Positions 1-64,000 of a stretch of DNA of 64,000 nt are shown here, piece by piece. Positions within the stretch are counted from its first letter, which is position 1, and each line of letters starts with the position of its first letter. Below the pieces are notes generated by a model, which worked only from the letters and a program-made list of their open reading frames with translations, was not told the DNA's origin and ran no database searches. The stretch lies in contig OZ059897.1 in NCBI GenBank assembly GCA_964057225.1, forward strand, positions 13,206,001 to 13,270,000. The letters run 5' to 3'. Both the position numbers and the translations under genes were made by a program. This DNA is from Auanema rhodensis (taxonomy: Eukaryota > Animalia > Nematoda).

Positions 1-628
1 ATATTAAGGTTTGCGTATTTTTGAACAAGTTAATAGTATTACCGTTTCGAAAATGAGGAAATGATGATTTTTCTCATTATGTTCCCTGGCTAATATCTTT
101 TGCATTACACTTCTGTTTCTTCGTCAGATGATAATCTATCCGGTTAGCGCAGCTCTTCTTCCACTAGCTGGCATATGCCGGTCCTTCTCTGTTTGAGGAA
201 AGGCAGAATAGACAGTCTATCGTATTGCACTATATGACTCTGCTCAAGCTGAGCCCTAAGGGCGCGAAAATTTATTTGTTTATGCTTGTTTGGCTTGATA
301 TTTGGAGAAACTGCGTACAATACATGAGTCTTTATAGAGGAAATACTTTTGAACACTTCAATAACACTGAATTTGATGAATAATTGTTCTTATAAACTCT
401 AATCCATCAATCTCACTATTTAAGAATGAGAGATACCATTAAATTGGGATATAAAGCAAGTGTTAAACACAATTCTTTACACTTTAAAGTTCAAATTATT
501 TTTTGCTCTGTATGTGTATGACAAAAACTTAACTCAGCGTTAGTGAAAAATAGAAAAAAAAACCATTCATAAGCCATTTTTCTACTTAGGTTTATGGTAA
601 ATATAGCAATTAAAGCATTATTTTCCAG

Positions 629-1975
629 CATTGCATATGATCCATTGTCTGAAGATTCCGCTCTTAAAAGTGCCAAATTACTGCGTGACTTTGCTCAGGA
701 AACTACATTTGACTCAGTGAGTTATTATTCCGGTTTTTTGACGAATCCTTAGAAATCACCTTTGTTTGAGTAAAGGTGGGACTATGGTTGTTTTTTTCAA
801 AGAACAACCTAATATCCAGTTAAATAGTGATATATATATATATATATGTTGGAAAATTGTGAAATTTTCAAACATAGAGGCAAGTTTTGACTTACATCCA
901 TAAATTGATTTTAAACAAAAAAAAAGAAGAATATTTCTTATCTTCCCTAACACATACACTAAAGTTCTCGATAAGTTAGAAAATTTGAACAATTTTATCG
1001 AAATAATGTAATGATTGGACTACAATCACAAAAGAAGTTTTGAGTCACCTTGGTTAGTATGACATGGTTGTTCAATACAATACCAAAACTAGAAAACGAA
1101 TGAAATAAAAAAAAGTATTCAACAATGCCCTAACAGTTCTCAACCAATCTCTTATGGAATTGAAACAGGATTTTCGATTTTTATCACTTCACTGTTCATT
1201 TTAAACTTATTCAAGGAAACGAGAGTACTTCTGCCATATTTGCAAGCAGTTCCCGTGCATCAGTACTCATTCGTTCAAATAAACTAGTCTGGGAATATCC
1301 GTAAGCATAGGATTGTATGGGTATGTCATGTGTGCAAAGTATAGACAGTCTTTTGTATCTGAGAATATGCTAAACTAAATTGGTCAAATGTTCAAAAGCA
1401 CACACAGGTCTGGGAAAATCAAGAGTTCGTTGAAGAATAAGAAAATGTATATGCATTTTAATTTGCATTTCAAATTTTTAATATCTTCATTATTAGAAAT
1501 ATTTGCAGGCTAATTATGTAGCCGAAATGATTGTTGCTTCTGGATCCTCAACGACGGATGCTCATCTCAATGCCGGACAAACTGGCTCTGATGATCTTCA
1601 CTATCTCATTGACTTTGATATGGCTTTTCTTGCAGATTCCGAAGAGCAGTAAGCCACGATTAGTCATTTTAAGTATTTAACATCTATTGTTATCATAGAT
1701 TTGAAAAAAACGAATTGTCTCAGCGAAAAGAGTATGCTCATTTGAACGACGAAGAGTATGCCAAGCAAAGACTAAAGGTAAAAACAGTTCTCTTATCTCC
1801 ACCTCCACAGTGATTAAAGATCAAAAGTTTTTGTTTCCAGGTCCTTAAGCTTTTCCTCCAAATTCCCAATATATTCGCCACAGCCGAGCTTAGACAAGAG
1901 TTCGAAGAGCGCGCCAGGAAAAACATCAGTCGTGAGATCGAGCTTCTGGAAGGCGGAAAAAGAAAGTATGATTAA
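629..1975 (+). CDS. HD-superfamily predicted metal-dependent phosphohydrolase-like protein (COG4339 type), 5'-partial; exons 629-716, 1509-1648, 1699-1777, 1841-1975
   Basis: Phase-consistent GT-AG splicing gives IAYDPLSEDSALKSAKLLRDFAQE...DLHYLIDFDMAFLADSEEQFEKNELSQRKEYAHLNDEEYAKQRLKVLKLFLQIPNIFATAELRQEFEERARKNISREIELL*, matching the family pattern (YDP...SA; DxDLxxL; RxEY; YE..AR.N..RE). The exon carrying the HD motif appears to lie upstream of the window. Confidence 0.75.
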
Positions 1976-3669
1976 ATGTAAATGGAATTCTCATTTTCTC
2001 TGTATAGAATGAGTATGTATTTGTGTATACTCAAATTTTTTCTCGCTTCTGCTGTTTTTACAGACTCTTTCCGGTTAATGATCTCCAAAAATACCTTCAG
2101 AAAGAGTTTAGCACACAATATTGCATTTTCTTTCATAACATCTCTCTTGCATCTGAATCTTTTATCCGTCTTTAATTCTTTTCTCCTCTTTTTTTGTGAT
2201 CTTCGCCTATCGGGAAAAATAGCATTTTTTCTGCATAGATGGCTAGATTTAAAAATATATTTATGCATCCAGAACGTTTTTAGTGAATGAATAGTTTCGC
2301 AAGTCTTTTTCTTCTTCACATACATATGGTCAGATACACATACACACAAACAGAATAAAAATGTTGAAATAGAAGACCTAGCCCACTGCTATGTCGATTG
2401 TCTTCTTCATCAACCATCTTTCTAAGAGCTCTACAAAGCTTTCACTCAGTATTTTTCTCATGCACAATTCGGTGGAGCTTCGTCTTGTATTGATTTCCGA
2501 CCGGTTACCTCAGAAGCACTGTCGCGTCCTTGTCGCGTTTCAGGTCGTGTGCTAGTGCTCTCTTCTTAGTAGACGACAGACACTATTTTGTCAATCAATT
2601 GATTGACATTGGGAAACATTAAGTTATAAATGGATAGAGTTGTCCACATATCCAAAATTTCGACAAGGAAAAGGTGGCTAAAAAAATAGGCTGAGTAATA
2701 GTAGTCGGGATCTCGGAGTCGGCCAAGGACAGGAGGCTGACCTAGTGACAGCATTTGCGGTTAGTCTTTCAACTGAGATCATATATGAGTTACAATATCA
2801 TCTGTTAGAATTTAAAATAAGATTAGTCGAAGAGGATTATGAGGGTGAAAGAGATTTATGGAAATTCTAGGAGATATATTCATCATGACAATACAATCGA
2901 ACGTATCACGTATTACAAAACAACCGACGTCATTTCCGGTACGTAAAAACCGTGCACCGGTTGATCATACAGACATCAAGCATTAAACTTAAATGTTTCT
3001 CCAACGTGTTCATGATTTTTGATATTTAATATCTTGATATTAGCTTTATGTGTTATACTTATTTCCTATACCCACCTCTGACTTCATGCACTTAAACAAC
3101 TGTTATCTCTTGCTATCTCAACGGCACTCACTTAGTCGTCCTCGTGTGTCCTTTCTCACTGAAGCTTTTCCCTACTTTCTTCTCGATATTTAGCCCACTC
3201 TTTTCTATATTTCCTATGCTTTCTGTTCTTCAGCTGTTCCTCTCATTTCGTGCTTTTCTGTTCTTTTCTCTCCAACATTCTCAACAACAGTTCGCTGATT
3301 TCTCTCCGTCTACATAGCAGAGAGCAAGGGATGACTCTAAAACCAAGCAGTGGAGCTAATTCGATTTGATTGTCACTTTAAAGGAAAACCAATTTTGGCT
3401 TGAATCCAGGTGGGATCCTTCTGAAATATGCAAATTAGGGCCACGGTGATTACGGGGAGGACGATTATCTCGATCGATCACAGTCGACTGACCACCACAA
3501 CCACAACCAACAGATTTTACACACTGGCCATCTAGACCCGAGTGTGGAATGAGAGAGTACACCACAATGAGAGGGTTGAGCGCGCAGGGGGGCAGGGATG
3601 GAGGGGCACATGAAGTGGTCGGCGGAAAGTTTCGAGTGTGGCTGCCGGCTGAACTGTTGCTAGCCCTGG

Positions 3670-3677
3670 ATTTCAGG
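3670..3677 (+). promoter_or_regulatory. Probable SL trans-splice acceptor (TTTCAG/G) for mel-11
   Basis: Nematode-consensus acceptor ~95 nt upstream of ATG 3771, no ATG between the two. Confidence 0.45.
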
Positions 3678-3770
3678 CTGCGTTCGTGGTCTTCTTCTTC
3701 TTCACCGTCATCTTCATCATCTTCTTCATTTCCTGATTCTGTGTCCTTTCCGTGTGTCTGAAAACGGGAT

Positions 3771-6700
3771 ATGGTCAGAGACGACGATGATATTGATGCT
3801 GAAGAAGCTGGCAAAACTGCCCATATGCTTCAAGTTAAGCAGCTCATTTCCAAAAATGTTATAACCAAAAGAAAGGTATGTGATAGTTCTTATTTTATAT
3901 TTTTTCTAATTTCATAAGCTTGCTTGGGTCACTTTTTAATTAATTTTAATTGTTATTTTATACTTATTTTCTTTTACTATAATAAAAGCCATATGTTAAA
4001 GTCGCGCAAATTCTAATGTTTTGATTAAAAACATATGTTTCTAAGCTAAGAAACTCGGAAACGAATCATTTTATTTTTCTTGCTTTCTAATTATCTTTGA
4101 ATCAGCCAACGGAAAAGTTCATGCAATTTTGTTTCTTGTACCACTTATAATGAATCATTCGATCAGCGCAGAACCTGCACATTCATTTTTTTATTTTTTT
4201 TGTCTTAACAGTACATGTGTTGTTTTATTTCTATATATGTATTTTATATTATGCTACATATTCCGAGCATGTTTTGGTTTCATTCCCCTAGTATCAAATC
4301 ATCACACGATTTGTTCACCTTTTGCATTTCTTTTTCTTTAACTTAAGCATCTCGAATACAATATTTTGAATTTAATTTCTCTTGTTTGCCAACGATTTCT
4401 ACAGTGAATTAATTTGTTCTGTTTGTTTTTAAGCATTACTAACATATTTAAAAGTATACTTCTCAATTTTCCCCGTTCGTTATCATTTGGCAAGAAATTG
4501 TTCTTCATTTTTTTTTAATAATTCAAAATATTTTTGAATTTTGATTGTCCTTGCTTACTTATGACGTTCTTACCCTGTTTTCGTTTTCAAAAAAATGTGT
4601 TCACACCTTTTTCTTTTCTGTTCATTCATTGGTGACTAAGGTTAGATCGAATTTTCGCTGAGCACAGCTGAGATTCTGGAAAAATTGTCGTCGTTTGCGT
4701 GGTTTTCAAGTCTTCTGTACGTAAGCTGAACGGTCAACAGGGCGATTAGCTTAACAAAGCTGCTTTTTCTTGTCTAAATTGCGCGTTTCTATCATCTGGG
4801 CATGTATGAAGACAAAGTTTCAAAAGACTAGTCGATAATTACATAATCTTTATAGTTAAAGTCGTCATTTACCAAGTTATAGTAATTGTGCATTTTGTAG
4901 GAACAGCTACATCGTTGGCAATCCAGTGAAATGAATGGCGAATCAGTATTACGACGGAAGAAACCTCGAGTACAATTTCAGGTCGGATTTCTTCTGTTAG
5001 GATGAAATTTTCATATACTTTACTCTTCAGGATAGCGATATATTTTTAAGTGCTTGTATGTCTGGAGATGAGGAAGAAGTAGAAGATTTGTTAGAAAAGG
5101 GAGCCGATATTAACACAAGTACAATTGACGGTCTTACAGCTCTACATCAGGTTTTTTTGCTTATGTTTCGTTTCATTATTGCTTTATTTCAGTCGGTGAT
5201 AGATAGTAAACCAGAGATGGTTCGATTTTTATGTGAGAAAGGAGCTGATGTCAATGCTCAGGATAACGAAGGCTGGACACCTCTTCATGCTGCTGCGTGT
5301 TGTGGTAACTTAGCTATAGTTAAGTACTTATGCCAGAACGGAACTGATATGGCCATTATTAATAGGTTTCCTTATATCACATGATATTTTATAAATAAAT
5401 CATTTTTTAGCGACAAAGAGCTAGCATTAGATCTTGCCGATGACGAAGCTTGTCGTGAATACTTAGATTACGAGTATAAGCGACAATCTATTGATCCGGA
5501 TCAGTGTAGGAATGTTGAGCTAACAACGATGATGAGAGATGCTCAGAAATGGTTGAAAGAAGGCAAATACAAGTAATATTGGATGTTATTTCTAATTTTC
5601 TAATTTGCTTCTAATTCAGTGATTCACCTCATGCTCAAACTGGTGCTTCGGCTTTACATGTAGCAGCAGCAAAAGGTTATATTCAGCTTCTTGAACTACT
5701 ACTCTCTGCTGGTGGAAATGCTAAATGCCAAGACAAGGTTAGTCTTAATTTCCGCCTTAAACTTAATTTCCTATTCAGGATGGCTGGACTCCTCTTCACG
5801 CTGCTGCTCATTGGGCTGAGCGTGACGCATGTAAGATTTTAATCGAAAATGGCGGTAGCATACATGATTTAAGTTTTGCGGTATGGTAGAAAATATGTGT
5901 TTATATGACAAATGATATAATTCAGGGTCAAAATGTGTTAACTGTTGCTGATAGTAAGATTGTTGAGTACTTAGAAGATTTAGAACGAACTGTTGAAAAG
6001 AAACGTGTATCATCTTCACCGTCTACTACAAGTGTACTGCAGGTTCATTGATTCTATGAGTTTTATCTTTATATACTTATGTTTAGGAGAAGAATGTTCG
6101 CGTAGGTGATGACCAAAACGGAAATGAATATAAACGCGAATATCGGGAAGCAAGCAGTGAAAATGAATCTGTTTATACTGTTCCCAAGTGCCCAAAACTA
6201 TCTGAAAAGTCGCCCTCTGTGGAATCGCAGTCTTCACAGGATTCCCGGAGGTCAGTAGAAGAAGAAATATCTCCCGAGAAGTCAGAGAGTGAAGCTACAT
6301 GCAGCGCTAGGTTTGTTGCAAATACTATCTTATTTCAAAACGTATATTTATATAAATTTTTAGGTCTTCCGAGGAACCTTCTATCTCAGGATCTGAAAGA
6401 TCCACTTCATTAGATAAACCATTGCAAAATCATCGGTCATTTGCTTCAAGTAATAGCACAATTTCTAGTTCTCCTACAACTGCTAGTTCCATAAGTGCTG
6501 TATCAACTAGGACATCTGTAATATTCTTTTTTATCAAAATAATTAAATAGTTTTCTCTTTTTAGTCTAATAGTTCTTCATTGCAAAGTGGAGATCAACAT
6601 ATTGCTTGTACAGTACCTATTCCTAGGCCATTACAACAACCAAACTCATGGATTAACCGAGGAGTTCAACTCGTTACCAGGTAAATTTTTTTGAAAGATT

Positions 6701-9700
6701 TTGTATTATTTCTTTCTAGTTTGTCTACTTTAAATTATATGCTTCTCTTCATTTAAGAAAATTTATTTTAAGATTTCAATAGTATATATATATATTCTTG
6801 TGCACTGAGATATAGAGTTCTTGAACTTTTAATACATTATAATATAGATCAATGCTCGTGATTTCAAAAAAAAAACACAAATATTTTTGTAATAAGCTTT
6901 GTGAAGAAAATAGCACATAATTTTTGAACTTTGTCATTGGTGCTTGTGCGATTAATTGAATGTTCGATGAAATTCCTGATACTTTTACAGGTCGGCGAGT
7001 ACATCTTCCGGCTCAGGAAGCAGAAACTCTGAGGGATCTGTGTCTGCTTCATCTCAAGCATCTGTTAGTTCTCCTAGTGCATCAGGATCTCCTGCCCCTG
7101 CCTATTCTGCTAACAGCAGCCTTCTACATAATAAAACATTGTAAGTTTTTTATATTATCATGTTTGGAATGTTTTTTTCTGTTATTTTGCGTTAGTGCAT
7201 GCTCTATGTTTGTTCAGTTTCGAGCCTTCTGTGCAACGTTCTACGTCTATTCCTTCTAATTTGCCTTGGCTGTCGTTATGTCGTAGTGGTAGCAATTCAC
7301 AAGTTCGTTCACCTGCTGATGGCCCAGCTTTTCCTCAATACTTGAGTCAAAACCGGGTATCAGCATTCCGACCTCCTATAAAGGTGTCAAACTCACCACC
7401 TGTTTCGGAATTACCACGCGGCTTACAGCCACAACATTTAAGTCCCCAAAAGATGAGGTCCGTGTTTCGTTTATGTGATGTGTGTTGAATGCTTTTGTAG
7501 TGTTATGTTATCTTTATCTAGCTAAGTCTTTTTAGACCTTGGTTGTCCAGTACAGTAAATGAAAGTGAAGCTGAACGAAGAACAACTGCTCGCCTTCAAA
7601 GACAAAATAGGCGCTCAACTCAAGGAGTTACAAAGGTATCGTATTACGTTTGGAGTGTTTTTGGAGCTCTAAACATATAATTATTCATTTTATTCATATA
7701 GGAGCAACTGGAAGAAGCTAGTCGGATTGCTTCTGAAGAATCTGCTCGTCGGCGCAATTCAGCTAATACCCATTCTTCGGTGGGCTCCAGCGAAACATCT
7801 CAACGTGACTGTGTAAGTTTCGAGATTATGATTATTTTCTTTCATTATATTGTTCATCTCATCCGGGAAAATTGTTTTGCGGTTCTGCCATGACCTTTTA
7901 TAATTTTAATTGCTGGTCTCGTTCTCTATCCCTTCGACATTTCAAGAAAGAGATAGGAGACGTTCATCATCGCTGTAGGGTGTTCATGATAAACTAGGGA
8001 ACAGAGAGCGAAAGAGTAAAGGGAAAGATTAGGATGACCTAATAATACAGAAATTATTAGAAAATCACAACTAATGACTTACGCGAATTGTGGCGAGAGC
8101 TGTATTTTAATGGATCGGGATGTTGGCAAACATTGTGAAATCTGGGGGTTTATATTATATATGAACAAATCATTATATATTTTCTTAACAACAGTGTAAC
8201 AAATATAAAAATAGCACTCTTAATGAAATAGTTTTATAGTACAGTTTTCATATTATAGATTTTGGCTCGTCTTGCATCTGAAGAACAAGATTCAACTTCA
8301 ATATCCGAAAGCTCCGAACCTCAAACGTCAAGTGTGCGGATATTACCTGATGGCAGCGTTCAAGGTTAGTAGCATGTAAATTAGTCATTCTTCATTTTTC
8401 AATTCTTGAAGACTTGGATCGAAGTAGTTCTGATAGATCCTCACCTCATACAACGAATGCTTCAATCTACTTATATAAAAACTCTTCTAATACATCCACA
8501 AGTACAACTCCATCATCTACTGGTTTACGACGTAAAAGCCAGGTTAGTGGCCTGCTATTTTCTCATCTTTTATCTTATTTCAAGTTTCCTTTACTTTTTT
8601 TTTTACTTTTATCTGAATATTAAACATTTTTTTGCCTTGCATATGTTTTGCTAGTTTTTAGTTTTTGTGTTGCTCAGTTTAATTTTTGAAAGCTATTCTT
8701 ATTTTGGGCTTTTGTTTTTGTTTGTTTTCGAGTTTTGCTCTTAACAGGGTGTCCCGTTGTCACGCTCCAATCGCCGTGGTACTGGCCCGGTTCTGCCTGA
8801 GGATTTGCATGCTGCTGTTGCCAGTGTCAGTATTAGTTCTCCACCGGATTCTGTTCCTGCACCTTCAACTCCAACATCAGCTCCACCGCCGCCTCTTCGT
8901 TATGCAACAAATAACGGAGCTTCCTTTAGTAGACCTATAATAACTCCGTTTTCAAGAACTGATGCTCGTTTGAATCCTTCGAGCATTTACTCTTCGACAA
9001 CTTCATCATCAAATGATAGAACAATAGGGCAAGAGTTGAAATCATCGTCGGTACCTCCATCTACTTCAACGGTATGTCCTTTAGCTTGTGGTTTTTGATG
9101 TTTGCATGTTTATTGTTTCTCTATGTTTGATTTGTTTCTTTTTTACTGCTTTTTTTGATTTCGACTTAGTTTTAACTCAATACCTAATCCTGTTTATATT
9201 CTTGCAAGTTCACCCTATGTGATGATTCTAGGTTGCTTTCTGTCTTTTGATTGCTCTTTAACTTCTTTGCTCTCTGGCCGTTAGCACAATGGCGCCGAGA
9301 ACAAAATTTCTTTGTCCACTTATCTTTTTTCGTTAGAGTATCCCTCATGTCATCTTCATCAACCTCTTCTTTTTGTTAGAGCAGGTAGATTTTTGCAGTC
9401 AACGCCCATCTATCTTTTCATATCTTTAAACTAAACTCACTTCATTCTTATGTATTCACCTTATTCTACTAGTTATTCATCTTCGAGATCTAGCTCTCGG
9501 CTACATTGTTCTCCACGTCGTTTAGGCGACGTGAGATCGAAATCCGTAGGCCCCCCATCCGTATTCAGAAGTACCAGTTCTGATAGATTTTTTAGAAGTT
9601 CAAATGCTTTAATTGATTCTAAATTAGGTGTAAGTATCACAAGTCTTCTCTATGCTATTTAATTAACAGCATGAATATCTTTCATTTTGTAACTAATATT

Positions 9701-10910
9701 ATAATTTCCACTATTCCTACCTTTCTATGAAACCGAAATATTTCAGAGCATGAGAACAGTTTTAAAAACTAAAGATATGTTTAAATTATTTTTTTAGCCG
9801 AGCAGTATAACAACGTCAGGATTGCGTAGTGCTGTTGTTGCTCCATCGCCAAGTAGCAGGTTCACTTCTAAAGCTACTGTTTCTCCTCTTCATCCGTCAC
9901 CTTCTTCAGCTTTTACAGCTTCTTCCAATGTTTGTATATGTTTTATACACATCCTTAGAATTCTCGGTCAAACGTATGATATTTTTACACTTGAATTTCA
10001 GGCTTACTCATCTCGTCCTTCGGAAACCAACTTAAATTATAAAGCTTTGTATGAAAAAGAGAAGTCTGAATCAGAAAGGCTACGAAGAGAGCTGGAAGAT
10101 ATGAAAAAACTGCAAGATGTATGAGTTTCATATTTATTTTCTATTATTAACATTGTCCTGATTTAGAGCTCTAGTTTATCAGTTACTCGTGCTGGAACTT
10201 CAAGATTCAGAAATGGATCTCCTGCTAGTTCAATACCTCTTAGTAAATCTTCTTCTGGAGCTTCCGTAGATGATAATGAGAGAAGATCATTAGAACGAAA
10301 AATATCCGATCTCGAGTTACAAGTCAAGGTATGCTGATGTTTTTCTAATTGTATTCATCATTATCTACCATCTACGTTTTTTTTGATAAATTATCGAAAA
10401 CATTAAATTTTAGGAGCAGAATGCTCTAGCTTCTGAGAATGCACGTCTTCGCTCGGAGAACGAAGCGTTGGTTCGCGTTTTAGCCAAAATCAGTCGACCG
10501 ATCGCCAACTAATTCTCCTTCTATAAAAGATATTTTCAAAAGTGGGGATTGTATGCGCTTTACTTAACATTTTATTTCTAAAAATCTGTGCCTAACGTGG
10601 GATCCCATTTTCACAAAGTTGTGCTTAACTAAAAAACTTCAACCTAGCTCAGTTATTATAAAAACCCTCGAATCCCGTTTTGATGTCCGCGTTTATTAAC
10701 ATGTCTTTTCCTGTGAGATCGAAATGATTTAAAAAACTAACATTACATGGGCAAATCAAGCTTGTATTTTTCTTGCGCATGCTCCTTTTTACTTTTAAAA
10801 CTCTAATTATAATTTTTTTATAGGCTGTTAACCAACTGCGAATGGAAAATCAACGCTTAAAGGAGGAGAATGGAGCTCTAGTACGTGTGATTTCAAAAAT
10901 GAGAATCTAG
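3771..10910 (+). CDS. mel-11: Myosin phosphatase regulatory subunit MYPT1/PPP1R12 orthologue; ~23 exons, alternative last exons 10414-10512 or 10824-10910
   Basis: MyPhoNE motif RK|EQLHRW across exons 3771-3875/4901-4981, PP1-docking RVQF, ankyrin repeats (DGLTALHQ, EGWTPLHAAACCG, TGASALHVAAAKGY, DGWTPLHAAAHW), inhibitory phosphosite motifs RRSTQGVT (7536-7635) and RRGTGPV (8749-9071), coiled coil NYKALYEKEKSE, ERRSLERKISDLE and terminal zipper ENQRLKEENGALVRVISKM. Confidence 0.95.
9450..9629 (+). CDS. mel-11: Putative internal alternative first exon of mel-11 (60 codons, Ser/Arg-rich)
   Basis: ATG 9450, open to a consensus phase-0 donor GGT|GTAAGT at 9630 that joins in frame to exon 9798; in-frame TAA at 9432; acceptor TTTTGCAG ends at 9398. 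Confidence 0.6.
10414..10512 (+). CDS. mel-11: mel-11 proximal alternative terminal exon (variant leucine zipper)
   Basis: TTTTAG acceptor, phase 0 with donor at 10329; EQNALASENARLRSENEALVRVLAKISRPIAN*, paralogous to the distal last exon. Confidence 0.85.
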   Translation, partial: EQNALASENARLRSENEALVRVLAKISRPIAN

Positions 10911-13900
10911 TCTCTTTTTCCATTTTTTTTTATTCTTCGGTCCCCTTTTTGGACCTTTCATATCCAGAGGCACAAGTCTTGGTTCCATCTGTCGCACGAT
11001 TCCCCACTTTTCTCTGAAACAGAGTTGCTGTTATCATATATATCTTGTGTATGTATCAGTTTTCGTTTTGCTCATTTTACCATCTATGTACATTCGAGTT
11101 GCTTTGCATTTTGATTTGTACATGATTGTCTTCTCTAATCTAGCTATTCTAGATCCAAATTTCGGTGGCCTTATTGATCAGTTCCCAAACTGTGCAATTG
11201 TATAATATTTCACTACCCTTTACTTCTCTTAATTTTTAGGCAGAATATGATATGTAATCACCTTCTCATGTGTTTTCTACTGCCCTCTAGCGACCCTTTT
11301 TACCCTACTCCAGCTCATTTTCTGTTCTTAAACTATATTATATATTACCAAACTGATTAACTATCTGACTGGATAGGTTGATTTTTAAAAAATTTGGATG
11401 TTATCATTGACATATGTTTGCGGCTGTTTTTTCTTTAATGTTATAAGCCATTTACCTTTTTTTCTGGCCGTCTGTTATGTTCATCCCAAGTTCTTCCAAC
11501 CTTCTTCTCCTTTCCGAAATAGCTGAACAATTATCAGATTCTTGGCAGAGTATGTATAATATATATATATAACTATATATAACTATATATATCTAAATGT
11601 GATTTCGGATGTCTTCGCGGATTCTATTGACGATTGAATGTATTATCTTTGTTCTTTCTTTTGACGAATGCTTTTGAAGGTTTTGTCAAGATGAACTCAT
11701 AGCTATATAAAAGTACATATTTGAACACTTCTTATTTGTATGTTCATAATTTCGTTTTCTCCTAATTCTCTAGGTTTATGGCGTAAATGTTGTTTCAATC
11801 GTGATTTGGCTAGTCGTAACGGGGTTAGAATTCAGTTTTGCGATCAACAAGAACAAGTAGGGCTAATAACTTGAATATTCGGAACATAAAAAATACGTTT
11901 GTAAATATAATTGTTCATTCTAAATGTGAAATTCGTAGTTGTGCTTTTTCAAAAAAATGTTTTATTGCGACGAACTTTGAGCCTTATAGGTTATAAATAC
12001 ACGAGATTACTTTCATGAGTCAGCAACATCTTACATCATCTATGTATGTTTGATAATAAAGAACTGATACACAAAAAAAAAGAACTAAATTAGCTATTTC
12101 AGCGCATTTTATTATAGCAACACGGTTATAATAGATCAGTGATCTATTTTGATTTAAATAGAAATTTATTTTATGAATAATAGATCAGATAGTTAACAAA
12201 TTATGAACCATAGTCTGGATTGGAAGACAGCTCATCCTACAGTAACAATGTGTTTTCAATCAATCTTTCTTGACTATTGATAGTCTAACCATCGTTCGCT
12301 ATCAACACATTGCGGAAGAAAGAAAGTTCGGAAGTCCTATGGGTATACGAAATAGCATTTTCTGTGAAGAGATTTCAATGAGTCATGATGAAACAGCTGT
12401 TCTATCACCGGTTGACAACGAGGTCTTTTGTCACTTGTACATCGTATATAAGCCACCATGTATGTATAAACAATAGAATCATGAAATAAGAGCATGATTA
12501 TCCTCTATCGTAGACATATAATATTGACAAGAATTCTCTCATTGCTAAAAATGGTCATTGCTAAGTTTCAGCATGTTGTGCTAAAAGAATAATCTGATTT
12601 TTATGTTTTTTTAAATGTAATTGAAAATGTATTTCAACATATTTCAATATATTTGTTATCATAAATATGTATGTGCTCAGGTATATAAATGAGTTTTTCT
12701 TATTTCTCTATTTGTTCAACTTTTAATGTCTCGTAATAATAATAGGAAAAACATATATTTATTTAAATTCTGATTTTTTATAAATTTTTATTCAAAATAT
12801 TTTAATATCCGTGTTTCAAATATTTGTTTCTTCTCTGAAAAAAAAATATTTTTTTTCCTGAAATCAAATTATAACTAATCAAACAAAAAATTGTATGATT
12901 CAGTTGAAATACAATGTATATTCTAGATATTTATTTTGTATATGTTTTTACATAACTGTATTTTGAACTTATTTTATTTAAAATACAGAAAATATCATTT
13001 TTTTAAAAGTTATATTGAAGCTTATTTATATTTATATCTCTTATCATTTTAGTGGTGAAAGAGATATGTTGAAAAATCCACAATGAAAAATCAATTTTCA
13101 ACCCTTTGTAGAATATAAAATAGCTTTTTTTTGTGAATTGCTAAATAGAAAATAAAAATTATTAACTAACACAGTTATTTATATCTCAAAAATAGTTTTG
13201 CCCTATAAGCATTGCTGTTTCTTTTCAAAACACAGTTTTTGTGTAGCTGATTTTTGATTTTTCTGCATTTACAATACACATGATTTCCATTGATATCAAT
13301 AGACATGTTTGATGATTAAGACTATTTCGAATCCAGAAGCTTCCATCGTCTCTCCATATAAATGGCTCTGCATGAACGAGATGGTTCAGTTTGCTGGAAT
13401 AGGGAAATTCATCTATATGTCATAAAACATATAATTCACTTTTCTGACCTTCAAATTTTCTGAATTAGTCTCTCTACTGTTACTTATTCTCACGCCAATC
13501 ATCTTATTCCTCATATTACCGCATAGCTATTATCCTTACCTTCATTCAATTACTATCAAACAGTGCCTGTTATTCTTTCAAATTGGGGTTAATCCTATAA
13601 CACCGTCAAAGGTTGTTTTCCTAGAATTCGATGAACCTATCTAGAGTACCATTTGACCTAAAATGTACCTTTTCTTGTCTATTAACCGATCAGAACCGCT
13701 TGTTATTGGTAATTATCACGTCTCGAACAAACTACCTACCTGCCCATATACACTTCATTTCTAGCTGTGTCGGCGGGCGGAATGGTTGCATTCACAAGTT
13801 TTCTTTTTTCCAGTATGTTTTAGAGATCATCTGACCTATTTTTGTGTTTCACATAACACGGCAAAGCAACTTTTCAGTATAAAAATGTACTGGAGTGTCT

Positions 13901-14475
13901 GGAAAGAATTTTTTTGTCATATTTTTCGTTCTTTGAATGAAACGTTATTCTCATATTGTTTGTTGATATCTCGTTTTCCAGAAAGTTATGATGAGTCATG
14001 AATCAAAATTTTACTCTGTTCGTATGGTCATTGAGTCATTGAGTCATTCAATCAATAGATCATTTTGCTTCCATTTTTATCTTATTTCTGGCCTTCTGTA
14101 ATAATTCCGGTTATATCCATTCTATTACTATAACTAGTACTTGTTTATTTTCCTGAAATCAATCTGTGAGAATAACCGATCATTTCATTCTTTCTTTCAA
14201 TATTTTCTGGTAAAATTTCGAAATAATTATTTAAAAATAAGGGATTAAACGTTATTGTTGAGATTATTCGATGGGATGATATCATTTTCTCTATTACATC
14301 TCCGAGGTTTTTTGACTATTTCTATTCAATACCTTTTTTATGGTCGACCTAGATTCCTTTTTTTTTTATTTTTCTTCTTCTTTGATAAAGACCAATTCAT
14401 GAAATATGATTTTTGTTTCAGTTTTCGATATGTCTTTCTTTCGTTTATGCTTATTCTAAATATTATAATTCTAGT

Positions 14476-15338
14476 ATGAAGACTATCTGCGTATTGTTGG
14501 CTGTGGTTGCCGTAGCTTTTTCTGCACCTCGTTCTAAGCGTTTCACTGTTGGGACTATTGCTGTGTCAGCTCCAATAGCTGGAGGAAATGTCGGATGTGT
14601 TGTTACCGTAAGTGATACGTTCTAATTTATTTTAAATTATTTGTTTTGTTTAGGCAAATACCTTGTACATCAATGGTTTGAAGCAAAGAGAATTGACCAC
14701 TGAAGAGCAAAGCGAACTTGAGACCTACCAGTCTGCCTTCGGAAAGTACAAAGACGAATTAAAGACTTTGGTTGCCGAGAAGCATAAGGCTCTTCAAGCT
14801 AGAATCAACGGAAAGAAGGGATCTGCTGTTGAATCTGTTTCTTCAGTCGCTACTACCAAGCCTCAACCACCAAAAAGACCATCCTTCTGCCAGGCTAACG
14901 ATACTACCCAATATGTTTTCGATGGATGCATGGTTCAAGGAAACAAGGTCTACGTCGGACGTGACTATGCTCGTGATCTGACTTCAGAAGAGGTAGAGCA
15001 ACTCAAGGTTTATGACGAGAAGCAAACTGCCTACAGTAAGCAAGTTCAAGAGCACGTCAAGAAGGTTTAAACATAATATAGTAACGTAATATTTAATCCA
15101 TGACGTTTCCAGCAAGTAAGCGAAATCCTCGGAACATCCGAAATCTTCTCTGCTTTATTGGGCGAAATTTCTGGAAGAGACCAAGATGCTGAACCAGAGG
15201 TTAGAAATGACCTGAAAACAAATTATATTCAAAGTTGTTTAGGCTACCACTCGCTCTTCATCTGCTGCTACCACTGACGGTTCTAACATCTTACTTGAAG
15301 CCCCAGTTGCTCCAAACTTCTGTACAGCTATCCTTTAA
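14476..15338 (+). CDS. Secreted aspartyl protease inhibitor (Pepsin-I3 / Ov33 / API family), 4 exons
   Basis: Signal peptide MKTICVLLAVVAVAFSA, RSKR site, two repeats GCVVTANTLYINGLKQRELT..E and GCMVQGNKVYVGRDYARDLTSEE, PPKRPSFC and C-terminal PVAPNFCTAIL*; biased codon use suggests high expression. Confidence 0.92.
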
Positions 15339-17519
15339 TCTCATTTGTGCATATATACCTTAACATGAAGCGTTTTTCGCAATTCATATTTACAAAGCAG
15401 CAGGAATAACTGCATTTTCAATGTTTTTCAATTTTCGTTAATAAATCTTATCCATCTCAATAAAATTTTAAATTTCAAAATGAAGTTTATAGTTGGAAAA
15501 ATCTAAAAATAGCCTTTTGTGCTGTGGTTTATGTGTTGAATGATGAAATGATAAAAATTCGTTTTCAAATATGAAGAGATATTGAACGGTTGTACTCGCT
15601 ATTTCTAATAATTCGTATATTTTGGTTTCGTTTTAGTTTAAAATGAGTAATATGTAAAGGAAATGTAAAAATTAATCAACAACTACGTATATAACATCAC
15701 ATTGGTAACTGAGCTTTTTCCGTTTTCCTCTCATCCTCTCACTCCCTCTATCTTTCTCTATCTCTCTCTCTCTTTCTGTGAAATTCTCACAAACCTATTT
15801 GAAATGGTAATTGATTTCTATTTTAAATTGTTTCATATAATATAGAAGGGCTACTACACGTTAGATCCGTTCTTAGTTATAATCTCATCTTATTCGATTT
15901 ATTTATTGAATAGAAGTGTGGATAGCATTTATAATTATCTGATTTCAAGTCTATTCGAGAACGAAACATGTTGCGTTGAACATGATTTCTTTACATTCCA
16001 ACAAAACGTTTTTCATTATTTCTAGCTCTTCATTACTTTATTATTTTTTATTTTATATTATATATGAAATTTTCAACAATTGGTTTTGAAAGAAAACATT
16101 TTAACGCCTTCAGGCATTATTAGCTAAAAACAGAAATTCGCTTAAAAGTTTGCATTCCAATCTTATCTGGTAAAGGTATCTGAAACATTCCTTTGTCCAT
16201 TTTAAAATCTCACCAAGCTTCAACCATCACCAAATGCCTAAAGGTAGTTTGATGTTCATTTTATTTCTATTTTTCCGATCTGAAAAACTTTTAAGATTTT
16301 ATTTCTGTGTTTTTTCATTCAAACAAAACTTATATAGTTGTTATATTTTTAAAAACAAACAAAGAAAATATGTTTTATTACTCATTTTCTATTATATAAG
16401 ATATTGAATACTTGAACTATTACGATAAACTATTCAACAAATTAAATATATATTTTTGATATTCATATACTTTATTATTTATCATCAATTCGATAACTAA
16501 AATATTATATTAATCAATATTTGAAAATAATATTTATTTTCTATAGTGATGCTTGATCCCTCATCTCATTTTGGTAAGCATTCAGGTAAACCATAGGCTT
16601 ATACCTCTTGCAATAATCATCCTCATCGTACAGACCACTAGGTTTGGTTGATGTTGCCCCAAGGTCAATAACAAAAGAAATAAAAGGAAACTAACGCTTT
16701 TTTCATTTGTTCGAATCGGGATTAGCCATCTGTAATTATGTGCATACGGTTAGAAAAGACCTAGCTGACATTGCCAGTCAAAAAAACTCAGTCAGCCGGA
16801 ATTGATCAAACAAGTCATTAAGACTATCCTATGTATTGGCTAATGGTTTAGAGAGTGTGAATAATCAAAATTTATTTTTTTACTATGTACTATATAATCA
16901 GATTGAAATTTTGTTATGAAAATTATCCTTCATAACTCAGCTTGTTATTCTAAAGAGAACAATTGAGAAAATTAGTATTATCATCAACATAAGCCAGGAG
17001 ATGCGAATCATCTAAGATCTATTAAAAAGATTAATGAAATCAAATTTAAATTAATCCACAGAAGCTTTCAGAACTAATCAACTTGGCCAATGTTTTTGAT
17101 TATTATGTGGAACACAATTACACGGAAAACCTTTAATCATTTGGAAGAACTTAAGCTTGTTGAATGCAGTTACCAGCATTTAATGCTGATAACTAAAGCC
17201 TCTTGATTGTTCTATATTTGAGATTTCGTGTCTATAATTGTCATACATTTGTACATATATATAAAGATCTTTGAGGAGATTTATGTATGCTGTACGAATT
17301 CAAATATAGATGTACATGTATGGCATGCTTATTTTCATCCGACCTTTGGAACGATCCGTTTGTCAAACATGGCTCTTAACTAAAGCAATGTTTGTGGTAA
17401 AGTCTACATACATTCTTCAGGTTATAAAGGAAATTTTATAATAAATTTTAGCTTTATAAATCTTTAATGTGATATTAAAAGAAATATTTGTTTGACAGTG
17501 ATAAGCTAGATAGTTTACC

Positions 17520-19081
17520 ATTTACAAGTTTTTGAAAGCAGTTTTATCGTTCCAGTTTGCAATTTTATCAACAGGCAAAAAGCCAATAACACATTTTTCA
17601 TCTGAAATATGTTTCAGTAAATTAAATTTTTCATCTTGTATTCCTATGTTATAACTACTTTTTTTTCTTTTTTTGTTCGTATCAAGTTGAATGAGATCTT
17701 TAAAATGTATAACCATAATTATTCGTCTTATTTTTGATCTTTTACGTTTTTACTTTTCTATTCATTTCAAACTTCAAACATTCTTAAAATCGTGTTCTTT
17801 CAAATTTTTGTCGAGCTTCTGTCTTTAAACATTTCATTTTATAGTTCAATTCGTTCATCTTGGATTAATTTCTATAAGTTACTTCCTCCGTCCATACTAA
17901 TCTTCTTCAATTTTTGCAACAGGTTTTCTCATATTCAGTTGTTATTTGGTCATTTTTTTTCAAAAATGTTCTCCTCTCAGCTTAAAATTTGTTTTAATTT
18001 TTAAAGAAACCAATTAAAGTTATTAACAATAATTAATTTTATTATAATAACATTAGTATATGTATATAATTATATTTTATTAACAAAGTTAAAAGGGCTG
18101 ATAAGAGAAACCTTTTTGTCAGAAACTTCAAACATTGATCTGTTTCTGGATGTTTTTGTTAATCTTCTATAATCAGACTTGTTTCTTTCCTCGCCATATC
18201 TATCCGCCTTGGTCTGTACCGCATTCCAATGATTGTTGTATGACCTTCTCTCCTCCGTTTCTTCTCTTACCTTATATGGCAAACCCGTTTTAAATCTGAC
18301 ATTACTGCTAATGAAATAGGAATCCGAGAGACAAAAAACAGCTAACAAAGAGTGAGAGAAAGAGAGACAGATATAGAGAACTTGGGAAGTTACATGTTTA
18401 ATCATAGTTATTAGATAATTGTCATCAAATGCTTGTCGCATCTAACATTACCGTAGTCTTCGAATTAAGCAATAATGAAAAATCAATCTTATCCTGGATA
18501 TTCTTACAATTTTTTTTCTATGAATTTGGAATTATGTTTGACATTATTTACGGTTTTTCAACTTGTTATTAACTTTTAGACGAATTTGTTTGATTAGCAA
18601 AATATACAATTCATATTAAGCCTAATTGAATCATTTCTTTTCTTTTTTTAAAATGTTTTTGTTTTTCTTTATTTGGAGTATTGTTGTTCTAATTGATAAA
18701 AAGTAAATACAGTCGCGAGTATACGAGTCTCTTCTCAGTTTTTAATCTAATTCTATTGAGGTGAAAAGAAAAAACCCGTTAAAAATGCTTGGTTGTTCAA
18801 TCATTTTCGTTAAACATCGTCCACTTTCAAATACAGGTGCTTCGTTAAAACCTATACAGTTCTTTGGAATCGTCTCCCGTACCTCCTTTCTGCTCCCTTT
18901 CTCTCTCAGCTTGTAATAACTTTCGTTTGCTTTCTAATTCTAATGCTTCCGCTTTCAACAATATGTTTGCTAGAAAGACACTAATATACAGCTGGTTTGT
19001 ATTGTTGTTAACAAGCTCTTTGAACCTTTTCGGGCGTTCATACCTGGTCATCTGATGTTCTAGTGGAAGCTTAAAAATCAC
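17520..19081 (-). pseudogene. Decayed coding remnant (charged, coiled-coil-like fragments), gene or transposon derived
   Basis: Three co-oriented minus-strand ORF pieces (18845-19081, 18070-18441, 17522-17716) plus stop-interrupted K/E-rich frames at 17720-17990; no recognisable domain or consistent splice model. Confidence 0.25.
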
Positions 19082-22000
19082 TGGTCCTAATGATTATTCC
19101 AAAATATTGTCATGTCTCATACTTCTCTCGTATTCTTATTTTCTCAATAGTTCATTATTCTTGCTTTGTTTGGTTTAATGAAATTGTTTTCAAATTTAAG
19201 TTAATATGCTTAACCAAGGTGAAAAAAGATCGCTTTCCCTATATAGAAAGAAACAATCAAAAAGATTTCTCGATATTAGCTGGGCATCAACTTCCTTGAA
19301 ATACGCGACGCAGATTAGGTTCATCACATCAGAACGGGATGTGTTCATTCAAATTTTTGTTTCAAATTTATTTCAAACAGTTTTAGACATATTGAAATAA
19401 ACAGTTTCAATATATTCAATTGAAAATAATATATTTATTGAAAATATTCTTTCAATTATGCCATTTTGTATGAAAATTATATTAATAATCTTCCTGTCAA
19501 GTTTTCAAAATATCTTTTTATTTCTATAATTTCTTATGAATAGTACAAATTGAAAAATTCCTCTTCAGAATTGTGGGTAATTTTCAGTCAGACTCCTCAA
19601 TTCCGGATGAACCAGTCTTGTTTAGGTTTCTTAAGCCTCGTTTACTATTTTTTCTTTATATTTTAAAGAAACTCCTTAAAATCTGAATGGCTCAAAATCT
19701 TGAAAGATTTTGTAGAAAACTTTTTTTCGTTCATTCAATACAATAATTCTAAGAATGTTCTATTGTTCCTTATAAGTGCTATATCTTTGACCAGACGTCG
19801 CGGCGGGAGTTGCAATACAAGATATTAGCTATAACCCATATAAGATCACAAGTGAGTGATGATGCCAATAAGTAATTTTAACCTGGTTTATTATTTTACC
19901 TTCTGTTTTGAACCTATTTATTAATCTTCGATCATATAGTTAATTCAAAAAAACAGAAATTAATCCTTTTACCTATAGTAAAGTCTTTAAATTATTTTCC
20001 ATGCGTCTGTTGAAGCAAAAATAGATCATTTTCTCAAGAATGGTAGATAAGCTTATCAAGCAATCGTGCTACTGGTCCTCTTCCTATTTTCATTACAATT
20101 TCAAATCATGCCCTTCAGTACCATAATTCAAATATTGCTGTAACAATGCCATAAGATAATACTTAAACAAGCTCATAAAATGATGTACCAGCAAGAAATA
20201 AGTTAGGCCCGTTCAAAAATAAATGAAACCCAATTGACGAAAACAATTGACTTCAATGCTTCATAAACCTGGCATAGACATACATAATAGTACATAAGAA
20301 CAACTGCTTAGTATAAGAAAACATACACATTAAAGATTTAATAATCGCAAAAGGATATAAAACTCTGTTTACCCATCATAGATTTTATATATATAATATA
20401 TATTTTTAAAGATGTTATGTTGTTATTCTGACTAGAATATTCATATGTATGCTTATTTGAAAACTTTAGAAAACTTCTCATACACACAAAAATCTCTTTT
20501 TATTGCAGAATTTTAAACACAACGAAATATTTATATTTTTTAGTCATTGGAAATACTTTTACAGAGCTGTGATTTGCTATATTTTCTTTTAGAGCACACC
20601 CCAGGTGCATAGTGCAGAACACTTTAAAACCATAACCATCATCATCCCCCCCTTTCTTTTATCAATTTTTTCTGAAAATTTTAAAGATTAGATATATATG
20701 TATATATTTATATAAATATATTTATATAGTATATATATACATATGTATATCGATGTATTGTAGATATAGTAGTTCACATTTATAAATTGCAACAGGTTAG
20801 TTCTACTACTTTTGCCGTATAGTATATTTTATTACTCCAATCACGCTAGAAAAATAAAGATGACTTGTTTGAGAAGGAAGTAGCAATAGAAAATTTAAAC
20901 TTTTACTTGTTTATAAACAACAATAACCTTTTTATTATTTCTTTTTGTTAATATAACGAAATATTTATACTAAATATGTATAAATTACTTTTCATATATA
21001 ATACATATTATTAATATTTTTTATTCTTTATATCTATCTATACAGCTGAATAGCTGATAGCCATATAGTATATTTGAATGCGTGAAATAATAGTTTTGAA
21101 AGAAAATGATGCTACTTCCATATCTTGATTGTACATGCAATTCATATGTCCTTTAATAACTTTTTATCATTGTTTTATTACTAAAACCTTTATAAAGCAC
21201 GTGAACCTTTTAATTTCTCATAATAATGTCTATCTTGTTTGACACGATTTAGCCATCTAGTTTAACGGCTGTTTTTCTCTAAATTTTCGGTTATTCAAAT
21301 AAAAGATAAAAATTTTATTTGAAATGATTACTTTTTAATAGATTTAATACGAAAGCAAAGTTCTAATGAAGATTTTAAACTATAGATAAGTAAATTTTTG
21401 TTTTCAAATTTAATACTATTGGATAAATTAGTCTATAAAAGAAGCTTTATTGCATTACTTTGAAATATAATTATCATTAATAGATTATTGAAATATGAAC
21501 TAAAGTTTTTCAATTATATGTCAATCTTTCTTGACTTTCTTTTTGAATTTGTATAGCCATGTATAGCTCTTATTACTCCAGAAGCTTAAAGTCTTTTATT
21601 TGGCTAAGCATTCGTCTTTGTCGTATTGACGTTTCATAACTGTCTTCCCACTGTCCATATATGGCGAACCGTATATGCGTCGAAGCATCATCAGAACTTT
21701 GTAAATCAAATAGACAGGCCGACCGATCAGCTGTCTAACTTCAAGCCCTCAGGCGGAGCTTTCAGTAAACTTATTTCAGGAACTATGCACGTACATTGAA
21801 GTATGAAAAGCCAGACAGAATATTCAATTGCTGCAAACTATTAGCGGTATGTCGTGTCCTGTCTGGTGATTGGTGCTTCTGGTGTCGCTACTGAAAGTGT
21901 AATATAATACCATTTGTTTGGGATCTTCATATTCTGCTCTATCTGATTCAACTTCAAAACTTCATACGTATCGCCTTGTTCAATAGCATTACCTGCTCTA

Positions 22001-25000
22001 TGCTTCTATTATTCTCATGCTTTGAAGTTTGGGATAGATCTTTGACCATTCGATCCGCTACTTTACAAAACAAAGTTTATAGATGATTCTTCTCTGTCAA
22101 GACTTTATTCTTCAATAGCTATGCAAAATCTACTAGTTCCCCATCTGGGAAACACCACATTCTTGGCAACTTTCATCCAGATTTTCATTTTCTTGTTGGC
22201 TCTCATTCCCTATTCATCTTTTCGCACTTCATGCGCCCCGACTTCTATATGTTTCAGAACTGTCAAAGTCTAGATTTTCCTAAGAAGCTTCATAATGCCA
22301 GAAATAAATATAAATATTCTATTCGAGATAATGAATAATCCTGTTGGCGTCAGAATCCATCATACATCTATTTGTGTTTTTTTCACGTCATCAACGCTGT
22401 TTCGTGTTGAGAGACTGAATAAAACACCCAAGCATTACAGAGAATGAAGGCATAATCTCGAGAAAAATCATTAAAAAGACTTCTAGCGTCATAATGTGTT
22501 GTCCTCAAATTCGACACATCATTATCATCTAGTTGTCAGCATGCTAGATGCTGATTATTTGCGACGTCGTCGTGATAAAATGATGACCATTAACAGTCTT
22601 CGGACTGAAATTAATCATTTAGCATTGCGTTTCTCTCTGATTTGTTTCACTTTGTGGAATAAATCTTCGCTAAGAAAATCAGTCTTTATCTGATCAGAAA
22701 ACTGATTGTTGATCAAGGCAGTTCATCGTCGTAACAGTATCCTTCTATCTTTGTGTCTGACTGTCAGATGGCATACACATACAAACTTTAGTCGTCATGC
22801 TTTCCTCTCTTCTCTTCTGCAATCACATTATCACACAGACCACCCCATATCAGAATTCGTTTGTTTTTCTCATTTTAGCTCTACAACATAGCTATTTCTA
22901 TCTTTTCTTCAGGAGGTTTATGTAAGCAAAAAACATATTTTCTTTCCACATTTTTGATAGCCTAAGGAATACGTTACATTCCTTTTGCAGTTGCAATACA
23001 AAAAATTCTATAGAGACAGACCTAGAGCCATAAAACTCATTGGCAACTTTAAACATTTCAACTTTTATACAATGTGTTTTCAATTCAAATGCGGCTATTT
23101 CAACTTCTTTTCTCATATACAGTAATTTCCCGTTTTAACTTTAGTAAACCGTTCCTTTTCTCTATTATCCTCAACCTTTAAACTAAGCTTAATGATCATA
23201 TAAAGGGTATACTTTTACAATCAAAAAACTTGTCTTTCTTAAATTATTCTATTCTTTATTGAATAAAAAATGATTCTGGTCATTAAGGCAATTGTATGAC
23301 ATACGTTTCAACTCAGAAGTGTCATATGAAATTCTCGAAATATCTTTTTCTTGTTTCTTACTCGAAGTTTTGCTTTTCACTCATCTAATTTACTGGCTTC
23401 TTCATTCTTATTCAATCATGTTATTTAAGCATTGAGAACATTCCAACTCCCAATAATCATCTTTTTCATTCTTTTCTTCATTTATCTTTTCTTTTCATTC
23501 TCACTCTCGCTTCTCGTCATAACGTTCAGCCACCATCATCATCACTAACATCATCGTCAACGTCTTCGTCATAATCACCGGCGACGCCTTCACCTCTACG
23601 ACTGTCCTCGTATGGGCTGCCATCTGCCTGAATATGTGTGTATGAGATGCATGTGCCGTCAATCAGGCCGCAAACTATCAGAAGAACCTGTTATTTGCTT
23701 TGCTTGACATAGTGCGACCTGCCAACCGCCATTGCCCTGAGGGGGTAGACAACTTGTTGTCGTTTCGCCTTATTAGGTTCCTTTCACCTCTTCAATACGA
23801 CCTTTAGCTATTTTCTTCCTTACGTGATTTATCCTTTTTCTTTCAATATGTGGTTCTTCCTTGTCGTTTTCTTATTTTTTTTTTCGAAATCATCTTGTTC
23901 GTAACGGCATTCTTCTAATCTCAACTAATTTCGTTGGAAGGGGAAGGGGGTTTTGGTTAGACGTCATCATGATCATCCCTTTTCAAATATTCACATTCGT
24001 ATTCTTCTTCCTTCAATAACATTTTACAAAATATATTTGTTTTGTTTGTTTTTATTATCAATATATATGAATATCCTTAAATTCTCACGTACTTAACAGC
24101 ATCTTCAAGGGCCCTTGCATCATGTCCGGTAGATGTTAAAACTAATCTGAAGGTGATAAGTACTGTGAGGTCAGGTCATATCCAAAACATCGGCTTTTTC
24201 AGCTCTCTGCTTATCTGGTCACCATCATCTACCCCCTGCATGGCAAAATTGTACAAACTTTTCGCTTCTGGCCATCTGCTGGTGGCTTCTAAAAAGGATG
24301 TGTAGTGGTTATACTTTGACATAACCGACAGAAACAATGCTATTGGCGAATTAGCTTAATGAACACCTTATAGTATCAGCAGAAGTGTATAAAAGAATTT
24401 TAACGTTAAAACTTTGATTTTCAAACTATTTATGTTTGCTTACTCAGGTTTTTACGCGTTCATTTGAGAAAACAAAAAAAAGTTTTCATTGAGCGACGAA
24501 GGGAAAAAGTGTGATTTAATGAAGAAAAAACATTATTTTTATACGAAAAAATTTTTTATGATGAGCTCATGACAAATGATTTGATAAATTAGTTGAAAGA
24601 ACATTTCTTATATTTTTTTAATATAAAACCTGTCCATTTAGGCTTTTTTTAGGTCATCTTCACTTATATTTATAATTCTATACTTCGCTTAAAAACCCTG
24701 TCTTTTTCTTTTTAAAATCATTCGCAACTGCTCATTCTTCGACAAATTTTCTCATCCTGTCTTCCTTTTTTTTCACATTGTCTTTAATTTTCGTGAAAAA
24801 AAAGAAAGAATGAATATCAAACAACAGGAAAAGCCTTCCTACATATTTCTTCGATTTCTGACGAAATGTTCTCTCTCATTTCTCTTTTTCGCTGTAGTCA
24901 TCTCTCTATTGTCTCTTGTATTCTAGAATACAAATTTAAAAATTAAATTTATGATTATTTAGATGGCTTGTTGATAAACGATGTTGAAGCCACCAGTTGA

Positions 25001-26906
25001 ACTAAAGAATGACGACGTCGTAAGCGTCGGTAACAGTGTCGGCGGCGTCACGATGCTGATGATGATGTTCCGGTCGTCATCAACTGTTATCCAGCATATT
25101 CATCTATCCATTCATATGTTGCTTTCCCTTGCTTGCTAGCAAAGAGAAATCTTTTTCTCTCTTTATCTTTGTCCACTCACACGCTTTCCTTTCTAATTTG
25201 TCGACGAAGGGTTCTGAAACCCGGCCTAATAACATCTTCAGCTTGCCCTGCTCGTCATCGTCACGTTTGACAAGCTTGTCAAGCTAATTAACAGTTTTCT
25301 AATAAATTCACTAGAAGTTATGAAAGCTAAACTTGAGATTTCTCCCTTTATTAATGAATCATCCACAGACCATGTGTCGTTTTATGAGTTAATAGTCTAT
25401 TTTACAATGTTTCTTGAAAACTTTTATGAGTTTACATGAAAATTATCGTTCAAATGCAGTTTTTAGATTATTTTTGTCCCTAATATCTTTAACATTAAAT
25501 TCGAAATATAATATGTTTGATGGAGTTTAGTTTTTTAGTGCCTTTGGGTGATTGTTTCGTTGTCTCTTATCAGAAATGGACATAAATCGAAATTAGAGTC
25601 CAGTAGGCCTCAGATAGGACGTAACCAGCCTTTAATGGCATTATCTTATCTCGATTTCTTTTCTTTTTTTTTTCACTTCTGTATTTTATCTCTCTTACTC
25701 TCTTCGTTTATTTTATTAATATATATATGTTATCTGTCTATTCTTCTTCTCTCACTCTATGATTACTCATATATCTTGCTTTGCTTTATATCTTGCTTCT
25801 TATTATTTCTCTTTCTCTCTGCAAATGATTATAATTTAAAGAAAATCTAATACATCTATGCATGTATGCAAGGGGAAAAGCCACTATCCTGCCCCTCCCC
25901 TTACCCACCCGTCATCATAATCGATCTAGGTTTATCATCTTCATATTTGCTAATATGAAATGTTCTATCTATCTATCACTTCATGTATTTTCTTTTTGTA
26001 AACTTTTATTTTTCTATCTCTTTCAAATTTCATCACCTTTTGCCCCCCTAAGGCGACGTTATGTTGCTTTTCTACCAGTCTGGTTTTTCTTCATCAAATC
26101 ATTTCTTTATTCTTTTTTTTAATGAATACAGTAACCATTACACCAAATGATAATCTCATTTTTTCTGTTAAAAGAAAAATAATTGACAAATTGGGATTTC
26201 TAAATCAATAGAGATGTTTCATAACACTAAATACACATCTCTTCTATTCCTCTTATAACAACCAGTTCAAATGAAGTAAATCCCTCCTGAATCTTCAAAT
26301 ACATTTTGTTTTGCTTATTTGCACCGTTAAGACCTGTCGCTTGTCTCAAAATTAGCTTTAAGTACAACAAATGATTCATCTCTTCAATCCCAAGAGACTT
26401 CTGAATTTATGAGATTCACCTATTCATACAGCCTTCTGTCTCCCGTTCATGTTGCCTCTTCAATGATACTTATTCATTTTCCTCTCCCTCATCTTCCTTG
26501 TTCTCCCTCATCTCTTTTACCTCACTTGCCTATAATGACCGTTCTTCATCATAATTCTTCTGTCAACTACTGACCTAACACAATGGATATTGCGATTGTT
26601 TTTCTGATTTCATACAGAACCAACAGAATTCAGGAAAACGATGACATGACAATGTTAAAAATCTCATTTACACGGGTAGATACCACGCCCGAATACTGAA
26701 ACCAACACGTAATACAACAACCTGACATCTGATGAAGATGAACGATCACCATGCTCTCCAGTCGGTAGCGTTCAGTTTCAGCGGACAAGCGTGAAACCGT
26801 ATTCAGAATATTCCAGTTGTATTTCGACTGGTCTCTTCCATTCTAATTGGTTTTCCGATTGCATTCAGTTCTTCAGAATGTAGTTATTCTTCTTATTCAT
26901 TTTCCC

Positions 26907-26982
26907 CATCGTCGTCATCGTCATCTTCATCATCATCATCATCATCATCATTATGAACAACATTTTCGTTGTCATCGTCATT
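26907..26982. repeat. (CAT/CGT)n trinucleotide low-complexity tract
   Basis: catcgtcgtcatcgtcatcttcatcatcatcatcatcatcatcattat. Confidence 0.8.
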
Positions 26983-29900
26983 TTTCACCTCTAGCATGCC
27001 ATTGAATGATATATCACCTTCTTAAGAATCCTCATCTCAATACATACACTGGTTTGTGTCTACATCCTTCACAGTTATATAGGTATTTCATTGAAAAACA
27101 TATTATTATGTCAAACAAACAGTTATATTTATACTAATACCTCACCTATGTATGTATTATAAAGATGAAGATCAAGGTTTTTAAACATTTTTTGCCATTT
27201 TTTCTCGACAAAGCTCTAACTATACCAGACTAGCCTCTGACCTCATTTTTGCTGTTCTAACCCATCATTAAAGTCTCGTAGAAATGTGTACGACAGGAGT
27301 ATGATACAAACATCTTCCTCTTTCTATATTTCTTGTCATTGCCCTGTGTCCATCATTATCCCGATTATCGTCAACCTCATCCATTACTTCATTTTGACTT
27401 GGAGGATTAGCTGACAGATTTTGCCAAAAGGATTCCAACCCACCATTACTCTTAATTAATCCCGAACAGTCACACAAACGTTTTCTTGTTCATTTGAAAC
27501 GCTAACAACTTGTTCACATGTTTATTAAACTTCAAAGAATATATTTATCTGTGAACTTCAGGTGGTTGATTCGATTATTTCGGATCTCTAGCTAACGGTC
27601 TCTCAAATTTCTTCTACTTTCTCGTCATTTCTTCTTTCCTTCTATCCTTGAAATAGCCAAGAATTACATGATCATCGACCATATATAGCAAGTTCTAACC
27701 GTTTCATCTTAATAATTTCCTTTTCTTGTCTTTATTTTTTTTATCTTTTTTTTTGTCTTTTCTCTTCATTTCTTTGACAACAATTTGAAATTTCAACGAC
27801 AATACAGTGCCAGTCATGCTCAAAATAATAATAATACTAGTTGATTTGTTGATGTTGATAGGCTCTCATGGCCCTTTCATTAAAAATTTGAAATATATTC
27901 ATTTTCTATTGATGGTCATGTCCTGACACTTAATTATATGTATATATAATTAGTTGACACCTAAATAACTGCTGGCTCCAACATGTCTATTTCTATAGAG
28001 CAAGGTTTATCTCTTTTTTTCTTTCTATCTCTAGCATATTCACAGTGTCTCTTCCAACTTTTACTTGTGAACTATGTGACAGATCCCTATAATCGGCTCA
28101 TATGTAACGGAAGAGCCCAAGATGATCCAAAAGGACAGTCAGCTCTTTCTCGTCTCACAGTTATATCTCTTCATCTCTATACTCATTCTCGCTTTACTCT
28201 TCCATTACTCCAATGACCCACTAGACCAACAACAGACACTCCTCACTGCCCAGTTGCTGAAGGCGGAGCCTCACAGGCTTCTACTCCGCCTACATCATAG
28301 TGTGCTGTGTGGTCAACAAGCCTCCATTACGGTCCCAAATCGGATTCATCAGCTGAGCAACCTATGCTTATTGCTTCCATTTATACAGTTTTGACATTCC
28401 AATTTACCTTTCAACCATTTCATTTCTTGAATGTCGGAAATTCTTTCATCATTAGGAGGCTCAATTTCATTGTATTTATCTAAAAGATGTCATTCAAACT
28501 TCAAAAAATTCACATAATTTTCTTTTTTTTTCTTCCAATTCTGGACATCCACTACCTTTTTCTCGTCATAATCATCATCATCGTCCATTCCTCAATTGAC
28601 CGGCAAGTGTCAGCTGAAAAGACATGAAAACCAATCCAGACTGTCGGTTTTCAGAGCTGTCGGCAAGGTCGTCCTTCGTAGCCACTCTCTTCCTCTATCT
28701 TCATCCTTCCATCTCTCTTCCTCTCTCGCTCTCTCATTCCTTATTTTCCAAATCAGACTCATGTTCATTTCTCCTCCCAAATGCGCTAAAATCTTGTCAA
28801 GTTCTTGTAAATGTGTTGACCATTAATGTAATGTTAATTCTCATATACTTTAGTTCATTTTCAAATAATAAATTGTTTTATTGACCATTATGATATCCTT
28901 TTAACACCTCTACGTCTAAATGTCTGTATTGTCTCTAATCATATCTTTTTTTTTTCATTCATTCATTCTAGTTTATATGACTTTTTTTTCTTTTCTCCTA
29001 TTTTATTCATCAGTAATCTACCAATAATTTAAAAGTAATTTCTTTCTAATTATAAATATATGTTGTATCTTTCCAGTTACATCTCTTATCATAAAAATAT
29101 TCAAGCAGGCTACATCTCTAGTCTATCATAATACAGAGCTTCTAAACATTTTTCTCCTATCTAAATCAAAGTATCTTTCCGATATTATTAATAGTTTGAT
29201 CGTTCAATTTTACAATTCTAAACAATCTGATTTCTAAAGTTTTTGTGACCGAGAAAAGACAAATAAATTCCATTCTCATTGCGGCACAAGCCACGTGCAT
29301 CACGGAAAAATTATTTGTTGAATTCACAGCTGATTTTTCATTTGGAATTATTCTTTTGTCTCATATTCAATTATTAAAACTTTTTTTTTATTTCATCATT
29401 TTACAACTCATCACATAACTATTTTAATATTTAACTTTTTATTTTAGAATTAAAGTTTAAAGTGATTGTTCTGTTGATCATTTAAGCTTTCTTACTTTCT
29501 ATGATTTAAACTTTTAAACCTTGAAGGGCTTTTACTTAACAATATCAAACAGTTTTTCAAATATTTCTCATTCTAATCAGGAGTACAATAGAATCATCGT
29601 GACCTTTCTGCTTATATTTTTGATTTAACACTTTAATCCTTAGACTTCAGCTTTATATTTCTCTCTGTCTCTTTAATTCCTTTACTCTTATTTTTTAAAT
29701 GTTCATCATTAAAATAGTTTATCAGAATATAAAATCATTTTAAATAAAAGTTTTCGTCATTTTGATGAAGTAATCTGTCTGAATTACTTATTTTTCTCCT
29801 CTTATCTACGGATTTGCTTATTGTTCATGTGATACACATATCTTTTCTTCAATTACTCCCTCCTTAACATTCTTTGGGGTATATTGGACAAAATACCTTT

Positions 29901-30920
29901 TCTTATCATGTAGGACACAATTGAAATATAACTAGGCTTGTCAGTTCTGAAGTTTGTTTTCTGAGACCTTTGTCCTCAGAAAATTCTTATAAAGTTCACA
30001 CACCTCGAATGTATCTTATCATTGTTGATAACCCCTCCTACCCCCCACCAAACAAAATCGTCAGGATGATAATTAGCTACTTAAGAAGTTTCGTGCTCCT
30101 TCTGTCATCTCGTATGATTTTCAAATCATCAGATCAGTGTATTCTATACTTTTTATAATATGATTTTATTATTATTTTAGCTTAACCATTATATATACAA
30201 TACGTTTTATAACTAATGATCATAGGGTATTCATTTCTGTTTCTACTTCATTACTCTTTTTCAAAGTGTCGACTTTTTTCCCAGAAATGTTTAAAATTTC
30301 GCTTTATCTTGTACCAAATCCACTTTCGTTTACAACATTTTTGTTGAATTTTCATCAAAGAAAAAACAATTTGTTTGAACTTTATTTTCAACGCATCTTG
30401 ACGTCTCTCCTCATTTTCCAATTCATACAATGAAATTAAACGTTTGTACATACCACGAGAGAATTTATCAAGATATTTCATGAGCCAGAATCTTCTGTTT
30501 TTTTTTCTACAATCCCTTTCTCCTTCCTTCTTCATATTTCTGGTTCTTCACAGCTTTTTTTTCTTCGTTTTCGGCATCTGGAGACTTTCAGATTTTGGTC
30601 TCATCAGTTATGTTATTGAAGGCATTTGCAGAAGATTCTCTGAACGACGTTTATCCATACGACGTGTTGGATGTGTCTTTCTACCATCTGCCTTTCTTTC
30701 TCATTAGTCTATCATCAAGCGTGAATACATGCATTCTCTCTCCATCTTCCTCTCTCTATCTCTCTCTCATATTCATCTTATTTGGTGTATCCCTCTTAAG
30801 TATTTTTAAGCTTTCTCTATATCTTTCTGAATGACTTCCTTTTCACTTTTTCTTGTTTTTTTATTTCTTTTGTTATTTAAATATTATTTTACATTGTATT
30901 ATCTTCAGAACTATCTAACG

Positions 30921-33900
30921 ATGGAACGAAACGACGATTTCAATGCCTACCGTGCAATGTGTGCCAATCGCTTGAGAAGACTTGAAAGGTAATAATAGAG
31001 ATTTTCTGTTTTAAGTCCTCTACATGTTAAACCGTAAAAATAAAGAAAAGATGAAGAAAGATATATTTTAGATACAAGAAAGCACGAAGCTTCTGTAATC
31101 TTGAAGAAGATCAACCATCTACGGCGGCACAATCCCCAACTGAAAATGATTCATCTGATTCAGAATATTATAACGGCGCTGTTGTCGAACAGGAGAATAG
31201 CAGCCCATTTGAGATGATTCGAGAAAAGATGGTAAGTCACATTGAATTCATAATAATTTGTTAGTTTACTAGTTTACAAGTTAAAAAAGCTGATAAGATT
31301 CCAAGTTTTTAAGCTGCTTCATAAGCTTATAAAAAAATATACGAGAGTTTAAAAACTCATTACTTTTTATGTTTTTACTTACTTATAATGTGTGGGAAAC
31401 ACGAGGGAATTGTTATGTAGATAGAAGGAGAAAAAATTTATTCGGTTACATCTATGTATCAACAGTTTTTCTTAATCTAATGTCTATATAAGAACACTTA
31501 ACCTAGAAGAAGAGCTTGTTATCATTGATACCTATTCTTCTAAAATGTTCTTCTAAAAGATGATTAACCTCCCGAAAAGAAATAACATTGCATTTATCTA
31601 ACTCAATATATCTCAACAAGAAAACGTTTCTGCTTACTCTTCCTCTTTTACATATTCTATCATCTTGTTCTCTATTTCCCTCTCGCTGTACCAGATCTTC
31701 TTGCCATAGGCCAAATCATAGCTCGTGCAGCTGGTACAATCTGCCTCCTTAGTCACATAAAGGCGAGATTGGTGGCGTACGATCAAGAATTCGCAGTTCG
31801 TTTTGGACGAGGTCGAATGGATTACAGAATAGATGAGAGCCAGTCGAACAAGTGAGGGCACTCACTGTTGAGCCAAACTCAGAGATAGATTCATCTATGT
31901 GTATGTGTGTCAGCAAGTGAACAGACTGTCTATGTCACACTCATAAGTGAAAGAAGATGAATACATAAACAGGGCCATTGTATTTTGGTGGCCCAAACAA
32001 CGTATGATCGCCGGTCCAGCAGACGAACGGACAGACGTGAACGGGGACGACTGATCGAACGGTTCGGCTAGATGGACCTACACACACTCTCGCCCCACTC
32101 AGCTGGTGGGATAGTGCGAAACCTGTCAGAGAGGATGCCAATAACAAATCGTTTTCAAATACGAAGAATAATAGAAAAGAAATAGATGAGATGGTGAGGA
32201 ATAGTTAGTCGAGGTTAGATATACATGAGGGATTTTAAGAAAGGTTGTATAATTATTGAAATTTAAGATTTATAGCTAACTATATTTTGAATTTCTACTG
32301 ATGATATTCAAGATTTGACATCAATTTCTTTCATGATTTTGAAATATAACTTAATGAATTACTTTATAGTATCTACTATTATAGTATTGAAATCAAATTC
32401 TTGACACTCGCATTCAATGTTTAATCAATTGTTCAGAATTGACTGACATTATTCATAGTACTTCACTAGCCTTGCTCATTGTCAATCATTCCTTGTTTTC
32501 ATTTCGAGATAATGTACAAACTTAACCAAAAAAAACGGACACTTGGCCGTGTTTTCGGAGGTCAAACGGCCATCATCCTTTCCTCGCATCGTTGTCGTCG
32601 TCAGAAAGCGTCGTCAACATCATCATAAAACGATAGTAGGTAACTCTCTGTTCATGCAAGATACAATTAAGCGGACAAAAGCCGGTAAATGAAAAGTATG
32701 ATAGCGATTAGAAAAACGAGGGAAATTGATAACGTATATAAGGGTTTCACGCCATAGGCCAAGGCCGATATACACTTTTACTGTGAACAAGTGTTAATAA
32801 CTCTATTCAACGGCTTAACATATGATATCGTTCATCCGTTTTCCCAAAAACGTATCTTTGTTGTTTTTTCTTTTTCTATCTACTCTCTCATTTCTTTCAA
32901 TCATTTTTTGTTTGCTATAGAAATTGGTGGACAGTTGAGGGACATGGCTTCTTTCTTGTTTTCTTTTCCTCTCTCTGTTTCTCTAGTTCTCTCTTCTATT
33001 CTCATCATGCTAAAAGGTCTTTTCCTGCTTGATAGAGCTACAACAGCTTGAACTAGTCTTACCGTCTTAGCAAAATAACCTGCAAATGAGGGCAAGCATA
33101 TGGATGACCTGCTAGCGAACCTTAACGCATAGAGTTCGAGAAGCCAAATGAAGATGATCATTCTGATCAAGAATGTGGACCTCCGATACGCTAATTCGGA
33201 TGCTGAACGATAAGAATGGGAGAAATAAGAAAAGCGAGGGGGATTGAGATTGGGCAAATGGTTAGAAGAAGGCATTTCTCGTTTTGCGTGTATGTATGCC
33301 TGCAAGCCGCTTCTTGTTTTGTCTCAAATAAGGAACTCGTTTGATGATAATGGTGCATTAATTAGCTTTTCTTACTCTTTTCTCTACATCTGTTTCCAAA
33401 CGTTCATTCAGTTTTGCGGATAATTATCATTATAAATAAAAAAATATTTGAGAAATATTTTTATAGCCAACATACATCACAAGAAATGTGTTTCAGGCAT
33501 ATCATGAAATGAATGTTATTTCTTAATTTAATTTTCTTAAGAACGGTTGTAATTTGTTGTCTAATCAGTCAATTTAATTTAAAAAATTTTTTCCTTGACA
33601 GAATTCTCATTACAAAAGTCGGTATCAGAATTTTTACTAAAGATAGAAATTAATCAACTGCGATAACACTTATGCCTTCAAAAGGCCGGAAACTGCTTGA
33701 AAGAAAGTCAAATATATATAATTCAATGACGCTAATACTACCAATCATCTACAAAAGTAATCAGAATCTGGCACCATGCCGTGAAACTCAAGAGGTTATG
33801 TGTTTGACTGTTGTCACACATACCGACAGCCAGATGTATATGAATGGTGCTCTTCAGCTATGATACCTTATAGCTATTAAGAATTCAAGTGCATACTCTC

Positions 33901-36900
33901 AAAGATTTATGGTCTAAAGTATGTAATGAGTTCCAATAATCATCATCAACTGACTATCTGTCCATGATGCTGACGTTCACATATCCATAACAGCATTCCT
34001 AGCAGATGGTGCCGACACGACAAATTTTGTCTTTTGCTTTTTCAAAAGATTGATCATAATTTGAATAAATAATATATGTATATATGGGTATGAAAGATAT
34101 TTTGCATACAGATGTTAGACATCATTGATGTTTCTGGAAATCAAATGACCATTGAAACATGAAGACAAGTATGAGCGATGCCTCTAGCCATTATGTAATT
34201 GAGATTATTCGAGATATACCATGATTCTCGTAGAAAATCCAGTGAAAGATCAAGAACCATCAAGCAGGATTAACTAATCCATAAGGCTAATCATTTACAT
34301 TTAGTTCCTCAGATTTTTTTTATGTACTGTATACATAAGGGACAGATGTTTCATCTTATTCAACCTAATAATATGTTTTAAATATTTATTTTTTTATAAT
34401 TAGTTATATTAAACTATATATTATATCGATGACGTGACTTCAAAGATATTTGAACTAAAGAAGAAATTTAATAAGATGTCGTGTCATATAAGTAAGATGA
34501 TATACATATACTTATAATATAATATAGTATAGTATACATCAAGATTACTATATTTCCAAATTTCATCAAAATATTTATAAATTTTGAAATGAATGACTAT
34601 GATGATGTTCTAAATCAGTCTCGGGAATGCGGAATTCCGATCTTATCGTATTCGTTATTGGTAATTCTTGCAAATCGTTCTGTTCATCGTCATCATCATC
34701 TGTATACAACATATGCATATGCCAGAATATCATTTGATGACATCTGATGTCATCATCTTCAAGATATTGTCCTTGAAATGTTTAGAATAACTTAAAATTT
34801 ATTTGAAGAAATTAAGAATTTTCTTTAAAACTTGCAAGTAACCTTCATAAGAGTTGTTAGGATTCAGATGTATATACATAGATGTACAGCTCTATCTATT
34901 CCGTAGACTTATACAACCAAAAAAAGATGGAATCTGGTCTCAATTTCCTTTTTTGATCATTTTTGAGTATATTTGCCGACAAAGCTCACCATACTAATCG
35001 CTACCAGACTTCCTTTCAACAACCACAGAACTGCAACAGAACTGTCTGGCCAATTGGTACGCTAAACGGTTTTCTTTGATGATGACGACAAATCATCGAA
35101 AGGATGAAAAATGGAATAAGGGCTTCTGGCGTACAAGTATGACTGTAAATGGTTGTAAACGAAGACAAAGGGTACAATTGTCCCAATACAGTTTGGATTT
35201 TTATTTATCCCGATATGCGTATTTTCGTCTGCTGTCCGAACTATGCAATACTTGTGCTGACTGCCGCCGCCACCACTATTTGGAAGAATAGGAGAGGTTT
35301 GCTTAGCCGAGCATACGGCTGGTCAGACTGATTATGAATTCAAGGGATTTGCTCTTTATCTAAATCTAGATTATGGACGCTGGAAATAGACAGCTATGAA
35401 AGATTCGCTCAGTGGAAAAAGCTATTAGCTTGTACATGCGTTTTGCATGTTCTCTCAATTCTCTCCCATATTTCATCGATGTTGTCATAATGTTGCTGTT
35501 GTCTATCTTGCGTTTACACAGCTGACCTCTAGCTGTAGAAGTTGACCATATATGCAAATTTTTAATCTGATATGGACTTTCTATATACGGAGAAACAAAG
35601 AGATATAAAGAGAAACGAGGGAATTAGATGAGGCTGATATTGAAATAGAAATATTTTCAAATTTATTGAAAATTCTTCTTCAATCAGGGATGATGTCGGT
35701 GAAAACATGAAAATTCGTGCTTAGAATCCATGAAAGTCTTGTTTTAATCAAAAAAACTTCTACGAAATACTGTATGCAGCTCAAATCCAGTTAATCTCAA
35801 GAACAATAAGCTCAGAACAACTTTTTTCCCAGAAAGGTTTCTGCTTCTGGTGATGTTTACATACTATTCACAATTACAATGACCTGGAATGTCCTTTATC
35901 CTTGAGATGTCGGAAAAATCTTTTACAAAAGAAGCTTTTTATTTGATTTACTCAAGTCCCTCTTTCTTCTACTGTGACATCATCTGAATAAAGAAGACTG
36001 ATTGCCTTTATCCTTCATGTAATTGTTTTTTCTTGCCTTAGTCTGGATAAAGGTGAAAGATTGATGGCGAATGGATAAGCAGACAAGTAGGCATTTACAT
36101 CTAAAGAAGTGTATTGTTTACTTATACGATGATCTCATCCTACACAATTCTTTTTTTTTGGAATATTGTCGCCAAATAACAGGGATGTGACCTGATTACA
36201 AGATACCGAAAAAAGCAGATTCTTTTTGGTCTTCTATATCTGCTCTGACGCAATGAAAATGTCAGGCCAATCATACTCTTTTTATGAAGATTAATAACTA
36301 TATCAATCTTATAATTAAGATTTAAGCCCCGTTATTCAGCATTGTAATTATAATATTTTTGTTGTCTAACCATATCGAAATATAACCTCATTGTTTTACG
36401 TGATACGTATGGGCTTCTTCCTTCTAGATTATTAACTTAAGTTATCTAAGACTTCATATAGAAATGCTCATTCACGGCCTAATATCATAGATGTTTTATG
36501 AACTTTAACAAACACATAAATACATGTCAAATACATATTGCTAATTCTCAATATCTATAATATAAAAGGCATCTAAGGAAAAAGTATTCTCGGAAACAGA
36601 AACAGAAACAGCTGGCGACCAGCTGGCATGCCGCATCTAATTGACCCGCCGTGGTTGGCTGTGTTACTATCCTTTCTTCATTCATCATTAGGTTTTCCAT
36701 TTTTTTTTGTGGATTGAATAGCTGTATAACAGTCAACTGTAGAGGACAAATGGTTTCTACTACCAGTATACTATGCCTTATAGACAAACTGGCTATTTTG
36801 TTTTTAGAAAGAGACAACAAAAATCTGAAAATGGTTGCATGAGTTCAATGAACATGGTATTCTACAGCAACTAAAACATTCTATTATAACAATTCAGGAA

Positions 36901-38001
36901 AGAATAACATAGATGTAGTAAATAAAGTTAATTTCTATATAGTATATGTATGTGTATAGAACCATACCATACCATATAATATATTTGTGATTCGTAATAT
37001 TATTTGCTCAGTACATGACCAGTAGAAAGTCTATTAGAGAAGGAACTATAGGGCTATATGGTATAGTAAATGTACAAAAGAATTGCTTAGAATCAAAATT
37101 GAATGAATGCGAAATAGAATAAAGATGATGAATAAACCAAGATGAAGATAATGATGAAATTGAGAAGAAGGAAGGATAGAAATAGGAGGAAATGATTATT
37201 ATAAAATCATATTTTCTATAGAAATAACCATATTCATATAATATATTTGAAATTTAATCATCTTCTTTCAGTTTGCTCTTATGGAAAACGATGTTTCTCT
37301 TATTCGTCAACTTCTTAGCCTTGGTGACCAAATCAGTGAAATGAAAGAGAAGGGTTTAAGAAGAACTCAAAGCACTAACAGTATTGATGATCGAACTGAA
37401 CAAGATGAAGAAGAAGTACGTTCATCTAATCACATATATCATGTAATGATTTAAATTATTTTTAGGATCAATTTGAAGAATGTGGTGGCTTCTCAGCTTC
37501 TATGTCAGCAGTGACGACCTTATACGTAGACGATGCTCGTCCACAATATTTCAGTCGTCAGAATAGTGTTCTTCGAATTCCAATTCCTCCACGTGCTAGC
37601 AATCGTTTTGGACCTAAAAGAGTGGTAAGCATTCTGATCTGAAACATATTTTTATATTCTATTAATATATTTTATTCTTTTTAATTTCTTTATTTCAGCC
37701 TCGTCGACCATCAGACCTTGTGCGCCATCAGGCTCCTACCAGAAGCTTGCACATTAATGCCGACGATTCTTCTTCTGATTGTAGTGATGATGCTGTTTCT
37801 CCTTTGTCTCATACTCCATCTTCCGTTTCCGGAAAAACAACAATGACATACTCCAGCTCAAATGCTTCTGATATTGCTTCCGCTAATATCCTTTCAATCA
37901 AAAACCGTTCATCCAATTCCAGCATTGATTCTGGAATCCGAGAATCTACCAGCAGTAGCTCTTGTAGTCCATCTCCCACATTCGAACGAGAAGTAGCTTA
38001 A
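30921..38001 (+). CDS. LURAP1/FAM89-like (LURAP domain) adaptor protein; exons 30921-30988, 31072-31231, 37272-37415, 37466-37624, 37699-38001
   Basis: Five phase-consistent exons; across the 6 kb intron reads IREKM|FALMENDVSLIRQLLSLGDQISEMKE, resembling the LURAP signature LRxEMxxLRxxDxxLxxQLxxxxESIxxxK; Ser-rich disordered tail. The frame is open back to the acceptor at 30908, so an upstream coding exon is possible. Confidence 0.75.
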
Positions 38002-38937
38002 GCTTGTTTTCATACCTCAGCTGAAATGAACTACAACTTCTTCTTGCCAAACGAAACATTATAGTTTTATAAAAAAATCATTTAAATCGATTTAAACAGA
38101 AAACAAAATCGTTCTGTACTGCCATAACGTGAATATACAGTAATCAGGAACATATAAAACAGGGTCTTCTACTGAGTTTTCTTTCGAAACAAATATTTTT
38201 TTTTGTTTTTATTTGTATAGAAGATTTTATTCCTGATTTCTGAATATTTGAATATATTCAATTCCATACCTCATCATTTCCTCTGTTTCTTCTACAAATC
38301 AGAATCATACTCTGCGATTCGGTGAATCCCTCAACTCTCCCTTTTCTCTTTTGATTTGAAACCAGAGTTTACAATAAATTTTTTTTCTTTTCGAAATTTT
38401 ACAAATGACAGTTTTTCTGGTTACAAATGATTAAGAATAATATTATCTTATTTCATCTTTCTATTTTTATAATTTTTTTTCTCAAAAAAACCGATTCAAA
38501 CTATGTACTGGTATACGCTTTTGTTTCTGTTAAAACATTAACATCTTCTCTAATAAATTTTATTCAAATTCTTCTTTTTGTCTCTTTTCTTTTCTTTTGT
38601 CTCTCTTTGATTTTTTAAATAAATGGAAATTTTACTCCTCGTTTTTCCTTTTTTTTTTAAATAATTTACTAAAGATAAAACAACAATTATTCTTTTATTA
38701 GTATGGAACAAACTTTTTTGAAAGCAGAGAGAAATATGAAAGCATAGGTAAAGCTTAATAAAGAATACCTGCAACCAAAGTTTATATAAACATTTGAAAT
38801 AAAAAGAATTTGATAATAATAGTTGATATACGTATACATATGAAAACAAAACAACATTGAATGATTAATAAAATAAATTTAAATTTGAAGATATAATAGT
38901 GAATTGTATGACAGATGGTATGAGTAAAATATGTATA

Positions 38938-40001
38938 TTAGACATGTACAGGTTTAAGCATCTTATCTGATGATCTTCGACCTAAAAATGGCTCTGGTGG
39001 TCCACTTGTAACAGTTGTAAATGTAACTTTTTGACCGTATGATGCTGTTTCTATCAGTGCCTTTCTGTAATCAAGATATCATAGAATTATGATCAAAACA
39101 TTAAAAATTACCCGCGAGCTTTGTGACGTTCGCCCCATCGTGGACAAATTTTTTTGGTTAAATTATCTCCTAGTATAGTTTCACAGAATGCTCGACGATA
39201 TTTTTCAGATAGAAGATTATATAGAATAGGATTACAAGCTGAATTTGAATAATAGCAATATCCTATAATAATAATAATATTAATAATATATAATAATAAA
39301 TATATTTTACCTGATATATAAAAAACTAAAGTAAAAATAAATTGTACAGCTGGTGATACGTTGCCTTGATGAGAATTCATAAAAATAGATAACAGTCGTT
39401 GCAAATGAAATGGTAGCCAACATAAGAAAAATGTTCCAACTACAGAAACTATAAAATTATTTAAATATATTTTATGATAACAGGTATAGCTTATTTTAAA
39501 TTACCAAGCATTTTTAAAACATTTTTAGTTGATCGACTTCTTTTTTCATGCTGTACATGATCTTTTGTTATACAATCATTAGCAGATTTTAATCGCATTC
39601 CAATATGACCATACATTATTATTATAAGTAAACCTTAAATTGATTATCATATATGATAATTAAGTTTTAAATACCAGGAACTAAGAAAAATGCAAAAAAT
39701 GCAAAGTAAATGATTGTTCGTTGTTGTTCTGGTTGTTCTACATCCATGCTACAGAAATCCGTGAAATCAATTGTAGATCCATCACTTGAAATCTGTAAAA
39801 TATAATATGAATTTATAATTTATATATAAATATATGTTTAAGGAAGTTTTTAAAAAATACTAAAGTTTATGTAACCGAGTTCACATGGCAAATATACGAA
39901 AATAAGGAAGTTCAATGTGAAAACATTTCCTTAAAACTAATTAGCGTAATATGAATGTAAGTTATCTTTATCTATTTATATCTATTTATATAAATAATAT
40001 A

Positions 40002-40061
<60 letters not shown>

Positions 40062-41795
40062 TATAATTCAAAATATGAAAAGATCGGAGGAAAGAAATTA
40101 CCAATGATGTCCAATTTGTTCCAATTGCAAAATCAGGTATTGATAATCTATTTATTTTTACTATAAATGCCATAGGTAAAGCTGCTATGAATGATATGAT
40201 CCATGATGCAATAATAACAGCATATGCACGTGATAACGTTGAAAAAAGTTGAACCTGGAGAGGATAACTGAAATAAAATTATAATGTTTGTGAATGTATG
40301 AGGAAGTATTTACCATATAGCTAACCAACGTTCGACAGAAAAAGAGCAAATGATTAAAGTAGATGCATAGCTTGTGAATTCAATAAGGAAAGCTCTAGCT
40401 TTACATATAATATTTCCAAACCGGTAAGGATAAGCATAATCTAATACGCCATATAATTCCATAGGTAAACCTTAAAGAAATATATAAATTGTATTTTATA
40501 TTCATAATAAGAATATAATGTTAGTTAGTAAAAAGATATTAAACTATTTAACATACCCAAAACAAGAACAAGAATATCTGATATAGCTAGACTGAACAAA
40601 TAAAAATTTGTTGGATTATGCATAGATCGATTAGCAACAATCACAATACATGTACAGATATTACCAAAAAGTCCAAGTATGAGAATCAGTGAATATATCA
40701 GTATAGTTGGAAGAACTATTGATGTCTGAAAATAAAATAATTAATATAAATTTAATTATATTATATATTACTATATGTATAACTATGTATACCCTAATAT
40801 ATATATTTATTTTATTTATATTTCATGACATATTTTCTTATGTTCTCTCATGTTCATTAGAAATCAGATGAATATTGGTTAAATGTTCTTAACAAATCTT
40901 TCTTTTCTTTTTTTTCTGAATTCTTCTTGAAACTTATTGGATTATTCATCAACAAATTTAATTCCTTCATTGAAAAATGTTGCAAAATCAACTTTTGCAA
41001 GAGGAAGATTGTGTGTTCTTTTGATCTTTCTCACAAATACAAAGACTCAATTAATGTTTTTTCTTTTATTTATAATTCAAGATGAGTATGGTGAGTTAAT
41101 ATAAGTTTTAAGTTTAAACAACGTACATATAACTTATATTTTAAATTTGTATCAATAGTTGATAGTTGTAGAGTTTGGATAAACATATAAACGTTATTAA
41201 AAGAAGATATTGAATGAATTAAAATATAAAGTTTGTAGTGTTTTGGATGTATACACATCAAAAAATAGCCAAATTTGTCTTTATATTCTTAAAAGTTTTC
41301 TGTTTTTTTTTTACAATAAAATTACGATAATTTGATATGAATATGAGGAAAACTATGAAAGAAAATTCTTTTTTTTCTACATTAAATAAAAATATTGATT
41401 TACCAAAACTTATAATACATGAAATGAAATGAATGTTTTAAAAATATCTTGGTATTATAGTTGAATTTGGAAAGAATATTTCTTTATATTTCTCAAAATT
41501 AGTTTGGAAATGCTGCTTCTCTCAGGACTGATATGAGTTTTATGAAATATTCGTCAACGTTGGGTGAAGTTCTCAAATTGACTATAACCTTTTGAGTATT
41601 ATCTTTCAATTTTTTAATATCAAAAAAGTATTTAAATGATATTTGATAGAATTGTCATAAAATTGTAACGAATAACAAAAGATTTTTGAGGAAAAAAATG
41701 GCAGAACATACCGCATGACATCTTTCTCCTAAAGCTGCTACAACATAATTTGTTATATTATTAATTTCATATCGGATTGGCTCACAATCACTCAT
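38938..41795 (-). CDS. Rhodopsin-class neuropeptide GPCR, neuromedin U / CAPA-pyrokinin receptor (nmur) family
   Basis: Spliced product has GLFGNICTCIVI, MHNPTNFYLFSLAISDIL, GLPMELY, YPYRFGNIICK, FSVERWLAI, FFLCWLPFHLQRL, NSACNPILYNLLSEKYRRAF; ATG 41795 sits directly after a TTTTTAG acceptor; ends ...KMLKPVHV*. Confidence 0.92.
40005..40058. repeat. (AT)n microsatellite in GPCR intron
   Basis: Uninterrupted AT run of ~50 bp. Confidence 0.95.
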
Positions 41796-43849
41796 CTAAA
41801 AAAAAGGATTTGAGTAAAAAAGAAAGCTTGAACTTGAAAAAAACAGAGATGTGTGGCATGGATACGAAGAAATATTCAATTAGGTTGAGACAACAAGAAG
41901 ATTTCAAAGTATTGACAAACATATTCGGAATTCCCACATAAAAAACGATTAAAGGTATTGAAAGCTAGGAAAATGGTCTTGGAAATAAAAACATTTTTTT
42001 GTGATCGACTTGATATGCTGAGCTTAAAGATATAGCAACAATGCCGTTTGGAAAGACTTAGATCGAAAAGAACGACGAGATCTCGGTGGGATGGATGGTG
42101 ACGAGAAGGGGGGGGGGTTCCGTGGATAACAAATAAGATTTTAAAAAGAAATTCGAGAATTTGTAAACTAATCATAGATGTAGTAACAGAATAATTCAGG
42201 GGTAATAGCAAATTCTCTGCTATTTTGGTGTGGAAATACGTCTTCATTGACAATATGTCATGGCATATGACGTTGCTTAAGTTGGAATGAGGAAAATTAG
42301 TAGGATTTTTAAATAAAAGATATAGAAGAGAACTAAGCATGTATGTATATATAGATATAGATATATTTATATTTATATATTTTTATATTTAAATAAATAT
42401 ATAATATAATAATCAAAATACAAGAAAAAAAATTTGATTCAAAATATAAAAAGTTCAAGAAATTTGAGATACGGGTGAGATCATAACATAAGAACTTCAG
42501 GTCAGAAATATGAGACTGATATACAGTATAAATATTTATGTGATTCATTTGTACTTAATATATAAAAATAAAATATTTTAATAAATATTTAAAATTCTAA
42601 TAATATTATATTTAACTATATGTATGTATCATTGAGTCAGTCATTTATATTATTTCATTACTTATATACATATGTATAGTATATATGTATATTTAATAAT
42701 TTATATATCTTTTTAAATTTTAATTATTCATTTAGTGAAATTTGATAAAATAATTTGAAATATCCTATTTTATAAACAAATGTGAATGACATAGTGAATG
42801 GATACAACAATGGGTAACAGAAGCTGTTGTTTCCGAGAATAGTGAGTGAAAAAAAGTGGAAATTGTCATTGTACAACATTGACTAAAAGAAAAAAAAAGT
42901 AAATAGATAATCAATTCACATATAATTTATAAATTAATTTGTTTATAATAAAATAATAAATAAATTATAGATTAAAAAATGAGTCAAAATAAACTTCTTT
43001 TAATAATAATAATATATGTGTGAATACATGTATATTATCTTCAAAATTAATACAGTATTCCATTTAGGGAGTAGTATATTTGAAATGCTTAATGGAATAA
43101 TCTTAAAGAATATTTATATAAAGTGCATTCATATCTCTTTTTCATAGTTTGTTTTGAGATTTTAATAATTTTTATGTTAAATGAACAGGAAACTTCCTCA
43201 ATTTACGCTTTTCGTATGTCTTTGTGTCAAAACACGCTTCTCTATTTTTCCTTGTTTTCTGTTTTTTTTCTGAATTAAAGAGATTAAAATTGATTTTTTC
43301 CGATTTACGTTGACAACTTTAGAAATATTCCAAGTAGTGTATGTGTGTGAAATGAATACAATTTAGTTTTAAAAAATCTAGAGTGTATGAGAAAAAAGAT
43401 TAAACACTATCAAAGAAAAAAAAATTTTTTTTTTTTGAGTTTTTTTCATGCTATTGCAAAAAGTTGCAAATTCTCTTTCAATATAATTAACATACATACA
43501 TATGTATATTCAAAAAAAGTGATATTGTATTATTTGGTTTTATTTGCAAAAAAAAAGAAAAGACGGTTTTTTTGGAAGAATCATTAAAAAATTTGATGAT
43601 TAACGTTGAAAAGAGTTATATGAAATGAAAGGAAAGGCGACAGATAAATGATCTCATTTCATGATGATGATGATGATGATGATGAGATGAATTGTGAGTT
43701 AGTATGTTTATTCATTTAAAAGATTTCATAGAATTTGCTGCCTTAGGCTTAGAAAATGTTTCTTTTTAGAGTAAAATTTCTTAAATAATAGATTTAACAC
43801 TCGTGATGTGAAAGTGAATTTTGGACACAGTTAAAGCTGACCAATGAGA

Positions 43850-45193
43850 GTAAAATGAATGGTGAACCAAATACGAAACTCAGCTGTGTTCGCATATTGA
43901 ATATCAAAGTTACAGGCATTGAGAGCTATCAAACAAGGATATATTCAGCTATCAATCTAATTGAAACATGGTATGAAATAGCTGAAAAATGCTATCCGAA
44001 CTACTCATTTGGTTCTATTTGACCCATATATAAACAGCATTTGAATGATAAAGAGCTTGACTATACTTGACATGAACTAATCTGAACCCTGATTCTTATA
44101 GAACTTTGAGGGAATCAGAACTCAAGAAAACATGAATCTTCCATATATAATCCATATAATATTATTCAAACATAAGTGAAACAACATAAAATTCATAATA
44201 AGTAGAAGTAGAAGATGATGAGAAGATGAGAACTATGAATATATTACATAATATTACAGATCTTATATCTTCATAAAACTTATTGAGAAAAAATGATTTC
44301 ATTATATGACGTTTGATGATCTGAAATCAAAAATGTATTTTGATTTTCGTTTTTAGAGAATAGTTGGAGGGTTTGAATGAGATGCGTTAATACTGGGGTT
44401 GCACTTACATCATCATTTTCATCTAAAATTCTAGTAAGTATCAAAAAACTGTAGAAAGTGTTGACATGCACTGAAATAGAATATTTCAAATGATGATTGA
44501 TGTCAGCTTAAAGCTTTTCCCGACAACAGGATAAAGCTATGATTGATGATGTTGTTATATCAACGAGTCATAACATCTTTGAACACTATCTTAAAGGAAA
44601 GCGAGAAATGTTGAATATGAATGAACTGAACAAGTAAGTAAGCAATCATATATTTGATCTTCATAAGTTCTTTCAAACAATGACCTTATATAGTAAAATA
44701 TGAGGACATAATATATAATATATAATAAAGAAGTATGATTTCAACTAATAGGCAAGTGAACATAAGTCTGCAATCACAGGAAGCGCAGCTCAAGCTGTTC
44801 GAAGATGATGAAACATGGGATGTAAGAATTTTGCTTATTAAAGTTAAAAACAACTTTCAAGGAAGGTATTCAGATATTTGCAATAATCATTATAGGATAA
44901 AGGACACATTCTACTACTGAAAACGAACCCGGAGGCTTTGAATATCTAAAAACAACACATGCAAGCATGTATATATATAGACGTTGAACTGCAAAAAGAT
45001 GCTAGAAGAGCAGAATTTTGAATGTAGTTGTGTGCAGAGTAAGTTATCGAAACAAGAAGAGAAGAATGCTTCAGATTGCAGCTTGAATAGGAATCTAAAA
45101 TATAAAAATAATGAATGGTGTGAAGATGAAAGTCAAGAGATAATGCAACGCACCATTTTTTCCCCAAAAAAGAAATCGAAAATTACATTTTAG
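43850..45193 (+). pseudogene. Possible orphan gene or pseudogene
   Basis: Exon-like blocks with GTAAG donors (44633, 44822) and AG acceptors (QVNISLQSQEAQLKLFEDDETWD; TLNCKKMLEEQ...SPKKKSKITF*), but stops and frameshifts prevent a continuous model. Confidence 0.3.
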
Positions 45194-46343
45194 TTCGGGA
45201 GCACACAATACGTTCGTAAGTACTTAGGATAAGAGTAGTACAAAATAGGAGCGAGATGATTTTCTTAAGAAATTTAAAACTTTTTTTTCAAACCGAATAT
45301 TCAATCATGGCAGTTATTCAAAAAGATATAAAGTTGTTTGTGAACTAAAAATTGTCAAATTTGTTGATATTTCAAGTGTGTTATAGATGTTTGAAGAAAG
45401 TAAAATTGAAAAGGGAAGTTTTAAATTGAATTTTTAAAAGAAAAAGTTTTAGATACATCTTAATATATTAATATTATACATACATAAGTATATATATATA
45501 TATATTAATATGTTGTAAGTATTCAGATTAAATAACCAAATATCATAGTTCAGGAAGGATTAGGAACTTCTAAAAGGTGACAGGATCACAAATTGTACAC
45601 AATGAAGAACTCATTTATAGAGATTCATTGCGATGAGACTTTCTTCCTCAACACTGTTCAGCTAATTCTCTCTCTCTCTCTCTTTCTTCTCTTCTCTTAC
45701 TCTCTCTCTCTCTCTATCTTTCACTCTCTTTTTTATCCTTCTATTTAATTGTTTCTCGTGTTATGTGTGGGATGACTGAGAAGAAATGAATATTTTATTA
45801 AAAATTTTAAAAATCATTTTCATCATATACTTTGCATTTAATACTTAATTAGTTGTTTTGTACTTTATTAAAAATTCTTCTGACTACCGTATCATACAAG
45901 AATTTTTATTACATTATGTATTTCATATAGTTAAAGATATATAAAATATAATATTATATATATATGTATATATATTTAGTTATATACATTCATGCAACAT
46001 AAAACTTTTTTTTTCAATTCAAATTCATAGAAAAAAGAAAAAGAAATGTCATCGTGCCTTCTCTATTCACAATATTTTAATTAAAATTTGTAAAAAGAGC
46101 AGAAATCACGTGTATTATATATGAATGTATAGTTAGTAAATCAACAAAATTATATTTTATATTGTTATTTATACAGATATGTATGTGTATATCCATATGT
46201 ATATGAAGAAATTCAAAAAAATAAATAAAGTTTTGAGTTTGAAAATAGAAATTCGGAAATGATGTAACCGAAGTAAAACACTTTTTTTTGCTTTATCTAA
46301 ACATATATTTGCTAGGATGTGCATTCAAAAAAGATAGAAAAAG

Positions 46344-46369
46344 TGAGAGAGAGAGAGAGAGAGAGAGAG
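46344..46369. repeat. (GA)n microsatellite
   Basis: gagagagagagagagagagagagag. Confidence 0.9.
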
Positions 46370-47480
46370 TGAGTTGAAATGAAGAGAGAGTTTAAAAAAC
46401 AATCAAAATCAGTATTTGCAAGAAACAAAAAAAAGAATCATTTATGCTTATGTCTCAATCTAATTGTGGTCATCCTATTTGAATATAGGTTGATCACTGG
46501 AGCAACTAAAACAAAAAGTTAATTTCCGTGTTATATTAAACCATACAAACATAAATGGAGTCTATTCTTATGTTATATGAACAAATATTAAATTTGTATA
46601 AAGTAATAGTAAACTTGGAATAAGAAGAACTTTTTTGAAAGTTAAAAGAAAAAAAAATGAAATTTTACAATTTAAAGGGAAGAAAACAAAATATTTGAAT
46701 ATACAACGATATCATCATTATATTTCTGATATATCAATGTATATGTATATGTACATATATGAATATACATATAGTAATATAGATAATATGAAAAATAATG
46801 AATAAAATAAGAATTTCTTATATTTTTGTAAACACATATGAACTTTAACGAAGAAACACTAGCACTTTCAACTCAAAATCAATAGAGATTGAAGAACAAA
46901 AATCTTTTCAGAAACAATGATTATGTGAATATATTGTTTATTATACAATAAATATGAAAGAAAAAATAAAAATATTCATAAATCTACAAAAGAAAAAGAA
47001 AATTATCTGTATGTTACAGTAGATTTTTTAAAAAAATTATCATATCGTATATAGTAAATATTAATACAAATAATTAACTTAAGTTCTATTATGTCAGCAA
47101 CCGATTATGGAGAGTTTAACATTGGTAATACCTTTTGACAACTGAATAGGTAAAAACTTGGCTTCTTTTTAAAGTTATGTATGAAGTCAGAGGATGGCCC
47201 ATGTGTCTCTGGATAGTAGAGGGTGGGCAGATCTTCAAGGTGTCCAATATCCAACTTCGAATTCAGGCATATATTCATGCGAAGATTCATTCGAAGAAAA
47301 GAAGGAAATTGAATTTTACTCAACATATGCATATGTTCAAGGAAATGAAACTACAGATTTCCGGAAAAGCTTCTTACTGACATCGTGCTCTTTGAATTGT
47401 TTATTTAGTTTATTCAAACATAATTATATTCATTTGTATAAAGTTATCAATCTGACAAAGAGAGATAACTCTTTATCAAC

Positions 47481-47485
<5 letters not shown>

Positions 47486-47567
<82 letters not shown>

Positions 47568-47581
47568 TCTCCCTCTCTCTT
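47486..47581. repeat. (CT)n microsatellite ~95 bp, upstream of EFCAB7
   Basis: Long CT run with two CCC interruptions at the 3' end. Confidence 0.95.
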
Positions 47582-47698
47582 CATATATAACCCTATACGT
47601 ATTCACACATTTTCATATGTTAAAGGAAATGTAGTATATCTGATTAATATTAAATTATCTCTGACCAGCGGTAATTGCGAAGGATGGTCAGAGAACTG

Positions 47699-47712
47699 GT
47701 CGCCTTAGCAAC
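47699..47712 (+). promoter_or_regulatory. X-box (RFX/DAF-19 site) GTCGCCTTAGCAAC
   Basis: Exact match to GTNRCC-N2-RGYAAC, ~270 bp upstream of the ATG of a cilia-associated gene, inside a small GC-richer island. Confidence 0.75.
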
Positions 47713-47980
47713 CGAAATGAACGCAACCCAAGGAAAATGTTAATGGTCCTTCTCTTCACATATATTGATTTCTTTTTCATTTTTTTCCTGTATAAATACG
47801 TTCATTGTCCTCAAAAATTTGTGTAAAATTACATTCTTTCCTATAAAGTTATGAATAAATTGAGAAATTTCTCAAATAATATTGCTCGCATATTCAATTC
47901 GAATTCATCTCTCAAAGTATGCTTTCGTATACTACAGATGTGTATGTCAATTTTTCTCATTTACAGGTAGTTTTGCTATA

Positions 47981-49092
47981 ATGGATGAGCATTTTGAATT
48001 ATCGAGAAAAGATTTTCGATATGTCTATCGTCATTTAACATCAGATCTTCCTAAATTATTGAGTGAAAAGGATCCAAAAGTAGATATTCAAATGATGGCA
48101 AGAATTCTTTCATGTTGTGGCAAAAACCTAATTATTGATCGGCTTACTTATTTTTGGCCAGAAGCTCAAGGTAAAAGAAATTAACTTCAAAGAATAAATT
48201 CGATTGAGTTGTAAGTCCCTTAAAATCTCTGTTATCTATAAAGTGAAAAGGAGATGAAGAAGGATATTGAAATTCGAAAAAAAATATTAGGAGAGAGGGA
48301 AAAGGAGAGGAAGAGATAGGGTATGTATGAGGCTGATCGTAAAATTTAAATTTTGGAACAAATTGAAATAATGTAGAATGTTGGAACAAAAAAACGAATT
48401 TCAAGATTTTAAGGATTCATTACGTTTTTTGGTTCACTAGGATTGCGTAGTATCCCAATAGAATGAACATAAAATCTAAAAAGAGATGTTATATTGAGAG
48501 ATGTTTCAAATTGAGGAAAAATATTTTTTTTATTAATGAAAAAGAAACTTTTTTTTCGATTAAATTTTTTTTTGTTAAAAAAAAAACAAAACTAGAAAGT
48601 AAAACAAAAATAAGAAGAAATGATGAAGAAAAACTAAAAACCGATTCTTTTTAGATTATATTTCAATAGATCAAGCATACAGTCTCTATCTTCGTTATGA
48701 TTCTCCTCCACTTGTAGTGGAGTTAACAAAAGAAGATGAAGATGTTTTTAAAAGGATAAAGCCTGAATTGATATTTGAATGTTTAGTAAGTTTTGTTTTA
48801 TCTATTCTTAAAATAGTTACTGCTATTTAATTATTAAAACTTGAAATTGATCAAGTTTCATTGCTATGAATAAGTTTTTATATTGAATATCAAGCTAAAT
48901 TAGAAGAAAAAAACCATATTTTTGCTGTTGAGAAGAAGTAAGTGAACGCTTCAATACTTTCAAAAAAATTCGTTATTTTCACTAAAGTCTAACAACTGAA
49001 ATATTCATAAACAACTCAAAGAAAAGCAAGTACAAAGTTGCTAAAACTTGCTAAATATTTGTGTATCTATATACATATAGTAATAATAAGAG

Positions 49093-49141
<49 letters not shown>

Positions 49142-51755
49142 ATAGTATAACACATATTTTAACAAACAATAATGTCAAAAAATGTTAAAATAATTTTAGA
49201 GAAACTCAGGATTTGGCGACTCCATTCCAGGTATTCAGCAATATTTGTATGAAAAAAATTTGTTGAATCGCGACCATTTTGACGTATCAGCAGTGAGTTT
49301 TACTAATTGTTCAAAACGAAATTTTAATAAATTAAAAACAATCACTACAAATATGAAAAAAAAAGAAAATAGAGAGATAGTAGAAGCAAATAATGGAGAA
49401 ATGGAGCAAAGAGGTGGGAGAGATTGAGAGAAACAAAAGGAAGGCGTACAACCGTTCACAGGGTTTTACTAAGGAAAAATAAAAAAAGACATCGACGTGA
49501 AAAAATTCACGTGAATTGCATTTATTAGTAAGATTTCTCATCTACATAGATAAGTATTTGGAAAAAAAATCTTTTTTTTTTCATCTTAAAAAATAAAAGA
49601 AGTAGAATTCATTTATAAGAATGAAGACATCAATCGTGTTTTTAAAATCTTAAAAATGTTCGAAAAAATAGAAAACTTGATGAATTCGTTCTATTGCATC
49701 ATAATTCATGCTTTCTAAAAGAATTTTGTACTTAAACTTATAAATAATTTAGTTGAAAATTTAAAATTATATGTATAAGCATGCTACCTTTATAAAACTA
49801 TTTTCTTTTGTTAAAATTTGAAGAAAATATTAAAACAGAACTTCAAAAGTTATTATATTTCAATATATATCTATATATATATATATATATAAACAATATC
49901 TTAATAAATATACGAATAATTATTTTTTGAAAGAATTTTACATACATATATGGCTGAATAATCTAATTTTTGTTTCAGTTTTTACAACAAGCACAACAAA
50001 CTCGTCTAGAACTTTTGAAAGATATTCTAAGATCAAGAAGTATGTTATATTATATTTTAAAGAACAAAAATTAAATAATAACGAAAGTATAATTTTATAA
50101 GAAAAATAATTTTTATATTTAGGCCGTGAGAATAGTCCCATAGTGAGAACAAAAGATCAAATTCTAAACATGCGAAAGGTAAAACGATGATTTACTCAAA
50201 AACGCTGCTTTTATTTGAAAATTTTTAAGGCTTTTGGGTTTTTCATAACAACTCCAAACTTGGTTTCTGTTCAAATAACTGTTCAAACAAAAAAAATAAT
50301 TAGAGGAAACGTTTCATTGAGGCTGGGAAGAAATTGTATGATGAGTTTACACATATGCATACATGTGTATCTGTTTGTTTGATTGAAATTTTTGTCATCT
50401 TGTAGCTGATATGATTTTCACTCAAGGAAAACATCCATATGATTATGATGTAATAGCTTTAGTTGTATCAGAAACTGATGAATTGCTTGGAATTACACGA
50501 ACTATTTTAGAAAATGAGGTTTGAGATGAAGCATAAAACATATGAAAAATTAATGAAACTTAAGACATACTCCACTGATGAAATTAACCTTGAGCCCAAC
50601 TGTAAAATTATTGTTTTGAGCTTGGGGACAACTTTGATTCCTCGAAGGCGTGGTGCTTCAGCTGAACTTCACAACGAAAATGGACGACTGACAAAGAATT
50701 TCAAGTATATCCGGAACTTTCATCGAAATAGAATAAAGTAAAAAGTGATTTTCAGAATGGTTTTGATGAATATTTTTGATTTTTTCGATTTCGATGGAAA
50801 CGGATTGTTGTGCTACGAAGAATTTAACACTTTTTTGTCGGTTTCAGGAGATGAAACAATGAAAAGCCAGCAGGTTTTTAGCTAAATCATCTTTTAGTAT
50901 AATATACTTCAAATAATTTAAGGATTGGAATGATATTTTAGAAATGTTTGATTCAAGAGATAATAGTTTAACAGTTGCTGGATTCATTGAGCTACAACAG
51001 GTAGACGTTTTCATTTTTTGAATCTTGTTTTTGTTTTTAGATGGAATTCAATGTTGGAGAAGAAAATGCTATTGCTGATACCTATACATCACTTCGACAT
51101 CTTGGGTATACTGAAGATTTAAAGCTTTTACATGTAAAATAATTTTTATTTAAAATTTTTAACTATTTCATTAATATTTAATAGGGATGTCCATACATTA
51201 TTGAAGTTTCTTCAAGAGATTCCTTTGAACTTGAAGCAAAAGCTGTAGGCCTTGATATGACAGACCGAAATAAGATTTTACGTTTAATTCATCAGTCAGT
51301 TTTAAGAAATAAGACTTTTTCACATTAAAAAATAATTTTTAAAAAGATTTTTCTTTTAAGGTTGGGAACATTAGATAGCCGTTCCGAATTACCATTACGA
51401 GTTCTTCAAACATCCTATTTTGGAATGGGAGTTGTGAAAAGAGATGATGTAAGAAAAGATTTTTGTAAAATTTAAATTTTAAAAATTATTTTCTTTTTTC
51501 AGTTAGTAGAAAATGATTTATATGAAATTATTGTTGATCGTGAACATAATGTTAAATTATCTTTCATCGAAGGTAAACATGATATTAGACCTTTGAATAG
51601 TACAACAGATTGGGTATATAAGAAGATATATTTCTTTTTAAATAATTTTTTATATATTTTAGGTTTTATTTCTAGCTTATTCTATAACAGAAGAAGATTA
51701 TACAATTGATTTTTATGTTCGAAAACAATCACCTGATTCAACGGGTAAAAGCTGA
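47981..51755 (+). CDS. EFCAB7: EF-hand calcium-binding domain protein 7 orthologue, multi-exon
   Basis: Spliced product GRLTKNFKMVLMNIFDFFDFDGNGLLCYEEFNTF...WNDILEMFDSRDNSLTVAGFIELQQMEFN...TSLRHLGYTEDLKLLHGCPYIIEV parallels the EFCAB7 C-terminal EF-hand region as I recall it; exon phases consistent to stop TGA 51753-51755. Confidence 0.85.
49096..49141. repeat. (AT)n(GT)n compound microsatellite in intron
   Basis: AT run followed by GT run. Confidence 0.9.
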
Positions 51756-52225
51756 TTCAAGAATGTGGTTACGATGAGAAGTACATAAACATTTTCATTT
51801 TAATATAAAATAATAATTTTAAAAATATTTTAATAAATACATATAATATATACATATTTATTATATTAATTATATAAGAAAAGTTCTTATAAAATAAAGT
51901 TAATAAAAGTATTTTATTATGCGAACCAACAGTACCCGATATAAACTAAATACAATAATGATTTTCTTTCAAATATTGAAAAATGTTTTTATGAAAATAT
52001 AATTAAAGCAATAGTCAGCAGGCAAAATACATCATGATTTCAACAAAAAAATATTGGAAAAAATGAGAAAAGGATTTTGAGATTCAGGAAGTAGATCTGA
52101 AATTCAGTTTCAGACCCGACCAAGAACCTGTTGAGGTTTCAAGAGAGTCAGATTATGAAAAACTCTTCTGAAATGCTTGTCCTCCCGTGAAAGCATATTT
52201 GGCTATTAAATTTTCAAACTCTTGA

Positions 52226-53861
52226 CTATAAATCAGTAAGAGGTACAGCATTACCATTAGAGCGCTGAACACTTGATTCAGTGAAGAATTTCGATTTTCC
52301 TGGTCGAACATTACGGAATAATATGAAACAAACGATAGTTAATTCAAATGTTATAGCAACATTATGCCAAACTGAAAGAAAATTTTTAAATTTTCAATGA
52401 TATTTCTTTAAAATTTCATTTTTCTCTGAAATATTAATTTACTTACATCGACTAATCATGGATGGAGGAGCAATTGATAATCCACCCATTCCACCATTTT
52501 TTGCTATGAGATCAAGAATGAATTTTTGAAAAGTGAATAACATTTGAGATATATCTACACATCGAAATATGACAAACATATTATATTCAACTAAATGATC
52601 CTAAAATTTCAAATTAAAAACTAATTTTTAATTGAAGAAAGTTGTTTTACCCTTGTAGCTGTAACTAGTACATGACATATGAAAACAGCAATTAAAGTTG
52701 AAGCAACTCCAGCACCATTTAAAACTTGAATAGTTCTAAATTTAATATATTATATAAAAATTTTTAGTTATATATCTATTATATAATGAGCAACTTACGT
52801 TCCAGCATCCCGTACTCCTTCCAATGTTATTATAACTATAACAATCTGAAGAAATGTACGAACCATAGGACTTTGCTTAACTAAATATGATAAATAACGA
52901 AGTCTTCTCCTGCAAAAATTGAGTAATATTTGGAATTATTGTGCAATTATGCTCACGGAGTAGGTCTCATTGGGGGCAAACAATGGCAGCAGCAACAGTA
53001 CGGACGAACGTCAAAATTGAAAACCTGGAATGAGAACAGAGATGACTCACTGTTTGGATAATTAGTTTTGTAATTTTTAACTTTATTAGTTTATAGAGAG
53101 ATTTTATCATTGAATTATATATAATTTTAATATAATTTATTCTTATTTGGTTTATAGTTTTATTTTTTTTTTCTTGAATTACCTTTTCATTTAAAATTAA
53201 CCAATCACACATTTGTTTTCGAGTTCCGAATAATCGTACTATTAACACCATACTTATATGCAGACACATCATAAGGTATCTGAATAATATAAATAAAATT
53301 TATTTTTATCATCAAGTTTGGAAAAAATGCTGCAAAAATGTTGCAACTTACACCAATCCAACAGCATACAAGAATGCTGCGGCTCGTGGAATAATGTTTC
53401 CAATAAGACATACTATAGATACAAACTATAAAATGATTATATCTATTTATATAATTATTAAATATATTTAGATTACCAATGGCATCCAAACAATGTAATA
53501 TAGATCTCCCTGAAAGTGTTCATTTGGTACACAATAATGAACTACAAAAACAATTCGAGCTGTCATCAATGCTATTGACAAAACTAAGATACAGCTAATG
53601 GCTATGAATACTATATACACAGCCGGCAATGCTGAAATTAATAATAATCAATCTTATATTTTAGAAATTATTATACAAATATAGTTTATACTATGTAGTA
53701 TAAATACATATATATATATATATATAAAGATTTATTTATATTATTATTTATGTTTTTAATAATTTTTTTTTGAAGAAAAAAAAAGAAGAAAAAATTAACT
53801 TACTTCGATAATAATAATCAAAAGTATAAATTTCTTCAATATAACTTATATGTCCAGACAT
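52226..53861 (-). CDS. Organic solute transporter alpha-like (OST-alpha / osta family) membrane protein, ~9 exons
   Basis: Spliced: LYYIVWMPLFVSIVCLIGNIIPRAAAFLYAVGLVYLMMCL...DVRPYCCCCHCLPPMRPTPRRLRYLSYLVKQSPMVR...FTFQKFILDL...FWHNVAITFEL; poly-Cys loop and QxPxxR are family hallmarks. Confidence 0.88.
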
Positions 53862-56800
53862 TATATAAGTGTAATATTTGTCTTGTCTAGATGTATCAAA
53901 ATATCAAAATATTCAAGAAAATAAAATGAAGAAAGGGCAGTATCAAAGAAATGACTGAATTAAATTTATTATTTCTTTTTAAATATTTGAAAAAAAAATT
54001 AATGTTTTTATTGATAATAACAGTTTATCATATAAATATCTCATAAATAAAGGAAGTTATTATTCAGATGTTTTACATGATATTATCAGTTTTCAATTTT
54101 TTATTAGATACTTATATAGAATGAAGACCTTATATGCGTGGGTCACTCACTTAATTGTGAACACTATCAATACATTTTATTTTATATGAATATGACTTAT
54201 TGAATTAATTAGAGAATTAAAACTGTTTATATATAAAAGTTTAATATAAAATTGTAATAAAAAATAAATAAAATATATTAAACGATAAATGAATAAAAAT
54301 ACTTTTTTTTATAAAAAAATTACAAAGGAAAGACTTGACTGACTATGACTAGTCTAGACTTTGCTTGACACTCTTCATCTACTTCAACTAAGTAAATGAT
54401 ATATGTATACTTCTGAATTTACCGTCTCATTGAAAAAAGAAAAATAGTTTTAATCCGCTATGTAAACAAATTATTTATTTTTTGGAAAAGTTTTTTTATT
54501 TCAAGCAAACGCATGATACGGATTATATCTAAAACGTTTCAATAATTATAATTTCTTTTAAACCGTCGGAAAGTTTCTTTTTTTTTCTTCGAATTTTAGT
54601 GTTATATACTCAAATTTTATATAATTAAAATAAAATTTATGAAATGTCTTGAATAAGTTTAATAACTTACAATGATTAATTAAAACTTTCTTTTAATTAT
54701 TAAGATATTATTTTTGAAATATTTAATTAAATTATGTTGTACATACCTTGAAACCAATCTTCTATAGTTGGACCAATAGTAAAATTAGTTATAGCCATCA
54801 CGAATATATAATATATAAATCTAAATCTTAACAATTTGTCTCATATCGTACAAAAACGGAAAAAGGGAAGATATATTGTTTTATGATGTGTTATAAGCGC
54901 AAAAGAAGAAAGGTGTCGGAATAACACAGACACAAGTGTCAAAGTGATAGTCGTTTAGAACCCAATTCAAAAATCATTAAACTTGAGTGAAGACCAAGAA
55001 ATAAAGAAAAAGGAATAATACTGATTACAAGAACAGAACAGAGAATTATACCAATGTTCTCTCAAAGAAATAACTTTCCCCAGTAAAATTGAAAGTTTGA
55101 ATCATAGTATTTGAAAAAACGGAAATTACAGAATTTCCATTTGAGAATGGAAAATGATTAATCATTCGCAGATTTCTAGATAGGGACTTGTCCCTTCTTG
55201 GTAGTTCGAGCAGGGGCTATAGCGACCAGCCGTGGGGCTTGAAACAAAAAAATGAAGCTGCTTGACTGATAGAATTGATTGGAGATGGTTCCCGCCAATA
55301 TCCAAAAGCCCGCCTTACGCATGGTATTACCATATTCAAAAACTTTTGGGAGATTCCTAGATACAACATTTCTTCGAATGTTATAATTCATTTTCTAAAC
55401 TATGTAACGAAAATTTTCTTCCTAAGAAAAATTTATTATCTGGTTTAAGATTTTTTTGAAATTTATATCAAAATTGAGTTTTAATCTTGAGTTCAGAATA
55501 TCAAAAGCATGAAACAAATTGAAAAAAATCTTAAGTAAAAGAAGATTTTCTTAAAATCCGCGAAAAATGAACTTTAACAAAAAAAAAGAAGATTAAAATG
55601 CCATAGAAATCAGGTTGACAGGTATTGAATGTTGGCTCATATTAGAGCCAGCAGCCAGTGAAAGCTAGGCAAAAGGTCAACATAGAAAATGATTAATGTG
55701 CACAAACATATAACGTAAGTGAGAAAGAGAAAGGGAGAAGAAACAACGAGACTGCGAAAAAAAATCTGAGAGAATTTCAAATAAAACAGAATCGTAATGA
55801 GATATATAGAGAGAACACTTTTGAGAGCAAAAAGAATAAAAGAAACGAATGTGAGGGAAATAGAAAGTAAATGAAATATGAAGAGATAAGAGAAAGATAG
55901 AGAGAATGGAAAAAAGTGAGAGAAAGAGAGAATGAGGAAAAAGATTGTATAAGAGAAGGAGAGAAGATTAAATCTCTTATTATTTATTTAATTAAATTAA
56001 AAGTTGATGATTCACTGTGAGAGAACTGACAAAATTTGAATTAAGCTTGAGTATCTTTGTTAGCAAACGTTAAGATTTGAGTATTTTTTGTAATTTTAGG
56101 ATGATAAATAAAGATTTTAGCAATCTCGTGATTTAACATATCATAGCAGAGTTATAGTTGTCTGTTCACTATGTACTTCCTTAATCCACTTGAAGTTTCA
56201 TTTAACGAACCAACTTCATTCATCTATTTCAACTACATTCAAATCTCTAATAAAAGCATTATATTTCTAATTCTTTACATAGCATCTAACTCTTTCCGAC
56301 TGAAAACGGACTATTAAACAAACTATTTCATAGGCTTTTCAAGGGATAATCTACTTTGTCCGATGTAAGCGTTTGTACCAAATGTTCAGTTCCTTATTTG
56401 ATTTGATTATACATAAAATATCATTATACACATATTACTTAATAAATCTTATACAATAATAAATTATTAAAATTTTTTAAAAATTGCCTAAATAATCTTC
56501 AGTAATTTTAAATTTTGAAACTAGAAATACAGGCGAGAAGACAGGATGTCTGAGTTCAGTACACATGACAATATATATTATTAAATATAAATATTTTAAT
56601 TAATATATAAAGTATATAGATATATGTATATTTTCCACATTTTTGATGTTGATGTGTCATACAAATAGTTCTTTAAAAATCATTTTTTTTTTTTAAATTT
56701 AAAAAATAATATTGTCATTGATGTTCCATATTTAAACTTATTTAACCAACATATGCAATCAAACAAATAATGAAAACTGAATTTTTATGAATAAAGAATT

Positions 56801-57564
56801 TATGTGTATTCCATACTATAATGCTTGATATCATCACAAATATTGAAAAGAAATCTTTAGTCATATTCAGTTTTCAAAAAAAAAGTTTCTATTGTTGAAG
56901 TTAACCACAACTCGGCCATGTAAAGAAGTTGTAGTCTGGTTTATGTAGTTTGGAGCTTAGGGTTGTTGCTCTTCTGAATGGGATGAACATACAAACTTTC
57001 CATGTAACAAGTTATCAAAATCTTTCAACAGGTTATGTTTGTTATATTATATAGTTAATTATGCATTTTATAAAATTAATTATTTTACAACATGTTTTAT
57101 TCTTATTTCAAAAATATTTTATTCCCTAATAACTAAACTGAAATAATTTAATTTAAATAGAAAGATATGATTTTATTGCAGGATGACGCAGGATAAATAA
57201 TTATAACAATACACATATCTTTCAAGTACTTTCTTTGATTATATTTTCAAAATTGACCTTCATCATTTCCATTATATTAATGTTTATCAAGATTCTAATA
57301 TCTGTACTAAATTTGTAGTTAAGGTAAATCATTAATATAATAATATTTTTCATAAAATTTATGTTTTTAGTCTAAAAGAGTATTAAATTCACAATTTTTA
57401 GTGCTTGCATGACTTGTTCAGTCATGTATTATCTGAAAAAATTCCAAAAATCAAATAATTATATCAAAAAATTATATTAATATAGTAATTATCATACTTT
57501 ACCGTATGTAAAAACAAAGAAAATGTTTAAACACACCCAGTTTGCTGATTATAATGATCTTTGA

Positions 57565-58425
57565 AACAGTAGCCGACTATATGGAATGTGCCGAGAACAC
57601 GGTCTAAATTCTCGATTTATTCAGAATAATCCGAATGCATCACTGAAGCGGTTGATTCGAAAGATATTGGTACATTCTGTGTAGCTCTCGAAGATCACCT
57701 GGTGTAGGTAGCACACCTCCTGGTTTTGTTCGGTGCATTCCTAATTTCTGTGTGTCAAATATAGCGTGATACGAAGAAATAGTAAAGCCGATTCTGAGGC
57801 CTTTTTCGCACAGGGCAAGAGTATTGGCCAGCTTGTGGGTGAGTGCATCTAAGCTCATTCATAAGGTAGGTAGTTGGGTTTCATTCTACTGATACTTTTC
57901 ATGATCCGCGTTATTATCGGTTATTTTCTTAGTATTTGTGAAATTTGTAATAAGTATGCAAAAGCACATATGTGCTGTTTGATGCTGGAGAAGCTTCGGA
58001 GGTTGTTATTACTGGAACGTCGGGGCTTCAGAAGTTGTTATTACTGGAACGTCGTGGGCGTAATGAATTTACTAGACTTTGAGGATGCAATCATACTTGG
58101 TGGTTGATTCAGCACTAGAGTTACTTTTCACAAAACCTTGAACTCACCTGGAATGATCTGAAGTTTTGACGCTTCAAAATATGTTCCATTTGGCTCCGGG
58201 TCTTCTGGTGGGAACTTTTTATCCCTAATGATAGAAGGTCTGTTGTCGTGGTTCATCTGATCGAGGAGGTGTGTCTATGGAGCTATGGAGCAAATATGAA
58301 TGCTAGTACTACTATAGTATATAGCTACTGTCTTGTGAGATGAAATTGGGAAACCTGTTACATAGAGACTTGAGAAAACGCCTTCAAAGGTGCTTAGTTG
58401 GTGTCCGACGTTCATTGCACAATTC
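57565..58425 (-). mobile_element. GC-richer degenerate intronless coding fragment, probably retroelement or virus derived
   Basis: Abrupt rise in GC against very AT-rich flanks; broken minus-strand frames incl. 57640-57858; internal tandem duplication; no diagnostic domain seen. Confidence 0.3.
57993..58054. repeat. Two-copy tandem repeat, 32 bp period
   Basis: gcttcggaggttgttattactggaacgtcg-gg-gcttcagaagttgttattactggaacgtcg. Confidence 0.9.
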
Positions 58426-58783
58426 TGTATATTTAAAAATAAAAAATGAATAATTTCAAAAGAAATATACTTATTTAATTAAAAATTTTTTAAAACGAAA
58501 GCCAGGTTAAATGGATAAAAAATAAACCAAAATGATTAAATAGGAAAAAAACAAACCAACCCAGACGATATACAAATGTAAAAATATCTCAATTGCTAGT
58601 CTGATGTTTTTACATTTTTACTTCCAATTTTAAAAATGAAAGAAAGTCGAAGAAACAATCTCAGAAACTAAGAAGCATTTTTGCTAGTTTCTTCAAGAAT
58701 ATTTTGCATTTGTATACATAAATTTATTATTTTATTAATAATTTGTTTCTTTTAAGAAAAAAAACTAGTATTATAAGTATAAA

Positions 58784-60011
58784 ATGACATTAAAAGATTA
58801 TATATTGGTTTTAAACTGTTTTATACCAACAGCTGTTTTATGTATATTTTTATGTTCATACTGTATTATATATAAATCACCAAATACAATGTCTAGAATG
58901 TTTCGATGTTTTTTAATGATTCAATGTATTATGTAAGATAAGTTATAATCAATTTCATATTCTAAGCTTCTTTTTTTGGGAAATTTAGTTCATCTACTGT
59001 TACATTAGCATTATCATTAGGTATCAGAGGTATATTTCTCACACCATGTTTAGGAGGATATAGTACTGGATTATTCCGTCAATTTCTAACTGTTGAATAT
59101 CAAGTATTCTTAATGTTTTGTTTATTAAGTTGTAAGTTATTGACTAATTATATATTTATTATAAAGTTTTATAATTAATTTAAATTTTCTTCAAAGATAC
59201 TGCTGGACTTAACACTATACTATTCAATATTCGTCATGAAATGTTTCAATTACGATCAAGTCATTTTGGAACAACATTTATAGATTTTTTGAAGATTATA
59301 ATATGGTTTTCCGTATATTATTTAGTTCCAACTTTATCTTCTTCTTTCGTGAACCTTGAAAATATTAATTTAGCAAAATATGAATGTTTGGATGTTTGTA
59401 AATTTTTTATTTTACAATATAATAATTAAAATATTTTATAGATATATTCTGGTAATCCTGCCCTTGTTTTAAAGAGCGAAACATTTATATTTTCTTTAAA
59501 ATCATCTGGAAGAAGTGGCATTATATACTTATATCTTATGGGTTTTGTAATACTTATGTATAGTTTAACTATAATTATTTATGTATCTCTTACTAAATTA
59601 TCATTAAATTCATTAAAAACTAAAATGTCTCCAATATCATTTAAGAAACATGCTCATTTAATAAGAATTATATATACACAAGTTAATATATATTTTAAAT
59701 ATTTATTATACTTTTACATAATTTATAGGCTTTTCTACAAGTTTCAGGTGTTATATGTCCTGTAGCTGTCATCTTCTTAGTTCCTCTACTTAAATTATCC
59801 ATGACTGGAAGTACGGTTTTACAATTTTCTTCAAAACAAAAATTAAATTAAATATTTTGAATTTATAGATTTGCAGACATATAGCTTAGCTATAATTGCA
59901 TTTTCTGGTATTTCTGGTCCAATATATCTATTATACAGTGTTGTACCATATAGAGCAGCAATATTAGCATTGTTGAAGCTTAAAATGAAACATAATCATT
60001 TCTTTCACTAG
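58784..60011 (+). CDS. Nematode 7TM chemoreceptor, Str superfamily (Srh/Sri-like), 6 exons
   Basis: YCIIYKSPNTM, FLTPCLGGYSTGLF, FNIRHE, KMSPISFKKHAHLIRIIYTQ, YSVVPYRAAIL; continuous frame when the TTTAG acceptor at 58988 is used. Confidence 0.85.
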
Positions 60012-60487
60012 AAGAAGATGAAAAAACATTTACATATACTATATACAAAACCTTCAGTTAACTTGTTATTTCAAAAAAAAATAAATATTGAAATTCTTAT
60101 GTATGATTATCTTTTACTTTTTCTTCTTTTTCTTCTTTTGTTCTTTATTCATTATACAGATATACATAGATATACATACATACAAACATATCTGTAAGTC
60201 TCATTCTGTGATTTCTTTTTTCAAACAAAAATTGTATTTTCAGGTCATTAAAGACACAGAAATTGGAAATTATATGTGTGTATTAGGTAAGTATACGTCT
60301 GTTGTTTATTTGAGCAACTGAACGCATATTTTGTCTTTTACATCGTGTATTGAATTTTTTTGTTCAAAAAAAAATACATAAAGCTGAATAATTATAGTAA
60401 AAAATTGAAGAAGAACAAAGGTAATACTATGTGAATATAATATAAAAGACGGAGAAAAATTGAAATGTTACTTTAATTATAACAAAG

Positions 60488-61852
60488 ATGAAAGTAACAT
60501 TTATTTTTTCATTTTTATTAATTACTTATGCTGTAGCTGAAAGAGGTATGAGTTTATATATTTTTATTAATTTTATTATAATTAAAGGAACTGATGATAT
60601 TAGTAATCGAAGTGCAACTTTCATATGTTCTGCATGCCAAAAATTTGCTGGTTTTCTGAATAAACATTCAGAACCTATAAAAAAAGTTTGTAAAAAAGCT
60701 ATAATATATTTTTAATATATAAATATATATAAATATTAGGTTGCTAAATTACCTTGTGCTTTTCTAAGTGACAGAGAAAAATGTGATGGATCTGTACAAC
60801 TATTACTATCAGCTATTGATATTGGAGGAGAAAGAAATATGTGTAGTATGATGAAACTATGTGAATCTACTGAATTACCTAAGCTTGTACATAGATCTTA
60901 TTTTACTATTTCCATAACCTATTCTTTAAGATATCTAATGCATTGGATAGCTTTCTTAATGGATTGAATGGAGATTCTACATCGGAATCTGATAGTCCTA
61001 CTCCTCTTCACTCCTCCAGTGATTCCAAAGATTTAGATAGTAAGTAGTCATGAATCAGATTTAAAATAGTTTTAATCGAACAGAAGTTGCTCAATCTGCG
61101 GCTGAAACCCTAGGAGGAACAATCTCGGGTTTAGGAGCACTGACTAGCGAAGGAACTCAAAAGTTTGGACAAGCTTTCAGTAATATTCCAATCGCTGGAC
61201 CATTGGTCGAACAAACAGCCAAAACTGTTGGAAGTATAAAAGATAAATCATAACTTCTATTATACAAATATAATTTCAGAAACAGTAGAAAAGATTTCTC
61301 AAGGAGTTGATAGTTTTTTGAGTAAATTAGGTGGATTATTTGGATCAGTCGGCACGTTATTTATTAGTCGTTTATTCAAAAAATAGAAATATTAGAAATA
61401 ATTCGTAGTTTTTCTAAATTATAAATTTTTTATAACTTTCATAACCATATCTTTTATTTGTAGGAAAGAATGATGAATCAAAGAAAGAAAGCAGAGTATG
61501 ATTATCAATACAATAAGTAAATAATCACATAAACATTCTAGTTTCCATTTGGATTTCGGTTCAAACGTTCCGCCGATACTGAAAATGTTGAAGAAATAGA
61601 GAAGTTGATTGATGACATTGCTACAGAAATTGATTCAGATGTTACTCAAGTTTGTTCTCTAATTTTGCTTTAATATCAATTCAAATACTTTAGGCTGAAA
61701 ATATTCTTCTAAAAATAGTTGATGGTCTTAAAGAAGAATTTACAAATATGTTGGAAGAAAATGGTCAAGATTTGAAGAAAATAATTGGGAACAAAGACAC
61801 GAATATTAGTCAGCCAGAAGAAGAAGTAATGGATCATGTTGATATGATCTAA
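60488..61852 (+). CDS. Secreted saposin B-type (SAPLIP) protein with long C-terminal extension, ~9 exons
   Basis: Signal peptide MKVTFIFSFLLITYAVA; six Cys in saposin spacing (CSAC...LPC...EKC...NMC...KLC); then Ser-rich linker, Gly-rich amphipathic segment, RFKR, acidic tail; stop TAA 61850-61852. Confidence 0.75.
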
Positions 61853-63028
61853 CATTTGCAAGCTGGCTTCTAACTACTTCACTTAACTATTCGCTTAATC
61901 ATAACTTTTTTTAGCAAAGCAGCAACTTTTATTTTTTCTAATTGGTTAAGCATGCAATAACCAGAGAAATGAACGATGAAACGATAAACTTTATAAATTC
62001 TACAAGTTTTTCTTTTAAAATTGTCGATAACATCAACACTATCATTGTAATTTTTTTAATAAAATATCTCATATATGCTAACTATATTGTACTTACATAA
62101 CATTCTAAAAGGAAATTCAACATATTTGACATGAGATCAAACATTAAAACAACCAAATCTAATAGAAACTCGAAACCATGCACAAGGTGATACACATGGA
62201 GTATCAGAGGCTTGCACAGTAAGCAAGTATGAGCGTTTCGATCTTAAATTCGTCATAATAGTTTTTTTTCGAAAATATACAACATATTAAAATATAATTT
62301 TAATATTTTAGATATATTTCCAAGATTATAATAATATATTTAATATAATAGTTCTATTATATACATCATATGATGTATGTTTTATATTATTGTATATATT
62401 TTATTTTTATATAGTAATATACATATAAAGATAATTATTTAGTACTAATAATCTTGATCTGATTACAGTTAGTTCAATGATCGGTAAAATTATAATCATT
62501 GGTTTTACTTTAAAAAATAAATAATAATATTATCAATTGATTTGACATTGAGAGTAATGAATGATACAACCGTATTGCGTCAATGAACAGTCAAAATTGA
62601 TTAACATACAATAATTCTCGCGTCACATTTCACGTAATATGCTAATTTCTGAATATATACATACACATTATGGAATTTATGTTTTTATTTCTTCATGTAA
62701 CTATATTTTTTTATATTTAATTTTTTTCTTATCATATACTTCTAATACGTTTTTTATAATTTTGCTCCTCCCCTTCCCCCAGGACATGCAGATGGACAAC
62801 AACCCTAACCGGGAATAAGAGAAAAATGGGAGGGTATTGGAGTGATGCGAGAGGGCTGGCTGTGAGAATGGAAACTAGAGAAAGAGAAAGAGAGAGAGAG
62901 AGAGGCGACTCCGCCTTCAAAATAGCCGGAAGGGCAATAGATAGGCCGGTCTGTGCTTCATAGCTGCAGCGTCTTATCGCTGATTCTTCTGACGGTGTGT
63001 ATTGCCATTCGTATGTCATGAGTCCTAG

Positions 63029-63104
63029 ATGACTACTTCTAACTGTTTGATTTCATCTACTGCTTTACTATTACTCTTTTATTTATTTATAAATATCAAA
63101 AGTG
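63029..63104 (+). CDS. First exon (signal peptide) of a gene continuing beyond the window
   Basis: MTTSNCLISSTALLLLFYLFINIKS then G|GTGAG phase-1 donor; preceded by GC-richer, GA-repeat-containing promoter-like island 62765-63028. Confidence 0.5.
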
Positions 63105-64000
63105 GTGAGAATTTCATTTATTTTTTGATTTTAAACCATTTTATTTGTCTTTGTTTGACTATGCTTGAAAAAATGAAACTCATTCAGACTAAAAATGAAG
63201 AAAATGGAGAAAATAATTTTGAATATTTCATTTAATTTCAATTTTACATACTTTGAATAAACTTCATATATGTAGCGAAATTCTGGATTTTTTTCTATTT
63301 GAGAAAAGAAATGAAAATGGTCATTTGGCTAACGTCTTAATGGAATATATTCAGTTTCCCAGGTCTATATTTCTTTTATTGTCAGACCAGAAAAACGACG
63401 AAATTCCGATAAAAAATTTGTTTTTTTTTTCTATTTCTTCCTTAGTACCGTTTTCTTCAGTCCATCATGAATTTTTCACAAGGACACATTGAGAAAAATA
63501 AATAAAAATTACTTTTTTTCTTGGACAACTATATGAATTTCTTGAGCTTTATTTCAAATATATCCAGTCTGACATCATCTTATTCATACCATTTCTATGT
63601 ATTTCTTCTAGATGTATAAATACTTTTTCTTTTAATCGTATCCATATCGGATCGTTGGCCGGAAAAAACCGGTTTGCCCAGGAATTTTGGGTCCCAATTC
63701 TAATTATTTCTTTCTATTTTGACGCCCAATTAAGATAACTAAACGATGACACGCTCTTTGAACACTTTGCAATTATGTTTTCTCTTTGTTAGCATTTTTT
63801 TGAACAAAAATAAGAAAAAGATGGAAGAAGCCGTTTTCTCTTTGTTTTATAAAGAGTTTGGCTAACACATACAGAAAAATATAAAAGAAGAAAGCTAAAC
63901 AATGAACTTTTTTTTCGAAATTTTCGTCTTTTTAAATTACATCAAAGAGTTATAAAAATAATAATAATGAAAGAAATAAAAGCGAATTTAATCATTGACA

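What the first reader, a model, noticed from the sequence alone, without database searches (positions are those of the whole stretch)
9391..10910. Hidden internal start in mel-11 predicting an M20/M21-like small subunit
Seen: inside the 9072-9797 intron is a 60-codon ATG-led frame (9450-9629) ending at a perfect phase-0 GTAAGT donor. The upstream acceptor (9398) runs into an in-frame TAA at 9432, so it cannot be a simple internal coding exon. Spliced to 9798-9929, 10002-10118, 10167-10328 and either last exon it gives 225 or 229 aa with only Ser-rich, coiled-coil and zipper parts, no ankyrins or RVxF. Known: the vertebrate holoenzyme has an M20/M21 subunit made from the 3' part of a MYPT gene. 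Inference: a nematode equivalent from an intronic promoter with SL trans-splicing at 9398; cis-splicing to 9398 would instead give a zipper-less or NMD isoform.
Basis: partly seen in the sequence, partly recalled or inferred. Interest (0 to 1): 0.75.

Follow-up and report, generated by a model that had tools for sequence, protein, structure and literature searches.

The report
Intron-born short myosin-phosphatase transcript in nematode
Inside the largest intron of a nematode myosin-phosphatase targeting gene (MYPT/mel-11) lies a transcribed, coding-looking extra first exon. It could make a 25-kDa tail-only protein like the vertebrate M20/M21 small subunit, but neither its start site nor the protein has been shown.

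Summary
ATG 9450 opens 60 codons that end in phase 0 at GTAAGT (9630). An in-frame TAA at 9432 closes the frame to anything spliced in from upstream.

RNA contigs from four runs of one study show that this block is transcribed, while the gene's other long introns have no coverage. One contig runs 9337-9629 plus 30 further letters, most likely 9798-9827. Another ends exactly at 9629. Three runs have no coverage of 9072-9256, and the upstream exon's contig shows no branch at 9071. This fits a transcript that starts inside the intron, not a cassette exon.

The frame uses this gene's codons far better than composition-matched open frames do.

The proposed trans-splice or cis acceptor at 9398 is not supported, because every contig runs straight through it. 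No spliced-leader letters were seen. In two runs the 9629 donor is read through unspliced. The leader carries one or two short upstream ORFs.

The 60-residue N-terminus has no detectable relative. No sister-species locus could be fetched, so conservation is untested.

Verdict: observation confirmed, interpretation partly supported. The best reading (about 0.45) is an alternative first exon for a 225/229-residue M20-like isoform. The scan had not noted this exon on other DNA.

The parts
9072..9797 (+). Host intron of the MYPT/mel-11-like gene. At 726 nt it is the largest intron in the part of the gene covered.
   Evidence: Joint 9071>9798 (GT..AG) in all four runs. Intron sizes are listed. No repeat copies elsewhere in the window.
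9257..9336 (+). Transcribed stretch upstream of the block. It is either a leader or the zone where the internal transcript starts. It contains uATG 9289 (15 codons).
   Evidence: The X2 contig covers 9257-9754 and the X1 contig 9042-9629. X2, X3 and X4 have no coverage of 9072-9256. uATG.
9337..9629 (+). Transcribed block, the candidate alternative first exon (293 nt). The AG at 9335-9336 just before it may be a coincidence.
   Evidence: X4 contig of 323 nt = 9337-9629 plus 30 more letters laid elsewhere in the stretch, with no extra letters on its left. The X1 contig ends exactly at 9629. GC is 0.39 here against 0.25-0.34 in the flanking intron.
9347..9379 (+). Upstream ORF of 10 codons plus stop, in the leader if the transcript starts at or before 9337.
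9397..9398 (+). No RNA support.
   Evidence: The contigs of X1, X2 and X4 run through 9398/9399 colinear with the genome. The upstream exon's contig in X2-X4 shows no branch at 9071.
9432..9434 (+). In-frame TAA that closes the 9450 frame to any reading entering from upstream.
9450..9629 (+). ATG-led 60-codon frame encoding a Ser/Arg-rich, probably disordered N-terminus.
   Evidence: No Pfam, PDB or protein-database relative.
9630..9635 (+). GTAAGT donor in phase 0. It is used in X4 and probably X1, and read through unspliced in X2 and X3.
   Evidence: contig ends and the 30-letter continuation. Site string.
9798..9929 (+). Shared exon, 44 codons, Ser/Pro-rich.
   Evidence: Joints. Phases.
10002..10118 (+). 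Shared exon, 39 codons. Start of the PRKG1_interact coiled coil.
10167..10328 (+). Shared exon, 54 codons. Middle of PRKG1_interact.
10414..10512 (+). Last exon a (leucine-zipper variant, 32 codons plus TAA). It is used through an alternative acceptor, and its transcript runs on into exon b.
   Evidence: Joint 10328>10414 in four runs. The X1 contig is contiguous over 10412-10851. Pfam.
10824..10910 (+). Last exon b (leucine-zipper variant, 28 codons plus TAG).
   Evidence: Joint 10328>10824 in four runs. PRKG1_interact E = 3e-11.

Best explanation
The 726-nt intron of this MYPT/mel-11-like gene contains an internal transcription unit. Transcription begins inside the intron, somewhere between about 9257 and 9337. 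It runs through a 5' leader into a private first coding exon (ATG 9450 to 9629). It is then spliced, not always efficiently, from the GTAAGT donor at 9630 to the ordinary acceptor at 9798.

Translation from ATG 9450 would give a 225- or 229-residue protein of about 25 kDa. This protein has a unique Ser/Arg-rich 60-residue head followed by the Ser-rich linker, coiled coil and one of two leucine zippers of MYPT. It lacks the ankyrin repeats, the PP1-binding part and both Rho-kinase inhibitory sites.

By analogy with vertebrate M20/M21, such a protein would pair through its coiled coil and zipper with full-length MYPT or its zipper partners, and so modulate the phosphatase.

Shown: transcription of the block, absence of an upstream junction in the contigs, coding-like codon usage, and the exon phases.
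Probable: use of the 9629 donor.
Inferred: the start site, translation and function.
For: RNA contigs:
- The four runs are spliced RNA, since all 15 listed joints are GT..AG.
- The other long introns (6681-6990, 7813-8258, 8543-8747) have zero coverage in all runs. In contrast, 9257-9754 is covered at roughly 9-12% of the depth of the downstream exons.
- The X4 contig is 9337-9629 plus 30 letters that are laid on the stretch. Depth bookkeeping excludes 10002-10031 as their place. The contig has no letters left of 9337.
- The upstream exon's contig in X2-X4 runs 8518-9071 plus 30 letters of 9798, so there is no branch at 9071.
- The X1 contig ends exactly at 9629.
- X2, X3 and X4 have no coverage of 9072-9256.

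Intrinsic evidence:
- the codon log-odds is +0.42 in the ATG frame only. It lies within the range of real exon windows (minimum 0.38), above every intron window (maximum -0.15), above all 3953 shuffle-derived open frames, and in the top 4% of the window's 203 open frames.
- an ATG frame ending in phase at GTRAGT has P about 0.001.
- all downstream exons are phase 0.
- PRKG1_interact matches in the tail exons.

Literature: M20/M21 comes from an internal start in PPP1R12B (PMC4552530, PMC13755552).
Against: - The evidence is from assembled contigs of a single study. There are no raw reads, no strand information and no mapped 5' ends.
- In X2 and X3 the contigs read through the donor unspliced, to 9754 and 9746.
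- In X1 the block is contiguous with the upstream exon, which looks like intron retention.
- No spliced leader was seen, although most nematode mRNAs carry one.
- The leader holds one or two short uORFs, and the ATG context (cttATGt) is poor.
- The 60-residue head has no relative among 1.84 billion representative proteins. No sister-species DNA could be fetched, so conservation is untested.
Confidence: 0.45

Rival explanations
1. The intron does start a transcript, but that transcript is not a functional mRNA. It would be promoter- or enhancer-associated RNA, or a poorly spliced by-product, and the 60-codon frame is not translated into a stable protein.
For: - The X2 and X3 contigs read through the 9629 donor unspliced. 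Left unspliced, the frame ends after 70 codons at TAA 9660.
- Depth is low, about 6-12 against 64-133 for the shared exons.
- The leader holds uORFs and the start context is weak.
- No homologue of the peptide was found.
Against: - The frame-specific codon usage is hard to obtain by chance.
- The exact phase match of ATG frame, donor and downstream exons has P about 0.001.
- The spliced form is present in at least X4.
Confidence: 0.25
2. This is partial intron retention, or an alternative distal donor. Exon 8748-9071 reads on to 9629 and then splices to 9798. The main frame stops at TGA 9096, giving a zipper-less truncated MYPT or an NMD target. The 9450 frame is incidental.
For: The X1 contig is colinear from 9042, inside the exon, to 9629 and ends exactly at the donor. 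X1 shows a branch at 9071. The main frame closes at 9096-9098.
Against: - X2, X3 and X4 have no coverage of 9072-9256 although 9337-9629 is covered at depth 6-10.
- Their upstream-exon contigs show no branch at 9071.
- This reading does not explain the coding-like codon usage.
Confidence: 0.2
3. It is a cis-spliced poison cassette exon, 9071>9337 or 9071>9399 and then 9629>9798. It would bring in a stop at 9427 or 9432 and regulate the MYPT level through NMD.
For: AG dinucleotides with pyrimidine tracts sit just before 9337 and 9399. The X4 contig begins exactly at 9337. The same gene has another low-inclusion cassette exon at 7218-7457.
Against: - The X4 contig carries no 30-letter overhang from 9042-9071 on its left, although it carries one on its right.
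- The upstream-exon contigs of X2-X4 have a single continuation, into 9798.
- No contig breaks at 9399.
Confidence: 0.07

Closest known systems
[quoted passage not shown]
   Same: - A short mRNA from inside a MYPT gene that encodes only the C-terminal part, with coiled coil and (in some forms) a leucine zipper, and without ankyrins or a PP1 site (PMC4552530, PMC13755552).
- Variants with different C-terminal ends exist in both.
- Similar size class: about 25 kDa here against 20-21 kDa.
   Different: - Here the host is the single nematode MYPT-type gene seen in this window, not a muscle paralogue.
- The head is a private 60-residue exon with no detectable similarity to anything.
- The start site, the protein and binding to MYPT are all unshown.
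- No M20 has been reported in Drosophila (PMC3723691), and I found no report for nematodes.
Nematode two-promoter genes with an internal promoter in a long intron (general C. elegans pattern; from my own knowledge)
   Same: The longest intron holds the extra start, and the short isoform shares all downstream exons.
   Different: Such internal transcripts are usually SL1 trans-spliced at the next acceptor. Here the contigs show no leader, and the first exon has its own donor.
Vertebrate MYPT1 LZ+/LZ- and cassette-exon isoforms (PPP1R12A E13, E14, E22, E24; PMC9367544)
   Same: The same gene here also has cassette exons and alternative zipper ends.
   Different: Those are cis-splicing variants of the full-length protein. 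The feature studied here cannot be read from upstream because of the TAA at 9432.

Membership tests
MYPT / PPP1R12 (host gene) | N-terminal ankyrin repeats | tested here: met
   Ank, Ank_2 and Ank_4 hits in 5058-5360, E down to 1e-15.
MYPT / PPP1R12 (host gene) | Central inhibitory Rho-kinase site motif (RRSTQGVT) | tested here: met
   Exon 7536-7635 encodes ...RQNRRSTQGVTK. Identifying the motif rests on my own knowledge.
MYPT / PPP1R12 (host gene) | C-terminal PRKG1-interacting coiled coil and leucine zipper | tested here: met
   PF15898 pieces in 10002-10118, 10167-10328, 10414-10509 and 10824-10907. The last one is above the gathering score.
MYPT / PPP1R12 (host gene) | RVxF (KVKF) PP1-binding motif near the N-terminus | tested here: inconclusive
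   No [RK][VI]K[FW] in the forward frames of 3800-5200. The first exons of the gene were not mapped.
M20/M21 small subunit | mRNA starts at an internal promoter within a MYPT gene | tested here: inconclusive
   The contigs begin inside the intron (9337, 9257, 9450). No upstream junction is seen, and 9072-9256 is uncovered in three runs. Contigs cannot show a true 5' end.
M20/M21 small subunit | Protein is the C-terminal MYPT part only (coiled coil with or without zipper), about 20 kDa, no ankyrins, no RVxF | tested here: met
   On the exon model: 225/229 residues, about 24.7/24.9 kDa, no Ank hit and no RVxF-like motif.
M20/M21 small subunit | Sequence relationship of the isoform-specific part to vertebrate M20 | tested here: not met
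   The 60-residue head has no significant relative in the word-index search, in 1.84 billion representatives, or in the PDB.
M20/M21 small subunit | The protein exists and binds the C-terminal region of MYPT in the holoenzyme | not testable with these tools
   Needs proteomics, tagging and co-precipitation.

The most novel reading that the evidence does not exclude
A nematode MYPT gene makes, from a promoter inside its largest intron, a 25-kDa zipper-bearing tail protein that acts as the missing invertebrate counterpart of the M20/M21 small subunit. In that case the 'small subunit nested in a targeting-subunit gene' design would be either ancient or invented twice.
Probability: 0.3. Interest if true: 0.7.

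Novelty: new variant of a known kind. Interest (0 to 1): 0.5.

Why it matters
The third subunit of myosin phosphatase (M20/M21) has an unclear role and is regarded as a vertebrate feature. None has been identified in Drosophila (PMC3723691).

A genetically tractable nematode version could be removed with a single start-codon or exon edit, leaving full-length MYPT intact. That would make the function of the small subunit directly testable in embryo elongation, ovulation and cytokinesis.

If the transcript is instead untranslated, it still marks an internal promoter or regulated intron in a key contractility gene.

Tried and rejected
1. Protein searches with the 60-residue head:
- The word-index search found no candidate.
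- The exhaustive phmmer search gave two hits, both spurious: a repeat in a sugar-transporter-like protein and a Pfam-less 1863-residue protein.

2. Reaching a sister-species locus:
- The constitutive exon 8757-9071 found nothing.
- The neighbouring gene 14663-15067 found only a 1120-nt ENA contig.

3. The start-site motif noted elsewhere in this genome (TRCAACCG) has no copy in 9072-9450.

4. Rfam found nothing in the window.

5. The PDB gave nothing for the head, and only a marginal PAR-4 zipper match for last exon b.

6. Repeat or transposon origin of the intron is rejected, because it has no copies in the window.

7. An in-frame cassette reading is rejected. The TAA at 9432 blocks every acceptor upstream. 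The AGs inside the frame (9472, 9487, 9493) would need an upstream exon ending in phase 2, whereas 9071 ends in phase 0.

8. A second, stronger internal start at 9798 was considered, because the shared exons are 2.2-2.5 times deeper than exon 8748-9071 in X2-X4. Depth bookkeeping fits skipping of that exon instead, so the idea was dropped.

9. Papers on short mel-11 isoforms: none found. Dippold and Fisher 2014 is not held.
Full report
**What is there.**
- The window carries a MYPT/mel-11-type gene on the + strand. It has ankyrin repeats at 5058-5360 and PRKG1_interact pieces in the last exons. Exon 7536-7635 encodes the RRSTQGVT inhibitory-site motif.
- Earlier notes of the scan describe the genome as an Auanema-type nematode. 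I did not verify this.
- Reading from 9399 in the phase left by exon 8748-9071 (which ends in phase 0) gives an in-frame TAA at 9432.
- That stop also means no acceptor upstream of 9435 can bring the main reading frame into the 9450 frame.
- The AGs inside the frame sit at codon position 2-3 and do not fit the phase-0 end at 9071.
- The frame can therefore only be used from its own ATG.

**Is it more than chance?**
- An open frame of this length is not remarkable in this T-rich intron (P = 0.55 in Markov shuffles).
- An ATG-led frame of 60 or more codons that ends in phase at GTRAGT occurred in only 0.1% of shuffles.
- I trained codon log-odds on this gene's RNA-confirmed exons against its introns. 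The score is +0.42 in the ATG frame and -0.59 and -0.98 in the other two.
- Real exon windows score 0.87 +/- 0.17 (minimum 0.38). Intron windows never exceed -0.15.
- None of 3953 open frames from intron-composition shuffles reaches the observed score. Only 0.2% of open frames from shuffles with the block's own composition reach it.
- The frame ranks in the top 4% of all 203 open frames of 60 or more codons in the window.
- The training set is small (about 710 codons) and Ser-rich, so this is suggestive rather than proof.
- For this bookkeeping I concatenated the constitutive exons inside local scripts, only to count frames and codons. Nothing joined was printed, stored or searched.

**RNA evidence.**
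One search found four runs from one study, kept as Logan contigs and labelled 'RNA?'. Laid on 5600-11500 they show 15 GT..AG joints, so they are spliced RNA.
- The main joint 9071>9798 is present in all four runs.
- The other long introns have zero coverage in every run. The 9072-9797 intron does not:
  - X1: a 588-nt contig covers 9042-9629 and ends exactly at 9629.
  - X2: a contig covers 9257-9754.
  - X3: a contig covers 9450-9746.
  - X4: a 323-nt contig covers 9337-9629 with 30 more letters laid elsewhere on the stretch.
- The tool did not print five of the joints, so I infer rather than see that those 30 letters are 9798-9827.
  - It is the usual k-1 overhang at a merge point.
  - The bin sums rule out 10002-10031.
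  - The bin holding 9798-9827 has room for them.
- The X4 contig has no overhang on its left. In X2-X4 the contig of exon 8748-9071 continues only into 9798.
- A cis-spliced cassette (9071>9337 or 9071>9399) would have left a branch at 9071 and a 30-letter left overhang.
- No contig breaks at 9398/9399, and no spliced-leader letters appear as loose ends.
- X2, X3 and X4 have no coverage of 9072-9256.
- The simplest reading is a transcript that begins inside the intron, upstream of 9337 and perhaps near 9257. It splices from 9629 to 9798 in X4 and probably X1, and is still unspliced across 9630-9754 in X2 and X3.
- In X1 the block is contiguous with the upstream exon, so some read-through or retention also exists.
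- The block's contig depth is about 9-12% of that of the shared downstream exons in all four runs. The tool warns that contig depth is a poor measure.

**What it would encode.**
- Exon by exon, the model is 60 + 44 + 39 + 54 + 32 or 28 residues, giving 229 or 225 residues (about 24.9 or 24.7 kDa). It has no ankyrin hit and no RVxF-like motif.
- The head is Ser/Arg-rich and probably disordered. It matches nothing in Pfam, the PDB, the word-index protein search or 1.84 billion representative proteins. The two hits there are repeat artefacts.
- A constitutive Ser-rich exon of the same gene also finds nothing, so this blank is weak evidence.
- The leader would contain a 10-codon uORF (9347), and a 15-codon one (9289) if the transcript starts that far up. 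The ATG context is poor.

**Comparison with what is known.**
- In vertebrates the M20/M21 small subunit comes from an internal start site or alternative promoter in PPP1R12B. It carries a C-terminal zipper in some forms and binds the C-terminal region of MYPT1. Its role is still unclear (PMC4552530, PMC13755552).
- No M20 has been identified in Drosophila (PMC3723691). I found no paper on a short mel-11 isoform. WormBase isoform tables could not be consulted.
- The feature therefore works like M20/M21 in gene architecture and domain content. Membership is not established: the head is unrelated, and the start site, the protein and binding are untested.

**Verdict.**
An intron-born, partly spliced, coding-looking transcript is real. 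The trans-splice or cis acceptor at 9398 is not supported. The M20-like protein remains a hypothesis.
- My odds are:
  - 0.45 for a protein-coding alternative first exon.
  - 0.25 for an untranslated internal transcript.
  - 0.20 for retention or an alternative donor from the upstream exon.
  - 0.07 for a poison cassette.
- All the RNA evidence comes from contigs of one study.
- The joined spliced model was neither searched nor folded.

Noticed in passing
window 7218-7457: An in-frame 240-nt cassette exon (80 Ser/Pro-rich codons) sits inside the 7141-7535 intron. Separate 300-nt contigs with overhangs on both sides are present in three runs (a shorter 169-nt contig in X3), at about 8-14 depth against 26-100 for the skipping joint.
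   Followed up: partly
window 8748-9071: This 324-nt phase-0 exon carries an RRGTGPV motif that resembles the second Rho-kinase site. It appears to be skipped in part of the transcripts of X2-X4 but not X1. Its contig starts exactly 30 letters before the 8542 junction. The bin sums fit a 60-nt 8542>9798 junction contig at depth about 36, 18 and 36. The joint itself was not printed.
   Followed up: partly
window 10414-10910: Both leucine-zipper last exons are used. The a:b ratio is about 1:1 in X2-X4 but about 1:11 in X1. Exon a is reached through an alternative acceptor, and its transcript runs on colinearly into exon b (contig 10412-10851), so the two forms probably share one 3' end.
   Followed up: partly
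window 10852-11500: No contig is laid beyond 10851 in any run, although the stop codon of exon b is at 10908-10910. The tool says a filter can leave records out, so the 3' end of the gene could not be seen.
   Followed up: no
window 14413-15070: A neighbouring + strand gene has a signal-peptide-like first exon. Its 135-codon ORF's only database relative (60% identity, 104 aa, on an ENA contig of 1120 nt) carries PF06394.
   Followed up: no
window 9737-9933 (run X4): About 2000 depth-letters remain in this bin after subtracting all the contigs I could account for. Their source is unexplained. It could be a split of the exon contig or a further junction.
   Followed up: no

What the first reader, a model, noticed from the sequence alone, without database searches (positions are those of the whole stretch)
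10414..10910. Duplicated, mutually exclusive leucine-zipper last exons in MYPT/mel-11
Seen: two phase-0 terminal exons, each with its own stop: EQNALASENARLRSENEALVRVLAKISRPIAN* and AVNQLRMENQRLKEENGALVRVISKMRI*. They align at protein level but are diverged in DNA, implying old duplication under selection. Known: the MYPT1 zipper binds PKG and other partners; vertebrates switch zipper on/off using a small frameshifting exon. Inference: here the switch is between two different zippers (K-E-E-N-G to R-S-E-N-E, last heptad M to I plus tail), which could rewire partner choice; with the internal start this gives at least four isoforms.
Basis: partly seen in the sequence, partly recalled or inferred. 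Interest (0 to 1): 0.75.

Follow-up and report, generated by a model that had tools for sequence, protein, structure and literature searches.

The report
Two alternative zipper exons in MYPT
The myosin-phosphatase targeting gene (MYPT/mel-11) of this Auanema-like nematode ends in two old, duplicated exons, each encoding a different version of the protein's final leucine zipper. The pair is conserved in Pristionchus and hookworm relatives but missing from Caenorhabditis, and RNA data are still needed to show when each is used.

Summary
After the donor at 10328 there are two phase-0 exons with AG acceptors, each with its own stop: 10414-10512 and 10824-10910. They align without gaps (14/28 residues; 11 of the 14 shared residues use different codons). 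Both match the same last segment of Pfam PRKG1_interact (PF15898).

The proximal exon lies at the same place in the genomic DNA of Auanema sp. JU1783, Pristionchus fissidentatus, Necator and Nippostrongylus. It also forms the C-terminus of annotated protein models in six strongylid genera.

It is absent from the last intron of C. briggsae, C. bovis and Mesorhabditis. No C. elegans MEL-11 protein found in the database carries it, which would explain why it has not been studied.

Between the window and JU1783 the proximal exon is 95% identical in DNA, against 76-82% for its coding neighbours. Its synonymous sites are unusually constrained, a pattern typical of regulated alternative exons.

The zipper core (a, d, g positions, both Asn at a) is kept. 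Surface positions, the Gly, and the tail differ.

Not shown: transcription in this species, whether the proximal exon ends by polyadenylation or is a stop-carrying cassette, and any change of binding partner. The one read-laying run allowed failed, so there is no read evidence. No paper describing the pair was found.

The parts
3771..10910 (+). MYPT/MEL-11 orthologue, start codon to the stop of the distal terminal exon
   Evidence: tblastn of the Auanema sp. JU1783 protein P0032 tiles 3771-10907. RVQF motif in exon 4901-4981 and ankyrin repeats at 5001-5381 and 5615-5737. RRSTQGVT site at about 7600.
9981..10118 (+). Antepenultimate exon, start of the PRKG1_interact coiled coil; donor GAT|gtatga at 10118
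   Evidence: PF15898 profile positions 1-26; sequence of the donor.
10167..10328 (+). Penultimate exon (54 codons, phase 0 at both ends); shared donor AAG|gtatgc at 10328/10329
   Evidence: PF15898 positions 43-73; hits nematode MYPT proteins; 75.9% DNA identity to JU1783.
10329..10413 (+). 85-nt intron before the proximal exon
   Evidence: 50% identity to JU1783.
10414..10512 (+). Proximal zipper exon: 32 codons plus TAA; variant last four heptads followed by an SRPIAN tail
   Evidence: 31/32 aa and 94.9% DNA identity to JU1783; orthologues in Pristionchus, Necator and Nippostrongylus.
10513..10582 (+). Conserved stretch downstream of the proximal stop: either a short 3'UTR or splice-control region. 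Holds a PAS-like TATAAA at 10522 and candidate donors aaa|GTGGGG (10542) and att|GTATGC (10551)
   Evidence: 71% identity, against about 46% in the rest of the intron; hexamer and GT scan; the GT at 10542 is kept in JU1783 (aaa|GTATGA), while the TATAAA and the GTATGC are not.
10583..10823 (+). Rest of the interval before the distal acceptor (poorly conserved; TATAAA at 10657)
10824..10910 (+). Distal zipper exon: 28 codons plus TAG; the canonical MYPT zipper, nearly invariant across Rhabditina
   Evidence: 44.2 bits to PF15898 positions 75-99; the same C-terminus in Caenorhabditis, Pristionchus, Mesorhabditis, Heterorhabditis and strongylids.

Best explanation
The last coding exon of this nematode's MYPT/mel-11 gene was duplicated in tandem before the split of Diplogastridae, Auanema and Strongylida. 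Both copies have been kept as alternative C-terminal exons. From the common donor at 10328 the pre-mRNA can join either of two exons. Joining the proximal exon (10414) gives a protein ending in a variant four-heptad zipper plus an S-x-P tail, closed by that exon's own TAA. Skipping it and joining the distal exon (10824) gives the canonical, almost invariant MYPT zipper. Because the proximal exon carries an in-frame stop and has no in-frame donor before it, the two zippers cannot both be translated in this species. Shown here: the homology, position and phase of the exons, their conservation, the purifying selection on them, and the use of the proximal exon in gene models of other nematodes. 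Inferred: (a) actual alternative use in this species; (b) the mode of termination, either a poly(A) site in 10513-10823 or a stop-carrying cassette spliced on to 10824; (c) the functional consequence. The a, d and g positions and both Asn residues at a positions are the same in the two versions, so parallel dimer geometry is probably retained. The exposed b, c and f positions differ, the helix-weakening Gly is replaced by Glu or Ala, and the tail differs. My reading is a change in zipper stability and in surface-binding partners or regulation, rather than loss of the zipper.
For: Anatomy and homology. Orthologous proximal exon in the last intron, phase 0, with an AG acceptor and a stop after 32-35 codons in four of the five species (Nippostrongylus reads on to 56 codons): JU1783 L003:9284-9382, P. 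fissidentatus L007:22614-22712, Necator L009:22691-22798, Nippostrongylus L010:29573 onward. Proximal-type C-termini in annotated proteins of Necator, Ancylostoma ceylanicum, Ostertagia, Cooperia, Heligmosomoides and Nippostrongylus. In Necator, one locus tag (RB195_020765) has both a proximal-type and a distal-type isoform. The two exon types are separated by one branch (93/92; 94% of bootstrap trees). Selection: pN/pS is 0.08-0.62 for proximal and 0.03-0.18 for distal. Synonymous constraint typical of regulated alternative exons appears in two independent species pairs: pS 0.17 against 0.63 (window/JU1783) and 0.27 against 0.95 (Necator/Nippostrongylus). The proximal exon is 94.9% identical in DNA to JU1783, among the three best 99-nt windows of the 8-kb gene, whose overall identity is 64%; Fisher p = 6e-5 against the flanking coding exons. 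Heptad comparison. No ncRNA alternative.
Against: There is no transcript evidence for this species. The only runs that hold the stretch look like DNA (0.8 of the words, introns included), and read laying could not be run. The JU1783 gene model uses only the distal exon. The strongylid isoforms are automatic predictions and disagree on the 3' end of the exon: read-through to a stop, a 95-nt frameshifting cassette, or an in-frame cassette. No canonical AATAAA follows the proximal stop, and the nearest TATAAA is not conserved in JU1783. Any functional difference between the zippers is untested.
Confidence: 0.8

Rival explanations
1. The proximal exon is a stop-carrying cassette exon rather than a true last exon. 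It would be spliced in between 10328 and 10824 using a donor shortly after its stop (for example 10542), leaving the distal exon as 3'UTR. This is formally the same logic as the vertebrate MYPT1 E24 switch. The protein outcome is identical to the main explanation; only the RNA mechanism differs.
For: The ends of the Necator P0029 (...SRL) and Ostertagia P0027 (...SRV) models fit a 95-nt cassette using the donor CCG|GTTAGA, which is conserved between Necator and Nippostrongylus. That splice shifts the frame into an immediate TGA at bases 5-7 of the distal exon. The GT at window 10542 is conserved in JU1783 as aaa|GTATGA. No conserved poly(A) hexamer follows the proximal stop.
Against: The window donor aaa|GTGGGG is weak. 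The A. ceylanicum, Cooperia and H. polygyrus models read through to their own stops, as a terminal exon would. A stop followed by a spliced 3'UTR may be exposed to NMD. No reads are available.
Confidence: 0.35
2. The proximal exon is a decaying, unused duplicate (pseudo-exon), and the strongylid isoforms that carry it are prediction artefacts.
For: There is no RNA evidence here. The JU1783 annotation omits it. Caenorhabditis and Mesorhabditis do without it.
Against: The open frame, AG acceptor, phase and heptad core are retained in lineages as far apart as Pristionchus, Auanema and Strongylida. pN/pS is below 1. DNA identity to JU1783 is 95%, far above the roughly 46-50% seen in the introns.
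Confidence: 0.05
3. The conserved block 10414-10582 is a non-coding element (an intronic splicing or polyadenylation regulator, or an ncRNA) that only happens to be an open frame.
For: Synonymous sites are unusually conserved, and conservation runs about 70 nt past the stop.
Against: Between distant species the DNA is saturated at synonymous sites (pS 0.63-0.97) while the heptad pattern and the RVLAK motif persist at protein level. It matches PF15898 at E = 4e-6. No Rfam family comes near its gathering score, and folding gives z = -0.96.
Confidence: 0.05

Closest known systems
Vertebrate MYPT1 (PPP1R12A) E24 switch giving LZ+ and LZ- isoforms
   Same: Alternative splicing sits immediately upstream of the zipper-coding last exon of the same gene family and decides which C-terminus the myosin-phosphatase targeting subunit carries (PMC9367544). 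The Necator and Ostertagia models even use a frameshifting cassette.
   Different: E24 is a 31-nt (or 13-nt) exon unrelated to the zipper, and it removes the zipper by frameshift. Here the alternative exon is a paralogue of the zipper exon with its own stop, so a variant zipper replaces the canonical one. The origin is independent and nematode-specific.
Annotated isoforms of strongylid MYPT genes (Necator americanus RB195_020765: XP_064045101.1/KAK6738866.1 against the distal isoform; Ancylostoma ceylanicum Y032_0404g839; Ostertagia KAK6014398.1; Cooperia KAK6055218.1; Nippostrongylus Q1695_012937)
   Same: The exon pair is orthologous and lies in the same intron position and phase.
   Different: They are automatic gene models with no description. 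Their tails differ (S-x-P-x-SRL...), and one Nippostrongylus model joins both zippers in frame (P0015), which the window's TAA forbids.
Tandem-duplicated mutually exclusive or alternative exons (for example C. elegans let-2 exons 9/10, tropomyosin alternative C-terminal exons); from general knowledge
   Same: Adjacent homologous exons of similar length and the same phase, encoding interchangeable versions of one structural segment (here a coiled coil).
   Different: Each copy here carries its own stop codon, so the choice may be coupled to 3'-end formation rather than to pure splice-site competition.
C. elegans MEL-11 (C06C3.1; 968, 1016 and 1019 aa isoforms)
   Same: Orthologous gene. The distal zipper is identical over its last 21 residues except that the window ends MRI where C. 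elegans ends MTI.
   Different: No proximal-type isoform was found in the database. The exon is absent from the full last introns of C. briggsae and C. bovis and from the 435 nt of the C. elegans intron that could be read.

Membership tests
MYPT / PPP1R12 (MEL-11 orthologue) | N-terminal RVxF-type PP1c-binding motif just before the ankyrin repeats | tested here: met
   exon 4901-4981 encodes ...RRKKPRVQFQ, followed by DSDIFLSAC; 82% identical to the JU1783 protein.
MYPT / PPP1R12 (MEL-11 orthologue) | Ankyrin-repeat domain | tested here: met
   PF13637, PF00023 and PF12796 above their cut-offs in 5001-5381; PF00023 in 5615-5737.
MYPT / PPP1R12 (MEL-11 orthologue) | Central inhibitory phosphorylation motif RRSTQGVT | tested here: met
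   ...RLQRQNRRSTQGVTK at about 7570-7640.
MYPT / PPP1R12 (MEL-11 orthologue) | C-terminal PRKG1_interact coiled coil (PF15898) | tested here: met
   profile positions 1-26 (9981-10118), 43-73 (10167-10328), and 75-101 in either terminal exon. The exons were searched singly; only the distal one exceeds the 32.4-bit cut-off on its own (44.2). Full-length relatives score 85-105 bits.
Tandem-duplicated mutually exclusive exons | Neighbouring exons with the same phase, similar length and significant sequence homology | tested here: met
   phase 0 for both, 32 against 28 codons, 14/28 identity, 0 of 2000 shuffles reach the score, same Pfam segment.
Tandem-duplicated mutually exclusive exons | Transcripts contain one or the other exon, never both and never neither | not testable with these tools
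Co-translation is excluded by the TAA at 10510, but co-inclusion in the RNA is not.
Alternative last exon with its own poly(A) site | Functional cleavage/polyadenylation signal downstream of the proximal stop | tested here: inconclusive
   only TATAAA (10522, 10657) and ACTAAA (10628); the hexamer at 10522 is not conserved in JU1783.
Vertebrate E24-type LZ+/LZ- switch | A short cassette unrelated to the zipper whose inclusion shifts the frame and deletes the zipper | tested here: not met
   the alternative exon is itself a zipper paralogue with an in-frame stop, so both products keep a zipper.

The most novel reading that the evidence does not exclude
Rhabditine nematodes have, since before the Pristionchus/strongylid split, a regulated 'zipper-swap' in myosin phosphatase. 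It would retarget or retune MYPT (different coiled-coil partners, or different dimer stability) in particular tissues. This would be a solution convergent with the vertebrate LZ+/LZ- switch at the same point of the gene, and one that Caenorhabditis secondarily lost, which is why it has escaped study.
Probability: 0.3. Interest if true: 0.7.

Novelty: new variant of a known kind. Interest (0 to 1): 0.5.

Why it matters
The C-terminal zipper of MYPT is where the vertebrate protein's response to cGMP/PKG signalling is switched by splicing. Finding that a large nematode group keeps two interchangeable zippers at the same point suggests that isoform control of this interface arose more than once. 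It also offers a natural pair of zippers with the same core but different surfaces for asking what the zipper surface binds. The exon is present in hookworms and trichostrongyles (parasites) and in Pristionchus and Auanema (tractable free-living models), but absent from C. elegans. The standard model therefore cannot inform on it, while Pristionchus or Auanema genetics could.

Tried and rejected
Read evidence:
- The look-up of sequencing runs found only four runs of one study. They hold 0.8 of the words, introns included, so they are probably DNA.

Transcripts in protein databases:
- The word search with an Ancylostoma proximal-type C-terminus found only four genome-derived models and no Logan transcript.

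Metagenome scans:
- A profile of strongylid C-termini found no relative.
- A degenerate pattern for EN[EA]A[LM][VM]RVLAK found nothing.
- A first try with the 32-aa exon was too short for the tool.

C. elegans genomic locus:
- Look-ups returned only cDNA-like Logan contigs, nothing at all, or a contig ending 435 nt into the last intron. Absence in C. elegans itself therefore rests on annotated proteins plus that partial intron. C. briggsae and C. bovis supplied full introns.

Literature:
- Six searches found no description of alternative zippers in nematode MYPT.
- Wissmann 1997 and the two Dippold & Fisher 2014 papers are not held.

Other explanations and comparisons:
- ncRNA or RNA-structure explanations got no support from Rfam or folding.
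- PDB search gave only a weak match of both zippers to the Par-4 zipper 5FIY (E about 0.6).

Limits on what was searched:
Exons were searched one by one by reference.
- Clades outside Rhabditina could not be sampled.

Full report
**What is in the sequence.** The + strand of 3771-10910 holds a MYPT/MEL-11 orthologue.
- The Auanema sp. JU1783 protein P0032 tiles it exon by exon at about 80% identity.
- Exon 4901-4981 carries the PP1c-binding RVQF motif.
- 5001-5737 encodes ankyrin repeats.
- The inhibitory-site motif RRSTQGVT lies near 7600.
- The C-terminal coiled coil matches Pfam PF15898 (PRKG1_interact) in three successive pieces: profile positions 1-26 in exon 9981-10118, positions 43-73 in exon 10167-10328, and positions 75-101 in the terminal exon.

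**The two terminal exons.** Exon 10167-10328 ends in phase 0 at the donor AAG|gtatgc. Two exons follow it:
- 10414-10512: acceptor ttttag|G, 32 codons, TAA stop.
- 10824-10910: acceptor tatag|G, 28 codons, TAG stop.

**The two exons are homologous.**
- They align without a gap, with 14 of 28 residues identical. The BLOSUM62 score is 67, against 20 ± 4 for shuffles, and none of 2000 shuffles reaches it.
- DNA identity in register is only 40/84, and 11 of the 14 shared residues use different codons.
- Both hit the same end segment of PF15898: proximal at 27.7 bits (E = 4e-6), distal at 44.2 bits (E = 3e-11).

**The pair is old and conserved.** A search with the penultimate exon against protein representatives returned nematode MYPT proteins whose C-termini fall into two types.
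- The distal type (...QLRMENQRLKEENGALVRVISKMTI) is found in Caenorhabditis, Pristionchus, Mesorhabditis, Heterorhabditis, Auanema and strongylids.
- The proximal type (E-L-D-x-L-x-A-A-N-L-Q-L-R-x-E-N-A-A-M-M-R-V-L-A-K-L-S-x-P...) ends annotated proteins of Necator, Ancylostoma ceylanicum, Ostertagia, Cooperia, Heligmosomoides and Nippostrongylus.
- In Necator, the same locus tag (RB195_020765) has one isoform of each type.

I fetched genomic loci and found an orthologous proximal exon inside the last intron in each of the following. In every case it is phase 0 and has an AG acceptor. A stop follows after 32-35 codons in all but Nippostrongylus, whose frame reads on to 56 codons.
- Auanema sp. 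JU1783: L003:9284-9382, 31/32 residues identical to the window.
- Pristionchus fissidentatus: L007:22614-22712.
- Necator: L009:22691-22798.
- Nippostrongylus: L010:29573 onward.

A maximum-likelihood tree of 19 zipper peptides puts all proximal and all distal exons on opposite sides of a single branch (support 93/92; 94% of bootstrap trees). That fits one duplication before these lineages split.

**Where the exon is missing.**
- C. briggsae: no trace in the complete last intron, which is filled by a repeat.
- C. bovis: the intron is about 185 nt and holds nothing.
- Mesorhabditis: the intron is about 80 nt.
- C. elegans: I could read only the first 435 nt of the intron, with no hit. All C. 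elegans proteins found (968, 1016 and 1019 aa) and all other Caenorhabditis proteins found end in the distal type.

Pristionchus is usually placed outside the Caenorhabditis + Auanema + Strongylida group (general knowledge, not tested here). On that placement, the absences are secondary losses.

**Evidence for selection and for regulated use.**
- pN/pS is below 1 for every pair, at 0.08-0.62 for the proximal exon and 0.03-0.18 for the distal one. The proximal copy evolves faster in protein but is still constrained.
- Between the window and JU1783 the proximal exon is 94.9% identical in DNA. The penultimate exon is 75.9%, the distal exon 81.6%, and the introns 46-50%.
- It is among the three most conserved 99-nt windows of the 8-kb gene, whose overall identity is 64%.
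- The excess conservation lies at synonymous sites: pS is 0.17 in the proximal exon against 0.63 in the distal exon. The same contrast appears independently between Necator and Nippostrongylus (0.27 against 0.95).
- About 70 nt after the stop are also conserved, at 71%.
- Suppressed synonymous change plus conserved flanks is the usual signature of a regulated alternative exon. This is indirect evidence, not proof of use.
- An ncRNA reading finds no support. No Rfam hit comes near a gathering score, and folding gives z = -0.96.

**How the proximal exon ends.** This is open.
- In the window the TAA at 10510 is in frame, and no in-frame donor precedes it.
- Option 1: cleavage and polyadenylation occur downstream. 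Only TATAAA (10522, 10657) and ACTAAA (10628) are present, and the first is not conserved in JU1783.
- Option 2: the exon is a stop-carrying cassette using a donor such as aaa|GT at 10542, whose GT is conserved in JU1783.
- The strongylid models are split. A. ceylanicum, Cooperia and H. polygyrus read through to their own stop. The ends of the Necator (...SRL) and Ostertagia (...SRV) models fit a 95-nt cassette using a conserved donor CCG|GTTAGA, which shifts the frame into a TGA at bases 5-7 of the distal exon. That resembles the vertebrate E24 logic.
- Either way, the protein ends in the variant zipper.

**What the swap changes.** With the leucines placed at d positions, the two types compare as follows across all species sampled.
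- Shared: L5, L12 and (L/M)19 at d; both Asn at a (positions 9 and 16); E15 and V22 at g; A18; R21; K25.
- Diagnostic differences: position 1 (acidic against small or polar), position 7, position 10, position 14, position 17 (Gly in the distal type, Glu or Ala in the proximal type), position 23 (Ile against Leu), position 24 (Ser against Ala), position 26 (Met against Ile/Leu), and the tail (MTI or MRI against S-x-P-...).
- My inference is that parallel dimer geometry is kept, while helix stability and the exposed b, c and f surface and tail change. The switch would more likely retune stability or surface partners than abolish zipper function.
- The role of the MYPT1 zipper in PKG binding, and the E24 LZ+/LZ- switch, are taken from PMC9367544.

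**Comparison with what is known.** The closest known system is the vertebrate MYPT1 E24 switch. It sits at the same gene position and has the same kind of consequence, but it uses an unrelated 31-nt frameshifting cassette that deletes the zipper. Structurally, the pair meets the sequence criteria for tandem-duplicated mutually exclusive exons, namely adjacency, phase, length and homology. The expression criterion could not be tested. Six literature searches found no description of alternative zippers in nematode MYPT, and three likely sources are not held. The exon is, however, already present in public strongylid gene models, so the novelty lies in recognising the pair, its age and its loss, not in the first sighting of the sequence.

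**Limits and compliance.**
- The look-up of sequencing runs listed no RNA run.
I worked beside those places and sent none of their letters to any search tool afterwards.
- Two metagenome scans gave nothing.
- Nematode clades outside Rhabditina were not sampled.
- The 'internal start / four isoforms' part of the finding (also noted as s1-411900) was not tested.

**Verdict.** I rate it a new variant of a known kind, of moderate interest.

Noticed in passing
window 4685-4783: A 99-nt stretch inside intron 1 is 95% identical to Auanema sp. JU1783 and has stops in all three forward frames. It is a conserved non-coding element, perhaps an enhancer, a splice regulator or an alternative 5' exon.
   Followed up: partly
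window 3427-3525 and 3589-3687: Two stretches upstream of the ATG at 3771 are 93-96% identical to JU1783, more conserved than most coding exons. They are likely 5'UTR or promoter elements.
   Followed up: no
L010 (Nippostrongylus brasiliensis), protein P0015: One annotated isoform joins the proximal exon in frame to the distal exon (...SRLDQS|GLSQLRMEN...), giving two zippers in tandem. The window's TAA excludes this form here.
   Followed up: partly
L009:22780-22800 and L010:29660-29690: The donor CCG|GTTAGA inside the proximal exon is conserved between Necator and Nippostrongylus. Its use shifts the frame into a TGA at bases 5-7 of the distal exon, which matches the ...SRL and ...SRV ends of the Necator and Ostertagia models.
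   Followed up: partly
L006:26637-27303 (C. briggsae last intron): The intron is filled with a tandem repeat, seen as a recurring FLGHDLVFWISRS-like unit in translation. The repeat may have replaced the region where the proximal exon sits in other genera.
   Followed up: no
window 10911-11540: None of 15 common poly(A) hexamer variants occurs in the 630 nt after the distal stop, so the distal 3'UTR is long or uses an unusual signal.
   Followed up: no
window 14410-15067: An open frame with a signal-peptide-like start lies downstream of the gene. In JU1783 the neighbouring downstream gene carries Pfam Pepsin-I3 (PF06394), so local gene order may be shared.
   Followed up: no
both zipper exons (10414-10509, 10824-10907): The only solved structure that either zipper touches is the Par-4 (PAWR) coiled coil 5FIY, and the match is weak (E about 0.6).
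   Followed up: no
Haemonchus contortus proteins P0017-P0022: Two locus tags (V3C99_010742 and V3C99_010744) on one chromosome both encode MYPT proteins with identical C-terminal regions. This may be a local duplication or a split annotation. All listed isoforms are of the distal type.
   Followed up: no
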